Notes: generated from the sequence alone by a model not told the origin. DNA of 45,729 bases from Bacilli bacterium (GCA_036648855.1 JAVWCU010000004.1:1-45729), one strand, 5' to 3'; positions 1-45,729 are shown, numbered from the stretch's first letter. Program-made: numbers and translations.

Positions 1-8
1 ATTTTAAT

Positions 9-37
9 TTGTAAAAAGTAAGAACATCTTCTATAAT
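9..37 (+). promoter_or_regulatory. sigmaA-type promoter of pdp
   Basis: TTGTAA (9-14), 17 bp spacer, TATAAT (32-37), then an AGGAG RBS before ATG 58. Confidence 0.7.
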
Positions 38-57
38 GATAATAGGAGAAGATAAAT

Positions 58-1281
58 ATGAATATAGTAGAAATAATTAATAAAAAAAGACTTAAAGAAG
101 TACTTAGTAAAGAAGAATTAGAGTATGCCTTCAATGGCTATTTAAAAGACCTCATTCCGGATTATCAAATGAGTAGTTTATTAATGGCTATCTGTATAAA
201 TGGTATGTCAGATGAAGAAATATTTAATTTAACGGATATTTTTATTAATAGTGGAGATAAATTAGATTTATCTATGATTAACAGCATAAAAGTAGATAAA
301 CATTCAACTGGTGGTGTCGGAGATAAGACTACTTTAATAGTCCTACCACTTGTAGCCAGTTGTGGTGTAGTCGTTCCCAAGATGAGTGGAAGAGGTTTGG
401 GCCATACCGGTGGTACGATTGATAAACTAGAAAGTATTCCAGGCTTTAAAGTAGATTTAGATGAAAATGAATTCTTAAATTTAATAAAAAAGAATGGTTT
501 AGCTATAACTTCTCAAACTAAAAACTTAACTCCTTTAGATAAAAAAATCTATGCTTTAAGAGATGTGACTGGTACAACTGAATCTATTCCCCTAATAGCG
601 TCTTCTATTATGTCTAAGAAAATAGCGGGCAGTGCTAATAAAATTTTAGTTGATATTAAGGTCGGTACAGGGGCTCTAATTAAAACCATGGGTGATGCGG
701 TTAGACTCTCTGAAATAATGAAAAAAATAGGAGCAAAGTATCAAGTAGAAGTAAGAACTTTAATGACCCCTATGGATAACCCTTTAGGACGGGCTATTGG
801 TAATAGAATAGAAGTAATGGAAGCAATAAATGTTTTAGAGGGAAAAGATAATTCCTATTTAACAGAATTATCTATTCAAATAGCTAGTCACATGGTCAGT
901 ATGGGTAAAAACATTTCTTATGATGAGGCTAAAGAAGAAGTTTTATTATCTTTAAATAACAAAGAAGCTTATCAGAAGTTTATCTCTTTTATAATTAGTC
1001 AGGGGGGGAATTTATCTAAATTAGTTTTAAGTTCTAAGACCCAGCTTATTAAAAGTCCAAAGACAGGAATTATTACGGAGATAAATGCCTTAAAAATGGG
1101 TAATTTAGCTGTTTCCTTAGGAGCAGGCAGAAGCAATAAGACTGATATTATTAAACCAGATGTAGGAATATTTTTAAACAAAGTTGTAGGTGAACAAGTG
1201 AATATTGGAGATACTTTATGCACTTTATATGTGGATAAAGAATGTTATATTCCTGTTCAAGATTATTTTATAATAAAGTAA
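58..1281 (+). CDS. pdp: pyrimidine-nucleoside (thymidine) phosphorylase
   Basis: DKHSTGGVGDK, KMSGRGLGHTGGTIDKLESIPGF and SIMSKKIA motifs. Confidence 0.95.
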   Translation: MNIVEIINKKRLKEVLSKEELEYAFNGYLKDLIPDYQMSSLLMAICINGMSDEEIFNLTDIFINSGDKLDLSMINSIKVDKHSTGGVGDKTTLIVLPLVASCGVVVPKMSGRGLGHTGGTIDKLESIPGFKVDLDENEFLNLIKKNGLAITSQTKNLTPLDKKIYALRDVTGTTESIPLIASSIMSKKIAGSANKILVDIKVGTGALIKTMGDAVRLSEIMKKIGAKYQVEVRTLMTPMDNPLGRAIGNRIEVMEAINVLEGKDNSYLTELSIQIASHMVSMGKNISYDEAKEEVLLSLNNKEAYQKFISFIISQGGNLSKLVLSSKTQLIKSPKTGIITEINALKMGNLAVSLGAGRSNKTDIIKPDVGIFLNKVVGEQVNIGDTLCTLYVDKECYIPVQDYFIIK

Positions 1282-1299
1282 AAGAGCATAGTGCTCTTT
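1281..1299. terminator. bidirectional intrinsic terminator
   Basis: AAAGAGCA-TAG-TGCTCTTT hairpin between convergent genes. Confidence 0.75.
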
Positions 1300-2209
1300 A
1301 TTTTTTTCCATCTATAAATTTAGCATAATATTCATCAAAGGTAATATCATGTTCATGAATATAAGTTGCTACTGGAACTCCAACATATCGGTAATGCCAT
1401 GATTCATAACCGTACCCAGTGATTTCTTCTTTACCCTTAGGATATCTTAAAATGAAACCAAATTTATAGGCATTATTTTTCATCCAAGTAAATTCTTTTG
1501 TTAAGTGAAAACTAGTATAGGCTTTCTCTTTATTATCAATATCAGCTACTAATCCTGTTTGGTGCTCTGAAAAACCAGCTCTGGCTGAATAAGTATCAGC
1601 TTTTTCCTTTCCATCTTGATCAACATAGTTTTGATACAAAGTTACTTGATATTTATAACTACGATAAGTTGACATAGCCCTAATTGTAAACCCCTCTTTT
1701 TTAGCCTGTAAAGCCATCTCCTCAAAAGCCTCTTTGGCCTCTTTTACTAACTGTCTACTACCATTACTATAGGTACTAGAAATAACCTCAAGCCCTTTAG
1801 GAATATAGGTACTAGGCATAGAAATATACTTATTACTTAATAAATATATTTGATTTAAATAAGGAGTATCCTTAGTGTTAGTATAAGCAGGTTTATCTAA
1901 ATTAAGATTAACCCGAGTTACCACATCTTCATTTGTTAAATTACTATGATTCTGTTTGAATGTAACATAACGGTCTAAATATTCCATTTTAAAATAGTCT
2001 ATAGATTTATTAATATTATTAAGCAGTTTAAGTTTTTCTACTATTTTATTATTTTCATCCTTGTTATTTAGAGTGGGGTTAGGCTTAGAATTATTATCTC
2101 TAATATCTTCTTTTTTGGGACTTCTTACTAAATATATTCCTCCTGCTAGTAAAATTATAATCCCAATTAATATTAAAGATAGAGTAATAGCTTTCTTTCT
2201 TTTTCTCAT
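1298..2209 (-). CDS. membrane-anchored M15B zinc D-Ala-D-Ala (or L,D-) carboxypeptidase, VanY/LdcB/YodJ-like
   Basis: N-terminal TM helix; STYRS, SEHQTGLVAD (SxHxxGxAxD) and ESWHYRYVG motifs. Confidence 0.88.
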   Translation of the reverse strand: MRKRKKAITLSLILIGIIILLAGGIYLVRSPKKEDIRDNNSKPNPTLNNKDENNKIVEKLKLLNNINKSIDYFKMEYLDRYVTFKQNHSNLTNEDVVTRVNLNLDKPAYTNTKDTPYLNQIYLLSNKYISMPSTYIPKGLEVISSTYSNGSRQLVKEAKEAFEEMALQAKKEGFTIRAMSTYRSYKYQVTLYQNYVDQDGKEKADTYSARAGFSEHQTGLVADIDNKEKAYTSFHLTKEFTWMKNNAYKFGFILRYPKGKEEITGYGYESWHYRYVGVPVATYIHEHDITFDEYYAKFIDGKK

Positions 2210-2345
2210 ATAATCACCTTAATTAATCATATCATATCAAAATAAAAAGATACTTAAAATAATTTAAATAACTATATATTTACATTTTATGACAAAACAA
2301 TCATTTATTGCTTTAAACCCTCATATTAGTTAATAGGAGGTAATT

Positions 2346-3581
2346 GTGAAAAAAGTATTAATTATCACTCTTATATTATGCTTAACTATTTTCCCTAGTT
2401 TATCTGTTTTAGCAGCTGATACTAACCCCGTTACTGGTATTTATCCAGATGAGATAGAGACAAATGAAGTTAATAAGGAGAAAGAGACATCTACACCAAG
2501 TGAACTGCTAACTAATGCCAAAAGTGGTTTACTAATGGAAGCTACTACGGGAGAAATCCTCTTTGAAAAGCAAATGGACGAAAGAATACCTGTTGCATCT
2601 ATGACTAAAATGATGGCTCAAATACTTATTTTAGAGAGTATAGAAAATGGTACTCTAACTTGGGATGAGAAAATAACAACATCCTCAAATGCAGCTGGAA
2701 TGGGTGGCAGTCAAATTTGGTTACAACCTAATGAAGTAATGACTGTTAGAGATTTAATGAAAGGTATCTCTATGGCCAGTGCTAATGACGCAACAGTTTT
2801 ATTAGCGGAGCGTATTAGTGGAACTGAAGCATCTTTTGTTGAAGCAATGAATAAAAAAGCTCTAGAATTAGGTCTTAAAAATACCCACTTCATGAATAGT
2901 ACTGGACTAGATGAAGAAAATCATTATTCAAGTAGTCATGATTTAGGTCTAATAGCTAAAGAACTCTTACAGCATCCTAGTATTTTAGAGTTTTCCTCTG
3001 TTTATGAAGATTATCTAAGAACTGACACTGCTAATAAGTTTTGGTTAGTAAATACCAATAAATTAATCCGCACCTATAAAGGAGCCGATGGTTTAAAAAC
3101 CGGTCATACGGATGCAGCTTTATACTGTATGAGTGTAACCGCTAAAAAAGATAACCTAAGATTGATTGCAGTTGTCTTAGGTGAAGAAAATAGTAAGGTA
3201 CGAAATAAAGAAACAGCAGCTTTACTAGACTATGGTTTTAATAATTACAAAATGCAACTTTTAAAGGCTAAGGGAGAAGTATTAGGTACTACTAAGATAG
3301 ATAAAGGAAATAAAGACCAAGTTATAATAGTGGCTAAAGATGATATTGGGATTGTCACAAAGAAAGCCGCCGAAGATGCAGTTTTAGATACTAAACTAGA
3401 ATTAAATAGTATTAAAATTCCTGTTAAACCTGGAGATGTTGTCGGTAAAGTTATTCTAACTAATAATGGAGGAGTAGTAGGAGAATATCCAGTTACAGTT
3501 AAAGAAGAAGTTACTAAAGCTAAATTTTTCAAACTTTATTTTAGAATTATAAAGGAAATGCTTACTGGAAATAGAGGGTAA
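2346..3581 (+). CDS. dacF: serine D-Ala-D-Ala carboxypeptidase (S11), DacF-like
   Basis: Signal peptide; SMTK, SAN and KTG motifs; GGSQIWL and FWLVNTNKL segments typical of DacF; upstream of the spoIIA locus; GTG start after AGGAGG. Confidence 0.85.
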   Translation: MKKVLIITLILCLTIFPSLSVLAADTNPVTGIYPDEIETNEVNKEKETSTPSELLTNAKSGLLMEATTGEILFEKQMDERIPVASMTKMMAQILILESIENGTLTWDEKITTSSNAAGMGGSQIWLQPNEVMTVRDLMKGISMASANDATVLLAERISGTEASFVEAMNKKALELGLKNTHFMNSTGLDEENHYSSSHDLGLIAKELLQHPSILEFSSVYEDYLRTDTANKFWLVNTNKLIRTYKGADGLKTGHTDAALYCMSVTAKKDNLRLIAVVLGEENSKVRNKETAALLDYGFNNYKMQLLKAKGEVLGTTKIDKGNKDQVIIVAKDDIGIVTKKAAEDAVLDTKLELNSIKIPVKPGDVVGKVILTNNGGVVGEYPVTVKEEVTKAKFFKLYFRIIKEMLTGNRG

Positions 3582-3668
3582 GTTGATCTAAGTAACTGTT
3601 ATTATGTGTAGATATTATTTTAGTTATTTAGTATAATTATAATGAAATAATAAGCATAAGGAGTATAT

Positions 3669-4241
3669 ATGAGAATAGGAATAGATATAGATGGAGTTTT
3701 AACAGATATAGCTAAATATGAAATAGATTTAGGAACAAAGTATTTTTGTAACCAACAAGTAAGTATAGTTGATAGTAAGGCCTACTTTACCAAAGATATG
3801 TTTAATATAACTAAGGAAATGGATAACCAGTTTTGGGCTTCTATAATTTATGATTATATAGAATCAGAACCTCCTCGGAAGTTTGCTAGTGAAATTATTA
3901 AAAAACTAAAAAATCTAGGCCATGAAATCTATTTAATTACAGCTAGGAGTAGTGAACTTAATATGTCTCAAGAAGAGATACAAAGTTTAACCTTAACCTG
4001 GTTAAAGGAAAATGACATTTACTATGATAAAATTATTTTTAGTCCTGAAGATAAATTAGAAGTATGTCTAGATAATAAAATTGATCTAATGATTGAAGAT
4101 AAACCAGAAAATATTAAGGACATTTCTTCTAAAATACCGGTAATAGTTTTTGATAGCAATTATAACGAAACTTGCTTAGGCCCTAATATTATTAGATGTT
4201 ATAGTTGGTATGATATTTATATTAAAATAATTACCATGTAA
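3669..4241 (+). CDS. HAD-superfamily phosphatase, 5'(3')-deoxyribonucleotidase (NT5C/YqfW)-like
   Basis: IGIDIDGVL motif I, ITAR motif II, MIEDKPEN motif IV. Confidence 0.85.
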   Translation: MRIGIDIDGVLTDIAKYEIDLGTKYFCNQQVSIVDSKAYFTKDMFNITKEMDNQFWASIIYDYIESEPPRKFASEIIKKLKNLGHEIYLITARSSELNMSQEEIQSLTLTWLKENDIYYDKIIFSPEDKLEVCLDNKIDLMIEDKPENIKDISSKIPVIVFDSNYNETCLGPNIIRCYSWYDIYIKIITM

Positions 4242-4246
4242 TAAAT

Positions 4247-4275
4247 AAAGTACTATTAATTAGGTAGTACTTTTT
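4247..4275 (+). terminator. intrinsic terminator
   Basis: AAAGTACTA...TAGTACTTT stem followed by a T-run. Confidence 0.7.
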
Positions 4276-4298
4276 ATATGTATAAAAATCCTGTCACT

Positions 4299-4337
4299 TT
4301 TTGTCGAATGAATAATTTGTAAGGTTTTGTCGAATGA
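4299..4337 (+). promoter_or_regulatory. tandem Spo0A boxes (0A boxes)
   Basis: TGTCGAA at 4302-4308 and 4328-4334, inside a 13-bp direct repeat TTTTGTCGAATGA, upstream of the spoIIA-like operon. Confidence 0.8.
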
Positions 4338-4387
4338 GTAGAAAGATATAAAAAAATGATTTATATTTAATGGCATGAGGTGATTAG

Positions 4388-4726
4388 ATGCTAGAAACAG
4401 CAGAGTTTCGTAAAGGAATATTATTTTTAAGACTAACTGGAGTAATTAGAGAAATAGAGTCTAAAGAACTAAATTATTATTTTAAATATTTAGTTGAAGA
4501 AAGTGGCATTAAATATATTGCACTTAATTTATCAGGATTATCTAGTATCAATAAAGGGGGCATAGCACTATTAGATCAACTTGATAAAAAAATTAAGGGT
4601 AATGGAGGTAATCTAATTTTATGTGGAGCTAGTGATAGATTAGGAGGTAAAATCAGGAAAAATAGTTTATTCAATATTTGTAGTAGTACCAGTGAATTAA
4701 ATGTTTTTAATATGATTAATATTTAA
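4388..4726 (+). CDS. spoIIAA: STAS-domain protein, divergent SpoIIAA (anti-sigma-F antagonist)-like
   Basis: LRLTG, YIALNLSGL and IKGNGGNLILC follow the SpoIIAA pattern; syntenic before sigF; the FMDSSG motif is replaced by SINKGG. Confidence 0.7.
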   Translation: MLETAEFRKGILFLRLTGVIREIESKELNYYFKYLVEESGIKYIALNLSGLSSINKGGIALLDQLDKKIKGNGGNLILCGASDRLGGKIRKNSLFNICSSTSELNVFNMINI

Positions 4727-4737
4727 GGAGGATAACT

Positions 4738-5400
4738 ATGCCAGATACCATTGTTCAAGAGAATGAAAGATTAGTTTATTCAATTATTAGTAAATTTAGA
4801 AGATATTATGATGTAGATGATTTATATCAAGTGGGAATGTTAGGTTTATTTAAAGCTTATCAAAAGTTCGATAGTAGCTTTGACACAAAGTTTTCTACTT
4901 ATGCTCATACTTATATTTGGGGTGAAGTATTAAAGTTTGTCAGAGAAGATAAAAGTATAAAAATTAATAAGGAAACTATGAAAATAGCAAAAGTTGTAGA
5001 TAAAACCAGAGAATTTTTAACTCAAAAACTAATGAGAACACCTACTATAACAGAAATATCTTTATTTTTAGAAATAGATGAAAAAATAGTTTTAGATGCA
5101 GAGTTGTCTAAGGAATTCATCAGAAGTCTAGATTTTATTTTAAATGAAGAAAATGATGGTAAGGATCTTAATCTTTATGACCATTTAGCTGTTACTGAAA
5201 AAAAATATAATTCTAATGTTCAAGACTTATATACGGAGTTAGACAAGCTAGAAGAGAAAGACAGAAGACTTATTAAGTACCGTTACTTTGAAGATTATAC
5301 TCAAAGTGAGGCTTCTCAAGAACTAGGGATGAGTCAAGTCCAAGTGTCTAGAACGGAGGCTAAAATATTAACTAAGTTAAAAAATAAATTAATAGTTTAG
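4738..5400 (+). CDS. sigF: sporulation sigma factor SigF (N-terminally short)
   Basis: NERLVYSII, DDLYQVG, KFSTYA, RTPTITEI and YTQSEASQELGMSQVQVSR (SigF-type region 4.2); context dacF-spoIIAA-sigF-spoVA. Confidence 0.82.
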   Translation: MPDTIVQENERLVYSIISKFRRYYDVDDLYQVGMLGLFKAYQKFDSSFDTKFSTYAHTYIWGEVLKFVREDKSIKINKETMKIAKVVDKTREFLTQKLMRTPTITEISLFLEIDEKIVLDAELSKEFIRSLDFILNEENDGKDLNLYDHLAVTEKKYNSNVQDLYTELDKLEEKDRRLIKYRYFEDYTQSEASQELGMSQVQVSRTEAKILTKLKNKLIV

Positions 5401-5440
5401 TTAGAGTAGTCTTAAATAATAAATATTATTCTTTGTAAAG

Positions 5441-5469
5441 GTATATAGCTTTAAAAATAGTCCATGCTA
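5441..5469 (+). promoter_or_regulatory. sigmaG/F-type forespore promoter of spoVA
   Basis: GTATA (5441-5445), 17 bp, CATGCTA (5463-5469); spoVA is sigmaG-dependent in model spore formers. Confidence 0.65.
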
Positions 5470-5484
5470 TAGTTAGGTGATAAT

Positions 5485-5931
5485 ATGGATAAAAAGCAAT
5501 ATACTAAAATTGTAGCTCTTCATAAACCTAAAGAGGCAAAGCTAAAAAATGCTCTTATAGCGTTTATTATAGGTGGAGTAGTAGGTACAACTGGACAACT
5601 ATTAATTGAAGTTTACAGTAATATCTTAAGTATAAGTAGTAAAGATGCCTCTATCTTTATGATTATAACTTTAATTTTTTTGGCCTCATTATTTACAGCT
5701 TTAGGCTTCTTTGATAAGTGGGTTAGTTTTGCCAAGTGCGGATTAATTATTCCTATCACAGGTTTTGCGCATTCAATGACTAGTGCAGGGATAGAATACC
5801 GTAGGGAAGGACCTGTCTTTGGAATAGGTAGTAATATTTTTAAACTAGCAGGTTCTGTTATCTTATATGGTGTAGTTTCAGCATGGTTCTTTGGTATAAT
5901 TAGACTAGTAATTATAGGTATTAAGCTATGA
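5485..5931 (+). CDS. spoVAC: stage V sporulation protein AC
   Basis: Hydrophobic; IPITGFAHSM and GIGSNIFKLAGSVILYG motifs. Confidence 0.93.
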   Translation: MDKKQYTKIVALHKPKEAKLKNALIAFIIGGVVGTTGQLLIEVYSNILSISSKDASIFMIITLIFLASLFTALGFFDKWVSFAKCGLIIPITGFAHSMTSAGIEYRREGPVFGIGSNIFKLAGSVILYGVVSAWFFGIIRLVIIGIKL

Positions 5932-6923
5932 CAGAAAAATATAATAATGTCTATATAAAGGAGACCTCTACAGTAGCAGGACCATATGAGGCAAAAGGTC
6001 CTTTAAATAAGTATTTCGATAAAACCTATAAAGATTTATATAATAATGAAAAGTGCTGGGAATTAGCAGAAGTTCATCTTCTAAAAGAAAGTATAAATAT
6101 TCTCTTAAAAAAGATTAATTTAAAAAAAGAGAGTATTGATCTAATTATAGCTGGTGATTTATTAAATCAAATTACTGCCTCTTGTTATGCAATAGAATCT
6201 TTTAACATACCCTTTCTAGGTATTTATAGTGCCTGTGCTACTAGTATTGAAGGGATGATTATAGCCTCTAAATTTATTGAAAGTAAAACCGTTTCAAATA
6301 TTATTGTATCTTCTTCATCTCATAATATGAGTAGTGAAAAACAATTTCGTAATCCAACAGAATATGGGGCCCCTAAACCAAAAACTGCTACATTTACAGC
6401 AACAGGTGGGGCAAGTATATTAATTACTAGTGAAAAAAGTAGAGTTAAGGTAGAAAGTTCTACTATTGGCACTATTTGTAATTTAGATCAACATGATGCT
6501 TCTAATATGGGAGCCACCATGGCCCCTGCTGCAGCTAAGACCATTTATGAGCATTTAACTTCTTTAAAGAGAACTCCAAGTTATTATGATTTAATTTTAA
6601 CTGGTGATTTAGGTATTTATGGTAAAAATATAGTCATTGATTTTATGAAAGCAGAGTACAATTTAGATATTCATAGTAACTATAATGACTGTGGAATTAT
6701 GCTATATGACTTAAAAAAGCAAAAAGAAATATTTGCAGGTGGAAGCGGCCCTGTTTGCAGTGCTTTAGTAAATTATAGCTATATTATGGAACAACTTAAA
6801 ACTAAAAAATTAAAAAGAGTTTTATTAGTCGCAACTGGTGCCTTATTTTCTCCTACATTTACTAATCTTAAACAACCAATCTTAAGTATTGCACATGCTA
6901 TTAGTTTGGAGGGAGTAGAATGA
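5928..6923 (+). CDS. spoVAD: stage V sporulation protein AD (DPA binding)
   Basis: AGDLLNQ, EKQFRNPTEYG, NMGATMAPAA, TGDLG and GGSG motifs; ATGA overlap with spoVAC. Confidence 0.95.
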   Translation: MTEKYNNVYIKETSTVAGPYEAKGPLNKYFDKTYKDLYNNEKCWELAEVHLLKESINILLKKINLKKESIDLIIAGDLLNQITASCYAIESFNIPFLGIYSACATSIEGMIIASKFIESKTVSNIIVSSSSHNMSSEKQFRNPTEYGAPKPKTATFTATGGASILITSEKSRVKVESSTIGTICNLDQHDASNMGATMAPAAAKTIYEHLTSLKRTPSYYDLILTGDLGIYGKNIVIDFMKAEYNLDIHSNYNDCGIMLYDLKKQKEIFAGGSGPVCSALVNYSYIMEQLKTKKLKRVLLVATGALFSPTFTNLKQPILSIAHAISLEGVE

Positions 6924-7270
6924 TATATTTATATTCTTTTCTCTTTGCAGGAACTATCTGTTTCCTTGGCCAGATTATTTTAGATAATACTAAGTTAACA
7001 CCAGGTCATATTACCAGTATCTTTGTAGTAATAGGTGCTTTCCTAGATACATTCAGTATCTATGATAAAATAATTGCCTTTGTTGGAGGCGGAGCTTTAG
7101 TCCCTATTACTAGTTTTGGGCACTTATTAATTCATGGAGCCTTATCTAAAGCTATTGATTATGGACCAGTCGGACTAGCAATGGGAATGTTTGATTTAAC
7201 AGCATCAGGAATAACCTCAGCAATAGTGTTTACTTTCTTCTTTGCCCTATTCTTTAAACCAAAAAACTAA
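6920..7270 (+). CDS. spoVAEb: stage V sporulation protein AEb
   Basis: 116-aa hydrophobic protein with TKLTPGHI and GALVPITSFG; ATGA overlap with spoVAD. Confidence 0.9.
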   Translation: MIYLYSFLFAGTICFLGQIILDNTKLTPGHITSIFVVIGAFLDTFSIYDKIIAFVGGGALVPITSFGHLLIHGALSKAIDYGPVGLAMGMFDLTASGITSAIVFTFFFALFFKPKN

Positions 7271-7275
7271 AAAAA

Positions 7276-7300
7276 TAAAGAACAAAAAAACTGTTCTTTA
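7276..7300. terminator. bidirectional intrinsic terminator
   Basis: TAAAGAACA...TGTTCTTTA inverted repeat between convergent genes. Confidence 0.6.
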
Positions 7301-7603
7301 TTTTTCTATATTAGATAATTCAATAATTAAATCCATATTATCGTCATTAGCGATAATGTTTTTATGAAGACTATGACATTTTTCACATTTATAAATAATT
7401 TTATATGAGTCTTTAAATTTCTCTATACCAATAGGTTTTAATAATCCCAAACAAGTATTATTTCTATCCCCTGGTAGAATATCAACATGCTTTGAATACA
7501 AGCAAAAAGGACAATGATCTCTCGCTGTATAATTTAATTTATTAATGCTATTCCCACAGTTATCACAAACAAAACTTTCATCTTTCATTGTAAATCTCTT
7601 CAT
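7298..7603 (-). CDS. RNHCP-domain zinc-binding protein
   Basis: FVCDNCG, RDHCPFCLYSKHVD and CEKC; start moved to ATG 7603 for RBS (AAGGGG) spacing. Confidence 0.88.
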   Translation of the reverse strand: MKRFTMKDESFVCDNCGNSINKLNYTARDHCPFCLYSKHVDILPGDRNNTCLGLLKPIGIEKFKDSYKIIYKCEKCHSLHKNIIANDDNMDLIIELSNIEK

Positions 7604-7724
7604 TAACATACCCCTTTAATAAAATAAATATAACAAACTAATACTTAAAATGCAATATTTAGTAAGTTCTAAGTCAAATAATATAAGGTATATGCTATAA
7701 TGTATAAATAAGTGTATATAGGAA

Positions 7725-8444
7725 GTGAAGACTGTGGAGTATGAAGTTAAATTAGAAGAATTTGAAGGACCGTTAGATCTTTTACTGCATTTTGTAAAAG
7801 AATCTAAAGTAGATATCTTAGATATAAAAATAGAGGATATTGCTAATCAATATTTAGCTTATATAAAACAGCTAGAAGCTCTTAATTTAAATATTGCTAG
7901 TGAATATTTAGTTTTAGCTAGTGAATTAATTGAAATAAAATCTAGATTATTACTTCCCGTTAAACAAGAGGACATAGCAGATGAAGAAGATGATCCAAAA
8001 GAAGTCTTAATAAACCGATTAATTGAATATCAAAGATATAAAGATATGACTAAGAATTTTAAAGAATTAGAGGAAATAAGACAAGAAATTCACACTAAGT
8101 CTCCAGAAAAGATAACGGAATATGTTGATCAAGAAACAGTTATTACTAGTGATATCACTCTAGATGATTTAGTAAATGCTTTTGGGAGATTTTTAAAAAG
8201 GCAACAAGATAATCTACCTATTCCTACTAAAGTAACTAATAAAGAAATAACCGTTGCAAATAGAAGAATAGAAATAAATCAGGTTTTAAAAGAAAAAGGT
8301 CGAGTTAATTTTTTTGAATTATTTAATATCTTAACTAGAGAGTATATCGTAGTAACATTTTTAGCTATTTTAGAAATGGCTAAAGAAAAAGAATTAAAAA
8401 TAGAACAAGAAGATAACTTTGAAGCTATTTTTTGTGAGGTGTAG
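7725..8444 (+). CDS. scpA: segregation and condensation protein A
   Basis: FEGPLDLLL, EIKSRLLLP and VVTFLAILEM; start may be GTG 7734. Confidence 0.95.
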   Translation: MKTVEYEVKLEEFEGPLDLLLHFVKESKVDILDIKIEDIANQYLAYIKQLEALNLNIASEYLVLASELIEIKSRLLLPVKQEDIADEEDDPKEVLINRLIEYQRYKDMTKNFKELEEIRQEIHTKSPEKITEYVDQETVITSDITLDDLVNAFGRFLKRQQDNLPIPTKVTNKEITVANRRIEINQVLKEKGRVNFFELFNILTREYIVVTFLAILEMAKEKELKIEQEDNFEAIFCEV

Positions 8445-8447
8445 AAA

Positions 8448-9020
8448 ATGAATTTAGAAGCAGTATTAGAAGGACTTTTATTCGTAGTAGGTGACGAAGG
8501 ATTAACCATGAGCCAAATTAAAGATATATTGCAAATAGATGAAAGTGAGGCTAGAGTTTTAATAAGTTCCTTAAGAGCAAAGTATGATGAACCTGATAGA
8601 GGAATTAGAATCAATTTCTTAGGAGATACTTTTAAACTAACAACTAAGAAAGAACATAAAGAGTATTTTGAGAGATTAATAGAAAATCCTGAAAGTAATA
8701 CTTTAAGTCAAGCAGCTCTAGAAACACTAGCAATTGTTGCCTATAATCAGCCTTTAACTAGAATTAAAGTAGATGAAATAAGAGGCGTTAGTAGTAGTCA
8801 AATGATGAGAAAGTTAGTGGCAAAAGGATTCTTAAAAGAAATAGGGCGCAGTGATTTACCAGGGAGACCTATTCTTTATCAAACAACTAGTGAATTTTTA
8901 GATTATTTTGGATTAGCTACAATTAATGATTTACCTGATATGTCCGAGTTTATTAAGATGACTGAAGAAGATTCAGAGATAGATTTGTATAATTCTAAGT
9001 ATGAAGAGGTAAATAATTAA
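8448..9020 (+). CDS. scpB: segregation and condensation protein B
   Basis: LSQAALETLAIVAYNQP, PGRPILY and FLDYFGL. Confidence 0.95.
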   Translation: MNLEAVLEGLLFVVGDEGLTMSQIKDILQIDESEARVLISSLRAKYDEPDRGIRINFLGDTFKLTTKKEHKEYFERLIENPESNTLSQAALETLAIVAYNQPLTRIKVDEIRGVSSSQMMRKLVAKGFLKEIGRSDLPGRPILYQTTSEFLDYFGLATINDLPDMSEFIKMTEEDSEIDLYNSKYEEVNN

Positions 9021-9131
9021 TAGAGAAATATTAATCAGATTCTTTAAATGAATTTCTTTTTTTGTATTTAATAAATTAGGTAGTTTGTGATATAATTAAT
9101 TAAACCAAGAAAGTTAGTAGGAGGTGATTAT

Positions 9132-9575
9132 ATGGCAAAGTATTCAATTAAAGAAATTGCAGATATTAGAATTATACCTATGGGAAAAGGAGATGCACCT
9201 ATAGAATATATCCAAAGCGAATTTTTTGAAGATAGACTACCAAACAAAGAAAAGGGTTGGTATCATTATTATAATCAAGGATTAAGAGATCAAGAATATG
9301 ATTTATTGTTATTTCAGTATGATAATCATATTATTGCTTCGGGAATATTAAGCTCAGTAGAAGGGCCATATCCTAAAGCATATGTAGAGGAACATGGTTT
9401 TAAAGGCGATATTGTTTTAAAAAAAGGAACAATAAAAACCTTTAGACCTATTGGCTTTGAAGATTTAAAACGACATTTAGATATTGATAGATTATCTCAA
9501 GCAAAGTATTGTTTCAAACAGAATGAAATAAATGATTTAGAAAAACTAATTGATAAACTTGAAATACCAAGATAA
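9132..9575 (+). CDS. hypothetical protein; resembles the N-terminal accessory domain of some HNH endonucleases
   Basis: AGGAGG RBS and upstream TGnTATAAT; LLLFQYDNHIIASG beta-rich motif; family assignment from recall only. Confidence 0.6.
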   Translation: MAKYSIKEIADIRIIPMGKGDAPIEYIQSEFFEDRLPNKEKGWYHYYNQGLRDQEYDLLLFQYDNHIIASGILSSVEGPYPKAYVEEHGFKGDIVLKKGTIKTFRPIGFEDLKRHLDIDRLSQAKYCFKQNEINDLEKLIDKLEIPR

Positions 9576-9620
9576 ATTCTGAAAAAAATGTTTTTTAGTA
9601 TGGAACAATTTTTTTGTTTA

Positions 9621-9629
9621 TGCTATAAT
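9621..9629 (+). promoter_or_regulatory. extended -10 promoter of tRNA-Leu
   Basis: TGCTATAAT just upstream of the tRNA 5' end. Confidence 0.6.
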
Positions 9630-9639
9630 TTATGTACAC

Positions 9640-9726
9640 GCGAGAGTGGCGGAATGGTAGACGCGGAGGTCTCAAACACCTTTAAATGATTAATTTGTGT
9701 GGGTTCAACTCCCATCTCTCGCACCA
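9640..9726 (+). tRNA. tRNA-Leu(CAA)
   Basis: Acceptor stem GCGAGAG/CTCTCGC; D-arm region TGGCGGAATGGTAGACGC; anticodon arm GAGGT-CTCAAAC-ACCTT; long variable arm; T-arm GTGGG-TTCAACT-CCCAT; encoded ACCA. Confidence 0.95.
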
Positions 9727-9872
9727 AGTTTTTGTTGAATTATAAGGAATAAATGAATAACTATATAAATTAGGTGGGAAATAAATCGAGAAATGATGTA
9801 ATGTCTTTAAACATAAGGAAATGACTTGAAAAAAGCAACTAATGGAAACGTTTTAAAAACAGTGTCACACTT

Positions 9873-9926
9873 CTCAAAATCCAGTAATGGCAACATTGTG
9901 TGGGTTCAAGTCACATCTCAGGGCCA
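9873..9926 (+). pseudogene. degenerate 3' half of a tRNA-Leu(CAA), att-site-like scar
   Basis: CTCAAAA loop, variable hairpin AATG-GCAA-CATT, GTGGGTTCAAGTCACAT T-arm, ends in CCA; no 5' half; shares TTGTGTGGGTTCAA with the intact tRNA. Confidence 0.7.
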
Positions 9927-10184
9927 CTTTAGAATTTTGTTCGAACTATTCGAACTTTTGATACAAAATCAATCAGAAATGATTGTTTTTTGTTTTTAGA
10001 AAAAAAGGACCTGAAGGAAGTCTAGTGTTAATAAAGAAAAAGCTGAAAGGGAATCTAGATATAAAGATAGTTTTAATTATAAAATATAAAAACATGTTAT
10101 ACTTATATACAAGATATACTATTAATAAAAATATAACTAACCAATTATCAGTTGTTAATACTATATCAGTGAAAGGAGGTTATT

Positions 10185-10658
10185 ATGGATAAGATTTATG
10201 ATGAATATTATTATAAACTATATTTTTGGGCAATAAAGAAAACTAATAATAAAGAAGATGCAGAAGATCTTGTTAACAATGTTTTTTTATCAATTTTTGA
10301 ATATCTAAATAAAAATGTTAAAGTTGAAAAACTAGAAAATCTGATATGGAAAGTTGCTTATAATTTATGGTGCACTAAGGCAAAAAAATATATTAAAGAA
10401 AAAAGAAATGTCATTTATGAAGATATTTATAACAAGAGCTATGAAACAGATATGATTGATAAAATTATTTATAAAGAAATAATAACTAATTTAGATAATT
10501 TTGGCTTAACAGAAAAAGAAAAAATTTCTTTTAACCTATATTATTTTAATGACCTTTCAATAAAAGAAATTAGCAAAAAGATAAATGCTAATGAAACAAA
10601 CATTAAATATTATTTATTTAATGCAAGAAAAAAAATAAAGGAGAGATATTATGAATGA
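10185..10658 (+). CDS. ECF-type sigma-70 factor
   Basis: 157 aa; EDAEDLVNNVFL and LIWKVAYN (region 2); DLSIKEISKKI...IKYYLFNARKKI (region 4); AGGAGG RBS. Confidence 0.9.
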   Translation: MDKIYDEYYYKLYFWAIKKTNNKEDAEDLVNNVFLSIFEYLNKNVKVEKLENLIWKVAYNLWCTKAKKYIKEKRNVIYEDIYNKSYETDMIDKIIYKEIITNLDNFGLTEKEKISFNLYYFNDLSIKEISKKINANETNIKYYLFNARKKIKERYYE

Positions 10659-11340
10659 TTCAAATTTAGACAAGTATTTAAATATTGCCAACAAGGTAAA
10701 AATGGAGAAAGGGTTAGATACATATATACCTTTATATCCAATGTTAAGAAAAATAGATAATAAGTTATATGTATGTGTTGTGTTAACAAATGAAAATGAT
10801 AATGTGTGGGATATAACAGGTAATGTTATTCCTGAATATTGGATGTTGATAGATGTTAATACAAATGAAGTATTAGAATTTAATAAAACAGAAGATAAAA
10901 AATTTGCTGTTAATGAAATAGAAAAGAAAAATATAGAAAATAAGCAAAAAGAAATGTCTAAATATACAGTTGAAAAAACATTACAATATAAAGATTATTT
11001 AATGGAAGATATTAAAAATCAACAATTACCATTACAAAAGAAATTATCATCAATTGTTGGTAATGAAATTGAAATTGATGGAGATACAGTTAACATTAAT
11101 GACTATTTAATAGCAAAACTTGAAGATGATATAAATGAAAAAGTAAATGAATTAGTGAATGTGCTAGTATATTCAAAATATGGTTCAATAACATTTTATT
11201 ATGACTCTTTATTTAAACAAGTAATTAATGAATATGTTAATAATAATGATATTAACCTTGATAAAATGAAATTATGTGTAGAAATTATGGATAATTATTA
11301 TGACGGTGTACTAGGAATTAAAAATTTATTTAACATATAA
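10651..11340 (+). CDS. hypothetical soluble protein, candidate ECF partner
   Basis: 8-bp overlap with the sigma gene and an AAGGAG RBS; no TM helix or ZAS motif. Confidence 0.75.
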   Translation: MNDSNLDKYLNIANKVKMEKGLDTYIPLYPMLRKIDNKLYVCVVLTNENDNVWDITGNVIPEYWMLIDVNTNEVLEFNKTEDKKFAVNEIEKKNIENKQKEMSKYTVEKTLQYKDYLMEDIKNQQLPLQKKLSSIVGNEIEIDGDTVNINDYLIAKLEDDINEKVNELVNVLVYSKYGSITFYYDSLFKQVINEYVNNNDINLDKMKLCVEIMDNYYDGVLGIKNLFNI

Positions 11341-11386
11341 GTGAAAAAATTGTAGATAACTTCTCAGCAGCACCATAGGGAAAATT

Positions 11387-11416
11387 AATCGCACTGGTTT
11401 AAAGTGCGATTTTTTT
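11387..11416 (+). terminator. intrinsic terminator
   Basis: AATCGCACT...AGTGCGATT followed by a T-run. Confidence 0.8.
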
Positions 11417-11624
11417 ATCAGAAAAAACACAGTATGATTAGGCCAGTTAGGGAATCATTACTTATCATCACTTTAGCCTAAGAAGTTATTGAATTTCTCA
11501 CATAAGGGAACTTAGAAAATTATTCAAACTGCCTCATCTTTTTGCTGCATATTTATAGTTTCCTATAGCAAGATTGCTTTTTTCTCCCATCTTTTCTGCT
11601 CCTAAAAAGATAAATAGTTTATAT

Positions 11625-11652
11625 AAAGAACCACTGCTATAATGGTTCTTTT
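11625..11652. terminator. hairpin (terminator or operator) upstream of pflB
   Basis: AAAGAACCA-ctgctataa-TGGTTCTTT. Confidence 0.5.
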
Positions 11653-11707
11653 CCTATAAATAAATCTGTAAACCACCATAAAAAAACATATTAAAAGTTC
11701 ATACCTG

Positions 11708-11716
11708 TGCTATACT
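11708..11716 (+). promoter_or_regulatory. extended -10 of pflBA
   Basis: TGCTATACT upstream of the AGGAGG RBS. Confidence 0.55.
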
Positions 11717-11743
11717 AAATAATATATGATAAGGAGGTTAATC

Positions 11744-13969
11744 ATGACAGAATGGGAAAATTTTAAAGAAGGAATCTGGACAACAGAAGTTAATGTTCAA
11801 GACTTTATACAAAAAAATTATACTTTATATGAAGGGGATGAAACTTTCTTATCGGAAATTACAGAAAAGACTAAAAAAGTTTGGGACAAGTGTACTAAAC
11901 TACTCCAAGAAGAAATAAAAAAGGGAGTATTAGATATTGATGTAGATCATATGGCAGATATAAATTCTTTTGCTCCTGGTTACATAGACAAAGAAAATGA
12001 AGTCATTTTTGGGCTTCAAACAGACGCTCCACTTAAGAGAATAGTGAATCCATATGGCGGTATTAGAATGGTTTATTCTTCTCTAAATGCTTATGGTTAT
12101 AAACTAAATCATGATGTTGACCATTATTTTAATGAATTTCGGAAAACCCACAACCAAGGAGTATTTGATGCCTATACAGACAGTATGAAAGTAGCCCGAC
12201 ATGTAGGCCTATTAACTGGTCTTCCTGATGCTTATGGTAGAGGAAGAATTATAGGGGATTATAGACGCCTTGCTTTATATGGAACAGACTATTTAATGAA
12301 AGAAAAGGAAAAAGAACATACTGAGAGAACTGGTCCCATGACAGAAAAATTAATTAGGCAAAGAGAAGAATTAAAAGAGCAATACCGAGCTTTAAAAGAT
12401 ATGACCTTAATGGCAAGTACCTATGGATTTGATATAAGTAAACCCGCGGCTAACGCTAAAGAAGCAGTACAGTGGACTTATTTCGGCTATTTAGCAGCTG
12501 TAAAAGAAAATAATGGAGCAGCTATGAGCCTAGGCAGGGTCTCTACATTTTTAGATATTTATCTTGAAAGAGATTTGCGTACAGGTTTAATTACTGAAAC
12601 TGAAGCTCAAGAATTAATTGATCAGTTTGTAATTAAATTAAGATTGGCTAGACATTTAAGAACACCTGAATATGATGAATTATTTTCAGGAGATCCAACC
12701 TGGGTAACTGAATCAATTGGGGGAATGAGTTTAGATAATAAATCATTAGTTACAAAAAACTCTTTTCGTTTTCTTCATACTTTAACTAATCTTGATACTT
12801 CACCTGAACCTAATATGACAGTTCTTTGGAGTCAAAATTTACCAGTAAACTTTAAAAAGTACTGTAGTAAGATGAGCATTGAAACAGATGCTATTCAGTA
12901 TGAAAATGATGATATAATGCGCCCTATATATGGTGATGATTATGGAATTGCCTGTTGCGTATCCGCTATGAAAATAGGTAAACAAATGCAATTTTTTGGT
13001 GCTAGATGTAATTTGGCAAAATCTCTTTTATATTCTATTAATGGCGGAATAGATGAAATAAATAAGATTAAAGTTTTAGATAATATTCCTTTTATTACAG
13101 ATGAAATACTTGATTATGACACAGTTAAAAAGGCTTATAATAAAGTTTTAGAACAAGTAGTAGAGTTATATGTAAATACCATGAATATTATTCACTACAT
13201 GCATGATAAGTATTCTTATGAAAGAGGCCAAATGGCTCTTCATGATACTGATGTAGAAAGATTAATGGCTTTTGGAGTAGCGGGTTTATCAGTAGCAGTT
13301 GATTCTTTATCTGCAATTAAATATGCTAAAGTAAAACCAATTAGGGATAAAGAAGGTCTTGCAGTAGATTTTGAAATAGAGGGAGATTACCCTAAATATG
13401 GTAATGATGATGACCGAGTAGATAGTATTGCTCTTGAAATATTAGAAAAATTCTATTTAGAATTAACTAAACATGAAATTTATAGAGAAGCTATTCCTAC
13501 ACTCTCTGTTTTAACCATAACTTCTAATGTTGTATATGGTGAAAAAACAGGAGCAACTCCAGATGGAAGAGGTTCTCATGTGGCTTTTGCACCAGGAGCT
13601 AATCCTATGCATGGAAGAGATACATCAGGGGCTCTAGCTAGTTTGAATTCTGTAGCTAAAATAAATTATGCTTCTTGCTGTAGAGATGGAGTATCTAATA
13701 CCTTTTCAATTGTTCCGGCGGCATTAGGCACAACCAAAACAGAGCAAGTTACCAATTTAATTTCTATTTTAGATGGTTACTTTATTCAAGGAGCACATCA
13801 TTTAAATGTTAATGTATTAAATAGAAGTATGCTAGTAGACGCTATGGAAAATCCTGATAAATACCCTTTACTCACTATTAGAGTTTCTGGCTATGCTGTT
13901 AGATTTAATCGCCTAACTAAGAAACAACAACAAGAAGTAATAAATAGAACATTTCATGACAGGTTATAA
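11744..13969 (+). CDS. pflB: formate C-acetyltransferase (pyruvate formate-lyase)
   Basis: [22 protein letters not shown] catalytic Cys pair, IRVSGYAV glycyl-radical motif; start at ATG 11744 after AGGAGG. Confidence 0.97.
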
Positions 13970-13971
13970 TT

Positions 13972-14682
13972 ATGGTTAAAGGTAGTATAGACTCCATAGA
14001 AAGTATGGGATTAGTTGATGGACCAGGGGTTAGAACAGTTGTCTTTTTAACAGGCTGTCGTCTGCGTTGTAAGTTTTGCCATAATCCTGAAATGTGGATT
14101 AAAAGAGCTGATAATATTACTCCAGAGGAACTAGTCGAAAAGTTAAAAAGATTCAAGCCTTATTATGAAGCTAGTAATAATGGAGGAGTAACATTTTCTG
14201 GAGGTGAACCTCTTCTTCAGCCAACCTTTTTAATTGAAGTATGTAAACTTTTAAAAGCTGCTAATATTCATATTGCTTTAGACACATCAGGAGTTGGAAC
14301 TGGTAATTATGATGAACTTCTAAAATATATTGATTTAGTTATTTTAGATATTAAACATGTTATACCCTCATTATATAGAGATATAACAGGTGAAGAAATG
14401 ACCTACTTTAATCAGTTTGTAACCTCTTTAAATGAATCTAACAAACCTTGCTATATTAGGCAGGTAATAGTACCTGGGATAAATGATAATATGGTTTATT
14501 TAAATCAGCTCCATGCTTTTCTAAAAGGAATTAAGCATATAGAGAAAGTAGAGTTTTTGCCATATCATAAGTTAGGTAGTGAAAAATATATAGCATTAGG
14601 AATAAACAATCCATATATAGCTGTCCCCGCTATGGACATAGATAAATGTCAGGAACTATATAATAGTTTTATGAAAATATAG
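13972..14682 (+). CDS. pflA: pyruvate formate-lyase activating enzyme (radical SAM)
   Basis: VDGPGVR, CRLRCKFCHNPE and SGGEP; follows pflB. Confidence 0.95.
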   Translation: MVKGSIDSIESMGLVDGPGVRTVVFLTGCRLRCKFCHNPEMWIKRADNITPEELVEKLKRFKPYYEASNNGGVTFSGGEPLLQPTFLIEVCKLLKAANIHIALDTSGVGTGNYDELLKYIDLVILDIKHVIPSLYRDITGEEMTYFNQFVTSLNESNKPCYIRQVIVPGINDNMVYLNQLHAFLKGIKHIEKVEFLPYHKLGSEKYIALGINNPYIAVPAMDIDKCQELYNSFMKI

Positions 14683-14767
14683 TAGGGTTAAGTAGGAATA
14701 CTAAAAATTAATATAATCTAGATAATCCTTGAAAAACAAGGTATAATTAAAGAACAGGGGTGATTAA

Positions 14768-15634
14768 ATGGAATTAGCAACTAATTGGCAGGATTATGAA
14801 ATTTTAGGAACTAGTAATGGGGAAAAACTAGAAAGATGGGGAAATATTATATTATTAAGACCCGATCCAGAAGTTATTTGGACACAAGGGGACTTGACTA
14901 CTTTCAAAGGGATAAATGCTCATTACCACAGAAGTAGTAAAGGTGGAGGATATTGGGAGACCCTAAAAAGCACTCCTAGTTCTTGGACTATTGATTATAA
15001 AAATTTAACTTTTAATATAAAACAAATGGGATTTAAGCATACTGGATTATTTCCAGAACAAGCTGTTAATTGGGACTTCATGATAGATAAGATAAAGAAC
15101 AGTAAAAGAGAGATAAAGGTTTTAAACTTATTTGCATATACAGGAGGAGCTAGTGTAGCTTGTCTTTCAGCAGGAGCAAGTGTTGTTCATGTGGATTCTT
15201 CTAAAGGAATGGTTGATTGGTGTAAAGAAAATGTTAAAGCCTCTCATTTAGAAGATAAACCTATTCGTTATATTGTTGACGATGTTGTCAAGTTTGTCCA
15301 AAGAGAAATAAGAAGAGGCAGTAAATATGATGCAATTGTTATGGATCCACCTAGTTATGGTAGGGGAACAAATGGGGAAGTCTGGGATATTGAAAAAGAT
15401 TTAGCCCCTTTAATAGAACTATGCACTTCTTTGTTAAGTGACTCACCCCTTTTCTTTTTAATTAATTCTTATACTACAGGTTTATCTGCTCAAGTTTTAG
15501 AAAACTTATTACTCTTAACAGTCGGAACAAAATATCCGGGAACTATTACCTCAGGAGAAATAGGATTACCTGTTAAAAATAGTCAAGTAATTTTACCATG
15601 TGGAATATTTGGCAGGTTTCAGTCTAATGAATAA
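14768..15634 (+). CDS. class I SAM-dependent methyltransferase (RlmI/RlmK-like)
   Basis: HTGLFPEQ, VLNLFAYTGG and DPPSYG motifs. Confidence 0.88.
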   Translation: MELATNWQDYEILGTSNGEKLERWGNIILLRPDPEVIWTQGDLTTFKGINAHYHRSSKGGGYWETLKSTPSSWTIDYKNLTFNIKQMGFKHTGLFPEQAVNWDFMIDKIKNSKREIKVLNLFAYTGGASVACLSAGASVVHVDSSKGMVDWCKENVKASHLEDKPIRYIVDDVVKFVQREIRRGSKYDAIVMDPPSYGRGTNGEVWDIEKDLAPLIELCTSLLSDSPLFFLINSYTTGLSAQVLENLLLLTVGTKYPGTITSGEIGLPVKNSQVILPCGIFGRFQSNE

Positions 15635-16289
15635 GCTAAATATTTTATATGAAGATAATCATATTATAGTAGTAGTAAAAGCCGCTAATATTCTAAGTCA
15701 AGCCGATGATACAAAAGACATAGATATGTTAACCATAATTAAAAATTATCTAAAAGAAAAATATCAAAAACCAGGTAATGTTTATTTAGGATTAGTTCAT
15801 CGCCTTGATCGACCAGTTTCAGGAGTAATGGTTTTTGCTAAAACTAGCAAGGCTGCTAGTAGACTATCTGAGCAAGTTAGGAATCATGAATTTAAAAAGA
15901 AATACTTAGCGGTAATAACTGGGATTTTATCAAATACTACGGGGACATTTACGGATTATTTAATAAAAGAAGAAGATGGTACTACTAAAGTAACTAATAA
16001 AAATCAAGGTAAATTGGCAGTTTTGAATTATACTGTTAAAAATGTAAATAAGGAGAAAAAATTGTCATTAGTTGACATAGATTTAGAGACGGGTAGACAT
16101 CATCAAATAAGGGTGCAGTTTGCCTCACGGAGCTATCCTTTGTATGGTGACCAACGATATGGTCAACAAGATAAACTTCCTATAGCTTTACATGCCTATG
16201 AAATATCATTTACACATCCTACTATTAAAGAAGTCATGACGTTTAAAAGTCTTCCTCCTAAAGTAGGGGTATGGAAATATTTTGAGTAA
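15627..16289 (+). CDS. RluA-family pseudouridine synthase
   Basis: HRLDRPVSG, TGRHHQIR and GDQRYG; ATG 15627 overlapping the upstream gene is preferred over GTG 15600. Confidence 0.92.
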   Translation: MNKLNILYEDNHIIVVVKAANILSQADDTKDIDMLTIIKNYLKEKYQKPGNVYLGLVHRLDRPVSGVMVFAKTSKAASRLSEQVRNHEFKKKYLAVITGILSNTTGTFTDYLIKEEDGTTKVTNKNQGKLAVLNYTVKNVNKEKKLSLVDIDLETGRHHQIRVQFASRSYPLYGDQRYGQQDKLPIALHAYEISFTHPTIKEVMTFKSLPPKVGVWKYFE

Positions 16290-16366
16290 TTTGCAAAATA
16301 TCGATTGCTTTTACTCATTTTTTTTGCTATCATTAGAATAGAATAAAATAAGGGAGATGAATCATA

Positions 16367-17155
16367 ATGAATATAATGGCAATATCATTTAGTTTAGATT
16401 GGTTTTTAACTATTCCAGGAATGTTTATATCAGGAGGAGTTTTATTACTAATCATAGCTTTAGTTATTTTCATTGTTAGCAGTGCTAAGTCAAAAAAAGA
16501 AAAAATAAATGAGGAAGATATGGAAACCCCAGTAATTAGTGAAAAACCAATTACTCCAGAGATGGAAACAGTTAGTCCAGTTGTAACAGAATCAATTAAT
16601 CTTGATTCAATTCAACCAGTTGCATCTGAACCAATTAGTTTTAATCCAGTAATGGAACCAACTGAACTAGATACTGTTGAAGAACCAACTGTACTAGGAA
16701 CTCCAGTTAATGATTTTCCAGTAGCAGACATAATTCCAGAGACTTTAGTTCCAATAGAAATTCCAGAAGAGGAACCTGTTGTTGCTAAAATAGATAATCC
16801 AGTAGTAGAAGAACCTGCTGTTTCAATTTATGGTGGAGTTAATCCATTTATTGGAGAAGTAACTGAACCAACACACCGTCAAATTTATGGTGGAGCTGAT
16901 CCGTTAGAAGCTACTCAAAAAATGGCACCAATTGTTGAATCATGGGCAATGCCGGAAATATCTCCAATTGTTCCTGAAGCTACAATTACTGAACCAGTTA
17001 GTGAACCTACTACACCAGTTGTAATGGAAGAACCAACTACTTATGTAGTAGATAACAATTTTAATAATGAAGTTGTAAATGAAGTACCTTTAGTTAATCA
17101 AACTAACAATTTTGATACATTAAAAGATGACGAACAAAACATTGAAAGTTTATAA
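16367..17155 (+). CDS. single-TM protein with a long acidic Pro/Val/Glu-rich disordered tail
   Basis: TM helix at about residues 14-37, basic KSKKEK, E/P/V/T-rich tail, IYGGxxP motif twice. Confidence 0.8.
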   Translation: MNIMAISFSLDWFLTIPGMFISGGVLLLIIALVIFIVSSAKSKKEKINEEDMETPVISEKPITPEMETVSPVVTESINLDSIQPVASEPISFNPVMEPTELDTVEEPTVLGTPVNDFPVADIIPETLVPIEIPEEEPVVAKIDNPVVEEPAVSIYGGVNPFIGEVTEPTHRQIYGGADPLEATQKMAPIVESWAMPEISPIVPEATITEPVSEPTTPVVMEEPTTYVVDNNFNNEVVNEVPLVNQTNNFDTLKDDEQNIESL

Positions 17156-17163
17156 AACATTTT

Positions 17164-17186
17164 AAAAGATGATAAGTCATCTTTTT
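17164..17186 (+). terminator. intrinsic terminator
   Basis: AAAAGATGA-taag-TCATCTTTT plus T-run. Confidence 0.75.
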
Positions 17187-17209
17187 TCTTTTAAATAATC
17201 AATACTTTT

Positions 17210-17238
17210 TCATATATATTTTCTTTCTGACATATAGT
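17210..17238 (+). promoter_or_regulatory. sigmaE-like promoter of spoVS
   Basis: TCATATA, 14 bp, CATATAGT. Confidence 0.5.
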
Positions 17239-17266
17239 GAAGTAATAGAAAGAAGGAAAAGTAAAT

Positions 17267-17527
17267 ATGGATACACTTAAAGTTTCATCGAAATCTAATT
17301 CAAATTCAGTAGCGGGGGCACTAGCCAATGTTTTTAGAGAAAAAGGTATTGTTGAAATACAAGCAGTAGGGGCAGGAGCTCTTAATCAAGCAGTTAAAGC
17401 AGTAGCAATTGCTAGAGGATTTGTTGCTCCTTCTGGGAAAAATCTAATTTGCATACCAGCCTTTGCCGATATAATAATTGATGGCGAAGAAAGAACTGCT
17501 ATTAAACTGATTGTAGAGGCTAGATAG
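17267..17527 (+). CDS. spoVS: stage V sporulation protein S
   Basis: LKVSSKS..NSVAGALA, QAVGAGALNQAVKAVAIARGF and ERTAIK. Confidence 0.97.
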   Translation: MDTLKVSSKSNSNSVAGALANVFREKGIVEIQAVGAGALNQAVKAVAIARGFVAPSGKNLICIPAFADIIIDGEERTAIKLIVEAR

Positions 17528-17538
17528 CCTTTTTTATA

Positions 17539-17567
17539 TTGACAATTATTTTTAAAAGATATATGAT
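17539..17567 (+). promoter_or_regulatory. sigmaA promoter of the serS leader
   Basis: TTGACA, 17 bp, TATGAT. Confidence 0.8.
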
Positions 17568-17574
17568 TAAAGCA

Positions 17575-17766
17575 ATTCAGTGATGAAAGACAATAGTAAT
17601 TGGTCTATTAAAGAGAATTCATGGTTGGTGGAAATGAATATAGATAAATTATGAATCTCCTTTCTAGAGGATTTAATCAATCCCGGGTAATACCGTTATA
17701 AAAATTAAGTAATAAATAAGGATGGTACCGCGAGATTCTCGCTCCTCAGGAGTCAGAGTCTTTTTC
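17575..17766 (+). ncRNA. T-box riboswitch (Ser)
   Basis: AGAGA and GGTTGGTG stem I motifs; specifier TCT at 17656-17658; T-box AAGGATGGTACCGCG at 17718-17732; antiterminator and terminator with T-run. Confidence 0.92.
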
Positions 17767-17792
17767 TATATAAAAAAGAAAGAAGGAATAGT

Positions 17793-19070
17793 ATGTTAGA
17801 TATTAAATTTGTTAGAGAAAACCCTAATATTGTAAAGGAGAATATTAAAAAGAAATATCAAGATTCTAAACTAGAACTAGTAGATAAAGTTATTGATTTA
17901 GATATACAAATTCGGGAACTTAAAAAAACAGGGGACGAGTTAAGAAGCACTCGTAATAAAATCAGTGAAGAAATAGGCTCTTTAATGCGAGAAAAAAAGG
18001 TTGCAGAGGGTAATTTAAAAAAGGAAGAAGTAACTTCTATTAATAACCAATTAGTTTCTATTGAGAAGCAGGAAACGGAGCTTAGTACTATTTTAAAAGA
18101 ACACATGATGCATATTCCAAATATCATAGATGCCTCTGTACCAATTGGTAAAGATGATTCTCAAAACGTTGAAATAGAGAGATTTGGAGACCCAGTTATT
18201 CCTCCTTTTGAAGTTCCATATCATGCCGATATTTTAGCTAAAATAAATGGAGTTGATAAGGATAGTGCGGGAAGAACTACTGGTAACGGTTTCTACTATT
18301 TAATGGGTAATGCTGCTAGACTTCATTCAGCTATGTTAAGTTATGCTAGAGACTTTATGATAAACCAGGGTTTTACCTATTGTATTCCCCCTTTTATGAT
18401 AAGAAGTGAAGTTGTAAGCGGAGTTATGAGTTTTGAAGAAATGGATGCTATGATGTATAAAATTGAGGGAGAAGATTTATTCTTAATTGGGACCAGTGAA
18501 CATTCTATGATTGGTAAATTTAAAGATCAATTATTAAAAGAAGAACAACTTCCTTTAACTTTAACTTCTTATTCCCCTTGTTTTAGAAAAGAAGTAGGGG
18601 CTCATGGAATCGAAGAACGGGGTCTTTATAGAGTTCATCAGTTTGAAAAGCAAGAAATGGTTGTTTTATGTAAACCAGAAGAAGCCTCTGCTTGGTATAA
18701 TAAAATGTGGAAATATAGTGTAGATTTCTTTCGTAGTCTAGATATTCCTGTTAGAACATTAGAGTGTTGTAGTGGAGACTTAGCAGATCTTAAAGTAAAG
18801 AGCTGTGATGTTGAAGCTTGGAGCCCTAGGCAACAAAAATACTTTGAAGTTGGTAGTTGTTCTAATTTAGGAGATGCACAAGCTAGAAGATTAGGAATTA
18901 GGACTAAAGGAGAAACTGGTGCATATTATGTTAATACCTTAAATAACACGGTATTAGCAACACCTAGAGGGTTAATTGCTTTCCTAGAAAACAATGTCCA
19001 AGCCGATGGTAGTATTAAGATTCCAGTAGCATTACAACCCTACATGGGAGGTATGACAACTATTAAATAA
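17793..19070 (+). CDS. serS: serine--tRNA ligase
   Basis: MLDIKFVREN, N-terminal coiled coil, GTSE, CFRKE, RVHQFEKQE and TLNNT. Confidence 0.97.
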   Translation: MLDIKFVRENPNIVKENIKKKYQDSKLELVDKVIDLDIQIRELKKTGDELRSTRNKISEEIGSLMREKKVAEGNLKKEEVTSINNQLVSIEKQETELSTILKEHMMHIPNIIDASVPIGKDDSQNVEIERFGDPVIPPFEVPYHADILAKINGVDKDSAGRTTGNGFYYLMGNAARLHSAMLSYARDFMINQGFTYCIPPFMIRSEVVSGVMSFEEMDAMMYKIEGEDLFLIGTSEHSMIGKFKDQLLKEEQLPLTLTSYSPCFRKEVGAHGIEERGLYRVHQFEKQEMVVLCKPEEASAWYNKMWKYSVDFFRSLDIPVRTLECCSGDLADLKVKSCDVEAWSPRQQKYFEVGSCSNLGDAQARRLGIRTKGETGAYYVNTLNNTVLATPRGLIAFLENNVQADGSIKIPVALQPYMGGMTTIK

Positions 19071-19145
19071 AATAGTATTTATATATCATCTTCCTATATA
19101 TTTGTGTTATAATTTTATTATTAGAATTAGAATAGGAGGAGTTAT

Positions 19146-21068
19146 ATGAATATGGATTTTTTAACATTAGGCGAAACAGCCTATAATATTTATATATCTT
19201 CTATAAAAAAATATAATTCACAACTTAAAGAAATATATAACTTAGTTATTACTAATACTGCTCAAATAAAAGAAACTAATAATATAGCTAAATCTTATCA
19301 AGAAGAAGTCAGGCTTATTCAAAAAAGCATTGTAGAACAAGAATATATCCGGGATAATTTTGAGGACAGATTTAAATACTTTCAATTACATGGCAAAGAG
19401 CTACAAGATTTATTAACTAGCTTAAAAGTACCGGATGATATAGCTTTTAAATATTGGTCAAAAATGATTAATGGTATTAAAGATGAAAAAGGTACTACAC
19501 TTAGTGATATTTATACATATTTATATGCTAGACTAAATGAACAAATCATTAATTTAAAAGAGAACTATTTAACCAAACAGCAACTAACTAATCAAATTAG
19601 AGATAGAATCAATTTAATTCGTTCAAACCAAACTAATTCTATTAGATCATCTTTAGATCTTAATAGTGAAAAGAGAAGTTTCATTGAATATTTTCAATCT
19701 TTATTAGGAACTTCCATAGAGGGAGCAAAACAGCTTCCTAATGATTTAAATGAGTTATTTCCTTTTGTTCGTTTTAATGAAGAAGAGTTAGCCTATTTAC
19801 AAGTAATTGTAGCTTATCCTAGTTTGACTATAAAGGATAAAGTTTTTCAAGATACAGAGGATATGCATAAATATACTTTTTTAACTGAACCAGATGGACC
19901 TGAGTTAATTAGTCCAAAACAGGTGGATAATGACTTAACTAAAGTATCTTCAATGGATGATATTAATAAATTTTTAGAAGAAAATAAGCTAAATATTCGT
20001 GATTTAATTAAAGAAGATAGAGATTATATTTATTCCCACGGGAATGTTAATAATATGACTCAAGTACTAGCTAAAATAGGAAGTTTTAAAAAGTTTAAAA
20101 AAGATTTATCTTTAAATTTAAAAGTTCTAGTTAATTCTACGGGGTCATGGATTGATGAGTACACTAACTTTTGTATACAAGAACATTTACACATAGAGGA
20201 AATACCTTTAGTGTGTCTTGGAATAAATCCTAATATATTTTCTGCAAATGTTAAATCTTTTAAAGAGGAAAACTATGATATTTCTGATATATTAGCCGTT
20301 TGTCCTTCTTGCTTATTTACTAGTAAGGTTGGAGATGTAAAAAGGAAATTAAACTTATTTAAAGCTTATAAAATAGATAAAGTTAGGGGTAGTAATCTTT
20401 CTAAAAGAGATTCAGCTTACCAAATTTTTAATATTAGCTATGAAACTTTAATGAATAGCTATTTTACAGCTGAAGAAGAGGATATTCTTCCATTATTTCA
20501 GTTATCTCCATCTATAATAAGGAACAGTTTGAAAAGAACTATTGGTATTACTAGGTATTGCCGCATTAATAATATTCAAACTCGGAGTGAAAGAGAAGGC
20601 GGTAATTACTGTGATTTTTACTATAGCAATGATAAATTAAAAAGACAAATTCCGGCTTTGACACCCGAAGCAATTACAAAATTAATTCCCAGTTTAGCAG
20701 AAGTTAATACTAATATTATTGCCTCTTTTGATAATGAGGAAGAGGTTAAAGCCATAAATGAATTTTATAAACCTAGAAATAAGGAAAATAAAAAGGAACT
20801 TACTGTTACAGAAATGTTTAATTATCAAACTTCTTTGCTCCGGTTTATGGAATATAATCCTAGTGAAGATCAAATATGCAATATAGATGGCTGTAGGGTA
20901 TCAGTTACTAGGGTAAAAACTGCTTTATATGCTTTGGCAGGCTCTATTTCTCATTTTAATGTGGATAAAGCCTTAGGAGCCGCTATATTTTGTGGCAGCA
21001 TGCACTCTAAACAAGAAATAGACCATGTGAAACAGGCTATTTGTCCTACTTTGGAGGCTAAGATATGA
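19146..21068 (+). CDS. hypothetical 640-aa protein: N-terminal coiled coil plus mTERF-like helical repeats
   Basis: AGGAGGAG RBS and long ORF; ~30-35-aa units such as PSCLFTSKVGDVKRKLNLFKAYKI; repeat family is an inference. Confidence 0.75.
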   Translation: MNMDFLTLGETAYNIYISSIKKYNSQLKEIYNLVITNTAQIKETNNIAKSYQEEVRLIQKSIVEQEYIRDNFEDRFKYFQLHGKELQDLLTSLKVPDDIAFKYWSKMINGIKDEKGTTLSDIYTYLYARLNEQIINLKENYLTKQQLTNQIRDRINLIRSNQTNSIRSSLDLNSEKRSFIEYFQSLLGTSIEGAKQLPNDLNELFPFVRFNEEELAYLQVIVAYPSLTIKDKVFQDTEDMHKYTFLTEPDGPELISPKQVDNDLTKVSSMDDINKFLEENKLNIRDLIKEDRDYIYSHGNVNNMTQVLAKIGSFKKFKKDLSLNLKVLVNSTGSWIDEYTNFCIQEHLHIEEIPLVCLGINPNIFSANVKSFKEENYDISDILAVCPSCLFTSKVGDVKRKLNLFKAYKIDKVRGSNLSKRDSAYQIFNISYETLMNSYFTAEEEDILPLFQLSPSIIRNSLKRTIGITRYCRINNIQTRSEREGGNYCDFYYSNDKLKRQIPALTPEAITKLIPSLAEVNTNIIASFDNEEEVKAINEFYKPRNKENKKELTVTEMFNYQTSLLRFMEYNPSEDQICNIDGCRVSVTRVKTALYALAGSISHFNVDKALGAAIFCGSMHSKQEIDHVKQAICPTLEAKI

Positions 21069-21352
21069 AGACATTTATAGAACTAGGTTTTACAGAATCC
21101 CAAATAAATGAGTTTCTTCAAGATAAAGATGAGTCATTTATCAGTTTAATATTAAATTCTCAGTCTTTAATAAGAAATAACATTTTATTCTTTAAAGAAC
21201 AAGGTTTCTCTAATTACTTAGATTTATTTCTAATTAATCCTGAATTTTTTTGCTTTGATTATAGTACAATTATAAAGAAAATAGAATCATATCAAAAAGA
21301 TGAATTAATTAATTATTTAAAGTTAAATCCCGAATTTCTAAGCCGTATTTAA
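21065..21352 (+). CDS. hypothetical 95-aa protein with mTERF-like repeats
   Basis: ATGA overlap and GGAGG RBS; FIELGF / FKEQGF and NPEFF / NPEFL recur. Confidence 0.75.
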   Translation: MKTFIELGFTESQINEFLQDKDESFISLILNSQSLIRNNILFFKEQGFSNYLDLFLINPEFFCFDYSTIIKKIESYQKDELINYLKLNPEFLSRI

Positions 21353-21372
21353 GCCTTAAAAGAGGCTTTTTT
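21351..21372 (+). terminator. intrinsic terminator
   Basis: AAGCCT-taaaag-AGGCTT plus T-run. Confidence 0.7.
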
Positions 21373-21416
21373 AGTGAAAAAACACTTAATAAAGAGATTT
21401 TATATTCTTACTTAAT

Positions 21417-21445
21417 TTGACAAACTCCTCTATTTTTGATAGAAT
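21417..21445 (+). promoter_or_regulatory. sigmaA promoter of the ankyrin gene
   Basis: TTGACA, 17 bp, TAGAAT with TG extension. Confidence 0.75.
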
Positions 21446-21479
21446 ATTGAGTTATCCCGTGAAATTAAGAGGTGTTAAG

Positions 21480-22169
21480 ATGTTTTACGATGTAGCGAAA
21501 GCTATTCAAGCCTGTGAAGAGGAACCCTCCCTGATATTTAGTCTTATGAAAGAGGGACACTTTGAGGTAGTAGATCAATTATTAAATAGTAAATATAGTC
21601 GAGTAAATTTAATTGATGAACATGGTGATAGTGTATTATCAAGATTATTAAAATATGGACAGTATGATTTAGTTCTTAAACATATGAAGCATAAAGAATG
21701 GGATATTAATCATCAAAATAATGATGGTAATACATTTGCTCATATATTAGTTTCTATCAATTATAAAAATGTCTTAGATATTATCAAGTATTTAAAAAAG
21801 AATAAAGCTTTTCTTCCTAATATTAAAAATAATAACGGAGAAACTATTCTTGATAAATCAATAAATGATAATTATATCTATACAACTGTAAAAGTATTAG
21901 AAGATACAAGGTTTAACAATATTGATATTATATCTTTTAAAAATTTATATGATACTTATGTTAAATCCAATAATTACGGGAAATACTCTAAATTAACAAA
22001 TTTAGAAATAATTTTAGATACTCTAAGTACAAAACCATTATTGCCTAAAATGACTCAAATGGTGGAGTTTATTAGAACTAATTTTGAACTTGTTAAAACA
22101 GAAATATTTTCTAATAAATATAGTTATATGGATTCTATGATCAATTTATTATTAACAAAGAGCAATTAA
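21480..22169 (+). CDS. ankyrin-repeat protein
   Basis: DEHGDSVL...GQYDLV, INHQNNDGNTFAH and NIKNNNGETIL repeats; ATG 21480 after GAGGTG. Confidence 0.85.
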   Translation: MFYDVAKAIQACEEEPSLIFSLMKEGHFEVVDQLLNSKYSRVNLIDEHGDSVLSRLLKYGQYDLVLKHMKHKEWDINHQNNDGNTFAHILVSINYKNVLDIIKYLKKNKAFLPNIKNNNGETILDKSINDNYIYTTVKVLEDTRFNNIDIISFKNLYDTYVKSNNYGKYSKLTNLEIILDTLSTKPLLPKMTQMVEFIRTNFELVKTEIFSNKYSYMDSMINLLLTKSN

Positions 22170-22236
22170 TAGGCTCTTTTTCTTTATTAAAGTAGTTACT
22201 TATAGTATAATAAAGTATGTATTTTGGAGGTGGATT

Positions 22237-23661
22237 ATGAATTTACCAGATTATAAACACGCTAAATCTAGAGGCAAAGAGCAAGTGAAAAAAGAGTCTT
22301 ATATATATAATGATAGCTATTCTACACTTGGATTAAATAAAACTTATTATGTTAAAACTTATGGTTGTCAGATGAATGAACATGATAGTGAGAATATAAA
22401 AGCTATGTTAGAACAACTAGGTTTCACTGAAGAAGATAATTACTTAAAGGCTGATTTAGTTTTATTGAATACTTGTTCCATTAGGGAAAATGCTCATAAT
22501 AAAGCTTTTGGTATGCTTGGAAGACTAAAACATTTAAAGGAAACTAAACCGGATTTATTAGTGGGAGTATGTGGTTGTATGGCCCAAGAAGAAGGAGTTG
22601 CTAAAGAACTAGTGACTAAGTTTAAATGGGTAAATTTCGTTTTTGGTACTCATAATTTAGATCAACTACCAGTTATTTTAAGTAGAGTTTTAGAAGAGAA
22701 AACTAAAGAATTAGAAATAGAAGTTTTGTCTGAAGAAGGCAATTTAATTGAGAATATACCAGTTAAGCGAGCTAATAAATTTAGAGCTTTTGTCAATATA
22801 ATATATGGCTGTGATAAATTTTGCACTTACTGTATAGTTCCTTATACTAGAGGTAAAGAAAGAAGCCGTGCTAAAGAAGATATTTTAACTGAGGTGGAGT
22901 CTTTAGTTAAGGAAGGTTATCAAGAAGTAACCTTATTAGGGCAAAATGTTAATGCATATGGCAAAGATTTACCGGGCAGTTATTACATGGAGAACTTACT
23001 AGAGGATGTCGCTAAAACAGGTATTCCAAGAGTATATTTCATGACTAGTCATCCTTGGGATTTTACTGATAATATGGTGAATGTTATTGCTAAATTTCCT
23101 AATATTATGCCAAGTATTCATTTGCCAGTTCAATCAGGTAGTAATAGGATTTTAAAACTTATGGGTAGAAGGTATACTAAAGAAGATTACTTAACTTTAT
23201 TTTATAAAATTAAAGAAAAAATTCCAAGAGTTACCATTTCTACTGATATCATTGTTGGTTTTCCTGGCGAAACAGATGAAGATTTTGAAAATACAGTTGA
23301 CCTAGTTAATGAATGTAAATTTGATAATGCATTTACTTTTATCTTTTCAAAAAGAGAAGGAACCCCTGCTGCTAAAATGGTGGATAATATAAGCCTTGAT
23401 ATAAAAAACCAAAGATTATATCGTCTTAATAAAATTGTTAATAATTACTTCTTAGAAAATAATAAAAAATTAGAAGGTCAAACAGTTTCTGTTTTAGTTG
23501 AAGGAATTAGAGCTAATAAATTAGGCTTATATGGTTACACTGATACAAAGAAATTAATTAATATTGACAGTTTGGATAAAGACTTAATTGGTAAAATTAT
23601 TTCAGTTGAAGTTACTAAGGCCAAGACTTGGAGTTTAGATGGAAAAAAAGTTAGAGACTGA
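22237..23661 (+). CDS. miaB: tRNA-2-methylthio-N6-dimethylallyladenosine synthase
   Basis: TYGCQMN, CDKFCTYC, TDIIVGFPGET and a C-terminal TRAM domain. Confidence 0.96.
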   Translation: MNLPDYKHAKSRGKEQVKKESYIYNDSYSTLGLNKTYYVKTYGCQMNEHDSENIKAMLEQLGFTEEDNYLKADLVLLNTCSIRENAHNKAFGMLGRLKHLKETKPDLLVGVCGCMAQEEGVAKELVTKFKWVNFVFGTHNLDQLPVILSRVLEEKTKELEIEVLSEEGNLIENIPVKRANKFRAFVNIIYGCDKFCTYCIVPYTRGKERSRAKEDILTEVESLVKEGYQEVTLLGQNVNAYGKDLPGSYYMENLLEDVAKTGIPRVYFMTSHPWDFTDNMVNVIAKFPNIMPSIHLPVQSGSNRILKLMGRRYTKEDYLTLFYKIKEKIPRVTISTDIIVGFPGETDEDFENTVDLVNECKFDNAFTFIFSKREGTPAAKMVDNISLDIKNQRLYRLNKIVNNYFLENNKKLEGQTVSVLVEGIRANKLGLYGYTDTKKLINIDSLDKDLIGKIISVEVTKAKTWSLDGKKVRD

Positions 23662-23995
23662 TATTTTATTAAAAATAGATGAGTTAGTAGAGTCTATAAA
23701 AAGCCATCCTACTTACTTAACATATTTAGAATTAGCAGATAAATTAAAACTAAATAAAGAAATAAATGCACTTATTGAGGAAGTTAAAGCCTATCAAAAA
23801 GAAGCTGTTAAAAAAGAAATGCTAGGAGAATTGAGTGAAGTTAAGGCTTTAGATAATGACATTTCTTCTTGCTTAAGTAAACTAAATAAGTATCCCTTAT
23901 ACTTAGACTATTTAGATTATCAAAGAGAGTTAAATACCACTTTTCAGTTAATTAAAGAAAGCTTAGAAGACTATTTGAATAAGTATACTAACTAA
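23639..23995 (+). CDS. YlbF/YmcA (RicA)-family regulator
   Basis: 118-aa helical protein; synteny miaB-ymcA-cotE as in Bacillus. Confidence 0.75.
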   Translation: MEKKLETDILLKIDELVESIKSHPTYLTYLELADKLKLNKEINALIEEVKAYQKEAVKKEMLGELSEVKALDNDISSCLSKLNKYPLYLDYLDYQRELNTTFQLIKESLEDYLNKYTN

Positions 23996-24022
23996 TAGTC
24001 TTTTTTTTTGCTATCTTTTTGA

Positions 24023-24051
24023 CACGAAAACTAAGTAATTAGCATAGATTA
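24023..24051 (+). promoter_or_regulatory. sigmaK/E-type promoter of cotE
   Basis: CACG, 16 bp, CATAGATTA. Confidence 0.5.
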
Positions 24052-24068
24052 GATTGAGGAGGGATAAA

Positions 24069-24611
24069 ATGGCTAGTTTTAAAGAAATTGTTACAAAAGC
24101 AGTAATAGGTAAAGGTAAAAAGACATTTGCGACTACTAATTATATTATGCCAGAAATTATACCTACAACGATTCTTGGATGCTGGGTTATTAACCACAAT
24201 TTTAAAGGAACTAAGAGTGGGGATAAAGTAAGAATTGATGGTAGTTATGATGTTAATATCTGGTATTCATGTGATGATGACACTAAAACAGAAGTAGTTA
24301 AACAAACTAATACTTATTCTGAACTGGTTACTGTTAAAAGAAAAACTGATGAAGATTTACAACAAGAAGATGTTATTATAAGAAGTTTAAAACAACCTAC
24401 TTGTACTAAGGCTGAAATTAATAATAATAAAATAGAGTATACGATAGAGAAAGAACTTGGTATTGAGATTGTAGGAGACACTAAAGTTAAAATTGAAACA
24501 TCTGAAGAAGAAGATCCATGGGATGATATAGAAGATGATGAAGATGAAAAAATTAATCAGGCAATTGATACAGAAGTAGAAGAAGAATACCTAGAAGATA
24601 ACGAAATTTAA
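24069..24611 (+). CDS. cotE: outer spore coat morphogenetic protein E
   Basis: EIVTKAVIGKG, ILGCWVINH, YDVNIWYS and an acidic C-terminus; ATG 24069 after GAGGAGG. Confidence 0.92.
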   Translation: MASFKEIVTKAVIGKGKKTFATTNYIMPEIIPTTILGCWVINHNFKGTKSGDKVRIDGSYDVNIWYSCDDDTKTEVVKQTNTYSELVTVKRKTDEDLQQEDVIIRSLKQPTCTKAEINNNKIEYTIEKELGIEIVGDTKVKIETSEEEDPWDDIEDDEDEKINQAIDTEVEEEYLEDNEI

Positions 24612-24631
24612 CTACTGTTAACGAAAAAGTA

Positions 24632-24660
24632 TTGACAGCCATAACGATTACCTCTATAAT
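24632..24660 (+). promoter_or_regulatory. consensus sigmaA promoter of rpsP
   Basis: TTGACA, 17 bp, TATAAT. Confidence 0.9.
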
Positions 24661-24694
24661 GGAATTAATCAATTAATGAATGGAGGAAATAATT

Positions 24695-24961
24695 ATGGCA
24701 GTTAAATTAAGATTAACCAGAATGGGTGCTAAAAAGCAACCAAGATATCGTATTGTTGCTAGTGATTCTCGTGTTAAGCGTGATGGAGAATATCTAGAAT
24801 TAGTTGGAACTTATAATCCTATTGGAAAAGAAGTAAGAATTGATGAAACAATCGCTTTAAAATGGCTTCGTCTTGGTGCTCAACCTAGTGATACAGTTAA
24901 GAATTTATTAAGTCAAGCTGGTATTATTAAGAAATTTGCTTTAGAAAAGACAGGTAAGTAA
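24695..24961 (+). CDS. rpsP: 30S ribosomal protein S16
   Basis: [20 protein letters not shown] and GAQPSDTV; ATG 24695 after GGAGG. Confidence 0.97.
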
Positions 24962-24963
24962 TT

Positions 24964-25212
24964 ATGGAATTAGTAGCACTTACGGAAGAAATTGTAAAAA
25001 CTTTAGTTCAAGATCCTGAAAGTATTTCAGTAAAACAGTTTGCCGAAAACGAAGATAATGAAGTGATTATTCAAGTAATGGTAGCAGAAAGCGATATGGG
25101 AAGAATTATTGGGAAAGCCGGAAAAGTAGCGAATGCAATTCGTACTTTAGTGCAAGCAAGTAGTTATTTAAAAGATAATAAAAAAGTCAGAGTTAATATT
25201 GATAGTTTTTAA
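24964..25212 (+). CDS. khpA: KH-domain RNA-binding protein
   Basis: DMGRIIGKAGKVANAIRT; directly after rpsP. Confidence 0.92.
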   Translation: MELVALTEEIVKTLVQDPESISVKQFAENEDNEVIIQVMVAESDMGRIIGKAGKVANAIRTLVQASSYLKDNKKVRVNIDSF

Positions 25213-25304
25213 GGAGTGCTTGTCATTTCTTTTTTTGTTAGTTCTAATAAAACTTGTAGTCTAAGGGCCTTTGTATTATAATAAAATGGTAGGTGATAAA
25301 TAAT

Positions 25305-26030
25305 ATGACCAGTGTAAAGTTACCAAATCATATGGGTATAATTATGGACGGAAATGGCAGATGGGCAACTAGTCGAGGCTTAAAAAGGCTTGCGGGGCAT
25401 CAAGAAGGAGCTAAAACTTTAAAAAAGTTATGCTTATACATATTTAAACTAGGGATACCATATTTATCTGTCTATGCTTTTTCAACCGAAAATTTTAACC
25501 GAAGTCCAGATGAAGTCGATGGACTTATGAATTTGTTTATACTATATTTTGAAAAAGAATTTGATTTCTTAAATAACTTAGGTATTAAAGTGGTGTTTTC
25601 TGGAAGTCGCCAGCCACTTTCTGATAAAGTTTTAAAAACTATGGATTATATTACAGAAAAGACTAAAAATAATACTGAGGGAACATTTAATATTTGTCTT
25701 AATTATGGAGGTCAAACTGAATTAGTAGATATGACTAAAAAAATATGTAATTTAGTCCTAGAACAGGGCCTTAAAATAGAAGATATTAATTCTGATTTAG
25801 TAGAAAAAAACTTATATCAAGATTTACCTCCTCTTGATTTTGTAATCAGAACTAGTGGAGAACAGAGAATTAGTAATTTTATGCTTTGGCAATCTGCTTA
25901 TGCAGAATACTACTTCCCTAAAGTATATTTTCCGGATTTTAATGAAGAAGAATGTGCTTTAGCTTTTCTAGAATATCAAAATAGAAATAGAAGATTTGGA
26001 GGGATAACTAATGAAAAAACGAATAATTAG
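25305..26030 (+). CDS. uppS: undecaprenyl diphosphate synthase
   Basis: IMDGNGRWA, YAFSTEN and RTSGEQRISNF; ATG 25305 after AGGTG. Confidence 0.96.
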   Translation: MTSVKLPNHMGIIMDGNGRWATSRGLKRLAGHQEGAKTLKKLCLYIFKLGIPYLSVYAFSTENFNRSPDEVDGLMNLFILYFEKEFDFLNNLGIKVVFSGSRQPLSDKVLKTMDYITEKTKNNTEGTFNICLNYGGQTELVDMTKKICNLVLEQGLKIEDINSDLVEKNLYQDLPPLDFVIRTSGEQRISNFMLWQSAYAEYYFPKVYFPDFNEEECALAFLEYQNRNRRFGGITNEKTNN

Positions 26031-26811
26031 TATTTTTGTTTTATTAATTATCTTTATACCTTTACTAATTATTGGCGGATTACCTTTTTCTTGTCTTATG
26101 GCTATAACGGGTGTTTTAGGCATAAGAGAACTGTTTAAAGTACGAGAAGAAAAAAAGAAGTTTCCGGTTTTTCTAACTTTGGTAGCATATTGTACCGTTA
26201 TTTATCTTACTTGTACCCCAAGTGAAATAGGAAATTTATCCTTCTTATTAGATTATAGGTTTTTAGCTTTCCTTCTTTTCACTTTTTTAATACCCATTGT
26301 CATAATTGATGATAATAAAAAGTATAATTTAAATGATTCCTTATTTTTACTGGGATCAACTCTGTTTATAGGCTTATCATTTAATTTAATTGTTATGATT
26401 AGAGATTATTCTCTACAATACATATTATTTTTATTTGTTATTACTTCTTTTACTGATGTTTTTGCTTATATAGGAGGAAACCTTATTGGTAAACACAAGT
26501 TAAGTCCTAATATTTCACCTAAGAAAACAGTAGAAGGCTTAATAGTGGGGACATTAATGGGAGTTATTGCTGCTTCTATCTTTTATCTAGAAGTTATTAA
26601 TCCAAATATTTCAGTTATTATTTTATTAATAGTAACAATTACTTTATCCCTAACTGGCCAACTTGGAGATTTGGTTTTCTCAGCTATTAAAAGATATTAT
26701 AATAAAAAAGATTTTTCTAATCTTATCCCTGGCCATGGGGGTATTCTTGACCGATTAGATAGTATTATTTTTGTAGCCTTAGCTGCAGTTATATTCTTAG
26801 CCATCATATAA
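26011..26811 (+). CDS. cdsA: phosphatidate cytidylyltransferase
   Basis: SPKKTVEG and KDFSNLIPGHGGILDRLDS. Confidence 0.96.
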   Translation: MKKRIISIFVLLIIFIPLLIIGGLPFSCLMAITGVLGIRELFKVREEKKKFPVFLTLVAYCTVIYLTCTPSEIGNLSFLLDYRFLAFLLFTFLIPIVIIDDNKKYNLNDSLFLLGSTLFIGLSFNLIVMIRDYSLQYILFLFVITSFTDVFAYIGGNLIGKHKLSPNISPKKTVEGLIVGTLMGVIAASIFYLEVINPNISVIILLIVTITLSLTGQLGDLVFSAIKRYYNKKDFSNLIPGHGGILDRLDSIIFVALAAVIFLAII

Positions 26812-26824
26812 TAGGAGGAAAGTT

Positions 26825-27868
26825 ATGAAGACATTGTTATATTTTGTTCTAATCTTAGGAGTTATTGTTTTAATTCATGAATTTGGTCATTTTATCTTTG
26901 CAAAATTATTTAAAATATATGTCCATGAGTTTGCTATCGGAATGGGCCCTAAATTACTTCACTATAAGAAAAAAGGCGGAGAAACGGAATATAGTTTAAG
27001 ACTTATTCCCATTGGGGGATTTTGTGCTCTAGCAGGAGAAGAAGTAGAAGAAGATACCTCTCTTCCAAAGGACCGTAAACTCCAGGGAAAACCTGCTTGG
27101 CAAAGGTTCTTAGTTATGTTTTTTGGGGCAGGATTTAATTTTATTTTAGCCGTAATATTATTGTTTATGATAGCAGTTATTTGGGGAGCACCCACTACTA
27201 CTCCCAAGTTATCATCTATTGAAATAGGCAAACCTGCTGATTTAGCAGGATTACAAGTAGGAGATACTATTACCAAGATAAATAGTCATAAAACTTCTAC
27301 TATTGATGATGTATCTATCTATTTACAATTAGCTGATAAAAGTAAACCCATTATTTTTGAAGTAAAAACTAACACTGGTGATATTAAAAAAATATCAGTT
27401 AATCCTACTAAAGAAGAAATAAATGGAAATACTGTATATAGAATAGGGGTAGGTTTAGCCGGAGAAATACACCACACATTTGGTAGTATCCTAAATTATA
27501 CAGTTGTTAAAACAGGATCATTATTTAAACAGATGTTTATTACTTTAGGAGGCTTATTTAAAGGTGATATTGGGATTAAACAATTAAGTGGCCCAGTTGG
27601 AATATATAATATTGTTGGAGAACAGGCTAAAGGTGGTTTAGAAAACATTATTTACTTAATTGCCTTACTTAGTATTAATGTAGGTTTTATTAATCTATTA
27701 CCTCTTCCAGCCTTTGATGGTGGAAGAATCCTGTTCTTAATTATAGAAAAAATTAAAGGTAGTCCAGTTAAACCTGCTACTGAAAACATGATTCATTCAA
27801 TAGGCTTTTTCTTGATTATAGCATTAATGCTTTATATAACATTTAATGATATATTAAGATTATTTTAA
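26825..27868 (+). CDS. rseP: RIP metalloprotease RseP/RasP
   Basis: HEFGH, PDZ domain and NLLPLPAFDGG. Confidence 0.95.
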   Translation: MKTLLYFVLILGVIVLIHEFGHFIFAKLFKIYVHEFAIGMGPKLLHYKKKGGETEYSLRLIPIGGFCALAGEEVEEDTSLPKDRKLQGKPAWQRFLVMFFGAGFNFILAVILLFMIAVIWGAPTTTPKLSSIEIGKPADLAGLQVGDTITKINSHKTSTIDDVSIYLQLADKSKPIIFEVKTNTGDIKKISVNPTKEEINGNTVYRIGVGLAGEIHHTFGSILNYTVVKTGSLFKQMFITLGGLFKGDIGIKQLSGPVGIYNIVGEQAKGGLENIIYLIALLSINVGFINLLPLPAFDGGRILFLIIEKIKGSPVKPATENMIHSIGFFLIIALMLYITFNDILRLF

Positions 27869-27885
27869 AAAACATATAATAAGAT

Positions 27886-27912
27886 AAAGGGGTGATTAAA
27901 ATCACTCCTTTT
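27886..27912 (+). terminator. intrinsic terminator
   Basis: AAAGGGGTGATT-aa-AATCACTCCTTT. Confidence 0.75.
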
Positions 27913-27998
27913 AAGTATCTATTTTCTAGTAAAATATTGTAAACTTTCTCTTATTTTTATGTGCTTGTGCTATACTGATTATAGTAAGAGGTGGTGCA

Positions 27999-29477
27999 AT
28001 GAAAACGGCATTTGACAATAACAAATATATTAAATTACAGAGTAAGAAAATCAAAGACAGGATGAAGTTATTTCCTGATAAACTGTACTTAGAGTTTGGT
28101 GGTAAACTATATGATGATTATCATGCTTCTAGAGTTTTACCTGGCTTTGATGCTAATGTTAAAGTTCGTCTTTTAGAAGAGTTAAAAGATGATTGTGAAG
28201 TCGTTTTTTGTATTAATGCCAATGACATAGAAAAGAACAAGATTAGAGCTGATTATGGAATTACTTATGATATGGAACTTCTTCGTTTAATTGACCGTTT
28301 AACAGAAAGAGGTATTCTTGTCAGCAGTGTCGTTATAACTTTATATCAAGGTCAATCATCAGCTAGTAAATTTCAAAGAAAACTAGAACAAAAAGGTATT
28401 AAAACTTATATTCATACTCCAACTAAAGGGTACCCAACAGATGTTGACACTATTGTAAGTGATGAAGGTTATGGGGCTAATCCATATATTGTAACTACTA
28501 GAAAGTTAGTCATTGTTACTGCCCCTGGAGCAGGTTCTGGAAAGCTTGCTACTTGTTTATCTCAGCTATATCATGATTATAAAAACTTAACTTTATCTGG
28601 TTATGCTAAGTTTGAAACATTTCCTGTTTGGGATTTACCTTTAAAGCATCCTATTAATTTAGCTTATGAGGCAGCAACAGCTGATATCTATGATAAAAAT
28701 ATGGTTGATTTCTTTCACTTAGAAAAATATGGAGTAGTAGCCATTAATTATAATCGTGATTTAGAAACATTTCCTATTCTTAAGAATGTTCTATTAAAAA
28801 TCTGCGGCAAAGAAGTTTATTCTTCACCTACCGATATGGGAGTTAATACTGTCTCTCAGTGTATTACAAATGATGAATTAGTAATCAGTGCTTCCTGTCA
28901 AGAAATAATTAGACGCTACTACAAAGCTAGATGTGATTACCGATTAGGAATAGTAGATGATAAAATCCCGGAGCGGATTAAAATCATTATGAACGAATTG
29001 AATCTTACTAGTACTGATAGAAAAGTAGTAAAACCAGCTTTAGATAAATTAAAAACTTCTAATCATCAAGCTATATCATTAGAGTTAAATCCTAAAAAAA
29101 TTATAACTGGTAGAGCAACAGAATTATTAAGCCCAGCTTCTAGCTTAATCTTAAATGCCATTAAAACCTTAACTAAAATACCAGATGAAGTAAATTTATT
29201 AAGTCCTAGTGTCCTTGAACCAATTATTAAATTAAAAAGGCAACTAAATGAAGAAGTAACTCTTCTAAGCTTAGAAGAAGTTTTAATTGCCCTAAGTATT
29301 TGTTCTGCGACTAATCCTATTGTAGAAAGAGCTTTAGATAATTTGAAAAAATTGAATAACTGTGAAGCTCATGCTACTTATATATTAGAAGATGGTGACT
29401 TAAAAGCTCTAAGAAGTTTAAAAATTAATTTCACCTGTGAAGCAGAATATTATTCTGATATAGTTTTAAATAACTAA
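27999..29477 (+). CDS. DUF1846 / UPF0371 family protein
   Basis: KLYLEFGGKL.DDYHASRVLPGF, P-loop-like PGAGSGK and AYEAATAD. Confidence 0.9.
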   Translation: MKTAFDNNKYIKLQSKKIKDRMKLFPDKLYLEFGGKLYDDYHASRVLPGFDANVKVRLLEELKDDCEVVFCINANDIEKNKIRADYGITYDMELLRLIDRLTERGILVSSVVITLYQGQSSASKFQRKLEQKGIKTYIHTPTKGYPTDVDTIVSDEGYGANPYIVTTRKLVIVTAPGAGSGKLATCLSQLYHDYKNLTLSGYAKFETFPVWDLPLKHPINLAYEAATADIYDKNMVDFFHLEKYGVVAINYNRDLETFPILKNVLLKICGKEVYSSPTDMGVNTVSQCITNDELVISASCQEIIRRYYKARCDYRLGIVDDKIPERIKIIMNELNLTSTDRKVVKPALDKLKTSNHQAISLELNPKKIITGRATELLSPASSLILNAIKTLTKIPDEVNLLSPSVLEPIIKLKRQLNEEVTLLSLEEVLIALSICSATNPIVERALDNLKKLNNCEAHATYILEDGDLKALRSLKINFTCEAEYYSDIVLNN

Positions 29478-29585
29478 CTAAAGGTCTTAGACCTTTTTAA
29501 TTTGCTTATATATATCTAGACCTTATCCCATATTCGGGGTAAAATATAAATAAGAACAAATAAACTATTTGAAAGAGGTGGTTAA

Positions 29586-31763
29586 ATGATAGCATCTGTA
29601 CTGGTTGAAATATCTAATAAAAATATAGATAAAACATATGACTATCTAGTTAATCCCTCTGACTATGCTAAAATAAAAATAGGAATCAGAGTCTTAGTTC
29701 CTTTTAATCATCAAGAACTAGAGGGTTTTGTCCTTGCTATTAAGGAAGATAGTTCTTCATCATATGAGTTAAAAGAAGTTATTTCAGTTGTAGATATAGA
29801 TATTGTTTTAAATAAAGAACTATTAGATATAGGGGAGTATCTTCATAAAACAACTCTCTCTACTTTAATTAGCTGTTATCAAGTCATGCTTCCTAAAGCA
29901 CTAAAAGCTCAAAATGGTACTAATATAAATATTAAAATAGACCAAGTTATATCTTTGAATAAGGATGTTGATTTAACTAGTTTGAATATTCCTCAACAAG
30001 AGATAGTGAAGATTGTTAAACAGGAGCATAGGGTAGTTAAAACTGTTTTAAATAAAATATCAACTAGTAGTGTTTCAACTCTATTAAAAAAGGGTATTTT
30101 AAAAAGTGAGGAAGTAGAACATTACCGGTTAGTAGATGAGGGACAGTTAACTGCTCAGTTTCCTTTAACAATAGATCAGCAGTCAGTAGTTGATAAAGTC
30201 TTAAGTAAGAGAGATGAATATATTCCTTATTTATTACATGGGGTAACTGGTTCTGGTAAAACAGAAGTATATATGGAAATTATTGAACAACAGTTAAAAC
30301 AAGGTAAAACTAGTATTGTTTTAGTTCCGGAAATATCTCTTACTCCTCAAATTATTAGAAGATTTAAAGGCCGTTTTCAAGATACTATTGCTGTTTTACA
30401 TAGTCGCTTAAGTGCTGGTGAAAAGTATGATGAATGGCGGAAGATAGTTAAAGGGGAAGTTAAGATTGTGATAGGAGCTAGAAGTGCTATATTTGCCCCT
30501 TTAAAAAACATTGGGGTAATTATTATAGACGAGGAGCAAACTACATCTTATTATCAAGATAATAATCCTCGGTACAATGCTATAGATGTAGCCTTTTACC
30601 GTGGTAAAACACACCACTGCCCAGTTATTTTAGGCAGTGCAACTCCAACCTTAGAAAGCTACGCTAGAGCTGTAAAAGGAGTATATCAGTTATTAGAACT
30701 GCCAAATAGAGTAAATAATAGACCTCTACCTCAAGTTAGAGTAGTTAATTTAAATGAAAACAAAGATACCAGTAACTTCTATTTCTCTAAAGAGTTACTA
30801 ACTGCTATAAAGAGTCATATTCTAAAACAAGAACAAGTATTACTACTCTTAAATAGACGAGGATATGCTTCATATATTACCTGTAGTAATTGTGGATATA
30901 CTATAAAATGCCCTAACTGTGATATTGCCTTAACTTATCATAAAACTAATAATATGTTAAGATGTCATTACTGTGGTTATGGTACTAGTTTACCAACATC
31001 TTGTCCAGAATGCCATGAACCTAGCATTAAAAATTTAGGTGTTGGAACTGAGCAAATCGAAGAACTACTTCACGATTTAATTCCTTCTGCTAGAGTTATT
31101 AGAATGGATTTTGATACAACAACTACCAAGGGTTCTCATGTAAAAATAATAGAATCTTTTTCCAAAGGAGAATATGATATTTTACTAGGTACTCAAATGA
31201 TTGCAAAAGGATTGGATTTTCCTAATGTTACTCTAGTAGGGGTAATAAATGCTGATACTAGTCTTAATATTCCCGATTTTAGGAGTAGTGAAGTAACATT
31301 TCAGCTATTAGACCAAGTAGCGGGTAGAAGTGGTAGAGGAGACAAATTAGGAGAAGTAATAATACAAACCTTTAACCCTGATCACTACGCTATTAAGTAT
31401 GCTAAAGAGCATAATTATTTAGGCTTTTATCAAACAGAAATGCATATTAGAAAAGAGTTAAAGTATTCCCCATATTATTACATGACTTTAATTAAAATAA
31501 GTAGTGCAGACTATAATGAAGCATCTATCGAAAGTAATAAAATAGCAACAGTTCTAAAAAGAGAATTAACAGCTAGTATTATTTTAGGACCTACTACTTC
31601 TAGTATGTTTAAAGTTAATAATATTTATCATTTTCAAATAATTCTCAAATATAAAAAAGAGAATAATCTCTATCCAGTTTTAACTAAAATAGTAGAGTAT
31701 TATAAAAGTAACAGAAAAGTCAAAATAGATATTAGTTTTAACCCTGTTAGTTTTATATCTTAA
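29586..31763 (+). CDS. priA: primosomal protein N' (replication restart helicase)
   Basis: GVTGSGKT, four CxxC, GTQMIAKGLDFP and QVAGRSGR. Confidence 0.96.
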   Translation: MIASVLVEISNKNIDKTYDYLVNPSDYAKIKIGIRVLVPFNHQELEGFVLAIKEDSSSSYELKEVISVVDIDIVLNKELLDIGEYLHKTTLSTLISCYQVMLPKALKAQNGTNINIKIDQVISLNKDVDLTSLNIPQQEIVKIVKQEHRVVKTVLNKISTSSVSTLLKKGILKSEEVEHYRLVDEGQLTAQFPLTIDQQSVVDKVLSKRDEYIPYLLHGVTGSGKTEVYMEIIEQQLKQGKTSIVLVPEISLTPQIIRRFKGRFQDTIAVLHSRLSAGEKYDEWRKIVKGEVKIVIGARSAIFAPLKNIGVIIIDEEQTTSYYQDNNPRYNAIDVAFYRGKTHHCPVILGSATPTLESYARAVKGVYQLLELPNRVNNRPLPQVRVVNLNENKDTSNFYFSKELLTAIKSHILKQEQVLLLLNRRGYASYITCSNCGYTIKCPNCDIALTYHKTNNMLRCHYCGYGTSLPTSCPECHEPSIKNLGVGTEQIEELLHDLIPSARVIRMDFDTTTTKGSHVKIIESFSKGEYDILLGTQMIAKGLDFPNVTLVGVINADTSLNIPDFRSSEVTFQLLDQVAGRSGRGDKLGEVIIQTFNPDHYAIKYAKEHNYLGFYQTEMHIRKELKYSPYYYMTLIKISSADYNEASIESNKIATVLKRELTASIILGPTTSSMFKVNNIYHFQIILKYKKENNLYPVLTKIVEYYKSNRKVKIDISFNPVSFIS

Positions 31764-31780
31764 TAATAAGGAGTGTGTTT

Positions 31781-32728
31781 ATGAAAGATTTAAGAGTAGT
31801 ATTTATGGGAACCCCAGAGTTTAGTGTTCCTATACTTCAAGGTTTAATTGATAATTGTACAGTAATAGGAGTAGTAACTCAACCAGATAAAGAAGTTGAT
31901 AGACATCATAAAATAGTCTTTTCTCCAGTAAAAGAATTAGCTATCATCCATCAAATCCCAGTCTTTCAACCAGTTAAAATTAGGGCAGAGTATGAGCCTA
32001 TTTTAGCACTTGAACCAGATATAATAATCACTTGTGCCTATGGCCAGATAATTCCAGTAGAAATGTTAAACTATCCAAAATATGCTTGCATTAATGTGCA
32101 TGCTTCTTTGCTACCTAAGTTAAGAGGTGGAGCACCTATTCACCATGCTATTTTAGATAATCATTCTAAAACAGGAATTACAGTTATGTATATGGCAGAA
32201 AAAATGGATGCGGGAGATATTATTAGTCAAAGAGAAACAACTATTGATTTTTTTGATACAGAGGGAACTCTTCGTGACAGGCTTAGCCTTATGGGCAAGG
32301 ACTTATTATTAGAAACGTTGCCGCTAATAATTGAGGGTAGAGTAAAGGCTATCAGACAAAATGAAAATGAAGTTACATTTGGTTTTAATATTAAAAGAGA
32401 AGAAGAATTAGTTACTTTTGATAGAGAGATAATAACTATCTATAACCATATTAGAGGTTTAAATCCTATACCAGGAGCTTATGCTTTATTAGATAATATC
32501 AGTATTAAGTTATTTGCATCTAGGCTAGGTGAAATTATAGATACAAATCATCAAGTGGGGGAGATTATTACTATTTATAAAGATGGATTTGGAGTTAAAA
32601 CTTTAGATAATAAAGAAATTATAATTACAGAAATACAAGTTTCTGGTAAAAAAAGAATGTTAGTTAAAGATTATTTTAATGGAGTTAAGGGCAGTACTTT
32701 ACTAGGTAAAGTATTTAATCAAAACTAA
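31781..32728 (+). CDS. fmt: methionyl-tRNA formyltransferase
   Basis: FMGTPEF and NVHASLLPKLRGGAPI; ATG 31781 after AGGAG. Confidence 0.96.
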   Translation: MKDLRVVFMGTPEFSVPILQGLIDNCTVIGVVTQPDKEVDRHHKIVFSPVKELAIIHQIPVFQPVKIRAEYEPILALEPDIIITCAYGQIIPVEMLNYPKYACINVHASLLPKLRGGAPIHHAILDNHSKTGITVMYMAEKMDAGDIISQRETTIDFFDTEGTLRDRLSLMGKDLLLETLPLIIEGRVKAIRQNENEVTFGFNIKREEELVTFDREIITIYNHIRGLNPIPGAYALLDNISIKLFASRLGEIIDTNHQVGEIITIYKDGFGVKTLDNKEIIITEIQVSGKKRMLVKDYFNGVKGSTLLGKVFNQN

Positions 32729-32794
32729 CTCTCTTTAAGAGAATAATAAATTCTTGCATAAAAACTATAAACATGATAATATTTAAAAAGAAAA

Positions 32795-33013
32795 CAAGAG
32801 CGAAAGACGGATTATTAATAGTATTAAAGAGAGTCCTCTAGTTGGTGTAAAGAGGAATTAAGTTAATAATTAAATCACTTTCAAGGTTGTGTTTTATGGA
32901 TAAGATAAAACCGGTAACGCGTTATAGTCTTAAGTGTATAAGTTTAATACTTATAAAATAAGGTGGTACCACGGGTAAACTCGTCCTTAGTCTATGACTA
33001 GGGGCGTTTTTTT
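32795..33013 (+). ncRNA. T-box riboswitch (Ile)
   Basis: AGAGAG and GTTGGTG stem I motifs; specifier ATC at 32874-32876; AAGGTGGTACCACGG at 32960-32974; terminator 32982-33013. Confidence 0.93.
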
Positions 33014-33033
33014 ATTTAAGAAAAGGAGAAGTT

Positions 33034-36000
33034 ATGTTTAAAGAATTAGAAAAAGAAAAACCAAATATTATTGAAGATAGGATAAGTGCTAATTGGACTA
33101 AAATGAATATTTTAGATAAAACAATTAGTAATAGAGCAACATCACCTGACTTTGTCTTCTACGATGGCCCCGCTACGGCTAATGGTATGCCAGGACTTCA
33201 TCATATGTTAGCAAAGTTTTTAAAAGATACTTTTTGTAAGTATAAAACTATGCAAGGATATAAAGTTCTTCGTAAAGTAGGATGGGATACACATGGCTTA
33301 CCAGTTGAAGTTCAAGTGGAAAAAGAAATGGGCTTTCATTCTAAAACAGATATTGAAAAATACGGAATTAAGGAATTTAATGAAAAATGCCGGGAATCAG
33401 TGTGGGCTAATGAAAAGTCTTTTAGAGATTTTACTGTTAAAATGGGACAGTTTATTGACCTTGATCATCCTTATATCACTTATGATAATAATTATATAGA
33501 AACAGAGTGGTGGATTTTAAAGAAATTCTTTGATGAAGGATATATTTATGAAGGGCATAAGATTCTCCCTTTTTGTACTCGTTGTGGAACTGGACTTGCT
33601 TCTCATGAAGTAGCTCAAGGTTATAAAGAAATAAGTGTTGAAACTGTAACGGTGCCAATGAAAGTTAAAGGAATGGAAGATACCTATTTCTTAGTTTGGA
33701 CAACTACCCCTTGGACTTTAATTGCTAATGTTGCTATTTGCGTTAATCCAAATGAAGAATATGTTAAATGTAGCTCTAAAGGACATAATTTCATTTTAGC
33801 TAAAAAGTTAGTAGATAAAGTTTTAGGCTCTGAATATCAAATCCTTGATTCATATAAAGGAATTGACCTAGAATATATGGAGTATGAACAACTAATTCCT
33901 TATTATAAACCAGATAAAAAAGCTTTTTATGTAACTACTGATACCTATGTTACCATGGAAGATGGAACCGGAGTAGTTCATATGGCTCCAGCTTTTGGAC
34001 AAGATGATTATAATATAGGAAGAAGATATGACCTACCAGTTTTATGCCCTGTAGGAGAAGATGGCTGTTATACTGAAGGACCATGGGCAGGTTTAAGAGT
34101 TTTTGATGCAGATTTAGAAATTATTAAGTATTTAAAGAGCGAAGATAAATTATTTAAAAAAGAAAGAATGCTTCATAATTATCCTCACTGTTGGAGATGT
34201 GAAACACCACTTTTATATTATGCTAAACCTAGTTGGTACATTGAAGTAACTAAATTACAGGATAAAATAATCGCTAATAATAATACAGTTAAATGGTATC
34301 CTGAATATATTGGTGAAAAAAGATTTGGTAACTGGTTAGAGAATTTAAATGATTGGGCTATTTCTAGGAATCGTTATTGGGGAACACCATTACCTTTGTG
34401 GACTTGTTCATGTGGCCATAAGGAAATGATTGGATCTAGAACTGAATTAGTAGAAAAAGCTCTTGAAGAAATAGATAATACTATTGAACTTCATCGCCCT
34501 TATGTTGATGATATTCATATTAAATGCCCTGTTTGTGGCAAAACCATGAGTAGAGTAACGGATGTTATTGATTGTTGGTTTGACTCGGGTTCAATGCCTT
34601 TTGCCCAGTACCATTATCCTTTTGAAAATAAGGAACTATGGGAAAGTCAATTTCCTGCTGATTTCATTTGTGAAGGAATAGATCAAACTAGAGGCTGGTT
34701 TTACTCACTTTTAGTTATCTCTACCTTTGTAAAAGGTTGTTCTCCATATAAAAATGTTCTAGTTAATGATTTATTACTAGATAAATATGGTAAAAAGATG
34801 AGTAAGTCAAAAGGTAATAAAGTTGACCCATTTAGTTTAATAGAAAAGTATGGAGCTGACCCAATTCGTTGGTACTTGCCTTATGTATCACCAGTTTGGA
34901 CACCGACAAAATTTGATGAAGAGGGTTTAAAAGAAGTATATTCTAAGTTCTTTAATACCTTAAGAAATACTTATAGTTTCTTTGCTTTATATGCTAATAC
35001 AGATAAGTTAGATTCAAAAGATTTCTCCGTTAATAAAGAGGATTTAGAAGAAATAGACCTATGGTTATTATCCAAGTATAACCAGTTGCTAGAGTATGTT
35101 ACGGAGTCTTATAATGAATATGATTTAACTAAAGTAGTGCGTAGTATTACTGATTTTGTCAGTGAAGATTTATCTAATTGGTATATTAGAAGAACTAGAA
35201 GAAGGTTCTGGGATTCTGAATTAACAACTAGTAAAAAAGCAGTATATCAAACTACTTATCAAGTCTTAGTAGGTCTATCTGAAATCATAGCGCCAGTTGC
35301 TCCATTTATTGCCGAAGAGTTATATACAGCTTTAACCGGCAGAGAATCTGTGCATTTAGCTGATTTCCCTACGGCAAAGAAGGATTATATTAATGTATCC
35401 TTAGAAGAAAAAATGGATTTAGTTAGGAATCTAATTTCCTTAGGTAGAAATGCTCGTGAAGAAGTTAAAATAAAAGTCCGCCAACCACTAGAGGAGATTA
35501 TTCTAGATGGTAAAAACAAAGAATTAATAGGGGACTTAGTTGATTTAATTAAAGAAGAACTTAATGTTAAAAAAGTTACATTTGTATTAGATTTAGCCCT
35601 TTATATGAATCTAGAAGTAAAACCTAATTTTAAAGTTTGTGGTAAGATATTTGGACCTAATATAAAGGAGTTTCAAGAAAAATTAACCTTATTAACAGGG
35701 CCAGATATTAAAAAATTGGAAAACTTAGAAACAATAACTCTAGAAATAGCGGGTAAAGTAGAGACTATTACTAGTGAAATGGTTGAAATAAGAGTATCAT
35801 CAAAAGAAGGATTTAATGCCTCTCATGAAAATAATAACTTTATAGTTTTAAATACAACCTTATCAGAATCATTACTTAATGAAGGAATTGCCAGAGAACT
35901 AATTTCAAAGGTTCAGCAGTTAAGAAAGGCTAAGGATTTTGAAGTAACAGATAGAATTACTATTTATTATGAAGGTAATGAAAAATTTATAAGTGCTATA

Positions 36001-36129
36001 ACACAGTTTATAGATTTAATAAAAGCGGATACTCTTGCTTTAAATATTGAATCTAAATTAGGATTATCTGATACTTATCAAATAAATGGTTTAGAAGTTA
36101 AATTTGATGTAGAAAAAGTTACAAACTAA
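33034..36129 (+). CDS. ileS: isoleucine--tRNA ligase, type 2 (IleRS2)
   Basis: 1031 aa; GWDTHGLP, WTTTPWT and KMSKS; type-2 C-terminus without the type-1 zinc finger; signature motif GLHH; Ile T-box upstream. Confidence 0.95.
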   Translation: MFKELEKEKPNIIEDRISANWTKMNILDKTISNRATSPDFVFYDGPATANGMPGLHHMLAKFLKDTFCKYKTMQGYKVLRKVGWDTHGLPVEVQVEKEMGFHSKTDIEKYGIKEFNEKCRESVWANEKSFRDFTVKMGQFIDLDHPYITYDNNYIETEWWILKKFFDEGYIYEGHKILPFCTRCGTGLASHEVAQGYKEISVETVTVPMKVKGMEDTYFLVWTTTPWTLIANVAICVNPNEEYVKCSSKGHNFILAKKLVDKVLGSEYQILDSYKGIDLEYMEYEQLIPYYKPDKKAFYVTTDTYVTMEDGTGVVHMAPAFGQDDYNIGRRYDLPVLCPVGEDGCYTEGPWAGLRVFDADLEIIKYLKSEDKLFKKERMLHNYPHCWRCETPLLYYAKPSWYIEVTKLQDKIIANNNTVKWYPEYIGEKRFGNWLENLNDWAISRNRYWGTPLPLWTCSCGHKEMIGSRTELVEKALEEIDNTIELHRPYVDDIHIKCPVCGKTMSRVTDVIDCWFDSGSMPFAQYHYPFENKELWESQFPADFICEGIDQTRGWFYSLLVISTFVKGCSPYKNVLVNDLLLDKYGKKMSKSKGNKVDPFSLIEKYGADPIRWYLPYVSPVWTPTKFDEEGLKEVYSKFFNTLRNTYSFFALYANTDKLDSKDFSVNKEDLEEIDLWLLSKYNQLLEYVTESYNEYDLTKVVRSITDFVSEDLSNWYIRRTRRRFWDSELTTSKKAVYQTTYQVLVGLSEIIAPVAPFIAEELYTALTGRESVHLADFPTAKKDYINVSLEEKMDLVRNLISLGRNAREEVKIKVRQPLEEIILDGKNKELIGDLVDLIKEELNVKKVTFVLDLALYMNLEVKPNFKVCGKIFGPNIKEFQEKLTLLTGPDIKKLENLETITLEIAGKVETITSEMVEIRVSSKEGFNASHENNNFIVLNTTLSESLLNEGIARELISKVQQLRKAKDFEVTDRITIYYEGNEKFISAITQFIDLIKADTLALNIESKLGLSDTYQINGLEVKFDVEKVTN

Positions 36130-36154
36130 AAGGCAATATTATTCTTGCCTTTTT
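36128..36154. terminator. bidirectional intrinsic terminator
   Basis: AAAAGGCAA...TTGCCTTTT between convergent genes. Confidence 0.8.
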
Positions 36155-36155
36155 C

Positions 36156-36662
36156 TTATATTCCAAAGAACTCTTTATTTAAGTCCTTAAATATTTGTAG
36201 ATGAATTTTTTCGTCTTCTATAATTCTACTTAGTAAACTTTTAATATATTGATCTTGTATAACCGCTTTTTGCCTTTCATAGTTTTCTATAGCTCTAATT
36301 TCTCCGGTAATATCTAGCTGTAACATATACTTTAAATCAACAGTATAATCAACATTTCCGGCTGTCCATAATCTGAATATTTCATCATTTGGTAGAGTTC
36401 CAAAAACCGGATCAAGGCCTAATAACTTAATAGCTTCTCCCAACATTCTTAAATGACGCATTTCAACAACAGAAATATGACTAAGAATATCAGAATATTT
36501 TTGAAATTGTCCATTACTAACTAAAGATTGATATAAATATAAATGAACTGCAGAATCTTCACTGTTACTACCTGCATAGTCTTCCATCAACATTTTAGCA
36601 TAATTAATATTTGGTCTTTGGACTTGTACTATAGGATAAGGTAAATTACTTTGATAGTTCAT
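36156..36662 (-). CDS. ferritin-like dimetal-carboxylate protein (Mn-catalase/rubrerythrin-like)
   Basis: SEDSAVHLY, EMRH, EIRAIENY and DEKIH ExxH ligands; ATG 36662 after AGGAGG. Confidence 0.85.
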   Translation of the reverse strand: MNYQSNLPYPIVQVQRPNINYAKMLMEDYAGSNSEDSAVHLYLYQSLVSNGQFQKYSDILSHISVVEMRHLRMLGEAIKLLGLDPVFGTLPNDEIFRLWTAGNVDYTVDLKYMLQLDITGEIRAIENYERQKAVIQDQYIKSLLSRIIEDEKIHLQIFKDLNKEFFGI

Positions 36663-36829
36663 AAACGACCTCCTTTTAAATAATATGTAAGACATTTATT
36701 TATTTACCTAAAAGATAAATAATTCACCATATTTATACTAAACAGAGTATAATTCTCTGATTGATAATGTTTTTTTTAGATAAATTAGATAATATGCAAG
36801 ATTTATCTTAAAAAAGCTGAAAAAAGTCC

Positions 36830-36858
36830 TTGCATAATCATACAATATCTAGTATATT
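36830..36858 (+). promoter_or_regulatory. sigmaA promoter of rpsO
   Basis: TTGCAT, 17 bp, TATATT. Confidence 0.65.
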
Positions 36859-36865
36859 ATATACA

Positions 36866-36935
36866 TTACCTTTTCTTGGTTCAGGAAGACTTCCGACCTT
36901 TACTCAGATTATGGTGAATTATAATGAAGGAGGAT
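36866..36935 (+). ncRNA. putative S15 autoregulatory leader (Bacillota type)
   Basis: Relatively GC-rich 5' UTR ACC...CTTGG...CCGAC...CTC...TGGTG running up to the RBS; similarity to known rpsO leaders from recall. Confidence 0.5.
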
Positions 36936-36942
36936 TTTTATT

Positions 36943-37212
36943 ATGGCATTAACAAGTGAGACAAAACAAGCAATCGTTAAAAAGTTTGCAAGAGGGGACA
37001 AAGATACAGGTTCTGCTGAAGTACAAATTGCTATTTTAACAGAAGAAATCAATGTCTTAACAGAACATTTAAAAGAACATATTCACGATCATCATTCTCG
37101 TCGTGGACTACTTCAAAAAGTTGGTCAACGCCGAAATATGCTTGCTTATTTAGCAAAAAAAGATGTTCAAAGATATCGTGATTTAATTAAAGCATTAGGA
37201 TTAAGAAAATAG
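36943..37212 (+). CDS. rpsO: 30S ribosomal protein S15
   Basis: [19 protein letters not shown] and LGLRK. Confidence 0.98.
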
Positions 37213-37258
37213 GCACTTATTTTAAGTGTCTTTTATTTGATAAAAAGGAGAGTGTAAA

Positions 37259-39409
37259 ATGGCTCATAAAATATTTAAATTAGATTTCAGAGGTAGAGAG
37301 TTAATCGTAGAACATGGTGAACTAGCTAAACAAGCAAATGGATCAGTACTAGTTAGGTATGGGGATACTGTTGTTTTAACAACGGCCGTAGTATCTAAAA
37401 ATGCTAATCTATTATCGGACTTTTTTCCATTAATGGTTTTATATCAGGAAAAGTTATATTCTGTTGGTAAAATACCAGGAGGATTTATTAAAAGAGAATC
37501 TAGGCCAAGTGATGCCGCAACTTTAGCAGCTAGAATGATTGATAGGCCAATGCGTCCTTTATTCCCTGATAATTTTCGTAATGAAGTTCAAGTGGTAAAT
37601 ACTATTTTATCAGTTGATCAAGATAATTCACCAGAAATGACAGCTTTATTTGGATCGAGTTTAGCAACTTGTATTAGTAAAATACCATTTGATGGACCAA
37701 TTGCAAGTGTTAAAGTAGGGCGGGTAGCCGGTAAGTTTGTTATTAACCCTACAAGTGCTGAGATAGAGAAATCTGATATTGATTTAACTGTAGCTGGAAC
37801 ATTTGATGCTATCAACATGGTTGAGTCTAGTGCCAAAGAGGTTAGTGAAAAAGATATGCTAGAGGCTTTAATGTTTGGACACGATGCTATTAAAGAACTA
37901 GTAACTTTTGAAAAAGAGATTATTGAAGCTATTGGTGAAGAAAAAATGGAGTATCCTACTCTAGAAATGGCTGATGACTTAAAGAAAGCAGTTAGAGAAC
38001 TTGTTAGTGAAAAACTAGATAAGGCTTTAAGAATTAAAGATAAGTTAAAAATGTATACGGCAATAGATGAAATAAAAGATAGTGTTACTAATAAATATAA
38101 AGAAGAATTTGAAAATACTTTAAAACCAAATGAGTTAACAGAATTACTAACCAAAGTTAAACTTATTATGGAAAGTGTTGAATATGATTTATTTAGAAAT
38201 ATTGTTGTTAAAGAGAAAAAACGGGTAGATGGCAGAAAAATGACTGAGATAAGACCTTTATCAACAGCTATTGATTTGCTTCCAAGAACACATGGATCAG
38301 CCTTGTTTACTCGTGGAGAAACACAAAGTTTAAGTGTTACTACTTTGGGAGCTCTAGGAGAACATCAGATTTTAGATGGATTAGGTATAGAAGATCAAAA
38401 GAGATTTATGCTTCATTATAATTTTCCTTCTTTCTCAGTTGGAGAAACGGGAAGATATGGAGCTCCTGGTAGACGAGAAATTGGTCATGGAGCTTTAGGA
38501 GAAAAAGCTTTACTTCAAGTAATACCTAGTGAAGATGTTTTCCCATACACTATTAGAGTAGTATCTGAAATTTTAGAGAGTAATGGAAGTAGTTCTCAAG
38601 CTAGTATTTGTGCTGGTTGTATGAGCTTAATGGCAGCAGGTGTTCCTATTACTTCCCCAGTTGCAGGTATTGCAATGGGCCTAATTAGTGAAGGAAAAGA
38701 TTATACTATTTTAACTGATATTCAAGGTATGGAAGATCACTTAGGTGATATGGACTTTAAAGTAGCGGGTACTAAAAATGGTATTTGTGCTTTACAAATG
38801 GATATTAAAATTAAGGGTATAACTAAGAACATTCTAAAAGAAGCTCTAGATCAAGCCCTTAAAGCTAGATTAGAAATACTAGAAACAATCACTAAACAAA
38901 TAAAAGAACCTCGTAAAGAAGTTAGTAAATATGCTCCAAAGACTATGACATTTATGATTAAACCAGAAAAAATTAAAGAAGTAATTGGTCGTGGTGGAGA
39001 AATGATTACTAAGATTATTTGTGAGGCAAGTAATGTTTTAGATGTTAATAATATTAATGCAGTTAAAGTTGATTTAGAAGATGATGGACGGGTTGTTATC
39101 TATCATACTGATAAAGAAGTTATAGCACGAACAGCTGAAATGATTAAAAATATTGTTAAAGAAGCTGAAGAAGGTAAAATTTATACTGCTAAAGTTGTTA
39201 AAATTGAAGACTTTGGGTGCTTTGTTCAATTATGGCCTGGTTGTGAGGGCATGGTTCATGTATCTCAGTTATCTAACGAAAGAGTTGATAAAGCAGGAGA
39301 TGTAGTTAACTTAGGGGATGAAATCATGGTTAAATGTTTAGGACTTGATAAAAGAGGTCGTTTAAATTTATCTAGAAAAGATGCCCTTCCAGTAGAAACT
39401 AAAAAGTAG
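37259..39409 (+). CDS. pnp: polyribonucleotide nucleotidyltransferase
   Basis: GRREIGHG, ESNGSSS, GDMDFKVAG, KH and S1 domains. Confidence 0.97.
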   Translation: MAHKIFKLDFRGRELIVEHGELAKQANGSVLVRYGDTVVLTTAVVSKNANLLSDFFPLMVLYQEKLYSVGKIPGGFIKRESRPSDAATLAARMIDRPMRPLFPDNFRNEVQVVNTILSVDQDNSPEMTALFGSSLATCISKIPFDGPIASVKVGRVAGKFVINPTSAEIEKSDIDLTVAGTFDAINMVESSAKEVSEKDMLEALMFGHDAIKELVTFEKEIIEAIGEEKMEYPTLEMADDLKKAVRELVSEKLDKALRIKDKLKMYTAIDEIKDSVTNKYKEEFENTLKPNELTELLTKVKLIMESVEYDLFRNIVVKEKKRVDGRKMTEIRPLSTAIDLLPRTHGSALFTRGETQSLSVTTLGALGEHQILDGLGIEDQKRFMLHYNFPSFSVGETGRYGAPGRREIGHGALGEKALLQVIPSEDVFPYTIRVVSEILESNGSSSQASICAGCMSLMAAGVPITSPVAGIAMGLISEGKDYTILTDIQGMEDHLGDMDFKVAGTKNGICALQMDIKIKGITKNILKEALDQALKARLEILETITKQIKEPRKEVSKYAPKTMTFMIKPEKIKEVIGRGGEMITKIICEASNVLDVNNINAVKVDLEDDGRVVIYHTDKEVIARTAEMIKNIVKEAEEGKIYTAKVVKIEDFGCFVQLWPGCEGMVHVSQLSNERVDKAGDVVNLGDEIMVKCLGLDKRGRLNLSRKDALPVETKK

Positions 39410-39518
39410 ACAAGATTAAAGATATTTATTATTTATGTAAAGTTATTTTGCTGTAAGTGAAATAGCTTTATTTTTAAATCTAGGTATAATATAATTAATA
39501 ATAAAAGAGGTGTGTTAA

Positions 39519-40250
39519 ATGGAAAAGAATGAAAAAACTAATTTTAGTGAAATTCTTAAAGATAAAAAATATAGAGGAATTGTCTTTTTTGTCTTCTATG
39601 GAATCATCTTCATAGTTCTTATCGTATTTATTAGAACTGGTAGTAGTAACAATCCTTCTAAGCCTGTATCATCACCCACACCAAGTCCTTTAATAACTCC
39701 TAAACCTAGTAATATACTAAGTAATTATAACTTTGTTTATACTATTAAAGAAAATGATAATACGGCTATCTTTACTGGAAAAACTTTTGATAATAAACAA
39801 GAATTCACTAGTATTATAAATGGTAAAACTAGGAACTTTTATAAATTAGGAGATAACTATTTGAGTAAGGAAAACTCTAAATATGTAGTAACTACTAATC
39901 CTTATTTATATCCTACTTTTTTAGATTTAACTAAACTAAATGCCGTTTTAGACTTAGGAGAAGCAAAAGAGGCATCTAATATTAGTACTTATACGGTTGC
40001 AGTCCTTGATATATTTGATGTTTTTACCCCAGATATTGATTATGATGGTTTTGAAATAGCCGAAATAAAAGATGATAAAATTATAGTGACTAGAGCAAAT
40101 AATAATATTACTAAAGTAGAGTATGATTTATCTAACTTTATCGATTATTATTCTAAATTAACGAAGGGGCATGTTAGTAAATTGATTATAACTTTAGAAT
40201 ATACCAATATTAATCAAACTGCCGATTTTACTATTCCTAAAGTTAATTGA
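39519..40250 (+). CDS. hypothetical membrane-anchored protein
   Basis: N-terminal TM, Pro/Ser linker, beta-rich remainder; GAGGTG RBS and upstream TATAAT. Confidence 0.75.
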   Translation: MEKNEKTNFSEILKDKKYRGIVFFVFYGIIFIVLIVFIRTGSSNNPSKPVSSPTPSPLITPKPSNILSNYNFVYTIKENDNTAIFTGKTFDNKQEFTSIINGKTRNFYKLGDNYLSKENSKYVVTTNPYLYPTFLDLTKLNAVLDLGEAKEASNISTYTVAVLDIFDVFTPDIDYDGFEIAEIKDDKIIVTRANNNITKVEYDLSNFIDYYSKLTKGHVSKLIITLEYTNINQTADFTIPKVN

Positions 40251-40338
40251 TTGTTAATTTCACTTGACACTTTTTTACCAATTGGTCATTTATAAAAGCT
40301 AAGCGTTATGATATAATGCTTAGTAGGAGTTGGAATCT

Positions 40339-41358
40339 ATGAAAAGTATTTATGGTGAAACATTACTTAGCCTAGAAAATTATTTTATTTTAAATAATGA
40401 TAAAAAATTTAGAGCAACTCAAGTATATGAATGGTTATATAATCAACGAGTTAGTAGTTTTAATGAAATGACAAATTTAAAAAAAGAAGTAATAGCTTTA
40501 TTAAGTAGAGATTTTTATTTTGAAAAATTATCAGCTCGTAAAATAGAAAGAGAAAAAGAAGTTAATAAATACCTGTTTGAATTAATAGATAAAGAACAAA
40601 TAGAAGCAGTGTTGATGCGCCATGATTATGGAAATAGTCTTTGTATATCTACTCAAGTAGGTTGTAATATGGGTTGTACTTTTTGTGAAAGTGGAAGACT
40701 GAAAAAAGTTCGTAATTTAACTTCATCAGAAATGGTATCCCAAATATTAGCGGTAGAGTTAGATATTAAAGAACGAGTAAGTCATGTCGTTTTAATGGGA
40801 ATAGGAGAACCGTTTGATAATTATCAAGAAGTAATTAATTTTATAGAAATAATTAATCATAACAAAGGAATTGCCTTAGGAAGTAGACATATTACTGTTT
40901 CTACCTGTGGTATTATTCCTAAAATAATAGAGTTTACTAAATTACCATATCAGGTTAACCTAGCTATTAGTTTACATGCCCCAAATGATTCTTTAAGGAC
41001 TGAACTAATGCCTATTAACAAAGTTTATCCCCTAAAGGATCTAATGCCAGTTTTAAAAAATTATATAGATAATACATCGCGAAGACTAACTTTTGAATAT
41101 ATATTATTAGAGGGGATAAATGATCAAGAAGAACATGCTTTAGCACTAGTTAAACTTTTAAGAGGTTTAAACTGCTATGTTAATTTAATTCCTTATAATG
41201 AAACAAATCATTTGAAGTGGAAAAGAAGTAATAAAGAAACGATTCTTTCATTTTATGATATACTAAAGAAAAATAAAATAGGCGTGACAATCAGGCGTGA
41301 GTTTGGATCTAATATCAGTGCTGCCTGTGGACAGTTAAGAAGCAAAAAGGAGGAATAA
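40339..41358 (+). CDS. rlmN: dual-specificity rRNA/tRNA m2A methyltransferase
   Basis: CNMGCTFC, MGIGEP, SLHAP and AACGQL; ATG 40339 preferred for RBS spacing. Confidence 0.95.
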   Translation: MKSIYGETLLSLENYFILNNDKKFRATQVYEWLYNQRVSSFNEMTNLKKEVIALLSRDFYFEKLSARKIEREKEVNKYLFELIDKEQIEAVLMRHDYGNSLCISTQVGCNMGCTFCESGRLKKVRNLTSSEMVSQILAVELDIKERVSHVVLMGIGEPFDNYQEVINFIEIINHNKGIALGSRHITVSTCGIIPKIIEFTKLPYQVNLAISLHAPNDSLRTELMPINKVYPLKDLMPVLKNYIDNTSRRLTFEYILLEGINDQEEHALALVKLLRGLNCYVNLIPYNETNHLKWKRSNKETILSFYDILKKNKIGVTIRREFGSNISAACGQLRSKKEE

Positions 41359-41359
41359 C

Positions 41360-42103
41360 ATGGAATCATTTTATTTAACAGATCCAGGTAAAGTTAGAAG
41401 TCATAATGAAGACAGTGTTATTATTACTAGCAACATAGAATCTGATTATCTAGTTGCAGTTGCAGATGGCATGGGAGGTCACTCTGCTGGTGAAATAGCA
41501 TCTAGTATTGCTATTAGTTATTTAGGTAAACACTTTACTGAGACCTTCCTTCATATGGAAAAAATGCAAGCTGTAAACTGGTTAAGAGATAGTGTAACTG
41601 AAATAAATGGTCTTATCTTTGATTATGCTAAAGAACATCCTGAAAGTAAAGGGATGGGGACCACTTTAGTAATTGCTATTCAAACTGCTGATTATTTATT
41701 ATTTGGTAATATTGGAGATTCAAGTGGTTTTGTCATGAAAGATAATAAACTTCATAAAGTAACATATGATCATACTTTAGTAAATCTCTTAGTCTCAGCT
41801 GGTGAATTAACTGAAGCCGAAGCCAAAGATCATCCAAAGAAAAATGTTTTAATGAAAGCCTTAGGAGCAAATGATCCAATTGATATAGATATTTTTGATT
41901 GTGATATGGGAGTAAATGCTTTATTTCTTTGCAGTGATGGTTTAACTAATATGTTAGAAGAAGAACAAATAGAAAAAGTTTTATTAAGTGATTTATCTAT
42001 TGAGGATAAAGTGATAAAACTAATTAATAAAGCTAATAATCGTGGGGGAACAGATAATATTTCTATAGCCTATTTAATAAGAAGTAAAGAGGGTGCAAAA
42101 TAA
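41360..42103 (+). CDS. prpC: PP2C Ser/Thr phosphatase
   Basis: VADGMGGH, GMGTT, CSDGL and GGTDN; precedes the kinase. Confidence 0.93.
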   Translation: MESFYLTDPGKVRSHNEDSVIITSNIESDYLVAVADGMGGHSAGEIASSIAISYLGKHFTETFLHMEKMQAVNWLRDSVTEINGLIFDYAKEHPESKGMGTTLVIAIQTADYLLFGNIGDSSGFVMKDNKLHKVTYDHTLVNLLVSAGELTEAEAKDHPKKNVLMKALGANDPIDIDIFDCDMGVNALFLCSDGLTNMLEEEQIEKVLLSDLSIEDKVIKLINKANNRGGTDNISIAYLIRSKEGAK

Positions 42104-43849
42104 ATGGTAAATAAGGGGCAAAAAATTAATGATCGGTATTTGATTATTAGAAGTATTGGCGAAGGTGGTATGGCAAATGTCTATTTAGCACATGATGTTA
42201 TATTAGACCGTGATGTTGCAATTAAAGTATTAAGGGGAGATTTAGCAAATGATGAGAAGTTTGTTAGACGTTTTCAAAGAGAAGCTTTATCAGCATCTAG
42301 TTTATCACACCCTAATATTGTTGAAATGTATGATGTAGGGGAAGATAATGGAACTTACTATATCGTAATGGAATATGTAGATGGAAAGACTTTAAAACAG
42401 TTAGTTAAAAAAAGAGGAGCTCTTACTTTAAGTGAATCTATTGATATTATGTTACAGCTTACAGAAGGAATTGAACAAGCTCATGAAGCTGGTATTGTTC
42501 ATCGAGATATTAAACCACAGAATATTTTAATTAAAGATGATGGTTGTATTAAAATAACTGATTTTGGAGTAGCAATGGCTCTTAATAGTACTCAGTTAAC
42601 TCAAACTAATTCAGTTATGGGATCAGTTCATTATTTACCTCCAGAACAAGCTAGTGGTAAGGGATGTACTCTTAGAAGTGATATTTATTCCATGGGAATA
42701 GTCTTTTATGAATTACTAACAGGGGGCTTACCATTTAAAGGGGATAATGCTGTTGAAATAGCTTTAAAACATATGCGGGATACAATCCCTAGTGTTAGAA
42801 CTAAGAATCCTTCTATTCCTCAAAGCGTAGAAAATGTTATTTTAAAATCTACTGCTAAAAATCCAAAAAATAGATATCATGATACTAAAGAAATGAGAGA
42901 AGATTTACTTACTGTTTTAAATGATGAGAGATTAGATGAAGCTAAATATATCTACCCATATCCTGAACATGAAATAGAAGATAAAGTAGTAGTTAAAAAA
43001 GAAAAGAAACCTATTATATCTGAAGAAACAGAAGATTTAGTTAAACAGATTAAAGAAGATGACACTGTTAGAAGAACTAATACTTGGATTTGGATATTAT
43101 CAGGTATTTTAGGGGTTATAATTGTAGTAATAGCTTCTATTTTCCTACTTATTCCATCTCTTACTAAGATACCAGATGTTAAGATACCAGATGTCACAGG
43201 TAAGTCTGTAATTGATGCTGAATCTATTCTTAAAGAAGCAGGTTTTGGGGTAGAAGTTCAAACTAATAAAATAGAAAGTGATGTAGATAAAGGTAAAGTA
43301 GTAAGTACAGAACCTTCCATTGGTCGTAGTGTTAAGAAGGGTACTTTAATTACTATAACAGAGTCTCTTGGTAAGAAAGTCTATGTCATAGAAGATTATT
43401 TAGGAGCTAATTATATTGAAATTAAAACTCTTTTAGAAAATATGCATAAATTAAAAGTAACTATTGAGAAGAAAGATGGAGACCCAGCTAAAGAGTATAC
43501 TAATCAGGAAATAATTGAACAGAGTATTAAACCAGGTACTAAAGTTTCTGAGGGAGATACTATTATCTTATATATACCTAAAATAGTAGATGGTTATCCT
43601 AATATGGTAGAAGAAGGTTGGGTCTTAGAAGATATTAAGAACTTCTGTACGAAGTATAATATAACTTTAACTGTTGATTATGAAGAAACAGCTCAATATA
43701 CTAAAGGTATGTTAATTAGTCAATCAAGAGCCCCTAAAACTCCTATAGTATCAGGTTCTACTTTAAAAGTAGTAATTGCCAAGGAACCAAGTACTGTAAC
43801 TAACCCTGGGGAACCACCAGTTGATCCTACTAGTCCACTAAAACCATAA
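42104..43849 (+). CDS. prkC: PASTA-domain Ser/Thr kinase
   Basis: GEGGMA, HRDIKPQN and DFG; TM helix; about three PASTA repeats. Confidence 0.95.
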   Translation: MVNKGQKINDRYLIIRSIGEGGMANVYLAHDVILDRDVAIKVLRGDLANDEKFVRRFQREALSASSLSHPNIVEMYDVGEDNGTYYIVMEYVDGKTLKQLVKKRGALTLSESIDIMLQLTEGIEQAHEAGIVHRDIKPQNILIKDDGCIKITDFGVAMALNSTQLTQTNSVMGSVHYLPPEQASGKGCTLRSDIYSMGIVFYELLTGGLPFKGDNAVEIALKHMRDTIPSVRTKNPSIPQSVENVILKSTAKNPKNRYHDTKEMREDLLTVLNDERLDEAKYIYPYPEHEIEDKVVVKKEKKPIISEETEDLVKQIKEDDTVRRTNTWIWILSGILGVIIVVIASIFLLIPSLTKIPDVKIPDVTGKSVIDAESILKEAGFGVEVQTNKIESDVDKGKVVSTEPSIGRSVKKGTLITITESLGKKVYVIEDYLGANYIEIKTLLENMHKLKVTIEKKDGDPAKEYTNQEIIEQSIKPGTKVSEGDTIILYIPKIVDGYPNMVEEGWVLEDIKNFCTKYNITLTVDYEETAQYTKGMLISQSRAPKTPIVSGSTLKVVIAKEPSTVTNPGEPPVDPTSPLKP

Positions 43850-43858
43850 GGGGGAAAT

Positions 43859-44695
43859 ATGCAAGGACAGATTGTTAAAATATTGAGTGATACCCATTTT
43901 GTATATAGTGGGGATACTTTATATAGTTGTAAATGTCGTGGTAAATTTAGAAATAAACATATACTTCCTTTAGTAGGAGATAATGTTTTATTTGATGATA
44001 AACAATGTGTAATTAATGATATTTTACCAAGAAAAAATGCTTTAATTCGTCCAAGTGTCGCTAATATAGATCAGGGTTTTATTATAACAAGTGTTAAAAG
44101 CCCTGATTTTTCTCCTAATTTATTAGATAAACTACTAGTAGTAATGCATTATTACCGAGTTTTACCAATTATATGTCTTACAAAAATGGATTTATTAACT
44201 CAAGAAGAACAAACTAACATAAGAACAATCATGAAGTATTATGAAGGCTTAGGGTACACAGTTTTAGAAAATGATCAGATTAACAGTATAAAGACTTTGT
44301 TTAAAAATAAAACGAGTGTCCTAACTGGCCAAACAGGAGCAGGTAAGTCAACTCTTTTAAATAAAATAGATGCTAAATTAGACCTAGAAACAGGGGAAAT
44401 ATCTGTTGCTTTAGGAAGAGGTAAACATACTACTCGTTGTGTTTCATTACTTGAACTATATGGGGGAAAAGTTCTAGATACACCAGGTTTTTCTTCTTTA
44501 GACTTTGCCTATATGAGTAAAGAAGAAATAAGAGATGGTTTTATAGAATTTAAAAAATATCCCTGCTTATTTCAAGATTGTATGCATTTAAGAGAAAAAG
44601 AATGCTCAGTTAAAAAGGCTTTAGCTAATCATAAAATATTACCTAGTCGTTATGAAACATATGAAAAAATAATTAATCAAAAGCAGGTGAGATAA
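43859..44695 (+). CDS. rsgA: ribosome small subunit-dependent GTPase
   Basis: TKMD, GQTGAGKS, GKHTT, DTPG and a C-terminal CxxxxCxHxxxxxC. Confidence 0.96.
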   Translation: MQGQIVKILSDTHFVYSGDTLYSCKCRGKFRNKHILPLVGDNVLFDDKQCVINDILPRKNALIRPSVANIDQGFIITSVKSPDFSPNLLDKLLVVMHYYRVLPIICLTKMDLLTQEEQTNIRTIMKYYEGLGYTVLENDQINSIKTLFKNKTSVLTGQTGAGKSTLLNKIDAKLDLETGEISVALGRGKHTTRCVSLLELYGGKVLDTPGFSSLDFAYMSKEEIRDGFIEFKKYPCLFQDCMHLREKECSVKKALANHKILPSRYETYEKIINQKQVR

Positions 44696-45324
44696 TGAAA
44701 ATTTCAGCATCATTTTTAAGCAGTAATCAAATATCCAAAGATTTAGAAAAACTAAATGTTACAGATGTTGATTATATTCATGTTGATGTTATGGATGGTA
44801 AGTTTGTAAATAACAAGTCTTTAGCTATAAAAGAATTAAAGAATATTTATAAATACACTTCAAAAAGATTAGATGTACATCTAATGGTAATAGATCCTAT
44901 AAAAGCTATTAAAGAATTTGCTAAACTTAATACCGAGTATATAACTTTTCATGTAGAACTAGAAAAAGACATATTGTCTTTAATTTCTTTAGTCCATAAA
45001 TACGGTATTAAATGTGGTTTAGCTATTAGTCCTAATACAGATATAGAAATGATTTTCCCTTATTTAGAACAACTTGATTTAGTTGTCTTAATGAGTGTAG
45101 TACCAGGGGAAAGTGGCCAAGAATTTATTTTAGAAACTACAGTTAAATTAGCTAAACTAAAAGAAAAAATAGAGGAAAATAATTTAGATATTAAAATAAT
45201 GATAGATGGTGGTATTAATTTAGAAACAAAGGATTATGTAAAAGAAGCAGATATTTTAGTTAGTGGTTCTTGTATTTTAAAAAGTGATAATTATCAAGAA
45301 GTTATAACTGATTTAAGAAAATAA
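44695..45324 (+). CDS. rpe: ribulose-phosphate 3-epimerase
   Basis: HVDVMDG, DVHLM, MSVVPG and IDGGIN. Confidence 0.95.
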   Translation: MKISASFLSSNQISKDLEKLNVTDVDYIHVDVMDGKFVNNKSLAIKELKNIYKYTSKRLDVHLMVIDPIKAIKEFAKLNTEYITFHVELEKDILSLISLVHKYGIKCGLAISPNTDIEMIFPYLEQLDLVVLMSVVPGESGQEFILETTVKLAKLKEKIEENNLDIKIMIDGGINLETKDYVKEADILVSGSCILKSDNYQEVITDLRK

Positions 45325-45331
45325 ACAAAAG

Positions 45332-45358
45332 AAAAGACAGCTTAAGCGGCTGCCTTTT
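45332..45358. terminator. hairpin, probable terminator overlapping the rpmB 3' end
   Basis: AAAAGACAGC...GCTGCCTTTT (one mismatch) at the junction of convergent genes. Confidence 0.55.
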
Positions 45359-45524
45359 CACTTTTCTTTAAAGTTCTTTTTTCTCTAGTAGTTACTCTCA
45401 CTTTAGTTCCGTCTTCTAAACGAACAATTTGAAGGTTTAATCCTTGCTTATGACGAGTAGCTCTAAGAGAGTGAGAACGTTGATTACCAAATGATGGTTT
45501 TCTATTTGTTACTTTAACAGCCAT
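45342..45524 (-). CDS. rpmB: 50S ribosomal protein L28
   Basis: GNQRSHS..ATR....NLQ motif; conserved convergent position after rpe; AGGAG RBS. Confidence 0.88.
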   Translation of the reverse strand: MAVKVTNRKPSFGNQRSHSLRATRHKQGLNLQIVRLEDGTKVRVTTREKRTLKKSEKAAA

Positions 45525-45627
45525 GTTCTTTTCCTCCTTAATACATAATTACTTGCGTTTATAACTTTATCATATTATATAACAGAAGTCAAATAATAAA
45601 CTCAAGCTTTTATAAAAAACCAAAGAT

Positions 45628-45729
45628 TTATAATAGGTTATTATTTAACTGGTTTATTTCTTTAATAGTTAAGCCTGTTGCTTTTGTTATAACCTCAATA
45701 TCTATATTAGCCTTTAATAAAGCTAAGGC
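45628..45729 (-). CDS. C-terminal fragment of an Rpn / PD-(D/E)XK nuclease-transposase family protein (truncated by the window edge)
   Basis: Minus strand reads ALALLKANIDIEVITKATGLTIKEINQLNNNLL*, matching the typical 'IAxxLLxxGxxIExIxxxTGLxxEEI' tail. Confidence 0.65.
   Translation of the reverse strand, partial: ALALLKANIDIEVITKATGLTIKEINQLNNNLL

Follow-up and report, generated by a model that had tools for sequence, protein, structure and literature searches.

The window analysed here is the whole of a 45,729-nt stretch of DNA from Bacilli bacterium (GCA_036648855.1, JAVWCU010000004.1:1-45729), within which we studied the region at 4388-5400. Two genes lie there on the plus strand, one for a STAS-domain protein and the other for a SigF-type sporulation sigma factor, in the following neighbourhood:

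2346-3581, plus strand: dacF-like gene for a D-Ala-D-Ala carboxypeptidase of the PBP5 type, the conserved upstream neighbour (Pfam Peptidase_S11 243 bits, PBP5_C 47.7 bits)
3669-4241, plus strand: NT5C-like 5'-nucleotidase gene, between the dacF-like gene and the STAS gene (Pfam NT5C 35.2 bits)
4302-4308, plus strand: TGTCGAA heptamer resembling a Spo0A box, 86 nt 5' of the STAS start (from the sequence)
4328-4334, plus strand: second TGTCGAA, 60 nt 5' of the STAS start, at the position conserved in the clade (from the sequence)
4388-4726, plus strand: degenerate SpoIIAA-like STAS gene, 112 aa, with its TAA at 4724-4726 (PF01740 44.1 bits)
4727-4731, plus strand: GGAGG, the sigF ribosome-binding site, abutting the STAS stop codon (from the sequence)
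4738-5400, plus strand: SigF-type sporulation sigma gene, 220 aa, ATG at 4738 and stop at 5398-5400 (Sigma70 regions r2, r3 and r4)
5485-5931, plus strand: spoVAC (TIGR02838 155.7 bits)
5928-6923, plus strand: spoVAD (PRK08304 417 bits, exceeding the cut-off of 402)
6920-7270, plus strand: spoVAE-type gene (TIGR02839 131.3 bits, exceeding the cut-off of 131.1)

Between the STAS stop codon and the sigF ATG there is a spacer of only 11 nt, so neither a spoIIAB gene nor a remnant of one fits at the junction. This agrees with the first-pass annotation, in which the STAS gene ends at 4726 and a Shine-Dalgarno sequence leads directly into sigF at 4738, with no spoIIAB. Its description of the surroundings, with dacF upstream, spoVA downstream and Spo0A boxes present, is likewise matched by the Pfam and NCBIfam models and by two exact copies of TGTCGAA, a heptamer that we take to be the Spo0A box from the Bacillus consensus. 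The NT5C-like gene (3669-4241) that separates the dacF-like gene from STAS had gone unmentioned there.

Clade-wide loss of SpoIIAB and SpoIIE

The SpoIIAA/SpoIIAB/SpoIIE switch is the textbook means by which sigma F is activated in the forespore alone, and the SpoIIAB/SpoIIE switch is regarded as universal among endospore formers. In the genome from which the window comes (1,074,078 bp in 82 contigs, 95.6% complete, 29% G+C), the STAS component is all that is left of this sigma-F module of SpoIIAA, SpoIIAB and SpoIIE. The SpoIIAB equivalog model TIGR01925 and the HATPase_c_2 model PF13581 match no more than two open frames (412 and 443 aa), both of which were rejected as SpoIIAB since they are HisKA+HATPase_c sensor kinases. 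A local SpoIIAB profile, made from 44 sequences from relatives and metagenomes and run with filters off against 10,458 six-frame segments of at least 30 aa, returned nothing from the whole genome beyond these same two sensor kinases, at about 25 bits, and a search for SpoIIE with TIGR02865 and PF07228 gave 0 matches at E<=10. As there is a single STAS gene, a single SigF-type gene and a single SigG, the genome holds no second spoIIA operon. The first-pass annotation had argued that SpoIIAB was lost and not relocated, and a genome with no SpoIIAB, no SpoIIE, no second STAS and no second spoIIA operon is in keeping with that argument.

The same holds well beyond this genome. We searched 41 relatives, comprising 25 genomes of the same family (18 genera), one genome of a second family of the order and 15 further members of the class; neither SpoIIAB above its cut-off nor a PF07228 domain turned up in the 25 family genomes or in the second-family one. 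Positive controls came from the rest of the class, where four of the 15 genomes (G029, G030, G033 and G038) carry both SpoIIAB (152-190 bits) and a protein of SpoIIE length, with the gene order STAS-SpoIIAB-SigF. Across 151 genomes sampled evenly over the order, with 86 genera represented, a completeness of 90% or more throughout and some assemblies in 4-10 contigs, SpoIIAB was again absent (0/151 at E<=1e-15), and PF07228, the SpoIIE-type PP2C domain, exceeded its cut-off in none (0/151), with one 19-bit match. A SigF/G-type sigma factor is present in 130 of these 151 genomes, which span 73 of the 86 genera; sporulation seems to be gone entirely from the 21 genomes without one, most of which measure 0.6-1.3 Mb.

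A metagenome scan with a single protein as the query returned no loci, and one with an alignment of the genus returned 80, none above 54% identity. Forty of these have the order STAS-SpoIIAB-SigF, and the 40 without SpoIIAB carry, every one, a SigF of the clade type (profile score 216-298); among the latter, 27 have STAS directly before sigF, six have no STAS although 500 nt or more of sequence precede sigF, and seven are too short to judge. The adjacency of STAS and sigF, whose conservation in the clade the first-pass annotation had raised, thus recurs in 27 of the 40 SpoIIAB-less metagenome loci and, among relatives, at 17 of 23 SigF loci, where the spacer ranges from -26 to +21 nt, and so the junction is no assembly artefact. 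SpoIIAB and SpoIIE are missing through a gene loss that is old and clade-wide, and not through relocation or misassembly.

A degenerate and repeatedly lost STAS protein

The protein encoded before sigF is still a STAS domain, at 44.1 bits against PF01740 (cut-off 22.6), and its Atlas model, a predicted structure with a pTM of 0.78, reaches a TM of 0.87 to STAS clusters. Its position is orthologous to that of spoIIAA, directly upstream in the sigF operon and within the dacF/spoVA neighbourhood. Measured against the SpoIIAA equivalog TIGR02886, it scores 26.5 bits, below the cut-off of 114.75; two other members of the clade score 45 and 52 bits, and two canonical relatives 118.3 and 125 bits. 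The motif D-S-S-G, whose serine we assume from B. subtilis to be the SpoIIAA phospho-site, is found in 4/4 canonical relatives, and in the window it reads N-K-G-G, with K56 at the phospho-site. Among 35 STAS sequences of the clade, this column holds S in two and T in three, and K, E, N, L, Y, I, M, V or Q in the other 30. The first-pass annotation had seen the loss of a SpoIIAB-interaction residue in STAS, and with S or T at the phospho-serine column in 5/35 clade sequences, as against S in 4/4 canonical ones, this loss extends to most of the clade. The N-terminal strand and an I-D-x-x-G-I segment near the former phospho-site are conserved (D in 29/35, G in 24/35).

STAS is found at E<=1e-10 in 115 of the 151 genomes of the order, with in-frame stops in five matches, and a comparison of the genome lists at this threshold places it in 112 of the 130 sigma-bearing genomes and leaves 18 of the 130 without it. 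In the window's own genus, four of the seven SigF-bearing genomes have no STAS anywhere; a profile of the clade's STAS proteins found none anywhere in the genomes G001, G002, G004, G005, G007 and G014. Six of the 23 SigF loci of relatives have no adjacent STAS (G001, G004, G005, G007, G008 and G024). Upstream of sigF there is instead a dacF-like gene in G007 and G024, a PRPP-synthetase-like gene in G001 and G005, and a gene for 190 aa in G004, whilst the STAS gene of G008 is followed by metK and only then by a sigF that has a TGTCGAA promoter of its own.

These absences are scattered over the SigF phylogeny. Our tree has 48 rows, near-duplicate metagenome loci and loci with a truncated SigF or no upstream sequence having been excluded (L049, L050, L052, L053, L055, L059, L061, L062, L064, L067, L069, L071-L073, L075, L080-L082 and L085). 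Nine changes of STAS presence are needed on it, at least five of them forced by the starred branches, and the window is sister to the STAS-less G007 with a support of 96. STAS has been lost separately at least five times while SigF was kept, and it is dispensable.

SigF and its promoter

For the gene at 4738-5400, the best NCBIfam models are those of SigF/SigG (PRK05572 at 185.9 bits and TIGR02885 at 183.1 bits), both under their cut-offs, which for TIGR02885 is 321.45. Two other SigF proteins of the clade score 182 and 193 bits against TIGR02885, and relatives that keep SpoIIAB score 97, 152, 197 and 236 bits; as SigF proteins from complete spoIIA operons miss the model cut-off too, the low score reflects a fast-evolving class and not the clade. 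SigF is distinct from its paralogue SigG, the latter being encoded on contig C25 and the former in the spoIIA-spoVA position, and the SigF tree places the clade's proteins on one side and the canonical SigFs on the other with a support of 90.

We part from the first-pass annotation in its claim that SigF, too, has lost features of SpoIIAB interaction. The 183 bits of the window's protein lie within the 97-236 bits of the SpoIIAB-keeping relatives and its short N-terminus is shared with some of them, and, judged by model score and N-terminal length, SigF appears not to be specially degenerate. The short N-terminus was considered as a mark of lost SpoIIAB contact and rejected, as it is common to the SpoIIAB-bearing G029 (223 aa) and G033 (207 aa).

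The promoter box is conserved across the clade. In 18 of the 23 loci, the operon's first gene is preceded at a distance of 34-98 nt by an exact TGTCGAA, once in reverse orientation, and the six loci that have no adjacent STAS are all among these 18; in four of the other five, the heptamer stands in the same place with one mismatch. Genome-wide, TGTCGAA occurs 39 times on both strands of 1,074,078 bp, an expectation of 0.007 per 200 nt.

The rest of the sporulation cascade under purifying selection

Three further sporulation sigma factors are encoded in the window's genome, SigG (370 bits against the SigG model; contig C25), SigE, which carries an N-terminal pro-sequence (315 bits), and SigK (304 bits), all three scoring near or above their cut-offs; SigA is present as well. 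It also encodes SpoIIGA (108 bits), adjoining sigE, together with SpoIVA (689 bits), Spo0A (274 bits) and SpoIIR (139 bits). In the family, Spo0A is over its cut-off in 23 of the 25 genomes, the copy of G007 being split across two contigs and that of G014 scoring 134 bits, and SpoIIR is likewise found in 23 of the 25; in G025, the sole genome of the second family, spo0A is broken by a TAG. Promoter-like strings of the form G[TA]ATA ... CA-rich were seen 5' of spoIIR in many genomes, by eye and with no control count.

Selection was estimated by the Nei-Gojobori method on 35 paired loci of the clade, from the 16 of 595 pairs with a STAS identity of 0.5 to <1.0. The window's nearest relatives are 54-63% identical in SigF, and since dS is saturated against them, closer pairs of other clade species were used. 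Over the 16 pairs, which represent other species of the clade and not the window's own, dN/dS runs from 0.07 to 0.46 in SigF and from 0.16 to 0.46 in STAS. The pair L066/L067, with a dS of 0.27-0.30, gives an omega of 0.36 for STAS and 0.09 for SigF, and the pair L077/L087, with a STAS dS of 0.69, gives 0.24 for STAS and 0.12 for SigF. Both proteins are under purifying selection, STAS less strongly so. The presence of STAS under such selection in 112 of the 130 sigma-bearing genomes argues for some remaining function, possibly on SigF. The first-pass annotation had allowed that the sporulation genes might be decaying under relaxed selection; with dN/dS at or below 0.46 and the genes of the cascade intact, we see no such decay.

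Discussion

The order to which the window belongs is probably RF39, which it matches in gene pattern, in genome size and in coming from the gut. The statements on RF39 in PMC10868615 (Microb Genom 2024) report spoIIAB and spoIIE as reduced or absent in that order, and predict sporulation with markedly different regulation. These statements belong to a presence/absence list of KEGG orthologues, which, in the parts of the paper that concern RF39, does not extend to the STAS-sigF operon, the lost phospho-site, the losses of STAS or the promoter. A literature search found no paper on the operon of STAS and sigF, on the missing phospho-site or on the recurrent loss of STAS. The bare absence of spoIIAB and spoIIE is therefore partly anticipated in print, whilst the STAS-sigF operon, the loss of the phospho-site and the STAS losses are not. 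It follows that the undescribed control of SigF proposed in the first-pass annotation holds in part: the gene absences had already been reported for RF39 in the passages cited, and what stands is a mechanism that we infer.

With the switch gone, sigma F must be controlled by other and probably simpler means. On balance we lean towards a scenario in which the switch was deleted in an ancestor, SigF came to be controlled mainly by Spo0A-driven synthesis, which would be the simplest mechanism, and STAS was left as a dispensable accessory or relic. The ancestor of this order of ~1-Mb gut Bacilli would have lost the anti-sigma kinase SpoIIAB together with the phosphatase SpoIIE, the two halves of the switch, by deletion. 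The remainder of the cascade was retained, with Spo0A, SigF, SpoIIR, SpoIIGA with pro-SigE, SigG, SigK, SpoIVA and SpoVA. The operon now consists of STAS-sigF, or of sigF alone, behind a conserved Spo0A-box promoter. SigF would be a free sigma factor, whose activity could be set mainly by the timing and amount of its Spo0A~P-driven synthesis, and also by competition for core RNA polymerase, instead of by sequestration and release. The former SpoIIAA, left without its kinase and its phosphatase and in most cases lacking a serine that could be phosphorylated, has become an orphan that lineages keep or discard; perhaps the surviving STAS proteins, in which the fold is kept, have a weaker and non-essential role, or serve in part as a translationally coupled leader. 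Control of SigF would be mainly transcriptional in such cells, and members of the order would still form spores.

In B. subtilis, loss of spoIIAB leads to unrestrained and harmful sigma-F activity, so a purely transcriptional scheme would need compensating changes, of which we found none. Such changes, or another inhibitor of SigF, may exist. The harm done by unrestrained sigma F in B. subtilis also speaks, indirectly, for an unrecognised anti-sigma factor or protease, non-homologous to SpoIIAB and encoded elsewhere, that restrains SigF and gives it forespore specificity, and a factor of this kind would be invisible to homology searches. We think this rather unlikely, however, as no candidate emerged and no new conserved gene appears in the operon across the 23 loci. 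Gin/CsfB was considered as a substitute inhibitor and rejected, at chance-level scores of 13.5 and 12.2 bits; with no protein of this family present, a hidden inhibitor would have to be new. The small ORFs 3' of sigF were set aside as regulators too, since an XRE-type HTH gene is found there in 2/23 loci and not in the window, and the others are unrelated.

Could a repurposed STAS bind SigF directly, as an inhibitor, chaperone or localiser, and so replace the SpoIIAB step? Its place directly 5' of sigF in 17 of the 23 loci of relatives, with spacers of -26 to +21 nt, its presence in 112 of the 130 sigma-bearing genomes, its dN/dS of 0.16-0.46, its preserved fold and its conserved I-D-x-x-G-I segment (D 29/35, G 24/35) would all be consistent with such a role. 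Yet STAS has been lost independently at least five times with SigF retained, including in the sister lineage of the window, and in G008 metK splits STAS from a sigF with its own TGTCGAA promoter; moreover, no STAS domain is known to bind a sigma factor directly. A complex prediction of SigF with STAS, from alignments of 35 rows each and with no controls, gave scores of 0.21 and 0.23, under the mark of 0.32, and counts neither for nor against such a contact. We consider a repurposed STAS unlikely overall, and the first-pass annotation's suggestion of a STAS protein acting directly on SigF is hard to uphold if an essential regulator is meant, because STAS has been lost repeatedly with SigF staying in place.

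A more drastic reading is that the sporulation programme is a decaying relic, that these bacteria no longer sporulate at all, and that STAS-sigF is itself heading for loss. The 21 of 151 genomes without a SigF/G-type sigma factor, the repeated loss of STAS, the in-frame stops in five STAS matches and the TAG interruption of spo0A in G025 could all be seen in this light, as could the results of SpoMAG, for which the relevant passages of PMC12536801 list spoIIAB among the genes common to all predicted spore-formers and give RF39 MAGs a 0% probability of sporulation. A decaying pathway is nonetheless made less likely by the selection data, with SigF dN/dS at 0.07-0.46, and we judge it very unlikely: SpoIVA reaches 689 bits, SigG, SigE and SigK are near or over their cut-offs, Spo0A and SpoIIR are each intact in 23 of the 25 family genomes, and the Spo0A box is conserved. 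Retention over 73 of the 86 genera points the same way, as genomes of 1 Mb quickly shed genes that are not used, and, if the order is RF39, so does the transfer of RF39 sequence variants to chicks together with spore-formers, as stated in the pertinent section of PMC7028958. Finally, that SpoIIAB and SpoIIE exist and were overlooked, through gaps in an assembly of 82 contigs and 95.6% completeness or through divergence beyond our profiles in a fast-evolving class, is scarcely credible, given 0/151 genomes including assemblies of 4-10 contigs, the detection of both genes by the same profiles in four fast-evolving relatives, a locus that leaves just 11 nt, and a STAS phospho-serine that is gone, as expected without the kinase.

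This large gut clade is a natural deletion experiment, in which the remainder of the cascade is under selection and the switch is gone. More tentatively, and with some doubt, sigma F may work there without an anti-sigma factor, or a new mechanism, be it a non-phosphorylatable STAS acting on SigF or an unrecognised inhibitor, may give it cell-type specificity; in either case the SpoIIAB/SpoIIE switch would be unnecessary for endospore formation. The clade could reveal whether endospore formation needs the switch at all, what the minimal control of sigma F might be, and what role STAS takes on after loss of its kinase. There is a practical side as well: sporulation predictors that use spoIIAB as a universal marker will score the order as non-sporulating, whether or not this is true.

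How does the locus compare with known systems? RsbV-RsbW-SigB and other STAS/GHKL switches resemble it in that a STAS protein is encoded beside a group-3 sigma factor, but they always include a GHKL anti-sigma kinase and usually a PP2C phosphatase, both of which are missing in the window's order. Closer to hand, the canonical spoIIA relatives G029, G030, G033 and G038 have SigF proteins that are 31-40% identical and score 97-236 bits against TIGR02885, as against 183 in the window; G029 and G033 share the short SigF N-terminus, and G030 the small genome (0.9 Mb). These relatives differ in that their operons read STAS-IIAB-SigF, their STAS proteins have the DSSG motif and score 118-125 bits as SpoIIAA, and their SpoIIE is 740-775 aa long. 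The B. subtilis partner switch differs in the same respects, for the window's order is without SpoIIAB and SpoIIE, and its STAS fails the SpoIIAA model, is without the phospho-serine and is dispensable. Nevertheless, the layout is recognisably that of the B. subtilis dacF-spoIIAA-spoIIAB-sigF-spoVA region, with a dacF-like gene on the 5' side, spoVAC, spoVAD and spoVAE on the 3' side, STAS before sigF and Spo0A-box-like sites in front, and, as in B. subtilis, the genome also has SpoIIR, SpoIIGA and pro-SigE.

Apparent loss of sporulation in part of the order

Sporulation appears to have been wholly lost in part of the order: a SigF/G-type sigma factor is missing, at E<=1e-40, from 21 of the 151 genomes sampled, mostly between 0.6 and 1.3 Mb in size, and a match to STAS, the degenerate SpoIIAA-like gene, is still present in three of these 21 (G060, G062 and G069). 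In-frame stop codons (TGA or TAA) interrupt the STAS-profile matches of four order genomes, G134, G117, G065 and G069, as well as a second copy of STAS in G043, and these stops suggest that STAS has become a pseudogene in some lineages. In G025, the sole genome from the order's second family, an in-frame TAG divides the reading of spo0A into two parts (G025:C28:9933-10674). The gene may be a pseudogene, or the TAG may be recoded or stem from a sequencing error.

Variation at the sigF locus

The arrangement of the locus itself varies among relatives. In G008 (locus L028 on contig C28, locus positions 210-1373), metK, encoding SAM synthetase, sits between the STAS gene and sigF, and sigF retains its own Spo0A-box-like heptamer, TGTCGAA, 64 nt upstream. 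Two further SigF loci (L026 and L029, of genomes G016 and G010) carry homologous genes of 85-87 aa immediately 3' of sigF, which look HTH-like by eye; this gene is present neither in the window nor in the remaining 21 loci.

HTH-like genes following sigF
L026:1171-1428, minus strand, homologue of the L029 gene
L029:2224-2487, plus strand, homologue of the L026 gene

Additional sigma factors

Besides SigA on contig C31, the window's own genome encodes a second RpoD-like sigma factor of ~342 aa (C24:12298-13350, minus strand), whose top model is RpoD at 177 bits, far under the cut-off. Within the window, a candidate ECF-type sigma ORF extends into the beginning of another ORF, of 229 aa.

Overlapping ORFs in the window
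10185-10658, plus strand, candidate ECF-type sigma factor, 157 aa
10651-11340, plus strand, ORF, 229 aa

SpoIIIAE and the region upstream of spoIIR

A search of the window's own genome and 40 relatives for SpoIIIAE (TIGR02829) returned a match in only one of the 41 genomes, G038; it was not found in the window's own genome, nor was it detectable in the other three relatives with a canonical spoIIA operon. This feeding-tube component may be absent, or highly divergent, across this part of the class.

Just ahead of spoIIR, many genomes of the clade (loci L130-L148) show, by eye, G[TA]ATA followed after a gap of ~17-19 nt by a CA-rich A/T hexamer, an arrangement which we take to resemble forespore-type promoters.
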